A DNA stretch of 53,764 bases from Candidatus Rokuibacteriota bacterium. GTDB lineage: Bacteria; Methylomirabilota; Methylomirabilia; Rokubacteriales; CSP1-6. How positions within the stretch are numbered: position 1 is the stretch's first letter; each line of letters starts with the position of its first letter. Positions 1 through 53,764 of this stretch are shown in pieces. The stretch covers positions 1-53,764 of the forward strand of contig VBPC01000170.1 in assembly GCA_005887895.1 (NCBI GenBank), in the 5' to 3' direction. The notes beneath the pieces were generated by a model. That model was not told the DNA's origin, did not search any database, and saw only the letters and a program-made list of their open reading frames with translations. A program made the translations under genes and the position numbers.

Positions 1-209
1 ACCAGCTCGATGTTGGCGAACGTGCTTTCCTGGTGGGGATCGAGGCTCGGCGGGTCGGCGCCGATCACCGCGAGCAGGACGCCGCCCCGGCGCGGCGTCT
101 CCGCCGCCTGGAGCGCGATCGAGCCCCCCGCCACGACGACCGAGGCGACCAGGAGGGCGAAGGCACCGACGGTGAACAGCCTCGGGAGACATCGGACTCC
201 GGTCGTCAT
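1..209 (-). CDS. ABC transporter substrate-binding protein, family 5 (5' part; runs off the window edge)
   Basis: Own translation from ATG at 209: MTTGVRCLPRLFTVGAFALLVASVVVAGG...ETPRRGGVLLAVIGADPPSLDPHQEST. Signal peptide plus the P-x-RGG...DPPSLDP pattern of DppA/OppA-like proteins; GGAGG RBS upstream. Confidence 0.8.
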   Translation of the reverse strand, partial: MTTGVRCLPRLFTVGAFALLVASVVVAGGSIALQAAETPRRGGVLLAVIGADPPSLDPHQESTFANIEL

Positions 210-315
210 GTGACACCTCCGCGGACGTGGAACGCGAACAGTGCGGGAGGCCGGCCTTGAGTACCGGTTACGCACACATAGCGCCGCGTCGTCCTGCCTG
301 TCAAGCCGGGGCCGC

Positions 316-344
316 TTGACGAGCGCGGGCGGTCGGCTCACGAT
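316..344 (+). promoter_or_regulatory. sigma70-like promoter (TTGACG-17nt-CACGAT)
   Basis: -35 at 316-321 and -10 at 339-344, just upstream of the ATG at 354; no SD motif in between. Confidence 0.5.
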
Positions 345-353
345 CAGTCGCTG

Positions 354-1289
354 ATGAAGCTGGTCCTGTTCGAGACGCGTGGAGCCGGAAACGCCAGTCC
401 CGGCGTGCTGACCGAGCGCGGCGTCGTCGGCATCGGCGACGCCGTGCCGGCGGGCCACACGCCGCAGGCGACGATGCAGCGGATCATCGACGACTTCGTG
501 ACGCTGCGCCCGGCGCTGGAGCGGCGCGCCCGCGACGGCCGCGCCGTTTCGCTCGAGCACGTGCGGCTGCGCGCGCCGCTGCCAAGGCCGGGCAAGATCC
601 TGGCGTGCATCGCCAACTACTGGGAGCACGGCGCGCTCGAGGCGCGACCGCTCAACATGTTCCTCAAGAACCCCGACGCGGTGATCGGGCCGGGCGACAC
701 CATCGTGCTCCCCGAGCTCACCGAGCCGTGGATCTTCATGCACGAGGCCGAGCTGGCCCTCGTCATGAAGGGCCCGGCCAAGGCGGTGACGCAGGCGGGC
801 TGGCGCGACGCCGTGTTCGGCTACACGGGGATGATCGACGTGTCGGCGCGCGGCGAGGGCCGGCGGACCTGGAAGGCGGGCTCCTGGCTCGGCAAGTCGT
901 TCGACACGTTCGCGCCGATCGGGCCGTGCATCGCCACGCTCGACGAGATCGCCGATCCCAACGACGTGCACGTGCAGTTCTGGGTGGACGGCCAGCTCCG
1001 GCACAACTACAACACCGACGACATGGAGCACCTGGTGCCGGAGCTGGTCGAGTTCGCGACGTCGATCATGACGCTCAATTCCGGCGACCTCATCGCCTGC
1101 GGGACCAACCACGAGGGGCTCGGGCCGCTGCAGGACGGCGAGATCGTGGACTTCGAGATCCACGGCATCGGCCGCATGCGGCTCTCGGTGCGCGATCCGC
1201 TGAAGCGCTCGTGGGAGAAGGGGATCTACATGGGCCCCGACTCGACCAATCCCGAGGCGGTCAGGCGGAATCGGCCCCCGAAGACCTGA
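354..1289 (+). CDS. fumarylacetoacetate hydrolase family protein
   Basis: Motifs PGKILACIANY, FLK, HEAELA, DVSAR, GKSFDTFAPIGP, GDLIACGT. Confidence 0.92.
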   Translation: MKLVLFETRGAGNASPGVLTERGVVGIGDAVPAGHTPQATMQRIIDDFVTLRPALERRARDGRAVSLEHVRLRAPLPRPGKILACIANYWEHGALEARPLNMFLKNPDAVIGPGDTIVLPELTEPWIFMHEAELALVMKGPAKAVTQAGWRDAVFGYTGMIDVSARGEGRRTWKAGSWLGKSFDTFAPIGPCIATLDEIADPNDVHVQFWVDGQLRHNYNTDDMEHLVPELVEFATSIMTLNSGDLIACGTNHEGLGPLQDGEIVDFEIHGIGRMRLSVRDPLKRSWEKGIYMGPDSTNPEAVRRNRPPKT

Positions 1290-1430
1290 GGATCAGCGCC
1301 GGCACGCCGGTCTCGTAGAGCTCCTCGCCGACGAAGACGGCGCCAAGGACGACGAACCCCGTCTGACCGCCGAGCACGCCGCCGGCGATCGCCGCGGCCG
1401 CGAGCGCGACGACCAGCCGCCGGAGGCCGC
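1290..1430 (-). pseudogene. remnant of a small membrane-protein gene
   Basis: Minus frame reads RRLVVALAAAAIAGGVLGGQTGFVVLGAVFVGEELYETG with host-like codons and no convincing start. Confidence 0.35.
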
Positions 1431-1481
1431 GTGCGCGCGACGCGGGAATTTACGCCGAGACCGTGTGATATCGTCGCCCGC

Positions 1482-2663
1482 GTGACTGCGGGGCCCCGCG
1501 CCACGATCCGTCGACTATCCCGCGCGTGGTGGCCGCGCCAGCCGGCCGCCGGCGCCGCGCCGGCGGCGGTCTCGCTCGGCGGCGACCGTCCGCTCCGCAT
1601 CCTCTATTACGGTGGCGCCGTCGACTTCGCCGGCACCTGGCGCGGCCACGAGCGCATCCTGGAGGCGCTCGACAGAAGCCGGTTCGACCCGTACGTGTTC
1701 TACTGGCCCGGCGATCGCAACACCCGCCTCGATCGCGTGCGCGGGCTCGTCGGCGACGACCACGTCGTTCCCTTCGCCCGGGCCGCCCGCAAGGGCGGCC
1801 GCTGGCGCGGCTACCGGCCGCGCTCGAGCGACTTCGGCCGGCTCGCCCGCGCGTTCCGCTTCGACATCGTCCACGTCGCGCGGTCGGGCTACTACGAGTG
1901 GCCGCTGATCGAGCGGCTGGCGCCGCTGCACGTGGAGACGAACGTCTTCGGCGCCCGCGACACCCGCGGCGTCCTGGACCGCTCGATCGCGCCCTGCGAG
2001 TACGTGGCGGGGCTGCGCGCTGGCGCCGACGCCGTCGTCTACACGCCCATCCCGCCGCCCGCGCTCACGGGCGAGACGCTGCGCGGGCGGCTGGGCATTC
2101 CCGAGCAGGCGGTCGTGTGTGGGCGGATCGGCCGGCCGGCGAACTTCCATCCGATCGGCCTGGCCAGCTTCGCTCGGCTCGTCGCCGAGTTCCCGCACCT
2201 CCACTACGTGATCGTGGCGCCGTGTGAGCAGGCTCGCTCGTGGGTCGCCACCCACCGCACGCCGAACGTCGCCTTCCTGCCGCCGACGGATGACGACGCG
2301 CGCATCGCGGCCTTCCACCGGACCGTCGACGTGTTCCTCCACTACCGCGCCGATGGGGAGACCTACGGGACGGCGCTGCAGCAGGCGCTCGCCTACGGCA
2401 TCCCGGTGGTCTCGCACTACTCTGGCGTCTACGAGGGCCAGGTCGAGACCATCGGCGATGGCGGCTCGGTGGCGCGGGACGGCGAGGCCTACTACGCCGC
2501 CGCCCGGCGCCTGACGGCCGATCCTGCGCATCGCGCGCTCACCGCCGCCCGAGCGCGCGAGCGGGCGCGAAGCTTCGAGCAGGCGCCGATCGTCAGGCGC
2601 ATCGAGCAGCTCTACCTGGCGTGGCACGCCGAGGCCGTCCGCGGGGTAGACTCTCCGCCATGA
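1482..2663 (+). CDS. glycosyltransferase, GT-B fold (GT4-like)
   Basis: C-terminal GRIGR...DVFLHYRADGETYGTALQQALAYGIPVV resembles the GT4 E-x7-E region. Start moved to GTG 1482, behind an extended -10. Confidence 0.8.
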   Translation: MTAGPRATIRRLSRAWWPRQPAAGAAPAAVSLGGDRPLRILYYGGAVDFAGTWRGHERILEALDRSRFDPYVFYWPGDRNTRLDRVRGLVGDDHVVPFARAARKGGRWRGYRPRSSDFGRLARAFRFDIVHVARSGYYEWPLIERLAPLHVETNVFGARDTRGVLDRSIAPCEYVAGLRAGADAVVYTPIPPPALTGETLRGRLGIPEQAVVCGRIGRPANFHPIGLASFARLVAEFPHLHYVIVAPCEQARSWVATHRTPNVAFLPPTDDDARIAAFHRTVDVFLHYRADGETYGTALQQALAYGIPVVSHYSGVYEGQVETIGDGGSVARDGEAYYAAARRLTADPAHRALTAARARERARSFEQAPIVRRIEQLYLAWHAEAVRGVDSPP

Positions 2664-2858
2664 AGATCACCCTCGTCACCATGAGCGCGTGCGCCTGATA
2701 CGCGAGGCGATCTGACGACGCCCATCGCCGCCGGCGAGTACCGCTACGGCATGCATCACGCAGTGGATGAAGGTGGCCGGCATGGCTGAGGCCTCAACCT
2801 GCCGGTGAGCCACCTGGCCTTCGACCAGGCCGCGGTCAAGCAGTACCGCGTGGATTGA
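2660..2858 (+). pseudogene. collapsed mandelate racemase/enolase-superfamily gene remnant
   Basis: Retains MKIT start, then TPIAAGEY, ITQWMKVAGMAEA-NLPVSHL and AFDQAAVKQYRVD-stop in different frames within 199 bp. Confidence 0.65.
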
Positions 2859-3756
2859 GCGTCTGGACGCCCGCCTCGTCCTCGTCCAGGAGCGCGGCCG
2901 CCACGAAGCCAACCGTGAGTTCCGCGAGGCGCTGTGCCTGCAGCGCGCGCTCGAGCGGCTCGGCGTGGACAGCATCGTGTGGGGCCGCGGCTACGACACG
3001 TTCGCACGGCCCATCGAGGAGGTCGCCCGCGACGCCGACGCGGTGCTGCTGGTGGAGAACTACGACGCTGGCTGGGTCCCTGACCTCGGCCGGCTGCGCG
3101 CGCTGCGCGTCTTCTGGAGCATCGACTCGCACGTCGCGCTGGCCGCCCACGTGCGGATGTGCCGGCGCCAGCGGATCCACCTGTTGCTGAACGCGACGGA
3201 GGGCTACCTGCCGCACTTTCGCGCGGCCGGCCGGACGTGCGCGTGGTTCCCCAACGCCTATCCGGCCGATCTGGTCACGCCGCTGCCCGAGGTGCCCAAG
3301 CGCCACGACCTCGGCTTCTGCGGCAACGTCCTCGATCGCGGTCCTTGGCTGGCGGCCCTGCAGGAGGAGTTCGGCCTCCACGTGCTGAGCTTCGACACGC
3401 CGTCGGGCCGGAACCACGAGGCCATTGGCCTCGGCATGGTGCGGGCCGTGAACTCTTTCCGCATGCACTGGAATCGCAACCTGGCCGACGACATCAACTG
3501 CCGCACGTTCGAGACCCTCGGCTGTCACACGCTGTTGCTGACCAATCACACGCCGGGCCTCGAGCGCCTCGTCGACTGCGAGCGCCACCTGGTCGTCTAC
3601 CGCGACCTCGAGGATTGCAAGGCCCGGATCCGCTCGCTGCTCTCTGATCCGGCGCGCATCGAGCGCATCGCCGCCGCCGGCCACGCCCACGCCCGTGCGC
3701 ACCACACCTACGACGTCCGCGCCCGCCAACTCCTCGAGCTCATGAGCACGTTCTGA
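2854..3756 (+). CDS. CgeB-like glycosyltransferase family protein
   Basis: LGFCGN...MHWNRNLADDINCRTFETLGC...LLLTN...HTYDVRA is typical of CgeB/Glyco_trans_1_2 proteins. The frame is open upstream of 2965 (RLVLVQERGRHEANREFRE), so a non-canonical ATT (2854) or CTG (2863) start is proposed. Confidence 0.75.
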   Translation: MERLDARLVLVQERGRHEANREFREALCLQRALERLGVDSIVWGRGYDTFARPIEEVARDADAVLLVENYDAGWVPDLGRLRALRVFWSIDSHVALAAHVRMCRRQRIHLLLNATEGYLPHFRAAGRTCAWFPNAYPADLVTPLPEVPKRHDLGFCGNVLDRGPWLAALQEEFGLHVLSFDTPSGRNHEAIGLGMVRAVNSFRMHWNRNLADDINCRTFETLGCHTLLLTNHTPGLERLVDCERHLVVYRDLEDCKARIRSLLSDPARIERIAAAGHAHARAHHTYDVRARQLLELMSTF

Positions 3757-3783
3757 TCGCCCGTCGAGCACGGCCGGTTACAG

Positions 3784-3852
3784 CGGAGCGCCCCGGCTTT
3801 GCCGGGGCGCTCCGAACGATTGCGGGTATGGGGCCGTTCCGGGGGCCTCCAA
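3784..3852 (-). repeat. two-hairpin REP-like repeat, family A (also a possible terminator between convergent genes)
   Basis: Perfect stem CGGAGCGCCCCGGC-TTT-GCCGGGGCGCTCCG at 3784-3814; the reverse complement aligns with the copies at 23200, 33651, 33738 and 47769. Confidence 0.8.
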
Positions 3853-4028
3853 GGAACACCCTGGCCTAGCTGCAGCTCAAACGAGGGCTGATGCCGCGCG
3901 CCAGGAAGGTCAGCGCGGTCGCGTCGCGTCCGGCGCGACGACCAGCTCCGCGTGCCACTCCCTCGCGGCCAGCGCCGCCCGATCCGACAGCGCCGATGTG
4001 GACGACATAGACCGGAAGCATCGTCACG

Positions 4029-4781
4029 TTACCTGGCCGCGCCGATCCACAGGCGCTTGATGCGCGAGCCGGTTATCCGCACGTAGTAATAGATATCGAC
4101 TGTCAGCTGGCGGCCTCTGACCTCGAGCGACCGCGGCCCCGCGCCGAAACGCTCCAGCTTCCGCTTCTCGAAGACGCGCCACCCGTGCCACCACGCGCGG
4201 TTGCTGTTCTGCCGCGCGTACGTGTCGTCCGGAGCGTCGAGCGACACTGACACGTGGCGGTGCGGAAACACCAGGTGCCGCGCATCGACGAGCGCGTTCA
4301 TCCCGCGCACGACTTCGGTCAGGTCGTCGTCGGCGAACATTGACATGTACGCCGGGTGATAGATGTAGCCGAGCCGCTGATAGATGCTGCGCGTCAGAAT
4401 CGGAATCGTCAGGATGCGTGCGTCGATGCCGTCGTGCACGAGCACGGCGGCGTCTTTTCTGCCGCCGACGATCTCCGCGAGGCGCAAGTCCCACTGCTCC
4501 GGGCAGCCGAAGTCGTCCGACATCCCGATCAACAGGTCGCCGGTCGCGGCCGCGGCGCCGCGGTTCATCGCGTCGACCATGCGTCTGTTGGGGTGCGCGA
4601 CGAGACGGCTGCCGGAGCGCGCGGCCAGCTGCCTGTAACCGGCGAGATCGGGATCGTCCGCGTCGACGCTGAGGATGTGCTCGATCGGAAGCGTGCCGCT
4701 CGCGTTCGCGCGCCACTCGGCGATCGCGGCCTCCGCGCGGGCCAGCCGTTGCCGCGACGGATGGACGAGGCTGATCATCAT
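4029..4781 (-). CDS. glycosyltransferase family 2-like (GT-A fold)
   Basis: ISLVHPSR start, SVDADD, AMNRGAAAATGDLLIGMSDD (DxD-like), YMSMFADDDL. Confidence 0.8.
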   Translation of the reverse strand: MMISLVHPSRQRLARAEAAIAEWRANASGTLPIEHILSVDADDPDLAGYRQLAARSGSRLVAHPNRRMVDAMNRGAAAATGDLLIGMSDDFGCPEQWDLRLAEIVGGRKDAAVLVHDGIDARILTIPILTRSIYQRLGYIYHPAYMSMFADDDLTEVVRGMNALVDARHLVFPHRHVSVSLDAPDDTYARQNSNRAWWHGWRVFEKRKLERFGAGPRSLEVRGRQLTVDIYYYVRITGSRIKRLWIGAAR

Positions 4782-5497
4782 GCCCGGCTCCCTCGTGACA
4801 GAAGCGGCGCCGTCAACACCCGGCGCACATCTCGCGCCGCCTGGCGCAACCGGCGTTCCAGCGTCGTCGGCCCCGGCAGGAGCGGCCGATCATGCTCGTC
4901 GAACGGTTGCCCGACGTACTCACGCCCCCGCCGCACGGTCGGAAACTTCATGCGCGCGAAGTATTCGTCGTGCTCGATCCACTGACGGCGGAGCCGCGGC
5001 GCGATCGTCTCCGCGAGGAATTCCTGATCGATCTGCCATCGCGCCTCGCGCGGCCGCCCCCCGATCAAGGCGGCGATGTCCGGAAGGATGCCGCCGCGGA
5101 CCCCCCACATGCCACCGAGGATCGGTACATCGTGCATCGGATGGTCCCGCATCACGTGTGCCGGCCGATCCGTGGCGAGCCAGGCGTCGACGGCGGCGCG
5201 CTCGCGCGCGCCGAGCCGCGAATCAGTGTCGCGGAAGATCGCGACATCGACGGCGCGATCTGCGGCGGCGAGAAAGCGCCAGAACATGCCGGTCCAATCG
5301 CCGTCTTCCGTCCTCCGCACGACCTCCACGTGCGGAAATGCCTCGAGGGTTGCGACGGCATCGATCGGCGTCGACGCGCCGCAGTAGAACCGGCAGATCC
5401 ATCCGGGGTATATGCGTGGCCCCAGCTCGGCGTTGCGGATCGCTCCGATCACGTACTTCGGGTCGCGGCCCCAGAGTGAAAACGCGATGATTCGCAC
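4778..5497 (-). CDS. uncharacterised putative glycosyltransferase (FSLWG...RDTDSR...MRDHP family)
   Basis: IIAFSLWGRDPKY.IGA.RNA, MFWRFL, IFRDTDSRL (DxD), HVMRDHP.H..PILGGMWG, DQEFL. Start GTG 5497 behind an extended -10; 4-nt overlap with the next gene. Confidence 0.7.
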   Translation of the reverse strand: MRIIAFSLWGRDPKYVIGAIRNAELGPRIYPGWICRFYCGASTPIDAVATLEAFPHVEVVRRTEDGDWTGMFWRFLAAADRAVDVAIFRDTDSRLGARERAAVDAWLATDRPAHVMRDHPMHDVPILGGMWGVRGGILPDIAALIGGRPREARWQIDQEFLAETIAPRLRRQWIEHDEYFARMKFPTVRRGREYVGQPFDEHDRPLLPGPTTLERRLRQAARDVRRVLTAPLLSRGSRA

Positions 5498-5652
5498 GGC
5501 GCATAACCTATCACGCGACACGCCGATGCTGCGGGTCATCGTGTGTGCCGCGCGCGCCGACTCATCATCGGCTACCGACGAGTGGCGGCTCGATGTCGTT
5601 CGGGTTGTTCGAGCAGAGCATCGCCGCGACAAACGCCCGGTCGACGGCACCC

Positions 5653-5889
5653 TCAGTTCTCAGCGCTCCCGCCGTCCTGCGCAATCGGAAGACTCCAGCG
5701 GACGGTTCGCGCGTTCCGGCCCCCCACGTACAGCGCGGACAACCCGGCGTCGCCGCCGAGCGGGGAGCTGGCGACGACGGACACCTCGTAGCCGTGATCG
5801 CGGGCCAGGCTCTCGGCGAGCTCGGGGAGCAGCTGGCCGAACGCGCCGAAGTCCGGCCAGTACGACCGATTGAAGAAGCACGGGCGCGT
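5653..5889 (-). pseudogene. truncated WcaI/WbuB-like GT4 glycosyltransferase (N-terminus only)
   Basis: Directly after the fcl stop: (ACG)RPCFFNRSYWPDFGAFGQLLPELAESLARDHGYEVSVVAS, then the similarity is lost and a stop follows at 5653. The start codon appears mutated to ACG. Confidence 0.7.
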
Positions 5890-6882
<993 letters not shown>

Positions 6883-7176
6883 TCACACCCGGGTTTGACA
6901 CGCAGCCGGAAATCCCTTGAAACTCGCCGGTTCAATCCGGGGCCGGCAATCACCGGGGGCCATCAGCTGCCGCCCCTTCGGCGTGCGCGGGAACTCCACG
7001 TCGCCGATCTTCAGCTCGAACTTCCCCGTGGGATCGTAGGACATCTTCCCTCCCGACCTTTCCGGCGCCGCGCCCGCCCGAGCGAGATTCGGCCGCCAAC
7101 CCATCACGGTGGAGACCGCGCCCAGCGCGGTCACTTGCTCGAGAAAGTCACGCCGCTTGGCGCGATACATGGTCAA
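6883..7176 (-). pseudogene. truncated Tat-exported protein (possibly an alpha/beta hydrolase N-terminus)
   Basis: KRRDFL twin-arginine motif and AxA site, then SYDPTGKFELKIGDVEF.RTPKGRQLMA; coding character is lost after about 6960. Confidence 0.45.
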
Positions 7177-7224
7177 TGACGACGCCTCCCATGAAGCCCT
7201 GCCGTAGCATAGACGGGAACATGC

Positions 7225-7617
7225 CTACGGCAACGTGACAAGGGTCACGGTGAGCACGACCCACAGGACGAGCAGGCCGAGGATCGGCCGCCTCGCGGCC
7301 ACTCGCCGAGGCAGGAACGGGACGAAGACGTCCCCCAGGGCGACGAGCGCCAGGCCGCCGACGTCCACGAATACCGGGTCGAAGTAGGGATCGCGGCCCC
7401 CGCCGCGGAGGCGGCCGGCCCCCCACATCGCGGTGAAGTCCGCAGGGAAGTGGTGGCGCAGCGTGCCGATCCAGAGCCTCGTCATCCTCACGCCGGGCGG
7501 GGGCGCTCGCAGCCGAGCCAGCCGCCGTCATTCTTCGGTGAACAACGTCACGCACTGCCGCGACGAGCACGTAGAGGCCGCGGCCAGCAGCAGCGTCGCC
7601 ACGATCGCCCCGCTCAT
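7225..7617 (-). pseudogene. hypothetical membrane protein, apparently frameshifted
   Basis: Hydrophobic N-terminus MSGAIVATLLLAA in one frame and a hydrophobic C-terminal ORF (7225-7491) in another. Confidence 0.35.
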
Positions 7618-7674
7618 TTCACCCTCGCGCCCAGCCGGCGGTCGCGGGGCGACCCGCGGCAATTCCCTGCGAGG

Positions 7675-8478
7675 TCATGGCCCTCGGCGGCCGCCGGCGA
7701 GGACACGACCGGCCTGGCGGATCTCCTCCGGGTCGAACGGGGGCGACGTCAGGAGGATGAGCCGGTCGACCCCGACGCGATCGAGCATCTGCCGCGCCTT
7801 CGACTCCGCGCGCAGCCAGCGGTCGTCGAGTCCGGCGAACACGCTGACGATGAACCGCGCGGCGTCGCGCCCGGCGGCCGCGTGGGCGTCCCGCGCGCGG
7901 CCCACGAGATCGGCGAGCTGAGGATGGAACGCCTGCGTGTTGAAGCCGTCGCCGTGCCGGCCGGCGATGGCCGCCATGCGCGGGCCGAAGCCGCCGACGA
8001 CGATCGGCGGCGGCGGCTCGGGCCGGAGGAAGCCGTGCTCGCCGGACCACAGCCGGCGCAGCGTGGCGATCGCCTCGACGACGTGGCGCGCGCGCACCTC
8101 GTCGCCCTCGACGGGGCGGCCGATCGCCTCCTGCTCGGCCGCGTACGGCGTGCGGCGGCTGCCGCCGGCGCCCAGGCCCAGCAGGAGCCGTCCGCCCGAC
8201 ACCGCCTGGAACGTCGCCGCCATGTTGGCGAGCACCCCGGGATGGCGGTTGGCGACGTTGAGCACGAGCGGGCCTAGCATGACGCGGCGGGTGATGGCGG
8301 CGAGCGCGGTCAGCGCCGTCCACGCTTCCGGCACGCCGGCCCCGGCGCCGCCGTCGGGATCGCGCAGGTGATCCCACGTCCACAGCCCGTCGAAGCCGGC
8401 CTCCTCGGCGGCGAGGGCGGCCGCGCGCAGGTCGGGCCAGCGGGCGCCCATCGGGATGAGCAGCAGGTCGGTCTTCAT
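7675..8478 (-). CDS. luciferase-like monooxygenase (LLM) class oxidoreductase
   Basis: AEEAGFDGLWTWDH, EAWTALTALAA.T.RV.LG.LV, RHPGVLANMAAT, SGGRLLLGLGAG. Confidence 0.92.
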   Translation of the reverse strand: MKTDLLLIPMGARWPDLRAAALAAEEAGFDGLWTWDHLRDPDGGAGAGVPEAWTALTALAAITRRVMLGPLVLNVANRHPGVLANMAATFQAVSGGRLLLGLGAGGSRRTPYAAEQEAIGRPVEGDEVRARHVVEAIATLRRLWSGEHGFLRPEPPPPIVVGGFGPRMAAIAGRHGDGFNTQAFHPQLADLVGRARDAHAAAGRDAARFIVSVFAGLDDRWLRAESKARQMLDRVGVDRLILLTSPPFDPEEIRQAGRVLAGGRRGP

Positions 8479-8510
8479 GACGCGCTGGCGGTCGAGAGTA
8501 TCATCCGATC

Positions 8511-9419
8511 ATGGAGCAGAAAATCCTCGTCGGAACGGGCGGCGGGCTGTGGGAGCTCGCCGGCGAAGGGGCGAGGGCCGTCGAGGCCCTCGCGGGCCAC
8601 GCCATCACCGCGCTCGCCGTCGACGGCACCGACACGTGGGCCATCGTGGACGACGCCGCGCTGTGGCACGGCCGCGCGGCCACGTGGTCCCAGCGCGCGG
8701 CGATCGACGGGCCGCCGGGGACGTGCCTGGCGCCGGCGCCCGGCGGCGTCTGGATCGGCACCGAGCAAGCGCGCCTGCTCCGGTTCGGCGACGCCGGGCT
8801 CGGCGTGGTCGAGTCGTTCGAGCGCGTCGAGGGCCGCGCGGCCTGGTACCAGCCGTGGGGCGATCCGCCCGACGCCCGCTCGATGTCGGTCGCGCCCGAC
8901 GGCACGCTCTACGTCAACGTCCACGTCGGCGGCGTCGCCCGCTCGCGCGACCACGCGAAGACCTGGACGCCGACGCTCGACATCGAGACCGACGTCCACC
9001 AGGTGCTCGCGCACCCCGTCCGGCCCGAGATCGTCCTGGTCGCGGCGGCCGCCGGCTTCGGCGTCAGTCGCGACGCCGGCCAGTCGTGGCAGCTCGTGAC
9101 GGCCGGCCTGCACGCGCACTACCTGCGCGCCGTGGCCGTCGCCGGCGACGACGTCGTGATCTCCGCCTCGGCGGGTTTCCATGGCCGGCGCGCCGCGCTC
9201 TATCGCAAGCCGCTGGACGGCGGGCGCTTCGAGCGCTGCCGCGAGGGATTGCCGACCTGGTTCGACGACAACGTCGACACCGCCTGCCTGGCCGCCGCCG
9301 GCGCGCTCGTCGTGTGCGGCACGCAGGACGGTCGCGTCTACCGCTCGCTCGACGGCGGCCGGCGGTGGGAGCTGGCGCTCAAGGGGCTGCCGCCGGTCGC
9401 CGGCGTCGCGCTCGGCTGA
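8511..9419 (+). CDS. BNR/Asp-box beta-propeller protein
   Basis: Repeated S-x-D-x-G-x-x-W boxes (SRDHAKTW, SRDAGQSW, SLDGGRRW). Confidence 0.85.
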   Translation: MEQKILVGTGGGLWELAGEGARAVEALAGHAITALAVDGTDTWAIVDDAALWHGRAATWSQRAAIDGPPGTCLAPAPGGVWIGTEQARLLRFGDAGLGVVESFERVEGRAAWYQPWGDPPDARSMSVAPDGTLYVNVHVGGVARSRDHAKTWTPTLDIETDVHQVLAHPVRPEIVLVAAAAGFGVSRDAGQSWQLVTAGLHAHYLRAVAVAGDDVVISASAGFHGRRAALYRKPLDGGRFERCREGLPTWFDDNVDTACLAAAGALVVCGTQDGRVYRSLDGGRRWELALKGLPPVAGVALG

Positions 9420-9423
9420 GCGT

Positions 9424-10272
9424 TTACCGCAACACGGTCTCGGCGATGCGCGTCAGCTCCGTCCCCATCTCCGACTCCGTCTTCACCGTCGGCGGTCGCA
9501 CGATCACCCGGGTCGCGCCGGCGTCGTGCAGCCGCCGGATCAGATCGCGGTCGGCCGGCTGCCCGTGGACCGAGATGGTGATGGCGGAGGGATCGCGCCC
9601 CGCGTCCTTCGCCAGCCGGTCGAGCGTCGCCCGGCGCTCGCGCAGCTGCTCCGGCGTGATCCGGTTCGGCAGCCAGCCGTCGGCCCAGGCCACGATCCGC
9701 TCGAGGACGTTCCCCGCCGCTCCGCCGAGGATGACCGGCGGGTGCGGCTTCTGCGCCGGCTTGGGAAAGGACTTCACCGGCGGAAAGTCGTAGTACGTGC
9801 CGTGGAACTCGGCCGCCGGCTTCGTCCACAGCTCCTTCATGGCCAGAACCGACTCGCGCACCTGGGCCCAGCGGTGGTCGAAGTCGCCGCCCATGATCTG
9901 CGTTTCTTCCCGCAGCCAGCCCGCTCCGATGCCGAACAGAAACCGCCCGCCGCTGAACAGGTCCAGCGTCGACACCTCCTTGGCCAGGAGCAGCGGGTTC
10001 CGCTCCGGCACCAGCACGATGCCGGTGCCGAGCTTCACCCGCGTGGTGACGCCCGAGGCGCGCGCCAGGGCGACGAAGGGATCGACGAAGTGCGAGTAGC
10101 TCTCGGGGATGACGCCGTCCTCCGAGCCGGGGAACCGGCTCGTCGTGCGCACCGGAATGAACGGATGCTCGGCGCACCAGAACGACTCGAAGCCCAGCTC
10201 CTCGGCCTTGCGGGCCATGAAGGCGACGTCCACGTGGTAGGCGGGCAGCGGCACCGAGATGCCGATGTTCAT
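9424..10272 (-). CDS. LLM class, probable F420-dependent oxidoreductase (Rv2161c-like)
   Basis: Start MNIGISV; AEELGFESFWCAEH, DPFVALA, RNPLLLAKEVSTLD, GIGAGWLREE, PKPAQKPHPP. Confidence 0.9.
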   Translation of the reverse strand: MNIGISVPLPAYHVDVAFMARKAEELGFESFWCAEHPFIPVRTTSRFPGSEDGVIPESYSHFVDPFVALARASGVTTRVKLGTGIVLVPERNPLLLAKEVSTLDLFSGGRFLFGIGAGWLREETQIMGGDFDHRWAQVRESVLAMKELWTKPAAEFHGTYYDFPPVKSFPKPAQKPHPPVILGGAAGNVLERIVAWADGWLPNRITPEQLRERRATLDRLAKDAGRDPSAITISVHGQPADRDLIRRLHDAGATRVIVRPPTVKTESEMGTELTRIAETVLR

Positions 10273-10297
10273 CGTCGAGACGTCCTTTCTCCGGCGG

Positions 10298-11506
10298 TCA
10301 GCCCAGCACGCCCCGCGCGCGGAGCGCCGACACCTCGTCGGTCGACAGGCCCAGCACCTCGGCGAGGACGTCCGCGGTGTGCTCCCCGGCCAGCGGCGCC
10401 GGGGTCGTGGGCGCCTCCGACGCCGAGAGATGCACCGGGCAGCCGGGCAGCCGCAGGTGCCCACGCGTGGCGTGCTCCAGCGTGTGGATCTGGCCGCGCG
10501 CGTTCAGATGCGGGTCGTCGAGGATCTCGCCGGTGTCGAGGACGGCGCCGCAGGGCACGCCGGCCTTGCCGAGGATCGCCATCACCTCGTGCTTCGTGCG
10601 GGCGCCCGTCCACGCGCGGACGATCTCGTTCAGCGAATCGCGATGCTCCCAGCGCGTCTTCGCGTCCTGATAGCGGGCGTCGGCCAGCAGGTCCTCGCGC
10701 CCGATCGCGGTCACGAAGTCGCGCCACATGTCCTGGTTGACGGGCTGCACGTAGATGTAGGCGTGGTCGTTGGACCCGCCCGGCGCGCACGGATAGGCCC
10801 CGCCGGGGACGCCGCCCACCAGTCCGTTGCCGCGCCGCTCGCTCGGCTTGCCGTCGCGGTAGTGATCGACATAGCGGCCGCGCAGGAAGTTGGCTACGAC
10901 CTCCTGCATCGAGACCTCGACGAGCTGGCCCTGGCCGGTGCGCTGGCGCTGGATGTAGGCGGCCAGGATCGCGGCGGCCGTGTGGACCCCGGTGCCAGTG
11001 TCGCCGATGGCGGCGCCGCAGCGGATGGGCTCGCGATCGGGGAAGCCGGTCACGCTCATCACGCCGCCGACGGCCTGCGCGATCATGTCAAAGCTCTTGT
11101 ACTCGTGGTACGGCCCCGACAGGCCGAAGCCCTTGATGCGCGCCACGATGATCGCGGGATTCACGCCCCGCAGCCGCTCGTAGTCCAGGCCGAGGCGCTC
11201 CATGAGGCCGGGGGCGAAGTTCTCCACCACGACGTCGGCGCGCTCCACCATCTTCAAGAACAGCTCGCGCCCGGCGGGGTTCTTGAGGTCGATCGTCACG
11301 CTGCGCTTGTTGGAGTTGAAGACGAGAAAGAACATCGCGTCGAGGCCGGGCACCTCCGGACGATTGCGGCGCGACTGCTCGCCGCCCGGCGGCTCGATCT
11401 TGATGACGTCGGCGCCGAGCCAGCCCAGGAACTGGGTGCAGGTCGTGCCGGCTTCGAACTGGGTGAGGTCGAGGATCCGGATGCCGCTCAGCGCGCGCTC
11501 GGCCAT
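10298..11506 (-). CDS. CaiB/BaiF family III CoA-transferase (formyl-CoA transferase-like)
   Basis: LSGIRILDLTQFEAG, LGADVIKIE, NSNKRSVTIDLK, DVVVENFAPG, FDMIAQA, APLAGEHT. Confidence 0.92.
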   Translation of the reverse strand: MAERALSGIRILDLTQFEAGTTCTQFLGWLGADVIKIEPPGGEQSRRNRPEVPGLDAMFFLVFNSNKRSVTIDLKNPAGRELFLKMVERADVVVENFAPGLMERLGLDYERLRGVNPAIIVARIKGFGLSGPYHEYKSFDMIAQAVGGVMSVTGFPDREPIRCGAAIGDTGTGVHTAAAILAAYIQRQRTGQGQLVEVSMQEVVANFLRGRYVDHYRDGKPSERRGNGLVGGVPGGAYPCAPGGSNDHAYIYVQPVNQDMWRDFVTAIGREDLLADARYQDAKTRWEHRDSLNEIVRAWTGARTKHEVMAILGKAGVPCGAVLDTGEILDDPHLNARGQIHTLEHATRGHLRLPGCPVHLSASEAPTTPAPLAGEHTADVLAEVLGLSTDEVSALRARGVLG

Positions 11507-11574
11507 GGCTCGCCCTCCCACGTGTGGCACCGGCAGTCTATCATTGGGTCCGAGACCGATCCCACGGAGGCCGT

Positions 11575-12726
11575 ATGGCTCTGAAGTTCGGCATCTTCGA
11601 CCACATCGAGCCGGTGCCCGGGCTCCGGCTGGACCAGATCTATCGCGAGCGTCTCATCCAGATCGAGCGGCTGGAGCGGGCAGGCTTCTCCGCCTATCAC
11701 CTCGCCGAGCACCACACCCCGGCCATCCACAGCCTGGCGCCCTCCCAGAACGTCTTCCTGGCCGCCGTGGCCCAGCGCACGACGCGCCTGCGCTTCGGAC
11801 CCTGCGTGTACGTGCTGCCGCTGCATCATCCGCTGCGGTTGATCGAGGAGATCAGCATGCTCGACAACCTGAGCGGCGGCCGGCTGGAGATCGGCGTCGG
11901 CCGCGGCGGTGTGATGGAGGCGTTCTTCTGGGGCCAGGAGGCCGACTCCGAGACGAACTACGCGCGCTACGTGGAGACGCTGGCCATCCTGCGCGAGGGC
12001 CTGAGCCACGACCAGCTGACCTATGCCGGCCGGTTTCACAGCTTCGACAAGCTGCCGATGTACCTCCGCCCGCTGCAGCAGCCGTACCCGCCGCTCTGGT
12101 ACATGCGCAATCCGGTGACGGCGGCCATGGAGGGCATGCACACGATCATCGTCGGGTCGATCGACGGCCTGGCGATGGCGGTGCCGCGCTATCGCGCGGC
12201 GTGGGAGGAGCACCAGGGCGCCGGCACGCGCACCGTGCAGGGTCAGGAGCCGATGATCGGGCTCGTCGTCCACATGGTCGTGGCCGAGACCGACGCGGAG
12301 GCGCTGGCGGCCGCGCGACCGGCGTGGGAGAAGTACCGCTGGAACCTCGCCGCGCCGCGCCGGCTCGAGGCCGAGAAGCGCAACCTCACGCAGTTCATGT
12401 CCACCAAGGACGGCTCGTTCGGCTTCGTCGGCGACCGCCCGGCCGGGCTGCCGGGGCGCGAGCTGCGCCGCGACATCGACGCCGAGCTGGAGCGCTTCGA
12501 CCAGGTCAAGCAGGGCTCGCATCCCAACCGCCTGGGCGGCGTCGCGCTGGCCGGCACGCCGACCGCGGTGCGCGAGTACATGGACGAGTACGTCGCGACC
12601 GGCGCCAACTACTTCGTCTGCTCGTTCCAGTGGGGCGACCTCAGCCACGCCCAGGCCATGCGCTCGATCGAGCTGTTCGCCACGGAGGTGATGCCGGCCT
12701 ACGCGACCGCCGCCCCAGCGCGGTGA
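11575..12726 (+). CDS. LLM class flavin-dependent oxidoreductase
   Basis: MALKFGIFDH, YHLAEHH, LPLHHPLRLIEEISMLDNLSGGRLEIGVGRG; GGAGG RBS before ATG 11575. Confidence 0.92.
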   Translation: MALKFGIFDHIEPVPGLRLDQIYRERLIQIERLERAGFSAYHLAEHHTPAIHSLAPSQNVFLAAVAQRTTRLRFGPCVYVLPLHHPLRLIEEISMLDNLSGGRLEIGVGRGGVMEAFFWGQEADSETNYARYVETLAILREGLSHDQLTYAGRFHSFDKLPMYLRPLQQPYPPLWYMRNPVTAAMEGMHTIIVGSIDGLAMAVPRYRAAWEEHQGAGTRTVQGQEPMIGLVVHMVVAETDAEALAAARPAWEKYRWNLAAPRRLEAEKRNLTQFMSTKDGSFGFVGDRPAGLPGRELRRDIDAELERFDQVKQGSHPNRLGGVALAGTPTAVREYMDEYVATGANYFVCSFQWGDLSHAQAMRSIELFATEVMPAYATAAPAR

Positions 12727-12846
12727 TGACTATCCGCGGATCGTTCAGGTTCGCGCGGAGGAACAACCGCGACCACTGGGGCGCCCGGGCATCGACGCCA
12801 CCGCGCGTGGCAATAGCCGCCCTCACCGCGGTAGCGGCGCTCGCCG

Positions 12847-12935
12847 GCCTAACGGATCGGCGCTGAGCGGCCGGCGCTGGCGAGTTCGCTTAGCCGCGGC
12901 GCATTCATGCCGGCCGCTCAAGCGGCTTGTTAGCC
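12847..12935 (-). repeat. attC site (89 bp) closing the toxin-antitoxin cassette
   Basis: Minus strand GGCTAAC-aagcc-GCTTGAGCGGCCGGC...GCCGGCCGCTCAGC-gccgatcc-GTTAGGC; the toxin stop TAA lies in the inverse core. Confidence 0.88.
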
Positions 12936-13184
12936 AAGCAGCCGATCGTAGCCGGCATGGCTGCCAATCCAGAACCAGACCAGCCCGTCTGATGCTTCGA
13001 CTGCGAGGGTGCGCTAGTGAGCGCCGACGCGAGCCGACCAGAACCTGCCTACCTTCTTGAAGTGAAGCGAGGGGTGCCGCGGATCCTGTTTCAGGCGCGT
13101 GTACGCTTGATCGGCGAGATCCCGAATCTCCTGCGGCAGAGATCGGTACAGCGCCCAGAAGTCCGGGGACGCGTGATGGGTCAG
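12930..13184 (-). pseudogene. RelE/ParE-like toxin with a premature TAG at codon 57
   Basis: Own translation: (CTG)THHASPDFWALYRSLPQEIRDLADQAYTRLKQDPRHPSLHFKKVGRFWSARVGAH*RTLAVEASDGLVWFWIGSHAGYDRLLG. Stop at 13014-13016; start overlaps the antitoxin stop. Confidence 0.85.
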
Positions 13185-13381
13185 ATCGGCGTGGTCTTGC
13201 CGGCTGCGTGGTCACGAAGGGCCCTGGCCGCTAGGTCGTCGAGGCGGCCCGCCTCAGCATCGCGCTCGATCTGGCGGTCCCAGATCGCCCAGTCGTACTC
13301 CAAGAACCAGGCGCGAAACTGCGCCAGCTCTTCGGCGGAGAGCGCCTGGACCTCTCGCTCGATCTTCTCGATCTTGCTCAT
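13181..13381 (-). CDS. putative antitoxin (66 aa, WDRQIERD motif)
   Basis: Small protein immediately upstream of, and overlapping by 4 nt, the RelE/ParE-like frame. Confidence 0.8.
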   Translation of the reverse strand: MSKIEKIEREVQALSAEELAQFRAWFLEYDWAIWDRQIERDAEAGRLDDLAARALRDHAAGKTTPI

Positions 13382-13402
13382 AGACCTTCAGCCGGTGCCC
13401 TC

Positions 13403-13411
13403 AGTCTAGCA
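13403..13411 (-). promoter_or_regulatory. extended -10 (TGcTAGACT) internal to the TA cassette
   Basis: TGn-TAGACT about 20 nt upstream of the antitoxin ATG. TA cassettes typically carry their own promoter. Confidence 0.5.
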
Positions 13412-13446
13412 TCCTGATGTGCAGGGGACAGAACCCATTGCCTGCT

Positions 13447-13536
13447 CGCTAACGCATGACGGCTGAGCGGCCGGCGCTGGATGCGCCGTCATTGGCACCA
13501 GCCATCATGCCGGGCCGCTCCAGCCGTTTGTTAGAC
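13447..13536 (-). repeat. attC site (90 bp)
   Basis: Minus strand GTCTAAC-aaacg-GCTGGAGCGG...CCGCTCAGC-cgtcatgc-GTTAGCG; clearly similar to the 12847 site. Confidence 0.88.
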
Positions 13537-13545
13537 GGCATTTCG

Positions 13546-13917
13546 TCACCGCCAAAGGGCCCACCATGGTCGCAAGTGGCGTCCGAGTGCGCGACGAATC
13601 ATCACCAGTAGATAGTGGTCCCCCTGGGCCAGCATCGAGTAGGCCTTTCGGTATCCGTCCCTGGCAGCGCCGTCGGACTTGAGATCGCGCTGATAGGAGC
13701 GCTCAAGTAGACCGGCGACCTTGGTCTCATAGTCGTCGTCGGAGATCTCTGTTGCCAGCTGCTCGACCAATGCCGGGTCGGGTGTAAACGCGGGGTCCGA
13801 TTCCGACCAACTCAACATTGCCTGCTCGGCCGCAGACAGTCCCATTTGCTCCGCATGAGCTTGCGCCAGCACCTTTCCGACGAAGAACAGCTTGGCCTCA
13901 GTCTGGGTCGCAAACAT
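13546..13917 (-). CDS. cassette-encoded hypothetical protein (123 aa)
   Basis: MFATQTEAKLFFVGKV...MLSWSESDP...GDHYLLVMI. Fills the space between two attC sites; cassette ends GTTAGACGG and CCGTCTAAC are complementary. Confidence 0.8.
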   Translation of the reverse strand: MFATQTEAKLFFVGKVLAQAHAEQMGLSAAEQAMLSWSESDPAFTPDPALVEQLATEISDDDYETKVAGLLERSYQRDLKSDGAARDGYRKAYSMLAQGDHYLLVMIRRALGRHLRPWWALWR

Positions 13918-13940
13918 GCTTGCTCGACGCCAACTTGTCC

Positions 13941-13997
13941 GTCTAACGTCACGGTGAGCGCCGCGCGAAGCGCGTCCGCTCAAGCGTGGAGTTAGAC
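13941..13997 (-). repeat. attC site (57 bp)
   Basis: Minus strand GTCTAAC-tccac-GCTTGAGCGG-aCGCGC-TTC-GCGCG-gCGCTCACC-gtgac-GTTAGAC. Confidence 0.85.
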
Positions 13998-14724
13998 ATC
14001 GACTTCACGCACTTCGATGGCGAACTGCCGTTCATGCTGAATCGTATCGTACAGTCTCACTGGATGCTCTCGCTTCTCCAGCCAGTTGCGAATCCGGACG
14101 CGGTCGTCCTGGGGCATCCGCACCCCGAATATGACGCCCTTCAGGAGTCCTGAAGGATAGTCGCGAAGACCGGGACCGCGCTCATGGTCGATTAGCCGCC
14201 ACTCCTGTTCATGGCCAACCGCTGAACTTCGTTGTAAAGATCTGATCGACTTGATCCTCGGTGGGTGTGAAGATGTCGACCGACGGTAGATCCTCGGCGT
14301 ACCGGACCTGCTGTGCCGCACCAAAAACCGGGATGAAGTCTGTGGCCTCGAATTGCAGGCAGTAGCCCTGATGATCCTGCGCGTAGTGCGACCACATGAG
14401 GATGCTGTTGTTCACCGGCGACAGGCAATACAGTCCGATCCCACGCCGAGTCTGCTCCCAGTCCAGCGTCGGTTCTTTAGCGAGGAACATGGTCAAAGCC
14501 TGAGCGCGCGCTTGTTCATCGGTGAGGATGGGATTCCGCCTCATCAATGTCCGGGTAAGCGATGCGACGATCTGGTCCTGGGTGCCATTGAATATCAACC
14601 ACGGTCGGCATTCGAACGGATCGTTGAGTTGCGAAGGAGCTGAAAACCAAATTGTCGGCGTCGCAAATAGCGCCTCGGAGTACTTGTTGAGGCGGCCGTA
14701 TTTGTAGAGGGAGTCGATCGTCAT
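13992..14724 (-). pseudogene. DUF2971-like cassette gene, frameshifted near 14213
   Basis: LYKY, LNDPFE, CLS, LMWSHYA, TK..GW in one frame; EQEWRL and VIFG continue in another frame to the stop in the attC inverse core. Confidence 0.82.
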
Positions 14725-14732
14725 GCTCCGAT

Positions 14733-14789
14733 GCCTAACGGATCGCTGAGCGGCCGGCGAAGCCGGCCCGCTCTAGCGGTTTGTTAGAC
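14733..14789 (-). repeat. attC site (57 bp)
   Basis: Minus strand GTCTAAC-aaacc-GCTAGAGCGG-GCCGGC-TTC-GCCGGC-CGCTCAGC-gatcc-GTTAGGC. Confidence 0.9.
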
Positions 14790-15145
14790 CGCAGTCTCGT
14801 GGCCCTAGCGGCGAGGACGAGTCCGGCTGCTGCCCCGCCGACGAATCCAGCAACTGAAGCGATGATAGGGCCGAGCAGAAGGCCTCCGGCAAGCACGACG
14901 CCGCGTACGTTGCGACCAACTCCCGGGGGTGGTGTTGTTCCGGTCCGTTCGAGGGCTTCTGGAAGAAAGTAGAGTACAAACACCGGGACATTGGCCACTA
15001 CGCATCCCAAGCTCGACCACAGCCAGACGCGCCAGGCGAAGGGGAAACCCGAACGAAGGCCCGGAACAATTGCACAGATGAGCGTGATAGTAGCGAGGAG
15101 GACTACCGCGAGGATGAAGCCGACAGCGACTATGAAGTAGGGCAC
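14735..15145 (-). CDS. cassette-encoded hypothetical membrane protein (about 3 TM segments)
   Basis: Three hydrophobic stretches; the ORF reads through its own attC and stops at the TAG in the GTTAGGC core. Confidence 0.7.
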   Translation of the reverse strand: MPYFIVAVGFILAVVLLATITLICAIVPGLRSGFPFAWRVWLWSSLGCVVANVPVFVLYFLPEALERTGTTPPPGVGRNVRGVVLAGGLLLGPIIASVAGFVGGAAAGLVLAARATRLRSNKPLERAGFAGRSAIR

Positions 15146-15210
15146 GGCTCTTCCGCGTCGGCTCTCTCAGCCTGGCTCAGTCGTGTTCGCTCGTCCATCG
15201 TTCGTTATCG

Positions 15211-15245
15211 GTCTAACTTGATGTCGCTCGAACAGCGTAAGGGTT
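15211..15245 (-). other. attI-like recombination site
   Basis: Minus strand ...cgacatcaa-GTTAGACCG is complementary to CGGTCTAAC of the first attC. No palindromic partner lies upstream, and it abuts the intI remnant. Confidence 0.6.
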
Positions 15246-15247
15246 GT

Positions 15248-15479
15248 GATGCAGCGAATCCACGCAACGTGCGACTTCTCGGTGCGGCGGCTCCCGTGGC
15301 GGCCCGTGGCGGGGGTGCAGCACGTCGCGGACCCGATCGAGGAACCGGGGCTGGCGCGGAGCGGGCGCCCCAGGCGCGCACGGCCAGGGCGCCTCCGGCC
15401 CTCGCATATAAACGACACCGGTGACCGTCCGCGAGATCATGATGTCGGCATCGTAGTTCCCTTCGCAGGAAATCGGCAA
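15248..15479 (-). pseudogene. intI: integron integrase N-terminal remnant
   Basis: PRFLDRVRDVLHPRHG plus RHGSRRTEKSHVAWIR matches the IntI N-terminal pattern (LLD.VR..LR.RHYS.RTE..Y..WIR). Frameshifted by a 10-bp tandem duplication (CCCGTGGCGG x2, 15293-15312); catalytic domain absent. Confidence 0.8.
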
Positions 15480-15501
15480 GACGTCGCCGAAGCGATACGG
15501 C

Positions 15502-16356
15502 TTAGCTGGCGCCGAGGGCGCGCCCCGCGTCGGCGGCGAAGCGTTCCAGCGCCGCCGCGTCCATGTCTGGCTTCGGCCGGATGATCAGCCGGTCCACGCC
15601 GGCCGCCGTGTAGGCGGAGACCAGCGTCTTGTCCGGCACATCGAAGCCGGGCGGCGTCACGCCGATCTCCAGTCGCCCCAGCTCGGCCGGCCGCGGGTGC
15701 TTCTTCGCGGCGTCGCGCAGCGCGCCGACGAACTTCTCGGTCGTCGCCACGTCGAGCCCGAATCCGTACCAGCCGTGGGCCTGCATCACCGCGCGACGGA
15801 ACGCGGGCGCGGTGCGCCCGCCGACGACGATGCGCGGCGTCGGCGTCTGCACGGGCCGTGGCATCGCCTGCACGCCCTCGAACGCGACGAACCGGCCCTT
15901 GTAGGCCGGCTTCGGCTGCGTCCACACCGCGCGCATCGCCGCCAGGTACTCGTCGGCGATGCGGCCGCGATCGGGGAACGACACGCCGACCGAGCGCATC
16001 TCCGGCTCACACCAGCCGACGCCGAGCCCGAAGACGAGCCGCCCGTTCGACAGCACGTCGAGCGAGGCGAGTTGCTTGGCGAGGACGAGGGCCTGGCGCT
16101 GCGGCAGGATGATGACGCCGGTTCCGAGCAGGATGCGTGTGGTGTGGGCGGCCAGGAACGTCAGCGCGACGATCGGGTCGAGGAGGCGCTGGTCCGGCGG
16201 CATCGGCCGCTCGGGCGAGGGCGGATCCGGCAAGACCACGTGGTCGGCCACCCAGAGCGAGTCGAAGCCGGCGGCCTCGGCCGCCCGTCCGAGCCGCGCC
16301 GCGGCGTCGGGGTAGGCGCAGGTGTGCAGGTTCACGGAATGCAGTCCGAACTTCAT
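15502..16356 (-). CDS. LLM class, probable F420-dependent oxidoreductase
   Basis: AEAAGFDSLWVADHVVLP, DPIVALTFLAA, LAKQLASLDVLSNGR, GLGVGW, PRPVQ. Confidence 0.9.
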   Translation of the reverse strand: MKFGLHSVNLHTCAYPDAAARLGRAAEAAGFDSLWVADHVVLPDPPSPERPMPPDQRLLDPIVALTFLAAHTTRILLGTGVIILPQRQALVLAKQLASLDVLSNGRLVFGLGVGWCEPEMRSVGVSFPDRGRIADEYLAAMRAVWTQPKPAYKGRFVAFEGVQAMPRPVQTPTPRIVVGGRTAPAFRRAVMQAHGWYGFGLDVATTEKFVGALRDAAKKHPRPAELGRLEIGVTPPGFDVPDKTLVSAYTAAGVDRLIIRPKPDMDAAALERFAADAGRALGAS

Positions 16357-16407
16357 GGGGCGCCTCTCCTCTAGAATCCTCTTGCCAGTTAGCTTTTCAG
16401 CAGGACG

Positions 16408-16965
16408 TCACTCGACATACAGCTGTCCGGCCACCTCGTGGCGGCCGTCGGCGGCGCGGCGGAGAACGACGAAGGCGCCCATCCGCACCGTGAGGCCGGT
16501 GAGGTCGGAGACGACCGAGCCGTGGGTGACCAGCACCAGGAGCGGTCCCTCGCGATGCGCGTCGATCTTCTGCTTGATCTCCTCGACCAGATGCTGGCGC
16601 AGCGTGGTGTCGTTGAGCGCGCCCTGCAGGACGTTCCAGGCTTCGGCCTTCCCGAAGGCCAGACGCGCGGTGTCGAGACAGCGGCAGCGCGGGCTCGACA
16701 GCACGGCGCCCACGGCGATGGCGTTCGCGCGAAACGCCTCGCCGACGCGCCGGGCCTGGGCGCGGCCGTTGTCGTCGAGATTGCGCTGGGTCGAGCAGTC
16801 CTCCAGGCGCGCCCCGGGCGGGTCGAAGCCACCGGGCGCATAGCTGTGGCGCAGCACCACGACGCTGCCGGGCTCGCGCAGCGCGCCCCACACCGACTCG
16901 TCAGCGAGCGGCGCCGAGGGCCAGGCGCTCAGCAGCGCGGCGATCAGCCAGACGAGCGCGCGCAC
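16408..16965 (-). CDS. exported histidine phosphatase family protein
   Basis: Signal peptide; LRH motif, QRNL...GR.QA, SSP.CRC.DTA, LVTHG. Confidence 0.85.
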   Translation of the reverse strand: MRALVWLIAALLSAWPSAPLADESVWGALREPGSVVVLRHSYAPGGFDPPGARLEDCSTQRNLDDNGRAQARRVGEAFRANAIAVGAVLSSPRCRCLDTARLAFGKAEAWNVLQGALNDTTLRQHLVEEIKQKIDAHREGPLLVLVTHGSVVSDLTGLTVRMGAFVVLRRAADGRHEVAGQLYVE

Positions 16966-16973
16966 GGCCCCAC

Positions 16974-18245
16974 CTAGACGGTCTGTGCGATCTGCGAGCC
17001 CGCCGGCAGGTCCGCGTCCCGCCAGTCGGTGCCGCGCGGAAGCACCGCCTCGGCCGCCGCAAGGCTGGCGTACGTGGGGTCGACACCGCGCGGCGTGCCG
17101 TCGTCGGCAACGGTCTTTACGGCCTCCAGCAGCAGGCGGCGGGCCTGGATGATCGCGCGATCGGCGGGGCCGAGGTGCTCGCGGCTGCGATCGACGATGG
17201 CGCCCATGCCCTCCTGGATTGCGCGGTCCTGGGTGTTGATGCCGTCGATGCCGGTGAAGGTCTCCGTCTTTTGGACCTGGCGGTCGAGCATGTAGTTGTT
17301 ACGGCGGTTGCGGATGCCACGAAACGTCTTCTGGTCGACGTCGAGGGGGCCGTTCCCGAGGCGGCGCTCGAGGCGGTCCTCGGCGGTGAGCGGCTCGGTC
17401 ACGCTGTACTCCCAGTTGTAGACCATCGTGGTCTCGTCGTCGATCGGCACCCACATGTGGCCGGCCACCAGCGGCACTCCGCCCTCCGAGCGCGAGGGGC
17501 GAATCTGGTGGAACGGTAGGATGAAGTGATAGGTCCGCACGTGGACGGTCGCCTCATCGAGGGGGCGGACACCCGCGTACCGGTAGCCGTAGTCGGTGAT
17601 GTCGACCTCGAGCTTCGGCGCCTTGCCGCGCACGAAGGGGTTGTCGGGCTTGAAGCCCGGACGCTTCGAATCGCGCGTGAGCAGGCGGTGCAGGATCGGG
17701 GCGTGCGAGGTGTCGATGCCGCCCTCGACGCCCTGCAGCCAGTTGCTCTCCTGGATCACCTTCGACACCGTGATGTGCGTGGCCGGCACCCGCGTCCACG
17801 CGAACGACGGCGGCGCCGGCTTCCGCTCGGGCGGGCCCAAGTACGCCCAGATCACGCCGCCCGTCTCCAGCGTCGGATACGACGTGATGGCGATCTTGTC
17901 CTTGAACTGCAGGTCGGCGGGCTCGTTCATCATGTCCACGCAGCGGCCGTCGACGTCGTACTTCCAGCCGTGGTAGACGCACCGCAGCCCGCACTCCTCG
18001 TTGCGCCCGAAGAACAGCGACGCCCGGCGGTGCGGGCAGTACTCGTCGAGCAGGCCGATCCGCCCGCGCGTGTCGCGGAACGCGACGAGGTCTTCGCCGA
18101 GCAGGCGCACGCGCACGGGCGCACCATCGGGCTCCGGCAGCTCCCGGGCGAGCAGCGCCGGCAGCCAGTAGCGCCGCAGGGTGGCCCCCATCGCAGTGTC
18201 GGGACCGACGCGGGTCAGGAGCTCGTTGTCTTCGCGTGAGAGCAT
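16974..18245 (-). CDS. Rieske non-heme iron oxygenase alpha subunit (phthalate 4,5-dioxygenase-like)
   Basis: CPHR...CVYHGW Rieske ligands; NW.Q..EGGIDTSH...LH iron site; QDRAIQE. Confidence 0.93.
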   Translation of the reverse strand: MLSREDNELLTRVGPDTAMGATLRRYWLPALLARELPEPDGAPVRVRLLGEDLVAFRDTRGRIGLLDEYCPHRRASLFFGRNEECGLRCVYHGWKYDVDGRCVDMMNEPADLQFKDKIAITSYPTLETGGVIWAYLGPPERKPAPPSFAWTRVPATHITVSKVIQESNWLQGVEGGIDTSHAPILHRLLTRDSKRPGFKPDNPFVRGKAPKLEVDITDYGYRYAGVRPLDEATVHVRTYHFILPFHQIRPSRSEGGVPLVAGHMWVPIDDETTMVYNWEYSVTEPLTAEDRLERRLGNGPLDVDQKTFRGIRNRRNNYMLDRQVQKTETFTGIDGINTQDRAIQEGMGAIVDRSREHLGPADRAIIQARRLLLEAVKTVADDGTPRGVDPTYASLAAAEAVLPRGTDWRDADLPAGSQIAQTV

Positions 18246-18342
18246 GACTCGATCCTCCTCACGGCCGGGGCGGCCTTCGGGAGCGAATCCGGTGGCGCCG
18301 GGCTATTATAGCGCCCGCATCACGACGGAGGCGGAGGCCGGC

Positions 18343-19167
18343 ATGGAGCCGACGATCAGGTGGCCGCAGGGCAAGCGATGCGCGGTGGCGCTCTCGTTCG
18401 ATCTCGACGGCGAGAGCCCGTGGATCCACCGCGACCCCGCGCTGGCCGAGCGGCCGCTGCACATGAGCATGGGGGCCTACGGCCCCAAGACCGGCGCCCC
18501 GCGCATCCTCAAGGTCCTCGACCGCTACGACCTCAAGGTGGCGTGGTTCATCCCGACCTGGATCGTCGAGCGCTATCCCGACGTCTGTCGCGAGATCGTG
18601 CGCCGGGGCCACGAGGTGGGCCACCACGGGCACCTGCACGAGAAGCCCTTCTTCCTGCAGGGCGGCGCCGAGGAGGAGGAAGCGCTGCTGGTGAAGTCGC
18701 TCGACATCTTCAAGAAGGTGCTCGACCTGCGGCCCCGGGGCTCGCGCCTGCCATCGGCGGATCCGTCGAAGCACTCGATGGAGCTGCTGAAGAAGCACGG
18801 CTTCATCTATCACTCGAACCTCATGGACACCGACCTGCCGTACTGCCACAAGACACAGCACGGCGAGCTGGTCGAGCTGCCGACGGCGTGGTGCAACAAC
18901 GACTGGCCGTTCTTCGGCTTCAGCGCGGTGCCGCCGGTCGGCCACGGCATCTGGAGCCAGGAGGACGTGTTCGCGATCTGGAAGGAAGAGTTCGAGGGCG
19001 CCTACGACGAAGGCGGCTTCTTCAACCTGATGGGCCATCCGCAAGTGGTCGGCCGTCCGTCGCGCATGCGCATGGTGTCGCGGCTGATCGAGCACATCCT
19101 CGGCAAGGGCGACGTGTGGATCGCGCGCCCGATCGAGATCGCCGAGCACTACCTGGCCCAGCGATGA
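18343..19167 (+). CDS. polysaccharide deacetylase (CE4/NodB, PuuE/PgdA-like) family protein
   Basis: WPQGKRCAVALSFDLDGE, YGPKTGAPRIL, GHEVGHHGHLHE, MGHPQVVGRPSR. Confidence 0.88.
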   Translation: MEPTIRWPQGKRCAVALSFDLDGESPWIHRDPALAERPLHMSMGAYGPKTGAPRILKVLDRYDLKVAWFIPTWIVERYPDVCREIVRRGHEVGHHGHLHEKPFFLQGGAEEEEALLVKSLDIFKKVLDLRPRGSRLPSADPSKHSMELLKKHGFIYHSNLMDTDLPYCHKTQHGELVELPTAWCNNDWPFFGFSAVPPVGHGIWSQEDVFAIWKEEFEGAYDEGGFFNLMGHPQVVGRPSRMRMVSRLIEHILGKGDVWIARPIEIAEHYLAQR

Positions 19168-19902
19168 GCGCTCGTCACCGGCGGCGGCCGTGGCTTCGGC
19201 CGGGCCATCGTGGAGGCCTTCGCCGACGAGGGCGCCGACGTCGCCGTCAATTACAACGCCAGCGCCGGGCCGGCCGCCGACGTGGTGAAGGCGGTCGAGA
19301 AGCGCGGGCGCCGGGCCCTGGCGGTGCACGCCGACGTGGCCCGCGAGGACCAGGTGCAGGCGATGGTCGACCAGGTGCTCGCGCACTTCGGCCGGCTCGA
19401 CGTCCTGGTGAACAACGCCGGGATCATGACGCGCGGCTCGTTCCTGGCGATCCCCCAGAAGGACTACGAGGCGATGTGGGCGATCAACGTGACCGGCACG
19501 TTCCTCTGCAGCCAGTACGCGCTCGCGCCGATGGTGGCCGCGCGCTATGGCCGCATCGTCAACCTCTCCTCGCAGCTGGCCCGCATGTCGGTCGGCACCG
19601 CCGGCTTCGCGGCCTACGCCGCCACCAAGGGCGCCGTGGAGGCCTTCACGCGCGCGCTGGCCCACGAGGTCGGCCAGCACGGCGTCACCGTCAACGCGAT
19701 CGCGCCCGGCGGCATCGACACCGACATGAGCCGGGCGGTGATGACGCCGGAGTACCGCGAGCGGCGGATCCGCGAGCTGCCCGTGCGCCACCTGGGCGAG
19801 GTCGCCGACGTCGCCTACTGCGCCGTCTTCCTCGCCGCCGAGGCCGGTCACTACCTCACCGGCCAGGTCCTGCAGCCCAACGGCGGCTGGGTGATGGCAT
19901 GA
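19164..19902 (+). CDS. short-chain dehydrogenase/reductase with a damaged or non-canonical start
   Basis: ALVTGGGRGFG begins at 19168, followed by LVNNAG, YAATKG and VNAIAPG. The overlapping ATG at 19164 is out of frame with the body. Confidence 0.8.
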
Positions 19903-21458
19903 AGCGCAAGCGGCGCGGCGTGACGCAGACCCAGATGCGCCGGCTGGTGGTCGCGCTGGCGGGAGTGCTGCTGCTGGTCGTCGTGGGCACCGCGCCGGCG
20001 TCCAAGGACACCCTGATCGTGGGGATGCCGACCGACATCCCGATCTTCGACACCCACAAGGCCACCGGGCTGCACAACGGCGGCATCCTGAACCAGGTCT
20101 CGGAGCCGCTGGTGCGGCTGACGAGCGACGGCAAGGTGGTGCCGTGGCTCGTCGAGTCGTGGGAGCCGTCGAAGGACGGGCGGACGTGGACGCTCCACAC
20201 GCGCAAGAACGTGAAGTTCACCGACGGCACGCCGTTCAACGCCGAGGCGGTGCGCGTCAACCTCGAGCGCTTCCGCAAGCACTCGATCGGCAAGGCAACG
20301 CTGGCGATGGTGAAGACGATGGAGGTCGCCGGCGAGCACGTGCTCAAGATCACGACCGAGGCGCCGTTCGCGCCGTTCATCAACTCGCTCGGCTACCACT
20401 GGATCGTCGTCTACAGCCCCACGCAGATCCAGAAGGTGGGCGACGACAACCTGCACACGGCGCCGGTGGGCACCGGCCCCTTCAAGCTCGTCTACCACAA
20501 GCGCGGGCAGGAGGTGCGCCTGGAAGCCAACGAGCAGTACTGGGGCGGCAAGCCGAAGCTCCGCGCGATCGTGAGCCGGCCCTACCCTGATCAGAGCGCG
20601 CGGATGCTGGCGCTCGAGAGCGGCGACGTCGACCTGATCTTCCACGTGCCGCCCCAGGAGGCGGCGCGCCTGGCCAGGATCCCCACGTTGCACGTCTCGA
20701 CGCCGCCGTCGGCGCGCGTCATCTGGCTCTATCTCAACACGCAGAAGGATCCGTTCAAGGACAAGCGCGTGCGCCAGGCGCTCTACTACGCGATCGACCG
20801 CGAGGCGATCGTGAAGAACATCTTCGCCGGCACCGCCAAGGCGCTGCACTCCCCGGGCCCGGTCGGCAGCAACGGCTACACCGACCAGTACGATCGGTAC
20901 GGCTACAATCCCGACAAGGCCCGCGCCCTGCTCAGGGAGGCGGGCGCGAGCAATCTCGCGTTCTCGGCGCATCACTCGCCAGGGCGCTACCTCCTCTCCG
21001 ACCAGGTGCTGGAGGCGGTACAGGGCTACTTCAAGCAGGTCGGCGTGATCATGAAGGTGGTGGACGTCGAGTTTGGCACGCTGTCGCAGATGGGCGCCCT
21101 GCCCGTCGAGAAGAACGTGCTGCAGGCCACGCTGTTCGGCTGGCGCTCGGTCAACGGCGACATCGACAGCAGCCTCCAGGATTTCGGCTCGGCGTTCTGG
21201 CGGCCGAAGGGCAACAATCTCTCGTTCTGGAAGAACGACGAGTTCGACCGCCTGCTGACCGTCGAGCAGGGCACGCTCGACGCGAAGAAGCGGGTGGAGA
21301 CCCTGCACCGCATGCAGGAGATCCTCATGGACGAGCTGCCCGCGCTGTGGCTCTACGGCGAGCCGCAGATCTGGGCGGCCAAGCGCACGCTCAAGGGCGT
21401 GGAGTGGAACTCGCTCGAGTCCATCCAGTCCCTGCACGCCGCCTACTTCGAGGATTAG
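19899..21458 (+). CDS. peptide/nickel-type ABC substrate-binding protein
   Basis: Signal peptide; VKFTDGTPFNAEAV, PVGTGPFK, PFKDKRVRQAL.YAIDR. The 1032-aa track ORF is over-extended. Confidence 0.92.
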   Translation: MKRKRRGVTQTQMRRLVVALAGVLLLVVVGTAPASKDTLIVGMPTDIPIFDTHKATGLHNGGILNQVSEPLVRLTSDGKVVPWLVESWEPSKDGRTWTLHTRKNVKFTDGTPFNAEAVRVNLERFRKHSIGKATLAMVKTMEVAGEHVLKITTEAPFAPFINSLGYHWIVVYSPTQIQKVGDDNLHTAPVGTGPFKLVYHKRGQEVRLEANEQYWGGKPKLRAIVSRPYPDQSARMLALESGDVDLIFHVPPQEAARLARIPTLHVSTPPSARVIWLYLNTQKDPFKDKRVRQALYYAIDREAIVKNIFAGTAKALHSPGPVGSNGYTDQYDRYGYNPDKARALLREAGASNLAFSAHHSPGRYLLSDQVLEAVQGYFKQVGVIMKVVDVEFGTLSQMGALPVEKNVLQATLFGWRSVNGDIDSSLQDFGSAFWRPKGNNLSFWKNDEFDRLLTVEQGTLDAKKRVETLHRMQEILMDELPALWLYGEPQIWAAKRTLKGVEWNSLESIQSLHAAYFED

Positions 21459-21461
21459 CGG

Positions 21462-22382
21462 CTGGCGCGGCTGATCCTCAGCCGGCTGGCGACCGGCGTC
21501 CCCACGCTCCTCGCCGTGAGCCTGCTCGTCTTCGCGATCGTTCGGCTGATTCCCGGGGATCCGGCCCGGTTGCTGGCCGGGGACTTCGCCACCGACCAGC
21601 TCGTCGACGAGCTGCGCCAGCGCTGGCGGTTGAACGATCCCCTGCCCGTGCAGTACGCGGTCTACATCGGCGGCGTGCTGCGCGGCGACTTCGGCCGCTC
21701 GATCACGACGTCGACGCCGGTGCGCCCGGAGCTGGTCGAGCGCTTCCTGCGCACGCTGGAGCTCGCCGTCGCCGGCATCGTCCTCGCCGCGGTGATCGGC
21801 GGCGCCGCCGGCATCGTGAGCGCGGTGCGCCGCGCGTCGCTCACCGACTACGTCGCCACCGCGCTCGCGCTGACCGGCATCAGCACGCCGATCTTCTGGT
21901 CCGGGCTGCTGCTGATCCTGCTCTTCTCGGTGCGGCTCGAGTGGCTGCCGGCCGGCGGCACCGGCTCGCTGCGGCATCTGGTGCTGCCGGCGCTGAGCCT
22001 GGGGCTGTTCGGGGCCGGCGTGCTGGCCCGGCAGACGCGCTCGGGCATGCTGGAAGTGCTCGGCCAGGACTTCGTGCGGACGGCGCGCGCCAAGGGGCTC
22101 CCGGAGCGCAGCGTCGTGGTGAAGCACGCGCTCAAGAACGCGCTGATCCCGGTCGTCACCGTGCTGGGCGATCAGTTCGGGCGCCTGCTCGGCGGCGCGA
22201 TCCTCACCGAGACGGTGTTCGCGTGGCCGGGGATGGGCCGCTACCTGATCGAGGCGATCTCCCAGCGCGATTACCCCGCCGTGCAGGGTGCGATGCTCGT
22301 CTTCGCCGCCGCCGTCGTCGCCGTCAACCTGCTGGTCGATCTCTCCTACGGGCTGCTCGACCCGCGCGTGCGCGCCGAGTGA
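21462..22382 (+). CDS. ABC permease (DppB/OppB-like)
   Basis: IPGDPA, GDFGRS, DFVRTARAKGL, ETVFAWPG.GR, LDPRVR; probable CTG start at 21462. Confidence 0.9.
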   Translation: MARLILSRLATGVPTLLAVSLLVFAIVRLIPGDPARLLAGDFATDQLVDELRQRWRLNDPLPVQYAVYIGGVLRGDFGRSITTSTPVRPELVERFLRTLELAVAGIVLAAVIGGAAGIVSAVRRASLTDYVATALALTGISTPIFWSGLLLILLFSVRLEWLPAGGTGSLRHLVLPALSLGLFGAGVLARQTRSGMLEVLGQDFVRTARAKGLPERSVVVKHALKNALIPVVTVLGDQFGRLLGGAILTETVFAWPGMGRYLIEAISQRDYPAVQGAMLVFAAAVVAVNLLVDLSYGLLDPRVRAE

Positions 22383-23196
22383 TGGCCACGCTCCGCCGGC
22401 TGGCCCGTCACCGCGGCGCCTGCATCGGCGCCGCGGTCGCGCTGGTCTTCGCCCTGGTGGCGGTGCTGGCGCCGTGGCTGGCGCCCTACGATCCCGAAGC
22501 GATCGCGCTGGCCGCCAATCTGCAGGGGCCGTCGGGCGGCCACCCGTTCGGCACCGACAGTCTCGGCCGCGACGTCCTCTCGCGCACGATCTGGGGCGCC
22601 CGCATCTCGCTGACGATCGGCTTCGTGTCGGTGGCGCTGGCCGTGCTGGGCGGCGTGCCGCTGGGCGCGCTGGCGGCCTGGCGCGGTGGCTGGGCGGACC
22701 GGGCGATCATGCGCGGGGTGGACGTGCTGCTCTCGTTCCCGACGATCCTCCTCGCGATCGTCGTCATCACCATCTTCGGCCCCGGACTCGGCCACGCGAT
22801 GCTGGCGATCGGCGTCGCCCAGGTGCCGCTCTACGCGCGCCTCACCCGCGCCGCCGTGCTGCGCGTGAAGACCCTGAGCTTCGTGGAAGCGGCGCGCGCT
22901 GGGGGCTGCGGCGAGTGGCGGCTGCTCGTGCGCCACGTCCTGCCCAACTGCCTGCCGCCGCTGCTGGTGCAGTCGACGCTGCTCTTCGCCACGGCGATTC
23001 TCTCGGCGGCCTACCTCGGCTTCCTCGGCCTCGGCGCCCAGCCGCCGACACCCGAGTGGGGCACGATGCTCGCGAAGGCGCGCGACTTCCTGCGCACCGC
23101 CCCGCACGTCTCGATCTTCCCCGGCGTGACGACATGCTGACCGTCCTCGGCCTCAACCTGCTCGGCGACGGCCTCCGCGACGTGCTCGAGCCTTAA
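22382..23196 (+). pseudogene. ABC permease (DppC/OppC-like) with a 1-nt frameshift near 23133
   Basis: HPFGTDSLGRD, FVEAARA.G, RHVLPN, PPTPEWG; the terminal LTVLGLNLLGDGLRDVLEP is in a different frame. Confidence 0.8.
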
Positions 23197-23199
23197 GTA

Positions 23200-23269
23200 C
23201 ATGGGGGCCCCGACATGGCCCCAAACCCCCCGACGTTCGGAGCGCCCCGGCAAAGCCGTGGCGCTCCTC
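23200..23269 (+). repeat. two-hairpin REP-like repeat, family A
   Basis: CATGGGGGCCCCGACATGGCCCCAAACCCCCCGACGTTCGGAGCGCCCCGGCAAAGCCGTGGCGCTCC, between convergent genes. Confidence 0.85.
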
Positions 23270-23287
23270 TGCACTCCGCGAGATGCC

Positions 23288-24466
23288 TCAGCGCGCGCCC
23301 AGCGCCGCCCGGACGACGGCGCCGACGACGGCGCCGGCGGCCATGAGCGGCAGCGGGCCGACGCCGCGCGCGACCATGGCGAGGACCGTCGCCACTACCA
23401 GCCCGCCGGTGAGCACGTCGGGCGCCGCGTGCGGCAGCATCTGCGCGAGCGCGACGGTCGTCATGCCGATGACCGCCGGCGCGAGGCCCTTGAGCGCGGC
23501 GCTCATCCAGCGAACGCGTCGGATCCGGTCGAAGAAGGGCACGAACGCGAGCACCAGCACGAAGGACGGCAGGAAGATCGCCACGGCGCTGACGACGGCT
23601 CCCGCCAGACCCGCCACGCGATAGCCCACGAAGGCCGCCAGCGTGATGATGGGGCCGGGCGTGAGCTGGCCCAGCGCGAGCCCGTCGAGGAACTCCTGCG
23701 CCGTCAGCCAGCGGAACTGGCGGACCACCTGATCCTCGACGAACGCCAGGATCGGCAGCCCGCCACCGAACGTGAACGCGCCGACCTTCAGGAAGAACCC
23801 GCCGAGCCGCCACAGCGACGGGGAGGTCACGGCGTCGGCCGGCGCCTGGAGGGCCGCCGGCATCGCGCCGCCGGATACCGTCACGAGTCGGAGGCCCACG
23901 GCGGCGACGCCGACGAGGGCCGCGGCCACGACGCCCCAGGTCCGGGACGCGTACACGGCCACGCCGGCGGCACCGGCGAGGAGCATGGTCGGCACGATGC
24001 CGAGCGGCGTCAGTCCGATCATCAGCGCGCTCGCCACGGCGACGACGACCTGGGGCGCGTCCTTGATGGCCGAGCGTCCGAGCCGGTACACCGCGACGGC
24101 GAAGATGCCGATGACGACCGGGCTCAGGCCATAGAAGATCCCGCGCAGCGCCGGCAGCGTGCCGTACCGCGTGTAGATCACCGTCAGCGCCAGCATGATC
24201 ACGAAGCCCGGCACGATGAAGCCGAGGCCGCCCAGCACGCCGCCCAGCCAGCCGGCCCGCGCGTAGCCGAGCACGATGCTGAGCTGGGCGGCCAGCGGGC
24301 CCGGCAGGAAGTTCACCAGCGCCAGGCCCTCGACGAAGCGCTCGCGCGAGACCCACTGGCGCTTGCGCTCGATCTCCGCCTGCATGACGCCCATCATGGC
24401 CGGGCCCCCGTAGCTGATCGCGCCGAGCGTCAGGAACACCCGCGCGACCTCCCAGGCGCGACTCAC
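23288..24466 (-). CDS. chrA: chromate efflux transporter (long-chain CHR)
   Basis: Two CHR repeats: FL.LG..SYGG...PGP and FLKVGAFTFGGG...QLTPGP; GTG start overlaps the upstream stop. Confidence 0.9.
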   Translation of the reverse strand: MSRAWEVARVFLTLGAISYGGPAMMGVMQAEIERKRQWVSRERFVEGLALVNFLPGPLAAQLSIVLGYARAGWLGGVLGGLGFIVPGFVIMLALTVIYTRYGTLPALRGIFYGLSPVVIGIFAVAVYRLGRSAIKDAPQVVVAVASALMIGLTPLGIVPTMLLAGAAGVAVYASRTWGVVAAALVGVAAVGLRLVTVSGGAMPAALQAPADAVTSPSLWRLGGFFLKVGAFTFGGGLPILAFVEDQVVRQFRWLTAQEFLDGLALGQLTPGPIITLAAFVGYRVAGLAGAVVSAVAIFLPSFVLVLAFVPFFDRIRRVRWMSAALKGLAPAVIGMTTVALAQMLPHAAPDVLTGGLVVATVLAMVARGVGPLPLMAAGAVVGAVVRAALGAR

Positions 24467-25080
24467 GTCCCGGAGGCCTCGAGATCCGCGAACTCGGTGA
24501 CCGAGTCCGCCTTGGTCCACAGCCCCAGCCATCCGCGCGTGAAGGTGGTGTCCTGGTGATCGAGGAGCGGCGCGCCGTCCAGCCAGGCCTGGATGCGCGG
24601 CCCCGTCGCCACGACCCGCAGGGTGTGCCAGTCGCCGAGCTTCGGCTCGACGACCTTCGCGGAGGCGAGCGTGCGCCGCGTGCCGTTGACGATCGAGTAG
24701 AGCCGGAAGTTGTTCTCGAGCGCGTTGGCACGAACGAGCAGATAGTTCTGGCCGTCGCGGGCACGCAGGATGATGCCGCCGCTCGCGTCCTCCTTGCCCG
24801 AGATCGGCCGGAACCGGACGCTGACGTCCACGTCGGCAAAGGCCTGGTCCTCCAGCAGCGCGACCGCCCACGGCTGCGTCTCCACCGTCTGGGCCAGCAC
24901 CGGACGGCCGGACGAGGTCCGCCGAACCCAGCGTCCGGTGACGAACTTCCACTTCGGATTGTCCTTGGCGAACTCGTCCTTCACGGTGACCTTCCCCTCG
25001 GCGGCGGCGCCGCTCAGGATGACGGGGACGAGCGCGAGCAGCGCGATCATGCGGGCGGCCGGTGTCAACCAGATCTTCAT
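24463..25080 (-). CDS. exported DUF1080/concanavalin-like domain protein
   Basis: Signal peptide; SG..DASGG...RA.D..NY...RANALENN, WHTLRV, G..GLWTKADSVT.F.DL. Confidence 0.75.
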   Translation of the reverse strand: MKIWLTPAARMIALLALVPVILSGAAAEGKVTVKDEFAKDNPKWKFVTGRWVRRTSSGRPVLAQTVETQPWAVALLEDQAFADVDVSVRFRPISGKEDASGGIILRARDGQNYLLVRANALENNFRLYSIVNGTRRTLASAKVVEPKLGDWHTLRVVATGPRIQAWLDGAPLLDHQDTTFTRGWLGLWTKADSVTEFADLEASGT

Positions 25081-25159
25081 GTGCGTCCTCCTCGAACGCG
25101 CTCACCGCACGGTACCCCGGATTCGCCGCGGCGGCCTGCTGGCGTTACCTCCGACGTAA

Positions 25160-25188
25160 TTGACGCCGGGCCCCCGGTACCGCACCAT
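25160..25188 (+). promoter_or_regulatory. sigma70-like promoter (TTGACG-17nt-CACCAT), leaderless-type spacing
   Basis: The -10 ends 6 nt before ATG 25195. Confidence 0.55.
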
Positions 25189-25194
25189 GCCGGC

Positions 25195-26169
25195 ATGCTC
25201 ACCGTCGCCTTCGCCGGCGCCTTCGCCGCGCGCCTCGAGGAGCCGGTCCGGTCCTGCCTCGACGTGGCCTGCGACGTGATCGTCGCCGACGAGGCCGGCA
25301 TCGTCGCGAAGCTGGCCGACGTCGACGCCCTGGTGACGATGACGTTCACGCGGGAGATGGCGGCCGCCGCCCGGCGGCTGAAGCTCGTCCAGGTGCCCGG
25401 CGCCGGCCTGGATCGGATCGACCGCGCCGCGCTGCCCGGCGGGGCCGCGCTGGCGAACGTCTACGGGCACGAGACGGGCATCGCCGAGTACGTGCTGGGG
25501 GCGATGCTGTCCCTCACGCGGCAGTTCGGCCGGCTCGACGCCGCGCTGCGACGCGGAACGTGGGAGAGCCAGTGGGCGATCGGCGGCACGCCGCCGCCGC
25601 CGTGGCCGGAGCTGGCCGGCAAGACGCTGGCCATCCTCGGCTACGGCCATATCGGTCGCTGTCTCGCCCGGCGCGCGACGGCCTTCGACATGACCGTGCT
25701 GGCAATCCGTCGCGACACCAGCCAGCCCGACGCGCACGCGAGTATCCGGGGGCCGGCCGCCCTCGGCGAGGTGCTGGCGGCCGCCGACCACGTCGCGCTC
25801 ACGCTTCCGCTCACGGACGAGACGCGCGGGCTCGTGGGCGAGCGTGCGCTCCGAGCAATGAAGCCGACGGCCATGCTCGTCAACGTGGCGCGCGCGGAGA
25901 TCGTCGACGAGGACGCGCTCTACCAGGCGCTGGCCGAGCGCCGCCTGGCCGGCGCCGCGCTCGACGTCTGGTATCGGTACCCGACGGCGGCCGGACCGAC
26001 CTTTCCCGCGCGCCGTCCGTTCCACGAGCTGCCGAACGTCCTCATGACGCCGCACGTCTCCGGCTGGACGGACGGCATGCTGCACGCGCGCGCGAAGCTC
26101 ATCGCCGACAACATCCACCGGATCGCCCGCGGAGAGTCCCCGGTGAATCGGATTCCACCGGTCGGTTGA
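25195..26169 (+). CDS. D-2-hydroxyacid dehydrogenase
   Basis: GAGLD, IAEYV, LGYGHIG, NVARA, ALDVW, TPHVSG. Confidence 0.92.
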   Translation: MLTVAFAGAFAARLEEPVRSCLDVACDVIVADEAGIVAKLADVDALVTMTFTREMAAAARRLKLVQVPGAGLDRIDRAALPGGAALANVYGHETGIAEYVLGAMLSLTRQFGRLDAALRRGTWESQWAIGGTPPPPWPELAGKTLAILGYGHIGRCLARRATAFDMTVLAIRRDTSQPDAHASIRGPAALGEVLAAADHVALTLPLTDETRGLVGERALRAMKPTAMLVNVARAEIVDEDALYQALAERRLAGAALDVWYRYPTAAGPTFPARRPFHELPNVLMTPHVSGWTDGMLHARAKLIADNIHRIARGESPVNRIPPVG

Positions 26170-27470
26170 CACCCCGCCTGCCTTTCTTCTACGGCTGGGT
26201 CATCGTCGCCGTCGCGTTCGTCACGATGGCGCTCGGGGTCAACGCCCGCACCGCGTTCTCGCTCCTGTTCCCGCCGATCCTCGACGAGTTCGGCTGGGAG
26301 CGCGGCGTCACCGCCGGCGCGTTCTCGTTCGGGTTCCTCGTCTCCGCCGTGCTGAGCCCCTCGCTCGGCCGCCTCATGGATCGCCGCGGCCCGCGCTTCG
26401 TCATGGAGATGGGCGTCGTCCTCATGGCGGCCGGCCTCCTGCTGGCGCCGCTCGTGAGCCGGCCGTGGCACCTCTACGCCACGCTGGGCGTCCTCGTCGG
26501 CGGCGGCAGCGTCTGCGTCTCGTACACGGGCCAGGCGCTCTACCTGCCGAACTGGTTCGTGCGGCGCCGCGGACTGGCGATGAGCGTCGCCTTCTCCGGC
26601 GTCGGCGTGGGCTCGATCCTCCTGCTGCCGTGGCTGCAGACTCTCATCGGGCGCTCCGGCTGGCGCAGTGCCTGCTGGGCCATGGCCGTGCTGGTGCTCG
26701 TGCTGCTGGTGCCGCTCAACCTCCTCCTGGCGCGGCGGCCCGAAGATCTCGGGCTCGAGCCGGACGGCGATCGTTCGTCGCACGACGCGGCCGCCGCCAA
26801 GCGCGCGGCCAACGTGGTCGATCCCGCCTGGGCGGCGATCGACTGGACGCTGGCGCGCGCCCTGCGCACGGCGCGGTTCTGGTGGATCGCCGTCGGCTTC
26901 CTGTCCGGTCTGTACGCCTGGTACGCCGTCCAGGTGCACCAGACGAAATATCTCGTCGAGATCGGCTTCAGCGCGAGCCACGCGGCCTGGGCGCTGGGCT
27001 TCGTCAGCCTGGCCGGCATCCCCGGCCAGATCGCGCTCGGCCATCTCTCCGATCGGATCGGCCGCGAGTGGGTGTGGGCGGTCGGCAACCTCGGCTTCGT
27101 CGTCTGCTACCTGGCGCTGCTCGCCCTGGGCCAGGCGCCGACGCCGCCGCTGCTGTGGGTCATGGTCGTCTCGCAGGGCATGCTGGGTTACGGCCTGACG
27201 TCGGTGATCGGCGCGATCCCGGCCGAGATCTTCGAGGGCCGGCATTACGGCTCGATCTTCGGCATGCTGATGCTGGCGGCGATCGGCGGCGGCGCGGCCG
27301 GTCCATTCGTGACGGGCGCGCTGCACGACGTCACCGGCAGCTACACGCTGGCCTGGTGGCTCGCCATCGGCTGCAGCGTGCTCTCGGGCGTGGCGATCTG
27401 GCTGGCGGCGCCGCGACGCGTGCGCGTGGTCGCCGGCCGCGTGCGGGCGGCGTCTTCGCCGGGTTGCTAG
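26166..27470 (+). CDS. MFS transporter
   Basis: FFYGWVIV, GRLMDRRGPR, NWF.RRRGLA, G.LSDRIGR; about 12 TM segments; TTG start overlaps the upstream TGA. Confidence 0.9.
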   Translation: MTPRLPFFYGWVIVAVAFVTMALGVNARTAFSLLFPPILDEFGWERGVTAGAFSFGFLVSAVLSPSLGRLMDRRGPRFVMEMGVVLMAAGLLLAPLVSRPWHLYATLGVLVGGGSVCVSYTGQALYLPNWFVRRRGLAMSVAFSGVGVGSILLLPWLQTLIGRSGWRSACWAMAVLVLVLLVPLNLLLARRPEDLGLEPDGDRSSHDAAAAKRAANVVDPAWAAIDWTLARALRTARFWWIAVGFLSGLYAWYAVQVHQTKYLVEIGFSASHAAWALGFVSLAGIPGQIALGHLSDRIGREWVWAVGNLGFVVCYLALLALGQAPTPPLLWVMVVSQGMLGYGLTSVIGAIPAEIFEGRHYGSIFGMLMLAAIGGGAAGPFVTGALHDVTGSYTLAWWLAIGCSVLSGVAIWLAAPRRVRVVAGRVRAASSPGC

Positions 27471-28853
27471 CGCGAGGTCGGGGGTGGTGGCGCGACGGGG
27501 CGGCGGGGGACGAGGGGGATGTCGCGAATGCTGGTCAGGTCGATCGGGGGCATGTCGAGGCTGAGCGCGCCGAGCACGCCGTTGGCGAGCTCGTTGTAGC
27601 GGTCGAAGTAGCGGCGCAGCCGCCCGCGCCACGTGGCGAGACCGCCGTTGGCGTGCAGCTCGAAGGCGGACTCGCGGGCGTCGAGCGCCGAGGCGACGTG
27701 GTCGGACGCCAGCTGCAGGAGCGCCGCGCGCTGCAGCGCCGTGTAGCCGCCGCCGCCGAACGACTCGGCCAGTCCCGCCCCGACCTCGGGCGACGCCAGG
27801 TCGGTATCCGACGGGGCGACCACCAGCGATGAGCCGGGCAGGATCCTCAAGATCTCGGCCATCCGCTGGCGCGCCTTCTGGAGCGCGATGCTGCCGGCCG
27901 CCACGTGGATGCGCGCCGGGATGGCGAGGCCGTCGGGCGTGCGCTCGGGATCGAGCTCGGCTGCGGTCTGGCACGTGCGCACCGTCTGGACGTCGGCGAT
28001 CAGGTCGACGAGGTACTCGATGGTCGGCTCGTGCTCCCGCAGGCCCATCGCGTGCGTGCAGGCCAGCGCCAGGCCCAGCGTGAACTCGGCCTTCGCGAGC
28101 CAGCAGTAGAGCTGGTGCCAGAAGCACCAGGAGGCGATCGGCTCCGGCGAGGGCTCGGTGAAGAACACGCGCTCCCAGGGCACGAAGACGTCGTCGAGCC
28201 ACATCTGGCCGTCCAGCTCGTCGAACCGGCTGCTCAGCGGGGCCAGGAACGCATTGGCATGCCGGGCGGCCGGCTTGCGGCACACGAGGGCGACGCCGGG
28301 GGCGCTCACGGGCACGACGAAGGTGGCGCGGTGCGGCCCCACGTCGATGCCGTTGTGACCGCCGACGTACACGTCCTCCGCGTAGGCCGGGCTGGTGTGC
28401 ATGCCGATCTTGCCGGCCACGATGAGGCCGGCGTCGGTCTCGCGCACGAGGCGCAGCGCCAGGCGCTCGGCCGGGTTCTCGCGCAGGCGCGCACCGATCG
28501 TGGCGGCGCCGGCCGAGAAGGTCAGGAAGCGGCCGGTGGCGACCAGGTGCTCGCGGTACCCCGTGGCGTGCCGGAGCTGCTCCGGCGCGACGTCGCGCTG
28601 GCGAACGGCGTCGCGGACGCCGAGCGCGATCAGGTTGCCGTAGGCCGGCGTGTGCGTGATGTTGCCGGCGCTCAGGAAGCTGGTGGCGGCGTAGCAGCGA
28701 CCCATGCCACGCAGGTCGTCGGTGCGCGTCGGCGCCCCGAACGATCGCGCGGGTGGAGGGATGGACGGTGACGTCGTCGACCGCGCCCTCGCCGACGATC
28801 CACACGCGACGCCCGTCACGGAGGCTGTCGCGGTACTCCTTGCCCGTCCTCAT
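27467..28853 (-). pseudogene. 4-hydroxyphenylacetate 3-monooxygenase (HpaB/PvcC) family gene with an internal deletion/frameshift near 28740
   Basis: MRTGKEYRDSLRDGRRVW...DVTVHP in one frame; the body with PLSSRFDELD and DDVFVPWERVF is in another. Confidence 0.8.
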
Positions 28854-28875
28854 CGGCGAGCGCGGGGGACGCGCG

Positions 28876-29817
28876 TCAGCGAAGCGCCTGGCGCATCGCC
28901 CCGGCGATGAGCGTGACCGCGCGGTTGCCCGTCTCGATCAGCTTGCCCATCGGCGTGAAGCCGTGGAGCATGCCGCCGTAGCAGACGTAATCCACGGTCA
29001 CGCCGGCGTCGCGCAGCCGCTCGGCGTAGGCCGCCCCCTCGTCGCGCAGTGGGTCGAAGCCGGCGGTGACGATCAGCGCCGGCGCCACGCCCGCCAGGGA
29101 CGGCGCCAGCAGCGGTGACACGCGCCAGTCGCGGGCGTCCTCGGGCTTGTCGAGGTAGTGCGCCTTGAACCAGCGCATGCCGGTGCGGGTCAGCATGTAG
29201 CCCTCGGCGAACTGCTGGTAGGAGCGGCTCTCGGCCGAGAGGTCGGTGACCGGATACTGCAGGACCTGCAGCGCGAGGGCGGGCGCGCCGGCGTCACGCG
29301 CCATCAGCGCCACGACGGCCGCGAGGTTACCGCCGGCGCTGTCGCCGCCGACCGCCACGCGCGTCGGGTCGATGGCGAGCTGGCCGGCGTGACCGACGAT
29401 CCAGCTCGTCGCCGCCCAGGCGTCGTCGAGGGACGCGGGGTACTTGTGCTCGGGCGCCAGGCGATAATCCACCGAGACGACGCTCACGCCGGCCTCGGCC
29501 GTCAGTTGCCGGCAGAGCACGTCGTGCGTGTCGAGATCGCCGATGACCCAGCCGCCCCCGTGGAAATAGACGAAGACGGGCAGCGCCGTCGTGTCGGCGA
29601 CGCCCTTGGGCCGGTAGAGACGAAGCGGAATGACGCCGGCCGGGCCCTCGGCCGGGAGGTTTCGCACCGCGCCGATCTCGGGCGGCTGGGGTGTCGAGGC
29701 CGGCCGCGTGTCACGAAACAGCTGCCGCGCCTCCTTCGGCGAGAGCGTGTCGTAGGCGGGGCGGCCGGACTTGACGATCAGGTCGAGGACGAACTGGGCT
29801 TGCGGATCAAGCGCCAT
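28876..29817 (-). CDS. HSL-family esterase/lipase (alpha/beta hydrolase)
   Basis: HGGGW, DYRLAPEH, GDSAGGNL, DPLRDEG, HGF. Confidence 0.93.
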   Translation of the reverse strand: MALDPQAQFVLDLIVKSGRPAYDTLSPKEARQLFRDTRPASTPQPPEIGAVRNLPAEGPAGVIPLRLYRPKGVADTTALPVFVYFHGGGWVIGDLDTHDVLCRQLTAEAGVSVVSVDYRLAPEHKYPASLDDAWAATSWIVGHAGQLAIDPTRVAVGGDSAGGNLAAVVALMARDAGAPALALQVLQYPVTDLSAESRSYQQFAEGYMLTRTGMRWFKAHYLDKPEDARDWRVSPLLAPSLAGVAPALIVTAGFDPLRDEGAAYAERLRDAGVTVDYVCYGGMLHGFTPMGKLIETGNRAVTLIAGAMRQALR

Positions 29818-31264
29818 GGCGGAGCACCTCCGCGGCGGCCTTCTCGACCACCGTGCCCTTGAAGAAGTCCGGGTTCACCTCGCCCCAGAACCGCACGGCG
29901 TTGGTGAACATGAAGTCGCGGAAGTCGCCGTCGGTGATGAGCCCGTGCTCGACCAGCTCGTAGGCCTCCGGCACGACCGCGGCCATGTCGGGGACGTCGA
30001 AGTGGCCGATGTCCGAGCTGAACAGCGCGTTCAGCCGGGCGCCCATCGGGTTCGCCTCGCGCTTGAACGCCCACGCGTTGACCGGATCGTCGGCCTCGCA
30101 GCCGAAGTAGAAGCGCGGCACGAACAGATCGCGGATGTCCTCCTTGCGGCCGATCTTGCACCGGAAGTAGTCGTCGAGGTCCTCGAGACCGCCGGTCAGC
30201 GTGGAGTTCGAGTCGCCCTCGAGCCCGTCGCCGCGGCCGACCGCCTCCGCCACGGCCTCGCTGCCGTACTTGCGCGCGAATTCCAGCAGTCGCGCGCGCT
30301 CGAGGTTGGCCGGATTCGTCTTCTCGAGCGCTTGGCGGTTGCGCTTGTCCCAGTGACCGATGAGGTCGGCGTACAGCATGCACGCCCAGCCCACCCCGCC
30401 CTCCAGGAACGCGAAGTTCAGGTCGGGGAAGCGCCGGGTGACCCCGCCGAAGAACAGCGCCTTGGCGACCGCGTGGCCGGCCGAGGCGAAGTGGCCGATG
30501 TGGTTGTAGCAGAAGTTCGACGGCGAGTTGCGCAGCAGGATCGAGCGGGCGCCGTTGTGGAAGCTCGGGGCGACGCGCAACTCGCGGCACTTCTGCCAGA
30601 CGGGGTCGTAGTCGTGGTCGCTGTCGATGCCGACGACGTCGTACCACTCGACGAACTTCGAGACATCCGGATGCTCTTCGGCCAGCGCCGGGATCGGCCG
30701 CCGCATGAGGCCGCCGACCATCATCACCTTGTAGCCGAGCTGCCGGGAGGCGAACTCCAGCTCCTCGATCGCCTCCTCCGGCGTGTACATCGGGATGATC
30801 GCGGCCGGGATGATGCGGTCGGCGAACGGACGGAACTGCTCGGCGGTGAACACGTTGTAGGCGCGGCAGATCGCGCGCCGCAGCCGGGTGTCCGGCATGC
30901 GGTGGTAGCCGAGCCCGGCCGTCGGGTACACGACGCAGAAGTCGATGCCGAGGTCGTCGAGCCGCTCGTACATGAGCCGCGGCAGCATCGCGGTGGCGCG
31001 GTCGAGGACGTTCTCGCACGGCGAGCCCCAGAAGGCCTCCTGGGCCACTCGCCGGCGGCGCCGTTCGGGCAGCGACATCTTCAGCGCGTTGGGGACGCGC
31101 TGGCTGGCCAGCGCGAAGGCCTCGGCGGCCGCGTCGCCGCCGATGCGCCGGAACTCCTCGCGCATGACCGGCGCGTACTCCAGCCAGTGGCCGTCGGCGT
31201 CGATGACCGGGTGGTTCAGCCGGGAGCGGAGCGTGCGCGCATCGGTTGCGCCGTTGCTGGACAT
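29807..31264 (-). CDS. amidohydrolase family protein
   Basis: IDADGH, RAYN, YDPVW, RRFP.L..AFLEGG, FSSDIGHFD. Confidence 0.88.
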   Translation of the reverse strand: MSSNGATDARTLRSRLNHPVIDADGHWLEYAPVMREEFRRIGGDAAAEAFALASQRVPNALKMSLPERRRRRVAQEAFWGSPCENVLDRATAMLPRLMYERLDDLGIDFCVVYPTAGLGYHRMPDTRLRRAICRAYNVFTAEQFRPFADRIIPAAIIPMYTPEEAIEELEFASRQLGYKVMMVGGLMRRPIPALAEEHPDVSKFVEWYDVVGIDSDHDYDPVWQKCRELRVAPSFHNGARSILLRNSPSNFCYNHIGHFASAGHAVAKALFFGGVTRRFPDLNFAFLEGGVGWACMLYADLIGHWDKRNRQALEKTNPANLERARLLEFARKYGSEAVAEAVGRGDGLEGDSNSTLTGGLEDLDDYFRCKIGRKEDIRDLFVPRFYFGCEADDPVNAWAFKREANPMGARLNALFSSDIGHFDVPDMAAVVPEAYELVEHGLITDGDFRDFMFTNAVRFWGEVNPDFFKGTVVEKAAAEVLRHGA

Positions 31265-31289
31265 GGCGACGCCTCCAGGGAACGTGCGA

Positions 31290-32210
31290 TCAGGCCTGTT
31301 GGATCGCGCTGAGCCGGAACGCGTTGGGACCGACCGGCCGCACGAAGGTCCAGAACTCTTCGAACTTCACCGGCTCGGTCCGGCTGCCCTCCAGGACTCG
31401 CGCGCCGCTCTCGTCGGTCGTGAAGTCCAGCAGGCTGGCCAGGAAGTGCACGGTGACGTAGTCCTCGCCGCGCTCCTGCCAGGCCTCGGTGACCTCGGCC
31501 GAGCGCACGGCGATGTTCTCCAGCCGGTTGATCCTGCCCTCGGCGCGGAGCTTGTCGCAGTCGCGCTGCATGATGCCCTGCATCTCGGGCATGAGCAGCG
31601 TCGCGACGCCGCTCATGTCGCGCGTCACCCACGCCGCCTGGATTCGAAAGAACGTGTCCGTCGCGCCGTCGGCCATCAGCTTGGGATCGAAGCCGGGATC
31701 CATCTGGCGGATGTAGCCGAGACCGCGTTCGAGATCGACGGGGCCGGTGACGGTGGACGCCGCCGCCTCGCTCCCGTACTGCGCGCTCGGCTGCCAGCGT
31801 GGCGCGTCGTCGGGCGCGGCGTAGCCGGACGGTGCGGCCGCCTCCCGGCGGCTGCGCATGTACCTGATCGCGAACCACACGAGGCCGCCGACGATCAGGA
31901 TCTCGAGGATCCCGAAGCCGCCGCCGTGCCCGCCGCCGAAGAGGAGACTGCCGATCAGGCCGCCGACGAGCAGGCCGCCCAGCATGCCGCCGATCCCGCC
32001 CCAGCGCGAGGGCGCTGGCTGCGGCGACATCGGCGTCGGCGCGGGCCGGCTCGGCGTCATCGGAGCCGGCGACGCGGGCGTCGAGAATCCGCGGGAGCCG
32101 CGGCTGCCGCTGGAGCCACCCCCGCCCGCCCGGGCCCAGGCCTCCGCCGTCCACAGCAACGGGACGAGCACCATCACGCACAGTGTCGCGATCGCTGCCG
32201 TCCGCTTCAT
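31290..32210 (-). CDS. Tim44 domain-containing membrane protein
   Basis: ARAGGGGS.GSRGSR N-terminus, glycine-rich TM region, FFRIQAAW, FEEFWTF.R, LSAIQQ. Confidence 0.88.
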   Translation of the reverse strand: MKRTAAIATLCVMVLVPLLWTAEAWARAGGGGSSGSRGSRGFSTPASPAPMTPSRPAPTPMSPQPAPSRWGGIGGMLGGLLVGGLIGSLLFGGGHGGGFGILEILIVGGLVWFAIRYMRSRREAAAPSGYAAPDDAPRWQPSAQYGSEAAASTVTGPVDLERGLGYIRQMDPGFDPKLMADGATDTFFRIQAAWVTRDMSGVATLLMPEMQGIMQRDCDKLRAEGRINRLENIAVRSAEVTEAWQERGEDYVTVHFLASLLDFTTDESGARVLEGSRTEPVKFEEFWTFVRPVGPNAFRLSAIQQA

Positions 32211-32233
32211 CGTGATCCTCCTTCGGGCTGCGG

Positions 32234-33061
32234 TCACAGCTGCATCCAGGCGGCGCCGCATCCCGTCAGCCATTCCTTCACGGGCTCGTAGGTCAGCACC
32301 TCGCCCTTGACGCCGGGCACGGCGCCCAGCACGGCGATCCAGTTGCGAATCTCCTGGCCGCCGTTGCCGCCGTCGCGCTCGATGTCGTCGAAGCTCAGCT
32401 CGGCCAGGGCTTCGCCGTGGCCGTCGCGCACCTGGTCGAGCACCCAGCGATCCCACTCGGGATTGATGTGGCCGGTGTTCGGCACGCCGATCCAGTGGGA
32501 GATGCCGCCGGTACCGAGCAGCGCGACGCGCTCACCGACCGGCCGGGCGTCGATGAAGCGCCGCACGAAGCCGCCGAGCTGCCACGAGCGCTGCGGCGTC
32601 GGCAGGGGCGGCGCCACGCAGTTGGTCAGCACCGGCACGATCGGCAGCGTGCCCTCCGGCATCAGGAAGTGCGCGGGCACGGAGACGTCGTCCCAGAACT
32701 CGAGCTCGTGGCTCACGGCGAGATCGAAGCCGGCGTCGAGGCCGGCCTTGAGCAGGGCCTTGCCGAAGTCGACCGCGCCGGGGAGCTGGCGCGAGGGGAT
32801 CTTGAGGAAATCGGCGGCGCCCCTCGGCGCCCAGTGCCGCGCGCCGACGCCGACGCAGAACGCGGGAAGGTTGTCATAGAAGAAGTTCTGCACGTGGTCG
32901 TTGACGAACATCACGACCACGTCCGGCCGGGCGGCGGCCAGGCGCTTGCGCATCTCGGCCAGCCCGGCCAGGAAGTGCCCCCGCTGCTCGGGGGCGGCGG
33001 CCGGCGTGGCCGTGATGTTGGGCGCGTGCGAGGTCATGGCGGCGGCGACGATGGTGGCCAT
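32234..33061 (-). CDS. class III extradiol ring-cleavage dioxygenase, LigB-like catalytic subunit
   Basis: SHAP, NDH..NFF.DN.PAFC.G, GTGGISH, IN.EWD, GNGGQEIRNW. Confidence 0.88.
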   Translation of the reverse strand: MATIVAAAMTSHAPNITATPAAAPEQRGHFLAGLAEMRKRLAAARPDVVVMFVNDHVQNFFYDNLPAFCVGVGARHWAPRGAADFLKIPSRQLPGAVDFGKALLKAGLDAGFDLAVSHELEFWDDVSVPAHFLMPEGTLPIVPVLTNCVAPPLPTPQRSWQLGGFVRRFIDARPVGERVALLGTGGISHWIGVPNTGHINPEWDRWVLDQVRDGHGEALAELSFDDIERDGGNGGQEIRNWIAVLGAVPGVKGEVLTYEPVKEWLTGCGAAWMQL

Positions 33062-33063
33062 GG

Positions 33064-33273
33064 CTACAGGGCGAAGCGGCGCCGGAACACGCGCCGGATC
33101 AGGTAGGGGTTGGCGCCCAGGCGGAAGAGCGCGTCGAGGTCTCCGTCGGCGAGCGCGGCGCGCTCTTCGGCCGAGAGGTCGTAGCCGGCGACCTCGTCGG
33201 CTCCGATCGACTCGATCATCTTGTGCTCACGGGCCTTGGCGTACAGGACCTGGTTCAGGGCGTAATCGCTCAT
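33064..33273 (-). CDS. LigA-like small subunit
   Basis: MS.Y.LN start and YDLSAEERAAL..GD..AL..LGANPY; directly upstream of the LigB-like gene. Confidence 0.8.
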   Translation of the reverse strand: MSDYALNQVLYAKAREHKMIESIGADEVAGYDLSAEERAALADGDLDALFRLGANPYLIRRVFRRRFAL

Positions 33274-33335
33274 GACCGCCTCCCTGCGGGCGCCGAACGC
33301 CTGCAGTATAGTACGGAAGCCGGAGGATCACCGCC

Positions 33336-33646
33336 ATGGCGACCGTCCTTCCCACGCGCCGCCGTGGTCGGAGAAGATCGTCGTCAACGACCAGATCGTC
33401 GGCACGCTGATCTGCCAGCCGCCGGGCCATCCGACCGATCGCCACTATCACCTCGTCGACGAGTGGTGGTTCATCCTCGAGGGCGCGATCGACTGGGAGA
33501 TCGAGAACCATGCCGAGACGATTCACGCGCGCGCCGGGGACTTCGTCTTCGCGCCGGCCCTGCACTATCACCACATCCGTCCGACCGGCGACCGGCCGTC
33601 GATCCGCCTGGCCATCACCCCGCCCGGTGAATTTCACCGGCATTGA
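33336..33646 (+). pseudogene. cupin domain gene with a frameshifted 5' end
   Basis: HYH..DEWWFILEG and GDFVFAP....HHI cupin motifs; the ATG at 33336 has a GGAGG RBS but is out of frame with the body. Confidence 0.65.
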
Positions 33647-33650
33647 TTTG

Positions 33651-33810
33651 CATGGGGGCCCCGACATGGCCCCCAAACCCCCACACGTTCGCAGCGCCCC
33701 GGCGCAGCCGTGGCGCTTCTCTGGAGTGGTTAGCGTCGGGCGGGGCCCCGACATCGCCCCCACCCCCCCAAACGCTCGTCGCGCCCCGGCAAAGCCGTGG
33801 CGCGCCTCGA
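33651..33810 (+). repeat. tandem pair of REP-like family A repeats (33651-33721 and 33738-33810)
   Basis: Both units contain GGGGCCCCGACAT..CCCC, a C-run and GCGCCCCGGC-NNN-GCCGTGGCGC. Confidence 0.85.
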
Positions 33811-33836
33811 CAACCTGTGCCAACAATCGGTATCCG

Positions 33837-34832
33837 ATGAGAGCAATCGGCCTCCCGGCGACGTTCGAGGCGTGGCAGGCGGCCGCGCGGGCGCTGCTGC
33901 GCGAGGGCGTGCCGCCGGGCGAGGTCGAGTGGCGCGAGGCCGCGGGCGCGCCGGCGAGCGAGGCGCCGCCGGCCGGCGGTGCGCGCGTCCCGCGCCAGTT
34001 CCTGGACGTTGCGCGGCAGGCCGCCGGCGCGTCCGATCCCGGGCGGTGGGCGGTGCTCTACGCGGTCCTCTGGCGGCTCGTGCACGAGAGCCGCGAGCTG
34101 CTGGCCAGCACGCGTGATCCCGACGTCCGCCGGCTGAACGGACTGGCCGCGCAGGGACGGCGTGAGGCGCAGCAGGCCGAGATGCAGGAAGTGCTCGCGC
34201 TGGAGCAGCAGGGCGGCGGCGCCGCGCCGTTCGTGCCGACGCGCGCCGGGCTCGACGAGCTCCGCGCGGCGGCCGCGCGATGCGAGGGCTGCGACCTCTT
34301 CCGTCACGCCACCCAGACGGTGTTCGGCCGCGGGCCGTCCGACACGCGCGTCGTGCTCGTCGGCGAGCAGCCGGGCGACCAGGAGGACCTCAAGGGCGCG
34401 CCGTTCGTGGGCCCGGCCGGCGAGGTGCTCGACCGCGCGCTCGGCGAGGCCGGCCTCGACCGCGGCCGCGTCTACGTCACCAACGCGGTGAAGCACTTCA
34501 AGTTCGTCGAGCGCGGCAAGCGGCGCATCCATCAGACGCCGCGCCTGCCCGAGATCGCCGCCTGCCGCCCGTGGCTCGAGGCCGAGCTGGAGGTGATCAA
34601 GCCTGCCGTGCTCGGCTGCCTCGGCGCCACCGCGGCGCGCGCCATCTTCGGCCCGGAGTTTCGGCTGCTGCGCGAGCGCGGGCGATTCATCGAGACGCGC
34701 TGGGCCGCGAAGACGATCGCCACCCTCCATCCGTCGGCGGTGCTGCGCGGCCAGGACGACGCCGAGCAGGCGCGGCTCTACGCGATGCTGCGCGACGACC
34801 TTCGTCTCATCGCCACCGCTCAGCGGGGCTAG
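33837..34832 (+). CDS. udgX: UdgX-family uracil-DNA binding protein with an N-terminal extension
   Basis: C..C.L...ATQTVFG, GEQPGDQED, TNAVKHFKF..RGKRRIHQ (UdgX KRRIH loop), HPS; N-terminus F..W...AR.LL..GVPP..V.W. Confidence 0.9.
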   Translation: MRAIGLPATFEAWQAAARALLREGVPPGEVEWREAAGAPASEAPPAGGARVPRQFLDVARQAAGASDPGRWAVLYAVLWRLVHESRELLASTRDPDVRRLNGLAAQGRREAQQAEMQEVLALEQQGGGAAPFVPTRAGLDELRAAAARCEGCDLFRHATQTVFGRGPSDTRVVLVGEQPGDQEDLKGAPFVGPAGEVLDRALGEAGLDRGRVYVTNAVKHFKFVERGKRRIHQTPRLPEIAACRPWLEAELEVIKPAVLGCLGATAARAIFGPEFRLLRERGRFIETRWAAKTIATLHPSAVLRGQDDAEQARLYAMLRDDLRLIATAQRG

Positions 34833-34915
34833 GTCGCCGCTCACGCCCTCAGCACCTGCATGATCCTGCGCGGTGAGGCGGCGGCCGGACGCTAGCGCGC
34901 TACAATGGCGGGCCT

Positions 34916-36157
34916 GTGACGCCCGCTCACGCTTCGCGGTCGGTGCGGCTGGGCTCCCGCGACATCGACTACGGCTGGATCGTCGTCGCCGCGGTCTCGA
35001 TCACCGAGACGGTCACGTGGGGCATCATCTATTACGGCTTCCCGGTGTTCCTCCGTCCGATGGAGCGGGATCTCGGGGCCTCGCGGGTGGCCATCACGGC
35101 CGCGTTCTCGGTCGGGCTCGGCGTGGCCGCGCTCGCCGCGCTGCCGGTCGGGCGCTGGATCGATCGCCACGGCGGTCGCGGACTCATGACCGCCGGTTCC
35201 TGCCTGGCCACCGCGCTGACGTTCGCGTGGGCGCGCGTCGAGAGCCTGCCCGCGCTCTATGCGGTCTGGTTCCTGATGGGTCTGGCGATGGCGGCCACGC
35301 TCTACGAGCCGGCCTTCGCCGTGGTGGTCTCCTGGTTCGTGCGCGGTCGCGACCGCGCGCTCCTGACCGTCACGCTGGTCGCCGGGTTCGCGTCCACGAT
35401 TTTCATGCCGATCGAGGCGTGGCTGCTGGTGCGCGTCGGCTGGCGCAGCGCGCTCACCATCCTGGCCGTCGTGCTCGCCGTCGTCACGATTCCCATCCAC
35501 GCGCTGATCCTCCGCCGCGGCACCGCCGCCGTGGTGACGCGGGCCAGCGGCGGCCCGCCGAGCCCCGGGCCGGGGATGACGCTGCGCGAAGCGTCGCGCA
35601 CGGTCGTGTTCTGGGTGCTGTTCGGCGCATTCTTCGTCGGCAACTTCGCGACGGCGGCAGTGGCCGTCCATCTCATTCCGTATCTCGTCGACGGCGGCTA
35701 CTCGCCGACGGTCGCGGCCGCCGTCATCGGCTGGATGGGCGCCATGCAGGTGCCGGGGCGGCTGCTATTCGTGCCGATCTCGGTCTGGCTGGGCGCCCGC
35801 TGGATGGTGGCCGCCGTCTTCTTCGGCCAGGCGGTGGGCCTCGCTCAGCTCCCCCTGATCGCGCGCATCGGCAGCACGCTGCCGTTCATCGTCGTCATGG
35901 GCGCCTCCAACGGCATGTCGACGCTGTCGCGCGCGACCTCGCTGGCCCAGATCTTCGGCGCGCGCCACTACGGCGCGATCAGCGGCGCCGTCGCGCTCGG
36001 CGCCAACGGCGCCCGCGCGGTGGGCCCGGTCGGCGCCTCGCTGCTGCTGGTGGCGCTCGGCGTCTATCCGTCCGTCTTCTGGGCGCTGACCGCGTCGCTG
36101 ATCGTCGCCTCGCTCTCGGTCCTGCTCTTCGGCGCCGGCGTCAAGAACGAGGAGTAG
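34916..36157 (+). CDS. MFS transporter
   Basis: About 12 hydrophobic segments; [26 protein letters not shown]; TACAAT -10 at 34901-34906. Confidence 0.9.
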
Positions 36158-36166
36158 CGCCGGCCT

Positions 36167-36826
36167 TTACCGCGCCGACTCGGTCACGCCCACCGGGCAC
36201 GACACGCCGGTGCCGCCGAGACCGCAGTAGCCCCACGGGTTCTTGGCGAGGTACTGCTGGTGATAGTCCTCGGCGTAGTAGAACTCCGGGGCGTCGAGGA
36301 TCTCGGTGGTGATGGTGCTGTACCGGGCGGCGGTCAGCATCCGCTGATAGGCGTCGCGGGAGGCCTCGGCCAGCCGGCGCTGCTCCGGCGAGTAGACGTA
36401 GATGCCGGAGCGATACTGCGTGCCGACGTCGTTGCCCTGCCGCATGCCCTGGGTCGGATCGTGATGCTCCCAGAACACGCGCAGCAGGTCGGCGTACGAG
36501 ACCGCCTTCGGATCGAACACGACGCGCACGACCTCGTTGTGACCGGTGAGGCCGGTGCAGACCTCCTCGTAGTCGGGATTGGGCGTGATGCCCGCCGCGT
36601 AACCGACCGCGGTGGAGTAGACGCCGGGGATCTTCCAGAACGCCTTCTCGGCGCCCCAGAAGCAGCCGAGGCCGAAGAGCGCCAGCTCCAGGCCCTCCGG
36701 AAACGGCGGCACGATCCGGTTGCCGTTGACGTGGTGGCGCTCCGGCACCGGCATCCCCTCCTTGCGGCCGGGCAGCGCCTGCTCCGGCGTCGGCATCAGC
36801 GTCTTGGTCCTGGCAGAAGCCCCCAT
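36167..36826 (-). CDS. msrA: peptide-methionine (S)-S-oxide reductase
   Basis: [53 protein letters not shown]. Confidence 0.96.
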
Positions 36827-36898
36827 GGGTTCACCCTCCCCGCTCATCTTAGACCCGTCGCCGACGCCGATCGATGCGCACCGTGCTACCATCCCGCC

Positions 36899-37492
36899 GT
36901 GATCCGGCCACGCCTCGTCGTCCTCGTCCTCGTGCTCTCGCTCCTCGCGCTGCCGGCGCCGGCCCAGACGCCGGGCGAGCTCCGCCTCAACGACGCCCGT
37001 CACCGTCTGGTCATCCGCGTCGAGCCCAAGGACGCCGGCTTCGTGCTGTGGGATGGTGACGGCACGCCGCTCGGCGCGCTGGCGATCGAGGGCGACCGCG
37101 TGCGGCTCCGCGATGCGGCCGGCGCTCTGCAGTGGACGGTCAAGCGCAAGGACTTCGGCCCGCAGATCGACGACGCGGCCGGCGAGCGTCTCTATCGTCT
37201 GCGCAAGCGCACCGACGAGTGGCGGCTGGAGGATGCCGCCAAGATGATCGTCGCCCGCATTCGCGTGCGCGAGGGCGAGGCCGCCGAGATCCGCGACGTG
37301 CGCGGCGCCACCATGCTCACCGTGAAGCGGGCCGACCCGGAGGGGTTCGTCTTCACGACCGAGGCCGGGGCCCGCGTGGCCGAGGTGGCCGGCGCCCAGC
37401 GCGTGGCCGCCGGACTGTGGTTCGGCGTGGAGCGCTTCTCGCCGGCCGAGCGCGCGGCCCTGTGGGCGTACTTCGCCAGCCTCGATCGCTGA
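36899..37492 (+). CDS. exported hypothetical protein (beta-rich, internally repetitive)
   Basis: Signal peptide [22 protein letters not shown]; repeated D-x-x-G-x-x-L units; host-like codons. Confidence 0.75.
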
Positions 37493-37598
37493 CGACTCAG
37501 CGCCCACCCGCACCACCGTCGTCCCGTCGTCGCCACACGGTCGCCCCCAGAGGTTGACAGCATCCGCGCCCGGTCGCATAGTGGCCGAGGAATCGCTC

Positions 37599-38990
37599 AT
37601 GACGAGAGCCCGCACGATCAAGGAGCTCCGCGACAGCGGCTGGCAGCGAAAATCCGTCAAGCAGGAGCTGCGCGACAACCTGGTCGCTCGGCTGCGAAGC
37701 GGTGACACGTTCCTGCCCGGCATCGTCGGCTACGACGACACCGTGGTGCCGCAGATCGAGAACGCCGTCCTCAGCGGCCAGGACCTGATCTTCCTCGGCG
37801 AGCGGGGGCAGGCCAAGACCCGCATCGCGCGCCTGCTGATCGGCCTGCTCGACGAGACGCTGCCGGCGCTGGCCGGCTGCGAGATCAATGACGATCCGCT
37901 GGCGCCGATCTGCCAGGCGTGCCGTGACCGCGTGGCGAAGCAGGGCGACGCCGCCGAGCTCGTGTGGATCCCCCGCGACCGCCGTTACGGCGAGAAGCTG
38001 GCCACGCCCGACATCACCATCGCCGACCTCATCGGCGAGGTCGATCCGATCAAGGTGGCCGAGGGCCGCTACCTCTCCGACGAGCTGACGATCCACTACG
38101 GGCTGCTGCCGCGCACGCATCGCGGCATCTTCGCCATCAACGAGCTGCCGGACCTCGCCGAGCGCATCCAGGTCGGCCTCCTCAACATCATGGAGGAGCG
38201 CGACGTGCAGATCCGCGGCTACAAGGTGCGGCTGCCGCTCGACCTCTACGTGGTCGCCAGCGCCAACCCGGAGGACTACACCAACCGGGGCCGGATCATC
38301 ACGCCGCTCAAGGATCGGTTCGGCTCCCAGGTGCGCACCCACTATCCCAGGCGCCTCGACGACGAGATCGCGATCATGGAGGCCGAGCGCACCGCCTTCC
38401 CGGTGGACGGCGTGCGCACGGCGAGCCCGGAGTACATGAAGCAGATCGTGGCCGAGCTGACGCACCTGGCCCGCGCCTCGTCGGACATCAGCCAGCGCTC
38501 GGGCGTCTCCGTGCGCGTGTCGATCTGCAACTACGAAAATCTGTTGTCCAGCGCGCTGAAGCGCGCCATCCGCCTGGACGAGAACCTCGCGGTGCCCCGC
38601 GTCAGCGACCTCGGCGCGCTGGCCGCCTCCACGACCGGCAAGATCGAGCTGGAGACGGTCGGTGACGGCGGCGAGGACAAGATCCTGGCGCGGCTCACGC
38701 AGAAGGCCGTCCTCAACGTGTTCGGCCGCTCGTTCGGCGCGCCGGAGCTGGCCGAGGTCGTCAAGGGCTTCGAGGGCGGCTCCGCGATCCAGGCCTCCGA
38801 CACCATGCCGTCGGTGGAGTACGTCAAGCAGGCCGCCCAGATGCCCGGCCTGCGGGCCGCCGCCGCCAAGCTCGGCGCCACCGAGCCGGCCGCGGTCGCC
38901 GCCGCCATGGAGTTCGTCCTCGAAGGACTCCACCTCTCCAAGAAGCTGAACAAGGACGTCCAGGCCGGCCGCTACCGCTACCGGAGCTGA
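37599..38990 (+). CDS. AAA+ ATPase, Mg-chelatase/MoxR-like (Rv0958-like)
   Basis: Walker [39 protein letters not shown]; TTGACA...CATAGT promoter upstream. Confidence 0.88.
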
Positions 38991-38994
38991 GGCG

Positions 38995-40950
38995 GTGCCG
39001 CTCTTCCGGTACTCGCGCTGGGACGGCTCGCAGAAGCTCGATCTCGACGCCGACCAGCTCCTGTCGGCGATGGCCGACGACCTCCTCTACGATGGCGATC
39101 CCTGGCGCGCGCTGCGCCGCCTGATGCAGCAGGGCGCCCGCATGCCGGAGGGCGGCCGGATGCCGGGCCTGCGCGACCTCCTCGAGCGGCTGAAGCGCCA
39201 GCGGCAGGAGCGGCTCGAGCGCTACGACCTCGGCTCCAGCCTGGAGGACATCAAGAAGAAGCTCGACGACGTCGTCCAGACGGAGCGCGAAGGCATCGGG
39301 CAGCGCACGCCCGACGCCGGCCAGCGGGCCCGCCGCGAGCAGAAGCTCGACGCGATTCCGCCCGATCCAGCCGGTCGCCTGCGCGAGCTGCAGAAGTACG
39401 ACTTCGTGAGCCCGGAGGCGAAGGAGAAGTTCGAGGAGCTGCTGAGCTCGCTGCGCCAGCAGATGACCCAGCCCTTCATGCAGGGCCTGCAGAAGGCGCT
39501 CTCGAACATGACGCCCGAGGACCTGCGGCGCATGCGCGAGATGATGCAGGACCTCAATCGCATGCTACGGCAGAAGGCCGCCGGCGAGGAGCCCGACTTC
39601 GAGGCCTTCAAGGCCAAGTGGGGACAGAGCTTCCCCGGTGTCGAGAGCCTCGACCAGCTCATCGAGCAGCTCGGACGCCAGATGGCCGCCATGCAGTCGC
39701 TCATGCAGAGCCTGACCCCGGGCCAGCGGCAGCAGCTCGACGAGATGATGCGCAGCCTCCTGCTGCAGGACGAGCGGCTGGAGGCCCAGATGCGCCAGCT
39801 CGCCATGAACCTGGCCGAGTTCCTGCCGCTGGACGAGATGGCCCAGCGCTATCCGTTCCAGGGCGACCAGGAGATGAACCTGCAGGAAGCCATGCGCCTC
39901 ATGGAAGAGATGCAGCGGCTGGACGAGCTGGAGCGCGAGATCCGCGGCGTGCGCCAGCTCGAGGATCTCGAGCGCGTGAATCCCGAGCGCGTCGAGCAGC
40001 TGCTGGGCCCGGAGGCCCGCGAGGACCTCCAGAAGCTGCAGGAGCTGGCGAAGCAGCTGGAGGACGCCGGCTACCTCGAGCGCGAGGGGGACGAGCTGTC
40101 GCTGACCGCCCGCGCCATCCGCAAGATCGCCGACAAGGCGCTGCGCGACGTCTTCGCGGTCCTCAAGCGCGACCGCGTCGGTGGCCACGCCATGGAGCGC
40201 CGCGGCGCCGGCGGTGACCAGACCGACGAGACGAAGGCCTACGAGTTCGGCGATCCGTTCCTGCTCGACCTCAAGGAGACCGTGATGAACGCGGTGGAGC
40301 GGAGCGGCCCCGGCACGCCGGTCCGCCTCGCTCCCGACGACTTCGAGGTCTATCGCACCGAGCTGCGGACCCAGGCGGCCACCGTCGTCATGCTGGACAT
40401 GAGCCGCTCGATGCTGAACAACGGCTACTTCCTGCCGGCCAAGAAGGTCGCGCTGGCGCTCTCCGCGCTGATCCGGGGTCAGTTCCCGCGCGACGCCCTC
40501 TACATCGTGGGCTTCTCCCTCTACGCGCGGACGTTCACGCCGGAGTCGCTGCCGACGCTGTCGTGGAGCGAGTGGAACATCGGCACCAACATGCACGCCG
40601 GCTTCGCGCTCTCACGCCAGCTCCTGGCCCGCCACAAGGGCGGCACCCGGCAGATCCTCATGGTGACCGACGGCGAGCCGACCGCGCACCTGGAGGCCGG
40701 CGTCGCCGACTTTTCGTACCCGCCGATGCCGCGCACGTTCCAGGAGACGCTCAAGGAGGTCCAGCGCTGCACGCGCGAGGGGATCACGATCAACACGTTC
40801 ATGCTCGAGCGCAGCTCCTACCTCACGCGCTTCGTCGAGGACATGGCGCGCATCAACCACGGCCGCGCCTTCTTCGCCGCCGCCGACCGGCTCGGGGAAT
40901 ACGTGGTGGTCGACTTCGTCCGCTCCCGCCGCCGACTCATCGGCCGCTGA
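38995..40950 (+). CDS. VWA domain-containing protein (Rv0959-like)
   Basis: FRYSRWDG N-terminus, coiled-coil region, MIDAS DMSRS, GTN, VTDGEPTAH. Confidence 0.88.
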   Translation: MPLFRYSRWDGSQKLDLDADQLLSAMADDLLYDGDPWRALRRLMQQGARMPEGGRMPGLRDLLERLKRQRQERLERYDLGSSLEDIKKKLDDVVQTEREGIGQRTPDAGQRARREQKLDAIPPDPAGRLRELQKYDFVSPEAKEKFEELLSSLRQQMTQPFMQGLQKALSNMTPEDLRRMREMMQDLNRMLRQKAAGEEPDFEAFKAKWGQSFPGVESLDQLIEQLGRQMAAMQSLMQSLTPGQRQQLDEMMRSLLLQDERLEAQMRQLAMNLAEFLPLDEMAQRYPFQGDQEMNLQEAMRLMEEMQRLDELEREIRGVRQLEDLERVNPERVEQLLGPEAREDLQKLQELAKQLEDAGYLEREGDELSLTARAIRKIADKALRDVFAVLKRDRVGGHAMERRGAGGDQTDETKAYEFGDPFLLDLKETVMNAVERSGPGTPVRLAPDDFEVYRTELRTQAATVVMLDMSRSMLNNGYFLPAKKVALALSALIRGQFPRDALYIVGFSLYARTFTPESLPTLSWSEWNIGTNMHAGFALSRQLLARHKGGTRQILMVTDGEPTAHLEAGVADFSYPPMPRTFQETLKEVQRCTREGITINTFMLERSSYLTRFVEDMARINHGRAFFAAADRLGEYVVVDFVRSRRRLIGR

Positions 40951-40954
40951 GAAG

Positions 40955-41059
40955 CTCGGAGGGGGGCTTCGCCCCCCATACGTCCTCGGAGGGGGTCTCG
41001 ATGGCCCCCTCCGATACCTCCCCCAGACCAAGGATTGCGCCGGCAAAGCCGGCGCTCGA
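40955..41059 (+). repeat. REP-like repeat, family B (nested hairpins ending in GCGCCGGCAAAGCCGGCGC)
   Basis: CTCGGAGGGGG occurs twice, with hairpins GGGGGGC-TTC-GCCCCCC and GGAGGGGG...CCCCCTCC; the terminal CCGGC-AAA-GCCG stem is shared with family A. Confidence 0.7.
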
Positions 41060-41083
41060 CAGCGCCCGGTCGAAGGGGAGCGG

Positions 41084-41290
41084 CTAGAGCTCGGGGATGG
41101 TATCGGGGCGGTCGGCGATGACCGCAGTGCTGGCCGCTTGGTCCGCGGCCGCGAGGGGGCCGGGCGGCGGTGCGACGGCCGTCGGCCCTGTCACACGTGG
41201 CGCGCCCATGGCGGCCGCGCCCGTCAACGTGATCGACAGCACCAGCCCCAGGCCTCCGACGACGGCGCCCATGGTCTTCCTGGTCACCAT
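41084..41290 (-). CDS. small exported hypothetical protein (68 aa)
   Basis: MVTRKTMGAVVGGLGLVLSITLTGAAAMG signal-like sequence; GAGGAGG RBS; sigma-54 motif upstream. Confidence 0.55.
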   Translation of the reverse strand: MVTRKTMGAVVGGLGLVLSITLTGAAAMGAPRVTGPTAVAPPPGPLAAADQAASTAVIADRPDTIPEL

Positions 41291-41350
41291 GCCCCGGCCC
41301 TCCTCTGTCTTGCGGTGGCTCGGCGAACGATCCATGGCGGCTCGTGCATC

Positions 41351-41365
41351 GCAACGCGGATGCCA
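41351..41365 (-). promoter_or_regulatory. sigma-54 (-24/-12) promoter
   Basis: Minus strand TGGCAT-CCGCG-TTGC matches TGGCAC-N5-TTGC with exact GG-N10-GC spacing. Confidence 0.65.
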
Positions 41366-41561
41366 GACCCACGCCCGTCCGGAGCCTTGGCAACTCGCGC
41401 ACTTGGCGCGGAGGGCCGGCGGCCGTCCGGGCAGCACGGCGTCGAGCCCGGCGGGCGAGCGGGCGTCCTGCCCGCTTCGATTTGACTCGCTCGGTTCCCT
41501 CGTCTAGTGTCGGCTCTACGCGACGTCGCGATTCGCACGCCACCACGACAGAGGAGCGGAC

Positions 41562-42485
41562 ATGGCGGACTTCAAGATCTGGATGAACGGCCGGCTCGTG
41601 CCCCAGGAGCAGGCGGTGCTGCCGGTGAACAGCGCGGCGGTCTTCTACGCGACCAACGTCTTCGAGGGCCTGCGTGCCTACTGGAACGAGCGCGACGGCG
41701 AGATGTACGGCTTCCGCCTGGCCGACCACCTCACCCGGCTGCGCGAGTCGATGAAGATGATGCGCTTCACCGTGCCCTACAGCGACGACGACCTGTTCGA
41801 GGCCGTCCGCACGGTCCTGTCCGGCAACGAGGTGCGCGAGGACGTCCACATGCACCTGGTGGCCTACGTGGCCGCGCCGGGACTCGATGCCACCACGCCG
41901 ACCGGGCTCTACATCAACCCGCGCAAGCGGCCGCGCGTGATGGAAGGCAACGGCCTCAAGTGCTGCGTGTCGTCGTGGACGCGCACGTCGGACAACGCCA
42001 TCCCGATCCGGCTCAAGTCCGGCTCCAACTACCAGAACGGCCGGCTCGCCACCCTGCAGGCCAGGGCCGACGGCTACGATCAGCCGATCTTCCTGAACCG
42101 CCACGGTCAGGTCGCCGAGGGCAGCGGCGCGACGTTCTTCATGGTCCGCAAGGGCCGCATCGTGACGCCGACGACCAGCAGCGACATCCTGGAGTCGATC
42201 ACGCGCACGACGCTGATCGAGTACGTCTGCCCCGAGGTCCTCGGCATGGACGTCGTCGAGCGCAGCATCGACCGCACGGAGCTCTACGTCGCCGAGGAGG
42301 CCTTCTTCTGCGGCAGCGGCTACGAGGTCACGCCGATCCTGTCCATCGACCGCTTCCCGCTCGGCAAGGGCGAGGTCGGCCCGGTGACGAAGCGGATCTC
42401 GTCCGCCTACCTCGACCTCGTCCGCGGCGTCGACCGCAAGCACCCGGAGTGGCGCACCCCGACCTACAAGAAGGTGACGCTCTAG
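41562..42485 (+). CDS. class IV PLP aminotransferase (branched-chain/D-amino acid type)
   Basis: IWMNG, VFEGLRAY, K.GSNY, AEGSG, ILESITR, EEAFFCG. Confidence 0.9.
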   Translation: MADFKIWMNGRLVPQEQAVLPVNSAAVFYATNVFEGLRAYWNERDGEMYGFRLADHLTRLRESMKMMRFTVPYSDDDLFEAVRTVLSGNEVREDVHMHLVAYVAAPGLDATTPTGLYINPRKRPRVMEGNGLKCCVSSWTRTSDNAIPIRLKSGSNYQNGRLATLQARADGYDQPIFLNRHGQVAEGSGATFFMVRKGRIVTPTTSSDILESITRTTLIEYVCPEVLGMDVVERSIDRTELYVAEEAFFCGSGYEVTPILSIDRFPLGKGEVGPVTKRISSAYLDLVRGVDRKHPEWRTPTYKKVTL

Positions 42486-42499
42486 CGCCGCGCCGCTCG

Positions 42500-43507
42500 G
42501 TGCGATTCGACGTCGGCATCGTCAACAACCAGCCGGTGCCCGATGTCGTTCGGCAGGCCCAGCTCGCCGAGTCGCTGGGCTACGAGACGGTGTGGATCAC
42601 CGACTCGCACCTGATCTGCCGCGAGCTGTGGGTGACGCTCACCGCCTGCGCGCTGGCCACGACGCGCGTCAAGCTCGGCCCCGGCGTCACCGTCCCCCAC
42701 ACCCGCCACTGGTCGGTCGCCGCCAGCGCCATCGCGACGCTGGACGAGCTGGCGCCGGGCCGCCTCGTGCTCGGCATCGGCACCGGGGGCAGCAGCGCCG
42801 AGACGATGGGCGTCAGCGTGCAGGGCGCCGCCCGCGTCGCCACGCTGGAGACGATGACGACGTCCATCCGCCGGCTGCTGACCGGCGGCGGCGCGCCGCT
42901 CGAGAGCGGCGTCGAGAGCCGACTGGCCTGGCTCGGAGAGGCACGGAAGATTCCAATCTACGTGGCGGGCTCGGGCCCGCGGATGCTGGAGGCGGCCGGC
43001 CGCCTCGGCGACGGCGCCATCATGTACACCGGCACCGATCCCGCCATCCTCGAGGCCGGGCTGGCGTGCGTCGCGCGCGGCGCCGCGCAGCAGCAGCGCC
43101 GCCTCGCCGATCTCGACGTCGTGCTGTGGACGCCGACCGCGATCGATCGCGACCGCGCCCGCGCGCGCGATCACGTGCGCGGCCGCGTCGCCTCGGCCAT
43201 GCGCCATCCGCTGCCTGTCACGCTGTCGCCGGAGGATCAGGCCGCCGTGCGGCGGCTCCGCGACGCCTACGACTCCTACCAGCACGCCACCGCCGGCTCG
43301 CGCCACCGTGCGCTGGTGCCCGACCGCTTCGTGGACATGCTGGCGCTGGCCGGCACGCCCGACGAGGTCCGCGAGCAGGTGCAGCGCGTGATGAGCGTGC
43401 CGGCGATCGCGCGGATCATCATCCTGCCGCAGAACCCCGGCCAGGGCTTCCTCGAGCGCGAGGCGATCCTGAGAATGTTCGCCGACGAGGTGATGGCGCG
43501 GCTCTGA
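42500..43507 (+). CDS. LLM class oxidoreductase (Mer-like)
   Basis: AESLGYETVWITDSH, LGPGVT, TLDELAPGR..LGIG.G, IPIYVAGSGPRML. Confidence 0.88.
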   Translation: MRFDVGIVNNQPVPDVVRQAQLAESLGYETVWITDSHLICRELWVTLTACALATTRVKLGPGVTVPHTRHWSVAASAIATLDELAPGRLVLGIGTGGSSAETMGVSVQGAARVATLETMTTSIRRLLTGGGAPLESGVESRLAWLGEARKIPIYVAGSGPRMLEAAGRLGDGAIMYTGTDPAILEAGLACVARGAAQQQRRLADLDVVLWTPTAIDRDRARARDHVRGRVASAMRHPLPVTLSPEDQAAVRRLRDAYDSYQHATAGSRHRALVPDRFVDMLALAGTPDEVREQVQRVMSVPAIARIIILPQNPGQGFLEREAILRMFADEVMARL

Positions 43508-43529
43508 GCGGCCGCGCGCGGCTGCGCGA

Positions 43530-44189
43530 TCAGTCGGGACATCGAGCCGCGAGCCAGGCGTGGAAATCGCCGGCGTCGGTGAAGAGCGCGTGGGGTTTCG
43601 TCGCCTCCAGCTCCGCGGCGACGGCGCTCGGCGCCCAGGCGGCGGCGATCGGCAGCACCCCGGCCTCGTGCGCGGCCTGCATGTCGGCCACGGCGTCGCC
43701 GACGTAGACGACGCCGGGCGGCGGCACCCGCCACGTGGCGACCACGCGCGCGATCGCCGCCGCCTTCACGATTCCGGTCGGCGAGCCCGTCTCGATGGCG
43801 TCGAAGACACCGTCGACGCCGAACGCCTTCAGCGACATGAGGGTCGTCGGCGACGACTTGCCGGTCACGAGCGCGGTGGGAATCCGTCGCTCGCGCAGCA
43901 CCCTCAGCGCGTCGGCCACCCCGGGAAAGAGGCCCTCACAGAGGGGAAGGTGTCGCTCGTACTCCTCGAGGTATGCGGTGAAGGCCTCCTGCCAGCGCGC
44001 CGGCAGCGCCCGCTGGAACATGCCGTCCTCGCTCGGCCCGAAGCGCGCGCGGATCTCGGTGTCGGTGTACGACGGGCCGCCGAGCCGCTCGAGCGCGCGC
44101 CGGAAGGTCACGAAGCAGATCGGAATGGTGTCGGCCAGCGTGCCGTCGAGGTCGAAGATGGCCCCGGCGATCCGCGGCGCCCCCGTCAC
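43530..44189 (-). CDS. HAD family hydrolase
   Basis: FDLDGTLADT, VTGK, YVGDA..DM.AA. Confidence 0.9.
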   Translation of the reverse strand: MTGAPRIAGAIFDLDGTLADTIPICFVTFRRALERLGGPSYTDTEIRARFGPSEDGMFQRALPARWQEAFTAYLEEYERHLPLCEGLFPGVADALRVLRERRIPTALVTGKSSPTTLMSLKAFGVDGVFDAIETGSPTGIVKAAAIARVVATWRVPPPGVVYVGDAVADMQAAHEAGVLPIAAAWAPSAVAAELEATKPHALFTDAGDFHAWLAARCPD

Positions 44190-45118
44190 GAGAACTCCAC
44201 CGCGGTCGTATTGCCGCCGCTGATCACCACGCCGACGCGCTCGCCGGCCACCGGCGCGTAGGCGCCGGCGAGCAGCGCGGCCACCCCCGCGGCGCCGCCC
44301 GGCTCCGCGACGACGCGCAGCGACTCCCAGAGCGACGCCTGACCGTCACGGATGGCGTCATCGCTGACCAGCGCCACGCGCTCGACGTGGGCGCGCGCGA
44401 TGGGGAACATGGCCTCGCCGACCCGGCGGGGCGCCAGCGAGTCGGCGGCGATGCCGCCGGCCGGCGCGTCCACCGGGCGGCCGGCGCGGAGCGCCTCGAA
44501 GAGCGTCGGCGCCGCCTCGGGCTCGACACCGATCACCTTCATCCGTCCTGCACACCACGCGGCGATGCCGCCGATCAGACCGCCGCCACCGACGGGGACC
44601 AGCAGCGTGTCGAGGCGCGGTTGCTGGCGCTCGAGCTCGAGCCCCACCGTGGCCTGGCCGAGCAGCGTCTCGAGCTGGTCGAACGCGTGCACCGGCAGCG
44701 CGCCCGACTCGCGGGCCCACGTCTCGCTGGCCGCCAGCGCGTCGGCGTAGCGGTCGCCACCGACGACCAGCCCGGCGCCGTAGCCCCGGATGCGCGCGAT
44801 CTTCGCCGGCGAGGACACGGTGGGCACGAAGATCCGGGCCGGCACGCCGAGCCGCATGGCCGCGTAGGCGACGGCGGCGCCGTGGTTGCCGCCGGATGCG
44901 GCGACGACGCCGGCGGCGGGGAGCGTGCGGAGCAGCAGGTTGGCGAAGGCGCCGCGCGCCTTGAACGAGCCCGAGTGCTGCAGCGACTCGAGCTTCAGCG
45001 TCAGGGGAAACGCGGCCAGCCCGAGGTCGGCGCCGGTGACCTCGACGACCGGGGTCAGCCGCAGGTGCGGGCGGATCGTCTCGTACGTCTTCTCGACGGT
45101 CGCGCGGTCAACCGTCAC
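44186..45118 (-). CDS. threonine/serine dehydratase family PLP enzyme
   Basis: KLE.LQ.SGSFKARGA, ASGGNHG, VGGGGL, EPGGA, ISGGN. Confidence 0.92.
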   Translation of the reverse strand: MTVDRATVEKTYETIRPHLRLTPVVEVTGADLGLAAFPLTLKLESLQHSGSFKARGAFANLLLRTLPAAGVVAASGGNHGAAVAYAAMRLGVPARIFVPTVSSPAKIARIRGYGAGLVVGGDRYADALAASETWARESGALPVHAFDQLETLLGQATVGLELERQQPRLDTLLVPVGGGGLIGGIAAWCAGRMKVIGVEPEAAPTLFEALRAGRPVDAPAGGIAADSLAPRRVGEAMFPIARAHVERVALVSDDAIRDGQASLWESLRVVAEPGGAAGVAALLAGAYAPVAGERVGVVISGGNTTAVEFS

Positions 45119-45128
45119 GGACGCGCGC

Positions 45129-45710
45129 TCAGCCGCGCGGCTTCACCCATGTCTCCGACCAGGCCAGGCAGGCGCTCGAGCCCTGCCGGTCGCCCCGCTG
45201 CTCGGCCCACACCTGGGCGGTGGCGAAGCGACCATTCAGCTCGAGCTGCGCCGAGCGCGCCGGGAAGAACGTGCTGAACACGCCGATGGGCCGCCCGTTG
45301 GTGCCGGGCGCCATGGTCAGCACGAACGGCTCGATCGTGTCCCACCACGTCATCCGGATGCGATCGCTGGCCGAGGTGATCGTCTCGAACGCGCTCGAGC
45401 GCGCGTCGCCGCCGCGCGAGAACTCGGCGCCGATGATCGGCAGGCCGGTGTCGGCGAACTCCGGGAACAGCAGCGCCTCGATGCTCTTCTGCAGCCAGCG
45501 CGCCACCGCCGGGTTGTCGCCGTACACGCGCGCCTTGCCGTCGGTCAGCTCGGATTTCAGGAACAGGGCGTGGCCGCTGCCGGCCGCGCACCACAGCACG
45601 CGCCAGTGGCTGGCGCGGTCGGCCAGGGTCTTGCCGCCGTCGCGGCTGAGCCGGATGAACGAGTTCTCGCCGGTCATGAGGACGTCGTTGGGATCGACGG
45701 GAGAGGCCAT
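45129..45710 (-). CDS. conserved-looking hypothetical protein (193 aa)
   Basis: GGAG RBS, host codon usage, position inside an operon; GEN.FIRL, SHWRV, SACLAWSETW. Confidence 0.75.
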   Translation of the reverse strand: MASPVDPNDVLMTGENSFIRLSRDGGKTLADRASHWRVLWCAAGSGHALFLKSELTDGKARVYGDNPAVARWLQKSIEALLFPEFADTGLPIIGAEFSRGGDARSSAFETITSASDRIRMTWWDTIEPFVLTMAPGTNGRPIGVFSTFFPARSAQLELNGRFATAQVWAEQRGDRQGSSACLAWSETWVKPRG

Positions 45711-45729
45711 CGTGCGCGTGCTCCTGTGC

Positions 45730-47763
45730 TCAGGCGCCGGCGGCCGCGACCTCCACGCGGGCGTCGTTGTAGCAGGCGCCCTCGCAGATGTCGGCGTGGG
45801 TGGCCGGGGCCAGCGCCGAGACGGTTTGTCCGTTGTCGGTGGTACGCATCCAGGCGCCCTTCAGGCTGCACACGACCCCGCGGGGCACCGCGTCGGTGAT
45901 CTTCAGCGGCAGCCGCACCTCGCCGAGGTCGTTCCACACCCGCACCCGCTGGCCGTTGACGAGGCCGCGCGCCCGGGCGTCGTCGGGATGGATCTCGAGC
46001 GGCGGGGTGGCCTCGTCGATCGAGGTGCCGCCGAACGTCGACGTGATGCGCTGGTCGGAGGCCGGCGAGATCAGCGCCAGCGGATAGCGCGAGCCGACCG
46101 GCCGGAACGAGGGCAGCGCCGCCCGGTACTTCTTGTCGAGGTAGGACGAGACCAGCTCGACCTTCCCCGACGGCGTGGCGGGAAAGACGTTCTTGAACAG
46201 GAGGGCGTCCTCGCCGTCGACGGTCATCGCCAGCGCGCGGTCGGTCGGGATCCGGCTGGGCCGCACGCCGCCCAGCCGCGGGTCGGCCGGATCGATGGCG
46301 TCGTCCATCAGCTCGGCGTCGGTCGCCCGGAAGCACGGCTCGGTGTAGCCGAATCGCGCGGCCAGACGGCGGAAGATCTCCGTGTTGGGCAGCGCGTCGC
46401 CCTGGGGCGGGATCACCGGCTCGGCGCGCTGTAGCCAGTGCTGGCCGTAGGCGGCGAAGAGGTCGTCGTGCTCGAAGTGCGAGCAGGCCGGCAGCACGAC
46501 GTCGCAGTAGGCCATGCTGTCGGTCATCGCCACGTCGACGCCGACCGCGAAGAGATCGTCGCGGCCCAGCCCGCGCCGCATCCGGTTCTGGTCGGGATGG
46601 ACGACCAGCGGGTTGTGGTTGTAGATGAAGAGCGCCTTCAGCGGCGGCGCCAGCGTGGCATCGGTCAGGTGCTTGCCGGCGTCCACGATGTTGAGGGTCC
46701 GCGTGCCGGGTGGCACCAGGTCGGGCCGTTGCAGCCGCTGCGGCGTCTTGGAGAACACGTAGCGGGCGCCGTTGACGAGGCCGCCGCCGGCCACCCCGAA
46801 CTTTCCGGCCAGCGCCGGCAGCGCGAAGACCGCCCGGATGCCGCTGCCGCCGTTCTGGTTGCGCTCGAGCCCGTTGCCGACGCTGATCGCCGCCGGCGAC
46901 AGCGTGGCGTACCACTCGGCGAAGCGCGCGATGTCGGCGGCGTCGAGCCCGCACGTCTCGGCGGCGCGCGCCAGCGTCCACGGCCGCGCCAGCGCCATGT
47001 ACTCGTCGAAGCCGGCCACCCAGCGCTCGATGAACGCCCGGTCGAGCGCGCCGCGCCGCTCGAGCTCGGCGGCCAGCGCCCAGCCCAGCACGACGTCGGT
47101 GCCGGGCCGCAGCGGCAGGTGCAGGTCGGCCTGCTCGGCGATCTTGATGCGGCGAGGGTCGACCACGACCAGCTTGCCGCCGGCGCGCCGCACGCGCTGG
47201 ATCAGCGGCGTGATGTGCAGGTTGGACCAGGTGACGTTGTTGCCCCAGGCGACCACGAGCCGCGCCTGCGCGATCTGCTCGGGCCGGATGCCGGGCGCGG
47301 TGCCGAAGGTCCCCAGCCAGGCCTCCGTCCGGATACCGCCGCACAGCGGTCCGCGATCGAGCAGCGTCGCGCCCATGCGATGGAAGAAGCGCAGGTCCAT
47401 CGAGCCACCGGCCAGCAGGCCGTGGGGTCCCGCGTAGTTGAGCGGCATCACCGCCTGTGGGCCGTGCTCGGCGATGATCGCGCTGACCCGCGTGTAGATC
47501 GTGTCGAGCGCCTCGTCCCACGAGATGCGCGCGAAGCGACCGTCGCCCTTGGCCCCGACCCGCTTGAGCGGCGTGCGCAGGCGGCGCTCGCCATGCACGA
47601 ACTCGGGGAACGCGCGCGGCACCTTGGCGCACAGCACGCCGTCGGTGAACGGGTTGGCGCGCGAGCCGCGGATGCCGACGATGCGCGTGTCCTCGACGGT
47701 GACCGTGAGGCTGCAGGTGTCGGGGCAATCGAGGGGGCAGACGCTAGCGTGCTCGGTCTTCAT
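45730..47763 (-). CDS. cytoplasmic molybdopterin (bis-MGD) oxidoreductase with an N-terminal 4Fe-4S site
   Basis: CPLDCPDTC...LCAK, RISWDEAL, VVDPRR, PGTD, DVVLPA, TPSGK, C-terminal molydop-binding domain; no Tat signal. Confidence 0.92.
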   Translation of the reverse strand: MKTEHASVCPLDCPDTCSLTVTVEDTRIVGIRGSRANPFTDGVLCAKVPRAFPEFVHGERRLRTPLKRVGAKGDGRFARISWDEALDTIYTRVSAIIAEHGPQAVMPLNYAGPHGLLAGGSMDLRFFHRMGATLLDRGPLCGGIRTEAWLGTFGTAPGIRPEQIAQARLVVAWGNNVTWSNLHITPLIQRVRRAGGKLVVVDPRRIKIAEQADLHLPLRPGTDVVLGWALAAELERRGALDRAFIERWVAGFDEYMALARPWTLARAAETCGLDAADIARFAEWYATLSPAAISVGNGLERNQNGGSGIRAVFALPALAGKFGVAGGGLVNGARYVFSKTPQRLQRPDLVPPGTRTLNIVDAGKHLTDATLAPPLKALFIYNHNPLVVHPDQNRMRRGLGRDDLFAVGVDVAMTDSMAYCDVVLPACSHFEHDDLFAAYGQHWLQRAEPVIPPQGDALPNTEIFRRLAARFGYTEPCFRATDAELMDDAIDPADPRLGGVRPSRIPTDRALAMTVDGEDALLFKNVFPATPSGKVELVSSYLDKKYRAALPSFRPVGSRYPLALISPASDQRITSTFGGTSIDEATPPLEIHPDDARARGLVNGQRVRVWNDLGEVRLPLKITDAVPRGVVCSLKGAWMRTTDNGQTVSALAPATHADICEGACYNDARVEVAAAGA

Positions 47764-47861
47764 GGCTGATGGGGGGGCCCCGATATGGCCCCCCAAACCC
47801 CCCAACGTTCGAAGCGCCCCGGCCGGGCCGCGGCGCTTCTCTGTCTTTCGGTAGTGTTCAT
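47760..47861 (-). CDS. putative 33-aa uORF spanning a REP-like repeat
   Basis: MNTTERQRSAAARPGRFERWGVWGAISGPPHQP-stop; its TGA overlaps the downstream ATG (ATGA); TTGACG-18nt-CACAGT lies upstream. Confidence 0.4.
   Translation of the reverse strand: MNTTERQRSAAARPGRFERWGVWGAISGPPHQP
47769..47841 (+). repeat. two-hairpin REP-like repeat, family A
   Basis: ATGGGGGGGCCCCGATATGGCCCCCCAAACCCCCCAACGTTCGAAGCGCCCCGGCCGGGCCGCGGCGCTTC. Confidence 0.85.
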
Positions 47862-47919
47862 AGGGCTCGACTGTGCCGCCCCCCACCGGGGCCCGTCAAG
47901 TCGAGGATTGGCTGGGTCC

Positions 47920-48588
47920 TCAGGCCAAAATCCGGGCGAGCCACTCCGCGATGTGGACCACCTCGGCGTCGCAGACGGAGTGGGGCATGGGGTACTCGTG
48001 CCACTCGACGCGATAGCCGAGCCGGGCGAGCGTGTCGCGCGCCTGGCGGGCGCGGTCGAGCGGGATGAGCGGATCGTGCGTGCCGTGGGCCATGAAGATC
48101 GGCGTCGCCCGGTTGGCCGCGCTGGCCTCGCCCGGGAGGTGATCGGCGAGCGGCAGGAAGCACGACAACCCCATGAGGCCGGCCAGGCGCTCGGGATGCC
48201 GCAGCCCGGTGTGCAGTGCCATGGCCCCGCCCTGCGAGAAGCCGGCCAGCACGACGCGGTCGGCGGCGATCCCGCGCGATGTCTCGCGCGCGATCAGCGC
48301 CTCGATGCGCGCCTGCGACTCGCGCACGCCGCTCTCGTCCTCGCGGCGCCTGCCGACGTCGTCGCGCACGTCGTACCAGGCGCGCATCACCATGCCACGG
48401 TTGATCGTCACCGGCCGCATGGGCGCGTGCGGGAACACGAAGCGCACCGGCGCGGTCTGCAGACCGAGCGCCGGCACGAGGTCGACGAAATCGTAGCCGT
48501 CGGCGCCGAGCCCGTGCATCCAGAGCACCGCCGCCCGCGGCGACGGCGCCGTCTCGACCTCGAGCGCTTCCAGGAGGTCGCCGGCCAT
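47920..48588 (-). CDS. phospholipase/carboxylesterase (abhydrolase_2)
   Basis: WMHGLGADG.DF, PVTIN.G..MRAWYD, GFSQGG, AHGT.D, Y.M.HSVC. Confidence 0.93.
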   Translation of the reverse strand: MAGDLLEALEVETAPSPRAAVLWMHGLGADGYDFVDLVPALGLQTAPVRFVFPHAPMRPVTINRGMVMRAWYDVRDDVGRRREDESGVRESQARIEALIARETSRGIAADRVVLAGFSQGGAMALHTGLRHPERLAGLMGLSCFLPLADHLPGEASAANRATPIFMAHGTHDPLIPLDRARQARDTLARLGYRVEWHEYPMPHSVCDAEVVHIAEWLARILA

Positions 48589-48666
48589 GGACGGCATGCT
48601 ACCGCAGCGGGGGCGCGTCGGGACGGCGGAAGCGCCCGAGGGCTGGTCCGAGACCCAGGCGGCGAC

Positions 48667-50052
48667 TCACGCGCCCTCGCCGACCGGCACGGTGAGCGTC
48701 ACGCCACAGCCGCGCTCGGCGCCGTCGGTGACGGTCGCGGGGCCGATGGCGATGCCGCCGCCGTGGACCTCGGCCACTCGTCGCGCGAACGTCAGGCCGA
48801 GTCCGAATCCGGCCGGCGCGGCGCCGCCGGACGTGCGCGCAGGGTCGAGCCGGTAGAACGCGTCGAGCACGCGCTCGCGCGCGGCCGGCGCGATCCCCGG
48901 CCCCTCGTCGGCGACGGTGAAGGTCGCCCGGTCGCCGTCGCGGCCGGCGGTGAGCGTGATCGGCGGCGCGCCATACTTTGCGGCGTTCTCGACGAGGTTC
49001 CACAGCGCGCGGCGCAGGAGCGCCTCGTCGGCGACGAGCGTCAGCGACGGGCCCTCGGCCACGCGCACGGTCTTGCCGGCAATCGCCGGATCGCGCTGCG
49101 CGCGGTCGGCCAGCTCGCGCAGCAGCGCGCGGGCGTCCACCTCGGCCAGGCGCGTCGGCAAGCCGGTGGCGTCCAGCCTCGCGGTGGTGAGGACGTCGTC
49201 GATCAGGCGCTCCAGCTCGCCGAGGTCGCGCTCGGCCTCGGCCAGGCGCGCCTCGCCGGCACCCTCGCGCGGCAGGAGCGCCAGCGCCATCCGCAGGCGG
49301 GCCAGCGGCGACCGCAGCTCGTGCGAGACGTTCGCGAGCAGCTCCTTCTCGCCACGCACGAGCCGCTCCACGCGCTCGGCCATGTCGTTGAACGCGCGCG
49401 TGAGCTCGGCGATCTCGTCGGCGGGCCGGTCGCGACGCGGCCACGATGCCCGGCGCGCCGACGACAGCGGCACACGGGCCGCGAGATCCCCGCGCCCCAG
49501 GCGGCGGGCCGCCTCGGTGAGGCGCTCGAGCGGGCTCGACAGCCGCCGGGCCAGCGGGCGGGTCGCCACGGCCAGGACGACGAGCACGACGGCCACGAAG
49601 ATCAACGGACGCGCCAGCCCGAGCGGCCCCGAGCGCCGGGGCGCCGAGACCTCGACCACCGCGACGATCGCACCCGAGACCGGGTCGCGCACGGGCGCCA
49701 GGGCGTGGGGCGGGCGTCCGCGCACGAGGGCCTGGCCGCCGCGCACGGCCGCCAGCGTCGGCGCGGACGGCCGCGGCAGCGCCTCACCGGCGCCCGCGAG
49801 GACGCCCCCGTCGAGATCGCGCACGGCGACGTCGACGTCGAGCTCCGCGTGCAGTCGCTCGAGGCGCCGGGCGAGCGCGGGCGGATCGTGGAGGCGCTCG
49901 GCGGCCAGGCCGGCGGCGTGGCGGGCCATCCGCTCGCCCATGTCCCGCATCAGCATGCCCCGGTTGACGAGCGCGAAGATGAGACTCGTCGCCGCGCCGA
50001 CGACGAGGAGCACGAGCAGCGAGTGCAGATAGATGCGGGAGTGCAGCCTCAC
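48667..50052 (-). CDS. HAMP-domain sensor histidine kinase (CpxA-like)
   Basis: Two TM segments, HAMP, SHELRSPL, NLVENAAKY, DEGPG, GFGLGL. Confidence 0.92.
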   Translation of the reverse strand: MRLHSRIYLHSLLVLLVVGAATSLIFALVNRGMLMRDMGERMARHAAGLAAERLHDPPALARRLERLHAELDVDVAVRDLDGGVLAGAGEALPRPSAPTLAAVRGGQALVRGRPPHALAPVRDPVSGAIVAVVEVSAPRRSGPLGLARPLIFVAVVLVVLAVATRPLARRLSSPLERLTEAARRLGRGDLAARVPLSSARRASWPRRDRPADEIAELTRAFNDMAERVERLVRGEKELLANVSHELRSPLARLRMALALLPREGAGEARLAEAERDLGELERLIDDVLTTARLDATGLPTRLAEVDARALLRELADRAQRDPAIAGKTVRVAEGPSLTLVADEALLRRALWNLVENAAKYGAPPITLTAGRDGDRATFTVADEGPGIAPAARERVLDAFYRLDPARTSGGAAPAGFGLGLTFARRVAEVHGGGIAIGPATVTDGAERGCGVTLTVPVGEGA

Positions 50053-50759
50053 CGGGCGGGCCCCGGCCGCACGAGTGCGTAGCCGACGCCGCGCACCGTC
50101 TTGATGTAGCGCGGCGCCCGCGGGTCCTTCTCGAGCTTCGCGCGCAGCTTGGACACGTGCACGTCGATCGAGCGGTCGAAGGCCTCGTACTCCTGGCCTT
50201 TGAGCGCGTCCATCAGCTGCTCGCGCGAGAGCACGCGGCCGCCGGCGCGCGCCAGCGCCGCCAGCAGCTCGAACTCGTGGTGCGTGAGGACGACCCGGCG
50301 GCCGTCGAGCTCCACCTCGCGGGCGTCGAAGTCCACCGTCAGGCGCCCGGCCGTGAACCGCGCGCGCGGCGCGTCGGCCGCTCCGCGACGCAGCACCGCG
50401 CGCAGGCGGGCCAGCAACTCGCGGGGATTGAACGGCTTGGCCAGATAATCGTCGGCGCCCAGCTCGAGGCCGACGATCTTGTCGACGTCCTCGCCGCGCG
50501 CGGTCAGCATCAGCACCGGCAGCGCCCGCCACTCCGGAGTCGCCCGGATGCGCCGGCACACCTCCAGTCCGTCGATGCCGGGCAGCATCACGTCGAGCAG
50601 CACCACGTCGAAGCGGCCGCGGCGCAGCGCCGCCAGGCCGCGCTCCCCGTCGGCAACGACCGTCACGTCCACCTCGTGGCGGCCGAGATACTCGGCCACC
50701 ATCGAGGCCAGGCGGGCGTCGTCCTCCACGAGGAGCACGGCCGGGCGGTTCACGACCAT
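50049..50759 (-). CDS. OmpR/CpxR-family response regulator
   Basis: VEDD, LDVMLPG.DG, LTA, GADDY.AKPF, DRSIDVH, TVRGVGY. Confidence 0.95.
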   Translation of the reverse strand: MVVNRPAVLLVEDDARLASMVAEYLGRHEVDVTVVADGERGLAALRRGRFDVVLLDVMLPGIDGLEVCRRIRATPEWRALPVLMLTARGEDVDKIVGLELGADDYLAKPFNPRELLARLRAVLRRGAADAPRARFTAGRLTVDFDAREVELDGRRVVLTHHEFELLAALARAGGRVLSREQLMDALKGQEYEAFDRSIDVHVSKLRAKLEKDPRAPRYIKTVRGVGYALVRPGPAR

Positions 50760-50780
50760 TCGGCTACGCTCGCCGCGCGC

Positions 50781-51236
50781 TCAGCTGGGCGGTCCCGGAC
50801 GATGCGCGCGGATCCAGTCGGCCACCGCCTTGCGCTGCACGGTCGTGAGGACGTCGTGGACCTCGGTGATGGCCTGGCTGATCGCGTCGGCCACCTGCGT
50901 GCGCTCCGTCTCTCGCTGGGCCCGGAACGCCGCGACCTGGGCGGGATCGAGCGTGTCGCTCTCGAACAGGGCCAGCGCCTCCTCCATGTGCGTGCGCCGC
51001 GTCTGCCGCTGCGCCTCCAGGGCGGCGAACGCCCGGTCGCGTGAGGCGTAGATCGCGGTGCGCTGGTCCGCGGTGACGTTGGCGGCGGCCAGCGCGTCGT
51101 CGATCATCGCCGACACGAACCGTCGCATCATCTGCGGCCCGCCGCCGGGGCCGTGGGCGAAGGCGGCCGCGCTCATGATCATCCCGACCGCGAGCAGCGC
51201 CACCAGCGCCCCGAAGATCGTCCGTCGACTCAGCAT
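50781..51236 (-). CDS. Spy/CpxP-like periplasmic protein
   Basis: Signal peptide, LTxxQ-like motifs (VTADQR, VLTTVQR), helical; upstream of the regulator and kinase. Confidence 0.78.
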   Translation of the reverse strand: MLSRRTIFGALVALLAVGMIMSAAAFAHGPGGGPQMMRRFVSAMIDDALAAANVTADQRTAIYASRDRAFAALEAQRQTRRTHMEEALALFESDTLDPAQVAAFRAQRETERTQVADAISQAITEVHDVLTTVQRKAVADWIRAHRPGPPS

Positions 51237-51320
51237 GTCGTCCTCCTCGTGCAGGCTCGCATCCGTCCGGCCTGCACTCTCGAGGATCGACGCGGCGCGT
51301 GAAGGGCGTGTGTGGTGAAG

Positions 51321-51335
51321 GTAAAGATCTGTTAA
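51321..51335. promoter_or_regulatory. CpxR-like box GTAAA-N5-GTTAA
   Basis: GTAAAGATCTGTTAA about 85 bp upstream of the Spy/CpxP-like gene; one mismatch to GTAAA-N5-GTAAA. Confidence 0.55.
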
Positions 51336-52663
51336 GCCTCGGCCCAGATTTCGATGGCGTGATCGCGCCCGCGCAGCCCGCGGGCGCCCCGCGGCTGGAG
51401 ACCCTTCAGCAGGCCGGGATCGGCCGCCTCGCGCTGCACGGCCGTGACGAGATCCGCGCTGGCCACGAGGCGCGCCGGCAGCTCCCGCGTGAGCGACTGC
51501 AACCGGCTGGCGACGTTGATGGTGTCGCCCACGGTGGCGAAGGCCATGCTACGCGCGCTGCCGATGTCGCCGAGCACGGCCGGCCCGTAGTGCAGCCCGA
51601 CGCCCATCCGCAGCGCCGCCGCCCCGCCGGCGGTCCGCTCGCGGTTCCAGGACTCCAGCGCCTGCAGCATCCCGCGTGCGCAGGCGAGCGCGTCGGTCGC
51701 GTCGCGGCGGCCGGTATCCGGCACGCCGAAGGTCGCCAGCAGCGCGTCGCCGATGAACTTCTCGAGACAGCCGCCGTGGCGGAAGACCTCGTCCTCCATG
51801 CGCCCGTGGAAGCTGCGCAGCAGCGCCATGACGTCCTCCGGCGTCATGCTCTCGGCCAGCGTCGTGAAGCCGGCCAGGTCGGCGAACAGCACGCCGACCG
51901 CCTGCCGCCGTCCGCGGCCGAGCGGCTGGTCGCGCTCGGCCAGCACGTCCACGACCTTCGGCGAGAAGTAGCGCGCCAGGTTCGAGCGCTCGCGCTCCGC
52001 CTCGGCGCGCTCGGCCACCAGCGAGCGCGAGCGCCGCACCAGCACCGCCAGGCCGGCGCTCACGACGAGGAACACGATCACCTCGTTGCCGTACTTCAGC
52101 AGCGAGAGGTAGTTGGGGTCGAAGTACGAGCCGAGCAGCGTCGGCAGGTCGGTGACGAACGGTGGATCGGTGATGACGCCGGGCTGCCCCTTCACCCACA
52201 GGAAGGCCAGCGTCCAGGCACCGGCGCCGCACAGGCCCGTCCACAGCAGCAGCCGCGGCCGGAACGAGAAGGTCATCTGCATGAGCAGCACGAAGAAGAA
52301 GACGAAGCTCGCGTAGCGGAACGGCAGCGCTGGCGGCACCCGGACCGCCCAGAACGGGTTGGGCATGACGAGGACCGCGGCGAGCGCAAGCGACTCGATC
52401 AGGCTGAAGACGTAGGGCGCCGCCGGCGGCGGCTGCCGGCGCCGATAGAGCCACAGCTGGGCGAGACCGGTGACCAGGAAGACCGCCGCCGTGGCGATGA
52501 CCCAGGCCAGCGCGCGGCCCTGCTCGAGACTCGACGCGAGCAGCCACGCGATGATGACGACGACCGCTGCCGAGCGGGCGCCGGCGGCGACCATGAGCCC
52601 GCGCCGCTCCTCGCGCGCGAAGGCGGCCTCGGAGCGAGCGCGCGCGCCGTCGCCGGTGCTCAC
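51332..52663 (-). CDS. membrane-bound class III adenylate/guanylate cyclase
   Basis: About 6 TM segments, then LFADLAGFT, KFIGDA, GVGLH.G, GDTINVASRLQ, LRGR. Confidence 0.92.
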   Translation of the reverse strand: MSTGDGARARSEAAFAREERRGLMVAAGARSAAVVVIIAWLLASSLEQGRALAWVIATAAVFLVTGLAQLWLYRRRQPPPAAPYVFSLIESLALAAVLVMPNPFWAVRVPPALPFRYASFVFFFVLLMQMTFSFRPRLLLWTGLCGAGAWTLAFLWVKGQPGVITDPPFVTDLPTLLGSYFDPNYLSLLKYGNEVIVFLVVSAGLAVLVRRSRSLVAERAEAERERSNLARYFSPKVVDVLAERDQPLGRGRRQAVGVLFADLAGFTTLAESMTPEDVMALLRSFHGRMEDEVFRHGGCLEKFIGDALLATFGVPDTGRRDATDALACARGMLQALESWNRERTAGGAAALRMGVGLHYGPAVLGDIGSARSMAFATVGDTINVASRLQSLTRELPARLVASADLVTAVQREAADPGLLKGLQPRGARGLRGRDHAIEIWAEA

Positions 52664-53764
52664 CGCCGCTTCGGCGGGTGGGCGCGCACCGCGGCCTCGT
52701 CGACGTCGGTGCCCCAGCCCGGCCGCGTCGGCAGCGTCAGGTGGCCGTCCTTGATGTCGGGCTTGTGGGTCACGAGCTCGTCGTACCAGGGCACGGTGTC
52801 CGGATCGATCTCCATGATGCGCAGATTCGGCACCACGGCGCAGAAGTGGGCGTTCATCAGCGTGGCCAGATGGCCGTAGAAGTTGTGGGGCGCGACGTTG
52901 ACCTCGTAGGCGTCGGCCATGGCGGCGATCTTCACCGACTCGGCGACGCCGTTCCACGGCGTGTCGATGATGGCGACGTCGACCGACGCCTGCTCGAAGA
53001 ACGGCCGGTAGTCGCGGCGCCCGAACAGGCACTCGCAGGACGCCACCGGCATGCCGGCGCGTGAGCGGACGTAGGCCAGCGCGCGGGCGTCGCGCGTGTC
53101 GATCTCCACCCAGAAGATGTCGAACGGCTCGATGGCGCGCGCCACCTTCAAGAAGCCCTCCGTCTTGAAGTTGAAGTTCAGGTCCACCAGGAGGTCGACG
53201 TCCGGCCCGGCGCCCTCCCGGAAGGCGGCCAGCTGCTCGCGCACGGCCTCGAGCACGTGGCGGTCGGCGTTGAGCTCGGGGAAGCCGGGCCCCCGCCGCG
53301 CGAAGCCCGGCGAGTGCAGGTACGGCGCGGCGCCGAGCACGAACACGTTGGTCTTGAGCGCCGTGTAGCCACGTGCCACGACTTCCTTGCCGGCGAGGAC
53401 GCAGTCCTGCAACGTCCGCAGCGGTGGCAGCTGCATCTCCTTCGCCCACTGCAGCCGGTACGTCCCGCAGTGCGACCAGTAGAGCCGGATGCGGTCGCGC
53501 AGCGGCCCGCCCAGCAGCTCGTAGACCGGCACGCCGAGGGCCTTGGCCTTGAGGTCGAGCAGCGCGTTCTCGATGGCGCCGATCGCCTGCTGGACGACGC
53601 CGCCGGCCGCCTGCCGGCGCACGGCGTAGAGCTGGGCCACGATGGCCTCGTAGGCTCGCGGATCGCGGCCGACCACCATCGGCGCCAGCCCGTCGATCAC
53701 CGCCGATACGCCGAGCCCGCCGAACGACTCGTTGTACTCGCTCCAGCCGACGAGCCCGTCGTCG
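52660..53764 (-). CDS. mandelate racemase/galactonate dehydratase-like enolase-superfamily enzyme (5' end outside the window)
   Basis: GWSE, A.ENALLDLKAKALGVPVYELLGG, K-x-N, VAPHN, P.RPGWG. Confidence 0.92.
   Translation of the reverse strand, partial: DDGLVGWSEYNESFGGLGVSAVIDGLAPMVVGRDPRAYEAIVAQLYAVRRQAAGGVVQQAIGAIENALLDLKAKALGVPVYELLGGPLRDRIRLYWSHCGTYRLQWAKEMQLPPLRTLQDCVLAGKEVVARGYTALKTNVFVLGAAPYLHSPGFARRGPGFPELNADRHVLEAVREQLAAFREGAGPDVDLLVDLNFNFKTEGFLKVARAIEPFDIFWVEIDTRDARALAYVRSRAGMPVASCECLFGRRDYRPFFEQASVDVAIIDTPWNGVAESVKIAAMADAYEVNVAPHNFYGHLATLMNAHFCAVVPNLRIMEIDPDTVPWYDELVTHKPDIKDGHLTLPTRPGWGTDVDEAAVRAHPPKRR

Follow-up and report, generated by a model that had tools for sequence, protein, structure and literature searches.

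Integrons whose integrase gene reads towards the cassettes and cassette arrays without an integrase gene are both already described. The "inverted integron-integrase" integrons of Treponema denticola and other Treponema, as presented in the part of Cury et al. (2016) that treats them, share their order with 10 of 11 intact loci from relatives of the present host and with the integrase stub analysed here. The same work describes CALIN, i.e., groups with two or more attC sites within 4 kb that have no functional intI, as is likewise the case at the present locus. Its passages on the origin of CALIN name intI loss as one proposed route and report a pseudogene search, based on a C-terminal IntI profile and PF00589, that detected intI pseudogenes near 15 of 279 CALIN (PMC4889954). 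A stub that is N-terminal only, as here, would be invisible to the screen as described there, whereas the attI core is still identifiable at this locus. A third likeness is to archaeal integrons, for which Ghaly et al. (2022) depict a putative attI directly downstream of intI, as here, and most of which, in the survey part of that paper, are CALINs in fragmented MAGs (PMC9668308). The present host, however, is a bacterium, and the two are likened by layout and not by IntI sequence. Among the papers listed by our literature search on integrons in the host lineage, none was, by its listing, on the subject.

The window, i.e., the whole stretch of 53,764 nt that was analysed, belongs to a soil MAG of 5.5 Mb (92% complete, 352 contigs). 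In contrast to the Treponema integrons, its host is a soil bacterium, probably of the Methylomirabilota, as one labelled cluster mate hints, and not a spirochaete, its intI is cut to ~50 codons and its attI motif is lineage-specific. Here, we propose, with a probability of roughly 0.85, that the locus is a chromosomal integron in decay that belongs to the co-oriented type, in which intI, attI and cassettes follow one another on one strand.

The cassette array and its attC sites

The array comprises four cassettes, each with its attC site (bit scores for covariance models R1 and R2):

14739-15216, minus strand: cassette 1, with an ORF (15145-14735) for a predicted membrane protein of 136 aa, no family match
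14733-14789, minus strand (top strand): attC D, 57 nt; R1 84.6 bits, R2 71.4 bits
13947-14738, minus strand: cassette 2, with an apparently frameshifted DUF2971-family gene (Pfam PF11185) in pieces 14724-14209 and ~14216-13995
13941-13997, minus strand (top strand): attC C, 57 nt; R1 75.4 bits, R2 63.1 bits
13453-13946, minus strand: cassette 3, with an intact 123-145-aa ORF (from 13917 or 13983 to 13546), no family match
13447-13536, minus strand (top strand): attC B, 90 nt with a long variable loop; R1 66.4 bits, R2 56.3 bits
12853-13452, minus strand: cassette 4, two-gene, toxin-antitoxin-like
12847-12935, minus strand (top strand): attC A, 89 nt, last of the array; R1 62.6 bits, R2 51.0 bits

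The initial annotation had claimed four attC sites with complementary or near-complementary pairs of 5' core and inverse core. The pairs are present as it wrote them, and both covariance models match all four sites. R1 was built from these four sites and found 53 further attC sites in the integron loci of relatives, and no site beyond the four in the host's own 5.5-Mb genome, where 150 of ~11,680 first-look candidates were scored. R2 was built from 48 attC sites, all from other genomes, and recovers the same four sites at the scores listed above, a test that is only partly independent because the 48 sites had been picked with R1. The next best R2 match in the window (30818-30899, 18.5 bits) lies in a coding region, inside a long ORF, and was dismissed as an attC site. 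Across the 48 foreign sites, 92.4% of the cells in the hairpin alignment are paired and 14 of 22 pairs show compensatory changes, values that none of 500 shuffles reached. A crude hairpin scan of the genome, superseded by the covariance models, had recovered two of the four sites. Searches of 15100-15500 for a fifth attC, with filters off, found none, and the 4227 Rfam families gave no attC match on 11500-17000, their sole match being a chance miRNA (E = 0.53).

The core pairs are symmetric, so that attC orientation cannot be read from them. It is given by two bulged bases on the arm that has AAC on the minus strand, with a 6-bp stem between them, following the strand criterion set out in the relevant part of PMC5027507 (extrahelical bases on the AAC arm, ~6 bp apart). 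These bulges, alignment columns 19 and 26, flank the 6-bp stem in attC D, C and B, while attC A has the first and lacks the second; the extrahelical bases expected of a cassette array or CALIN are present to this extent. The minus-strand orientation is further supported by the ORFs, which are on the minus strand, and by a lone core site at one end of the array. The attC sites start 461-792 nt apart, on one strand and with R'', L'', L' and R' boxes and hairpin, as in CALIN (at least two attC sites, <4 kb).

The array starts at G/TT (15217/15216), and the 5' end of cassette 1, GTTAGACCG (15217 to 15209), is complementary at 9 of 9 positions to R'' of its own attC, whose R' box contains the stop codon of the cassette 1 ORF. 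A frameshift in the DUF2971 gene near 14215-14222 is suggested by blastx, in which a relative's continuous homologue aligns in two frames of the window. Cassette 4 carries an intact upstream ORF of 66 aa (13381-13181) and a ParE-like toxin ORF (13184-12933) that is interrupted by a TAG nonsense codon at 13016-13014, a position held by a Tyr or His codon in 11 of 12 orthologous cassettes and not alignable in the remaining one. The toxin scores 24.0 bits against PF24732 (ParE_like), i.e., just below the cut-off of 24.4, and this family and DUF2971 are the only family matches among the cassettes. NCBIfam gave no match for any cassette protein, and Pfam gave none for cassettes 1 and 3 and the 66-aa ORF except for a chance DUF919 match (E = 0.07).

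The array is flanked by luciferase-like monooxygenase genes, the right-hand one at 15502-16356. Mobile integrons (classes 1-5) are marked by transposition or plasmid genes and by resistance cassettes, and none of these was seen in 10000-19000; a repeat search likewise returned the attC repeats alone, and none that would flank a mobile element. A scan of 12700-15560 for sigma-70-like promoters found no site, with a consensus that may not be the lineage's own type; the same scan noted a single terminator-like site, weak and located within a gene. Complete integrons have a promoter, Pc, for their cassettes; this lineage is not known to have one, and the loss of a Pc-bearing region, put forward in the initial annotation, would be conjectural. 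If the cassettes are transcribed, the simplest source would be read-through from the predicted intI promoter.

The intI stub, the putative attI remnant and their junction

Upstream of cassette 1, on the minus strand, stand the remains of the integrase gene and, apparently, of its recombination site:

15254-15407, minus strand: intI stub (pseudogene), ~50 codons, likely start ATG at 15407, catalytic domain absent
15293-15312: 10-bp tandem duplication, CCCGTGGCGG twice on the plus strand, shifting the frame within the stub
15215-15253, minus strand: putative truncated attI, last ~40 nt of the lineage's attI, upstream boxes lost

A fragment of the IntI N-terminus on the cassette strand had been noticed at the outset, and it does match IntI and not the Xer recombinases of the genome. 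Two adjacent minus-strand frames (15365-15306 and 15301-15254) match only IntI proteins of relatives in blastx, DNA-level matches are to the 5' ends of relatives' intI genes, and the host's own XerC and XerD show no comparable match to the stub. The stub reads towards the cassettes. A complete integron has an intI whose product, a tyrosine recombinase, includes the IntI-specific C-terminal region and scores above the TIGR02249 cut-off; here the IntI-homologous codons QPRFLDRVRDVLHPRH / RHGSRRTEKSHVAWIR at 15365-15254 correspond to positions ~1-27 of 315 and are frameshifted. As in CALIN, which have no integron integrase nearby, this stub is the only integrase trace near the array. Nothing above the TIGR02249 cut-off was found in the whole MAG; as its completeness is 92% and it is split into 352 contigs, an intI might lie on unassembled DNA. 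The span first assigned to cassettes and stub holds in substance; its limits were corrected to an array start at G/TT and a likely intI start at 15407 and not 15479.

We infer from a conserved motif that 15215-15253 is an attI remnant, on grounds of conservation and position. The motif T[TA]ACG-N2-GTTC[AG][AG]G-N9-G/TT spans 15240-15215 and places the crossover between 15217 and 15216; the first cassette begins at the second GTT of the motif. In eight loci with an intact intI frame, the conserved motif (core GTT) lies 163-236 nt past the intI stop codon, and the bases after the second GTT differ between loci, as expected of cassette 5' ends. The motif was written after the window had been seen and has one match in the host's own genome, exactly at the junction, and 17 matches in 9 of 61 related genomes, as compared to none for a reversed control. 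At several bases the attI core of the window departs from the form seen most often; it is identical at 21 of 26 positions to that of one relative (G001:C137, manual count).

The junction between intI and attI lies at ~15254/15253, with CGC common to both sides. Alignment to five attI regions shows that intI homology stops at the WIR codons and that attI homology begins directly after them. A blastn comparison of the junction with the loci of relatives had given no match, and the similarity emerged once the attI cores of intact loci were aligned. Contigs of 672 nt (X1, X2) and 513 nt (X5) cross junction and duplication with no difference; they come from three soil runs of three studies, and one of the runs may be the source sample.

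Integron layout in relatives

Co-orientation is the normal layout for this lineage. IntI above the TIGR02249 cut-off is encoded in 19 of 61 genomes of the same order, and 11 intact intI loci were fetched from the order. In 10 of these, all 52 attC sites are downstream of intI and co-oriented with it; most of the fetched loci extend ~1.2-2.4 kb upstream of intI and one extends 80 nt, so that a second, divergent array farther out is conceivable. The eleventh has no attC match and carries the attI motif downstream of intI. The stub, attI core and four attC sites of the window follow one another in the same order on the minus strand, as in integrons with an inverted (co-oriented) integrase. The initial annotation had regarded such arrangements as a minority, which does not apply to this IntI clade, where, of 23 public loci that carry related IntI and are informative, 17 are co-oriented and 6 are divergent. 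Its placement of attI at the 3' side of intI in a chromosomal integron is supported by the motif downstream of intI in intact relatives. It had also reserved a local inversion for the case that these showed the divergent layout, which they do not (10 of 11 co-oriented), and an inversion is not indicated. Public contigs scanned with an IntI of the genus yielded 80 loci; these represent many phyla but not the window's own lineage.

Decay of the integrase gene recurs among the relatives. N-terminal intI stubs stand upstream of co-oriented attC sites at three loci (G059:C26, G045:C180, G029:C165), C-terminal stubs adjoin attI at three other loci, and further intI genes have internal gaps or are reduced to two pieces. 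One genome of the order has six attI motifs and three intI above the cut-off, none of them on the same contig. Retention of attI in integrase-less arrays cannot count as a sign of selection, because the attI motif is what led to these loci. It is unlikely, in our estimate, that arrays headed by attI without an adjacent intact intI are more than debris and are maintained to store genes and as satellite landing pads, on which the intI copies borne elsewhere by some genomes would act in trans, with the promoter and 5' end of the stub's intI transcribing the array.

Orthologues of the right-hand monooxygenase gene in two genomes (G001, G005) have no IntI or attI alongside. The region that lies upstream of the stub has DNA matches in three others (G054, G057, G048), none of which led to IntI or attC. 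A weak attC-like match (19.9 bits) lies 1.4 kb from a monooxygenase orthologue on contig L062.

Proposed loss of the integrase and present state

The ancestral element would have carried a full intI followed by attI ~160-240 nt past its stop codon. An illegitimate deletion of ~1.0 kb, whose ends have just CGC in common, would then have taken IntI positions ~28-315 as well as the spacer and attI's upstream portion. It would have left the promoter region of intI, ~50 of its codons, ~40 nt from the end of attI including G/TT, and the four cassettes. The 10-bp tandem duplication would have frameshifted the stub afterwards, and further decay would have brought the frameshift in the DUF2971 cassette gene and the nonsense codon in the ParE-like toxin. 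Since the last ~40 nt of attI directly follow the intI stub, a ~1 kb deletion fits and an inversion does not. The large deletion of the catalytic domain proposed from the first inspection thus agrees with what is seen, i.e., ~1 kb lost and a single junction of intI to attI homology.

Several smaller deletions or rearrangements over time would have the same outcome by another history. The other independent lesions at the locus (duplication, frameshift, nonsense codon) and the gapped and two-piece intI genes of relatives are in line with such a course; we nevertheless consider it improbable, as there is one junction, with clean intI homology against clean attI homology and nothing between, for which a single event is the simplest explanation. 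Far less probable is that IntI deleted its own gene by site-specific recombination between a secondary site in intI and attI or an attC. In the co-oriented layout, recombination between direct sites would remove what lies between them, and the stub does lie close to the crossover. Yet ~40 nt of attI are kept upstream of G/TT, so the junction is not at the recombination point, and the comparable junction at G059:C26 falls inside cassette sequence, ~60 nt before an attC. Lower still we place derivation from a classical divergent integron by local inversion of the intI 5' end and loss of the remainder. Divergence is the textbook arrangement and occurs in the six public loci mentioned above; it is found, however, in no locus fetched from the same order, attI follows the intI 3' end in this lineage, and the inversion needs two events and has left no C-terminal piece nearby.

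Two explanations have next to no probability. An IntI acting in trans might have placed the cassettes at a secondary site that resembles attI, beside an unrelated recombinase fragment, a case of insertion and not of intI loss, and Cury et al., where they discuss intI-less arrays, name such insertion as a route to them (PMC4889954); the fragment is IntI-specific, however, and its order and orientation to the attI motif are those of intact loci, and 13 genomes of the same genus gave no cassette-free form of the stub and attI at this site. An assembly artefact (chimeric join or MAG error), to which a fragmented MAG and attC repeats that draw foreign contigs (depth spike and loose ends at 14744-14793) might lend themselves, is countered by the contigs of three runs, which span 15106-15777 or 14928-15440 without difference and with no alternative joint reported.

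As a decaying co-oriented integron, the present element would not recombine by itself. The four attC sites retain the features read by the integrase, namely R and L boxes, bulges on the correct arm and the 6-bp spacing, and the cassettes could thus be excised by an IntI supplied in trans; the shortened attI would be a doubtful site of insertion.

The general understanding of integrons is unchanged by this finding. The locus records, for a soil lineage that is probably of the Methylomirabilota, the presence of integrons, an attI motif specific to the lineage and an integrase that often decays. N-terminal-only integrase stubs escape pseudogene screens built on C-terminal profiles, and some of the arrays recorded as having no integrase trace may therefore have lost intI through a deletion in place.

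Array, attC sites and strand

An integron remnant occupies a 2.6-kb stretch between two convergent luciferase-like monooxygenase genes, and every feature in this stretch reads on the minus strand.

Integron remnant and its flanks in the window (attC scores are from covariance model R2)
15502-16356, minus: right luciferase-like monooxygenase gene, flank of the array
15240-15215, minus: attI motif, sole occurrence in this genome
15216-14739, minus: cassette 1, 136-aa membrane-like ORF
14733-14789, minus: attC D, imperfect palindrome of 57 nt, 71.4 bits
14738-13947, minus: cassette 2, DUF2971 protein, split over two frames near 14215-14222
13941-13997, minus: attC C, imperfect palindrome of 57 nt, 63.1 bits
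13946-13453, minus: cassette 3, 123-145-aa ORF
13447-13536, minus: attC B, imperfect palindrome of 90 nt, 56.3 bits
13452-12853, minus: cassette 4, 66-aa ORF, then ParE-like ORF
12847-12935, minus: attC A, imperfect palindrome of 89 nt, 51.0 bits
11524-12726, plus: left luciferase-like monooxygenase gene, flank of the array

The four palindromes, each with an RYYYAAC-like box at its start and GTTRRRY at its end, have no Rfam match; they had been annotated as attC, and covariance models match them as such. Upstream of them, a lone GTTAGACCG at 15217-15209 is complementary, at 9/9 positions, to the first palindrome's inverse core. A covariance model built from the four window sites (R1) found nothing else in the 5.5-Mb genome (150 of about 11,680 first-look candidates scored), and in related genomes it picked up 53 distinct sites over 11 loci. 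To avoid circularity, a second model (R2) used sites from other genomes exclusively, 48 in number; it is only partly independent of R1, as its sites had been picked with R1, and its best other match in the window reached 18.5 bits, within a coding region. In the 48 foreign sites, 92.4% of hairpin cells are paired (slid controls, 24-41%) and both-side changes occur in 14 of 22 pairs, values that 0 of 500 shuffles reach.

The four complementarities between 5' core and inverse core, correct as initially written, read alike on both strands and thus carry no orientation information. According to Nivina et al. (PMC5027507), extrahelical bases sit on whichever arm has AAC in the top strand, the first and last a 6-bp stem apart. 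In D, C, and B, the AAC arm on the window's minus strand shows two bulged bases at a distance of six pairs; A has a single one. Together with the cassette ORFs, also on the minus strand, this identifies minus as the top strand, with the array running from 15216 down to 12847. An attI-core-like CGTTCAGG stretch at 12737-12753 (plus), 100 nt past the last attC and on the opposite strand, is probably due to chance.

In soil metagenome runs X1, X2, X5, and X8, many short contigs match attC D (14744-14793) only, with 3-4 differences, and continue into unrelated sequence, at a summed depth of up to 120 in X8. Sites of the window type appear to be abundant in soil metagenomes.

Integrase stub, putative attI and probable deletion

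The minus-strand translation of 15500-15150 contains QPRFLDRVRDVLHPRH and, in the adjacent frame, RHGSRRTEKSHVAWIR, the frame change being a 10-bp tandem duplication at 15293-15312. When all long ORFs from 23 recombinase loci were compared by blastx, both pieces matched only proteins exceeding the cut-off of the integron integrase profile TIGR02249. The matched residues lie in the first helix of the N-terminal domain and immediately ahead of it. The only matches to this genome's XerC and XerD loci were spurious, in a different frame. The fragment is hence the IntI N-terminus it had been taken for, and covers TIGR02249 positions about 1-27 of 315 (numbered via a same-genus IntI, 455 bits). A search for a complete intI elsewhere found none above the cut-off in the whole genome (a MAG, 92% complete); its three matches belong to XerC on contig C329 and XerD, cut by the contig end, on C262.

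Eight intact loci contain a core GTT 163-236 nt past the intI stop, with the first cassette after it; this would place attI at the 3' side of intI, as initially proposed. One group of these putative attI sites has in common the motif T[TA]ACG-N2-GTTC[AG][AG]G-N9-GTT, which occurs 17 times in 9 of 61 genomes (reversed control, 0), after intI in G003:C6, G026:C66, and G001:C315, and after a C-terminal IntI piece in G030:C8. Bases past its second GTT vary among loci, as expected of cassette ends, and the first GTTC[AG][AG]G is conserved, which suggests crossover at the second GTT and fits the start of cassette 1.

In an alignment with five attI regions, intI homology runs to the codons for WIR (end 15254) and attI-like sequence follows at once, with only CGC common to both sides; none of the conserved boxes from further upstream in attI is left in the window. 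Relative to intact loci, the window lacks about 288 codons together with 125-195 nt of spacer and attI. This loss of roughly 1.0 kb is consistent with the large deletion, catalytic domain included, of the initial annotation. Because about 40 nt of attI are kept upstream of the crossover, the event was very probably not integrase-mediated. The window sequence was also found in soil metagenome runs: independently built contigs from three runs of three studies, one of which may be the MAG's source, cover the junction without difference, duplication included, at 15106-15777 (672 nt, X1 and X2) and 14928-15440 (513 nt, X5).

Layout and integrase decay in related genomes

IntI above the cut-off is encoded in 19/61 genomes of the order (G000 included); counts over 61 or 60 related genomes (IntI, attI motif, two-gene cassette) include the unpublished G036 and G022, and our statements are independent of both. 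Eleven intI loci of the order were fetched with mostly about 1.2-2.4 kb of upstream flank (one had 6.7 kb and another 80 nt). R1 matched 52 attC in ten of them, all downstream of intI and on its strand, as claimed for the window, and reverse-strand matches were only weaker echoes of the same sites; the eleventh locus, G001:C315, had no R1 match. In a two-sided sample of 80 public loci from many phyla (L063-L142; IntI 49-76% identical to the genus's protein), 23 had attC matches, 17 co-oriented downstream and six divergent upstream (three betaproteobacterial, one each from Verrucomicrobiae, Blastocatellia, and Anaerolineae). Co-orientation is therefore what this order normally shows, and it is common in the IntI clade as well. 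The model from the window's attC also recognises attC in Planctomycetota, Acidobacteriota, Thermoanaerobaculia, Eisenbacteria, and others.

N-terminal intI stubs upstream of co-oriented attC (residues of a reference IntI)
G059:C26: residues 13-104, joined to a cassette tail
G045:C180: residues 21-77
G029:C165: residues 30-109 fused to 318-348

Three such stubs are at L046 2220-2673, L162 2016-2727, and L161 2038-3869, each with a different breakpoint. Among 11 further loci with the attI motif, nine have attC downstream in the same orientation; IntI pieces lie upstream in just three, and these pieces are all C-terminal or internal. Deletion of intI is thus frequent in the order and has no fixed end-point.

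The attI motif heads arrays without an adjoining intact intI in G035, G001 (C12, C137), G009:C80, and G034:C211 (loci L147-L156). G035 has six such motifs (C18, C20, C129, C181, C209, C261) and three above-cut-off IntI genes on other contigs; in G009 and G034 the motif occurs without any IntI above the cut-off. Open IntI frames without a middle TIGR02249 block, e.g., positions 77-201, occur at G006:C2:1995340-1995903, G012:C3:887464-888357, and G018:C11:80501-81154, and may reflect either internal deletions that keep the frame or divergent inserts.

Cassettes, genomic site and known integrons

The ORFs of cassettes 1 and 3 had no family match in Pfam and NCBIfam searches, and a DUF2971 homologue in G087 is unbroken across the split point of cassette 2. 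The ParE-like ORF of cassette 4 (PF24732, 24.0 bits, just below the 24.4 cut-off) is interrupted by a TAG at 13016-13014, where 11 of 12 orthologous cassettes have a Tyr or His codon and one is not alignable. This antitoxin-like/ParE-like two-gene unit is present in 14/60 related genomes, across families, at 74-83% identity; in G059:C24 and G003:C6 it is flanked by attC sites within arrays downstream of intI, which marks it as a travelling cassette. In none of the copies (window 12853-13452, L025-L036) does the toxin ORF begin with ATG, GTG, or TTG, and a conserved CTG follows the upstream ORF's stop in the ParE-like cassette copies.

Among 13 same-genus genomes, what separates the left monooxygenase gene from the genes beyond 16400 differs, and no attC was found at the corresponding site. 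Six have a zinc alcohol dehydrogenase gene there (G003:C4, G005:C5, G010:C18, G011:C535, G012:C1, G009:C56), G007:C22 has just 19 bp, and in the remaining genomes the two sides are on different contigs. Orthologues of the right-hand monooxygenase gene (15502-16356) are located elsewhere in relatives. By this comparison, the remnant and that gene are particular to this genome at this site, and the site (12727-16400) is variable within the genus. The Rieske oxygenase encoded in the window has a cluster mate, at 90% identity or more, with the label Methylomirabilota bacterium.

The co-oriented layout is described in Treponema (PMC3607928) and as an 'inverted integron-integrase group' (PMC4889954), and archaeal integrons are described with attI immediately downstream of intI (PMC9668308). 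Arrays without intI (CALIN) are reported as common, with intI pseudogenes near 15/279 in a screen using C-terminal profiles (PMC4889954); such profiles would miss the window's N-terminal stub. Among the papers listed, judged by title and abstract start, none was on integrons in Rokubacteria or Methylomirabilota. The finding is real and the initial annotation was essentially right: the window holds an integron of a known kind that has decayed in an ordinary way, in a host about which little has been described.
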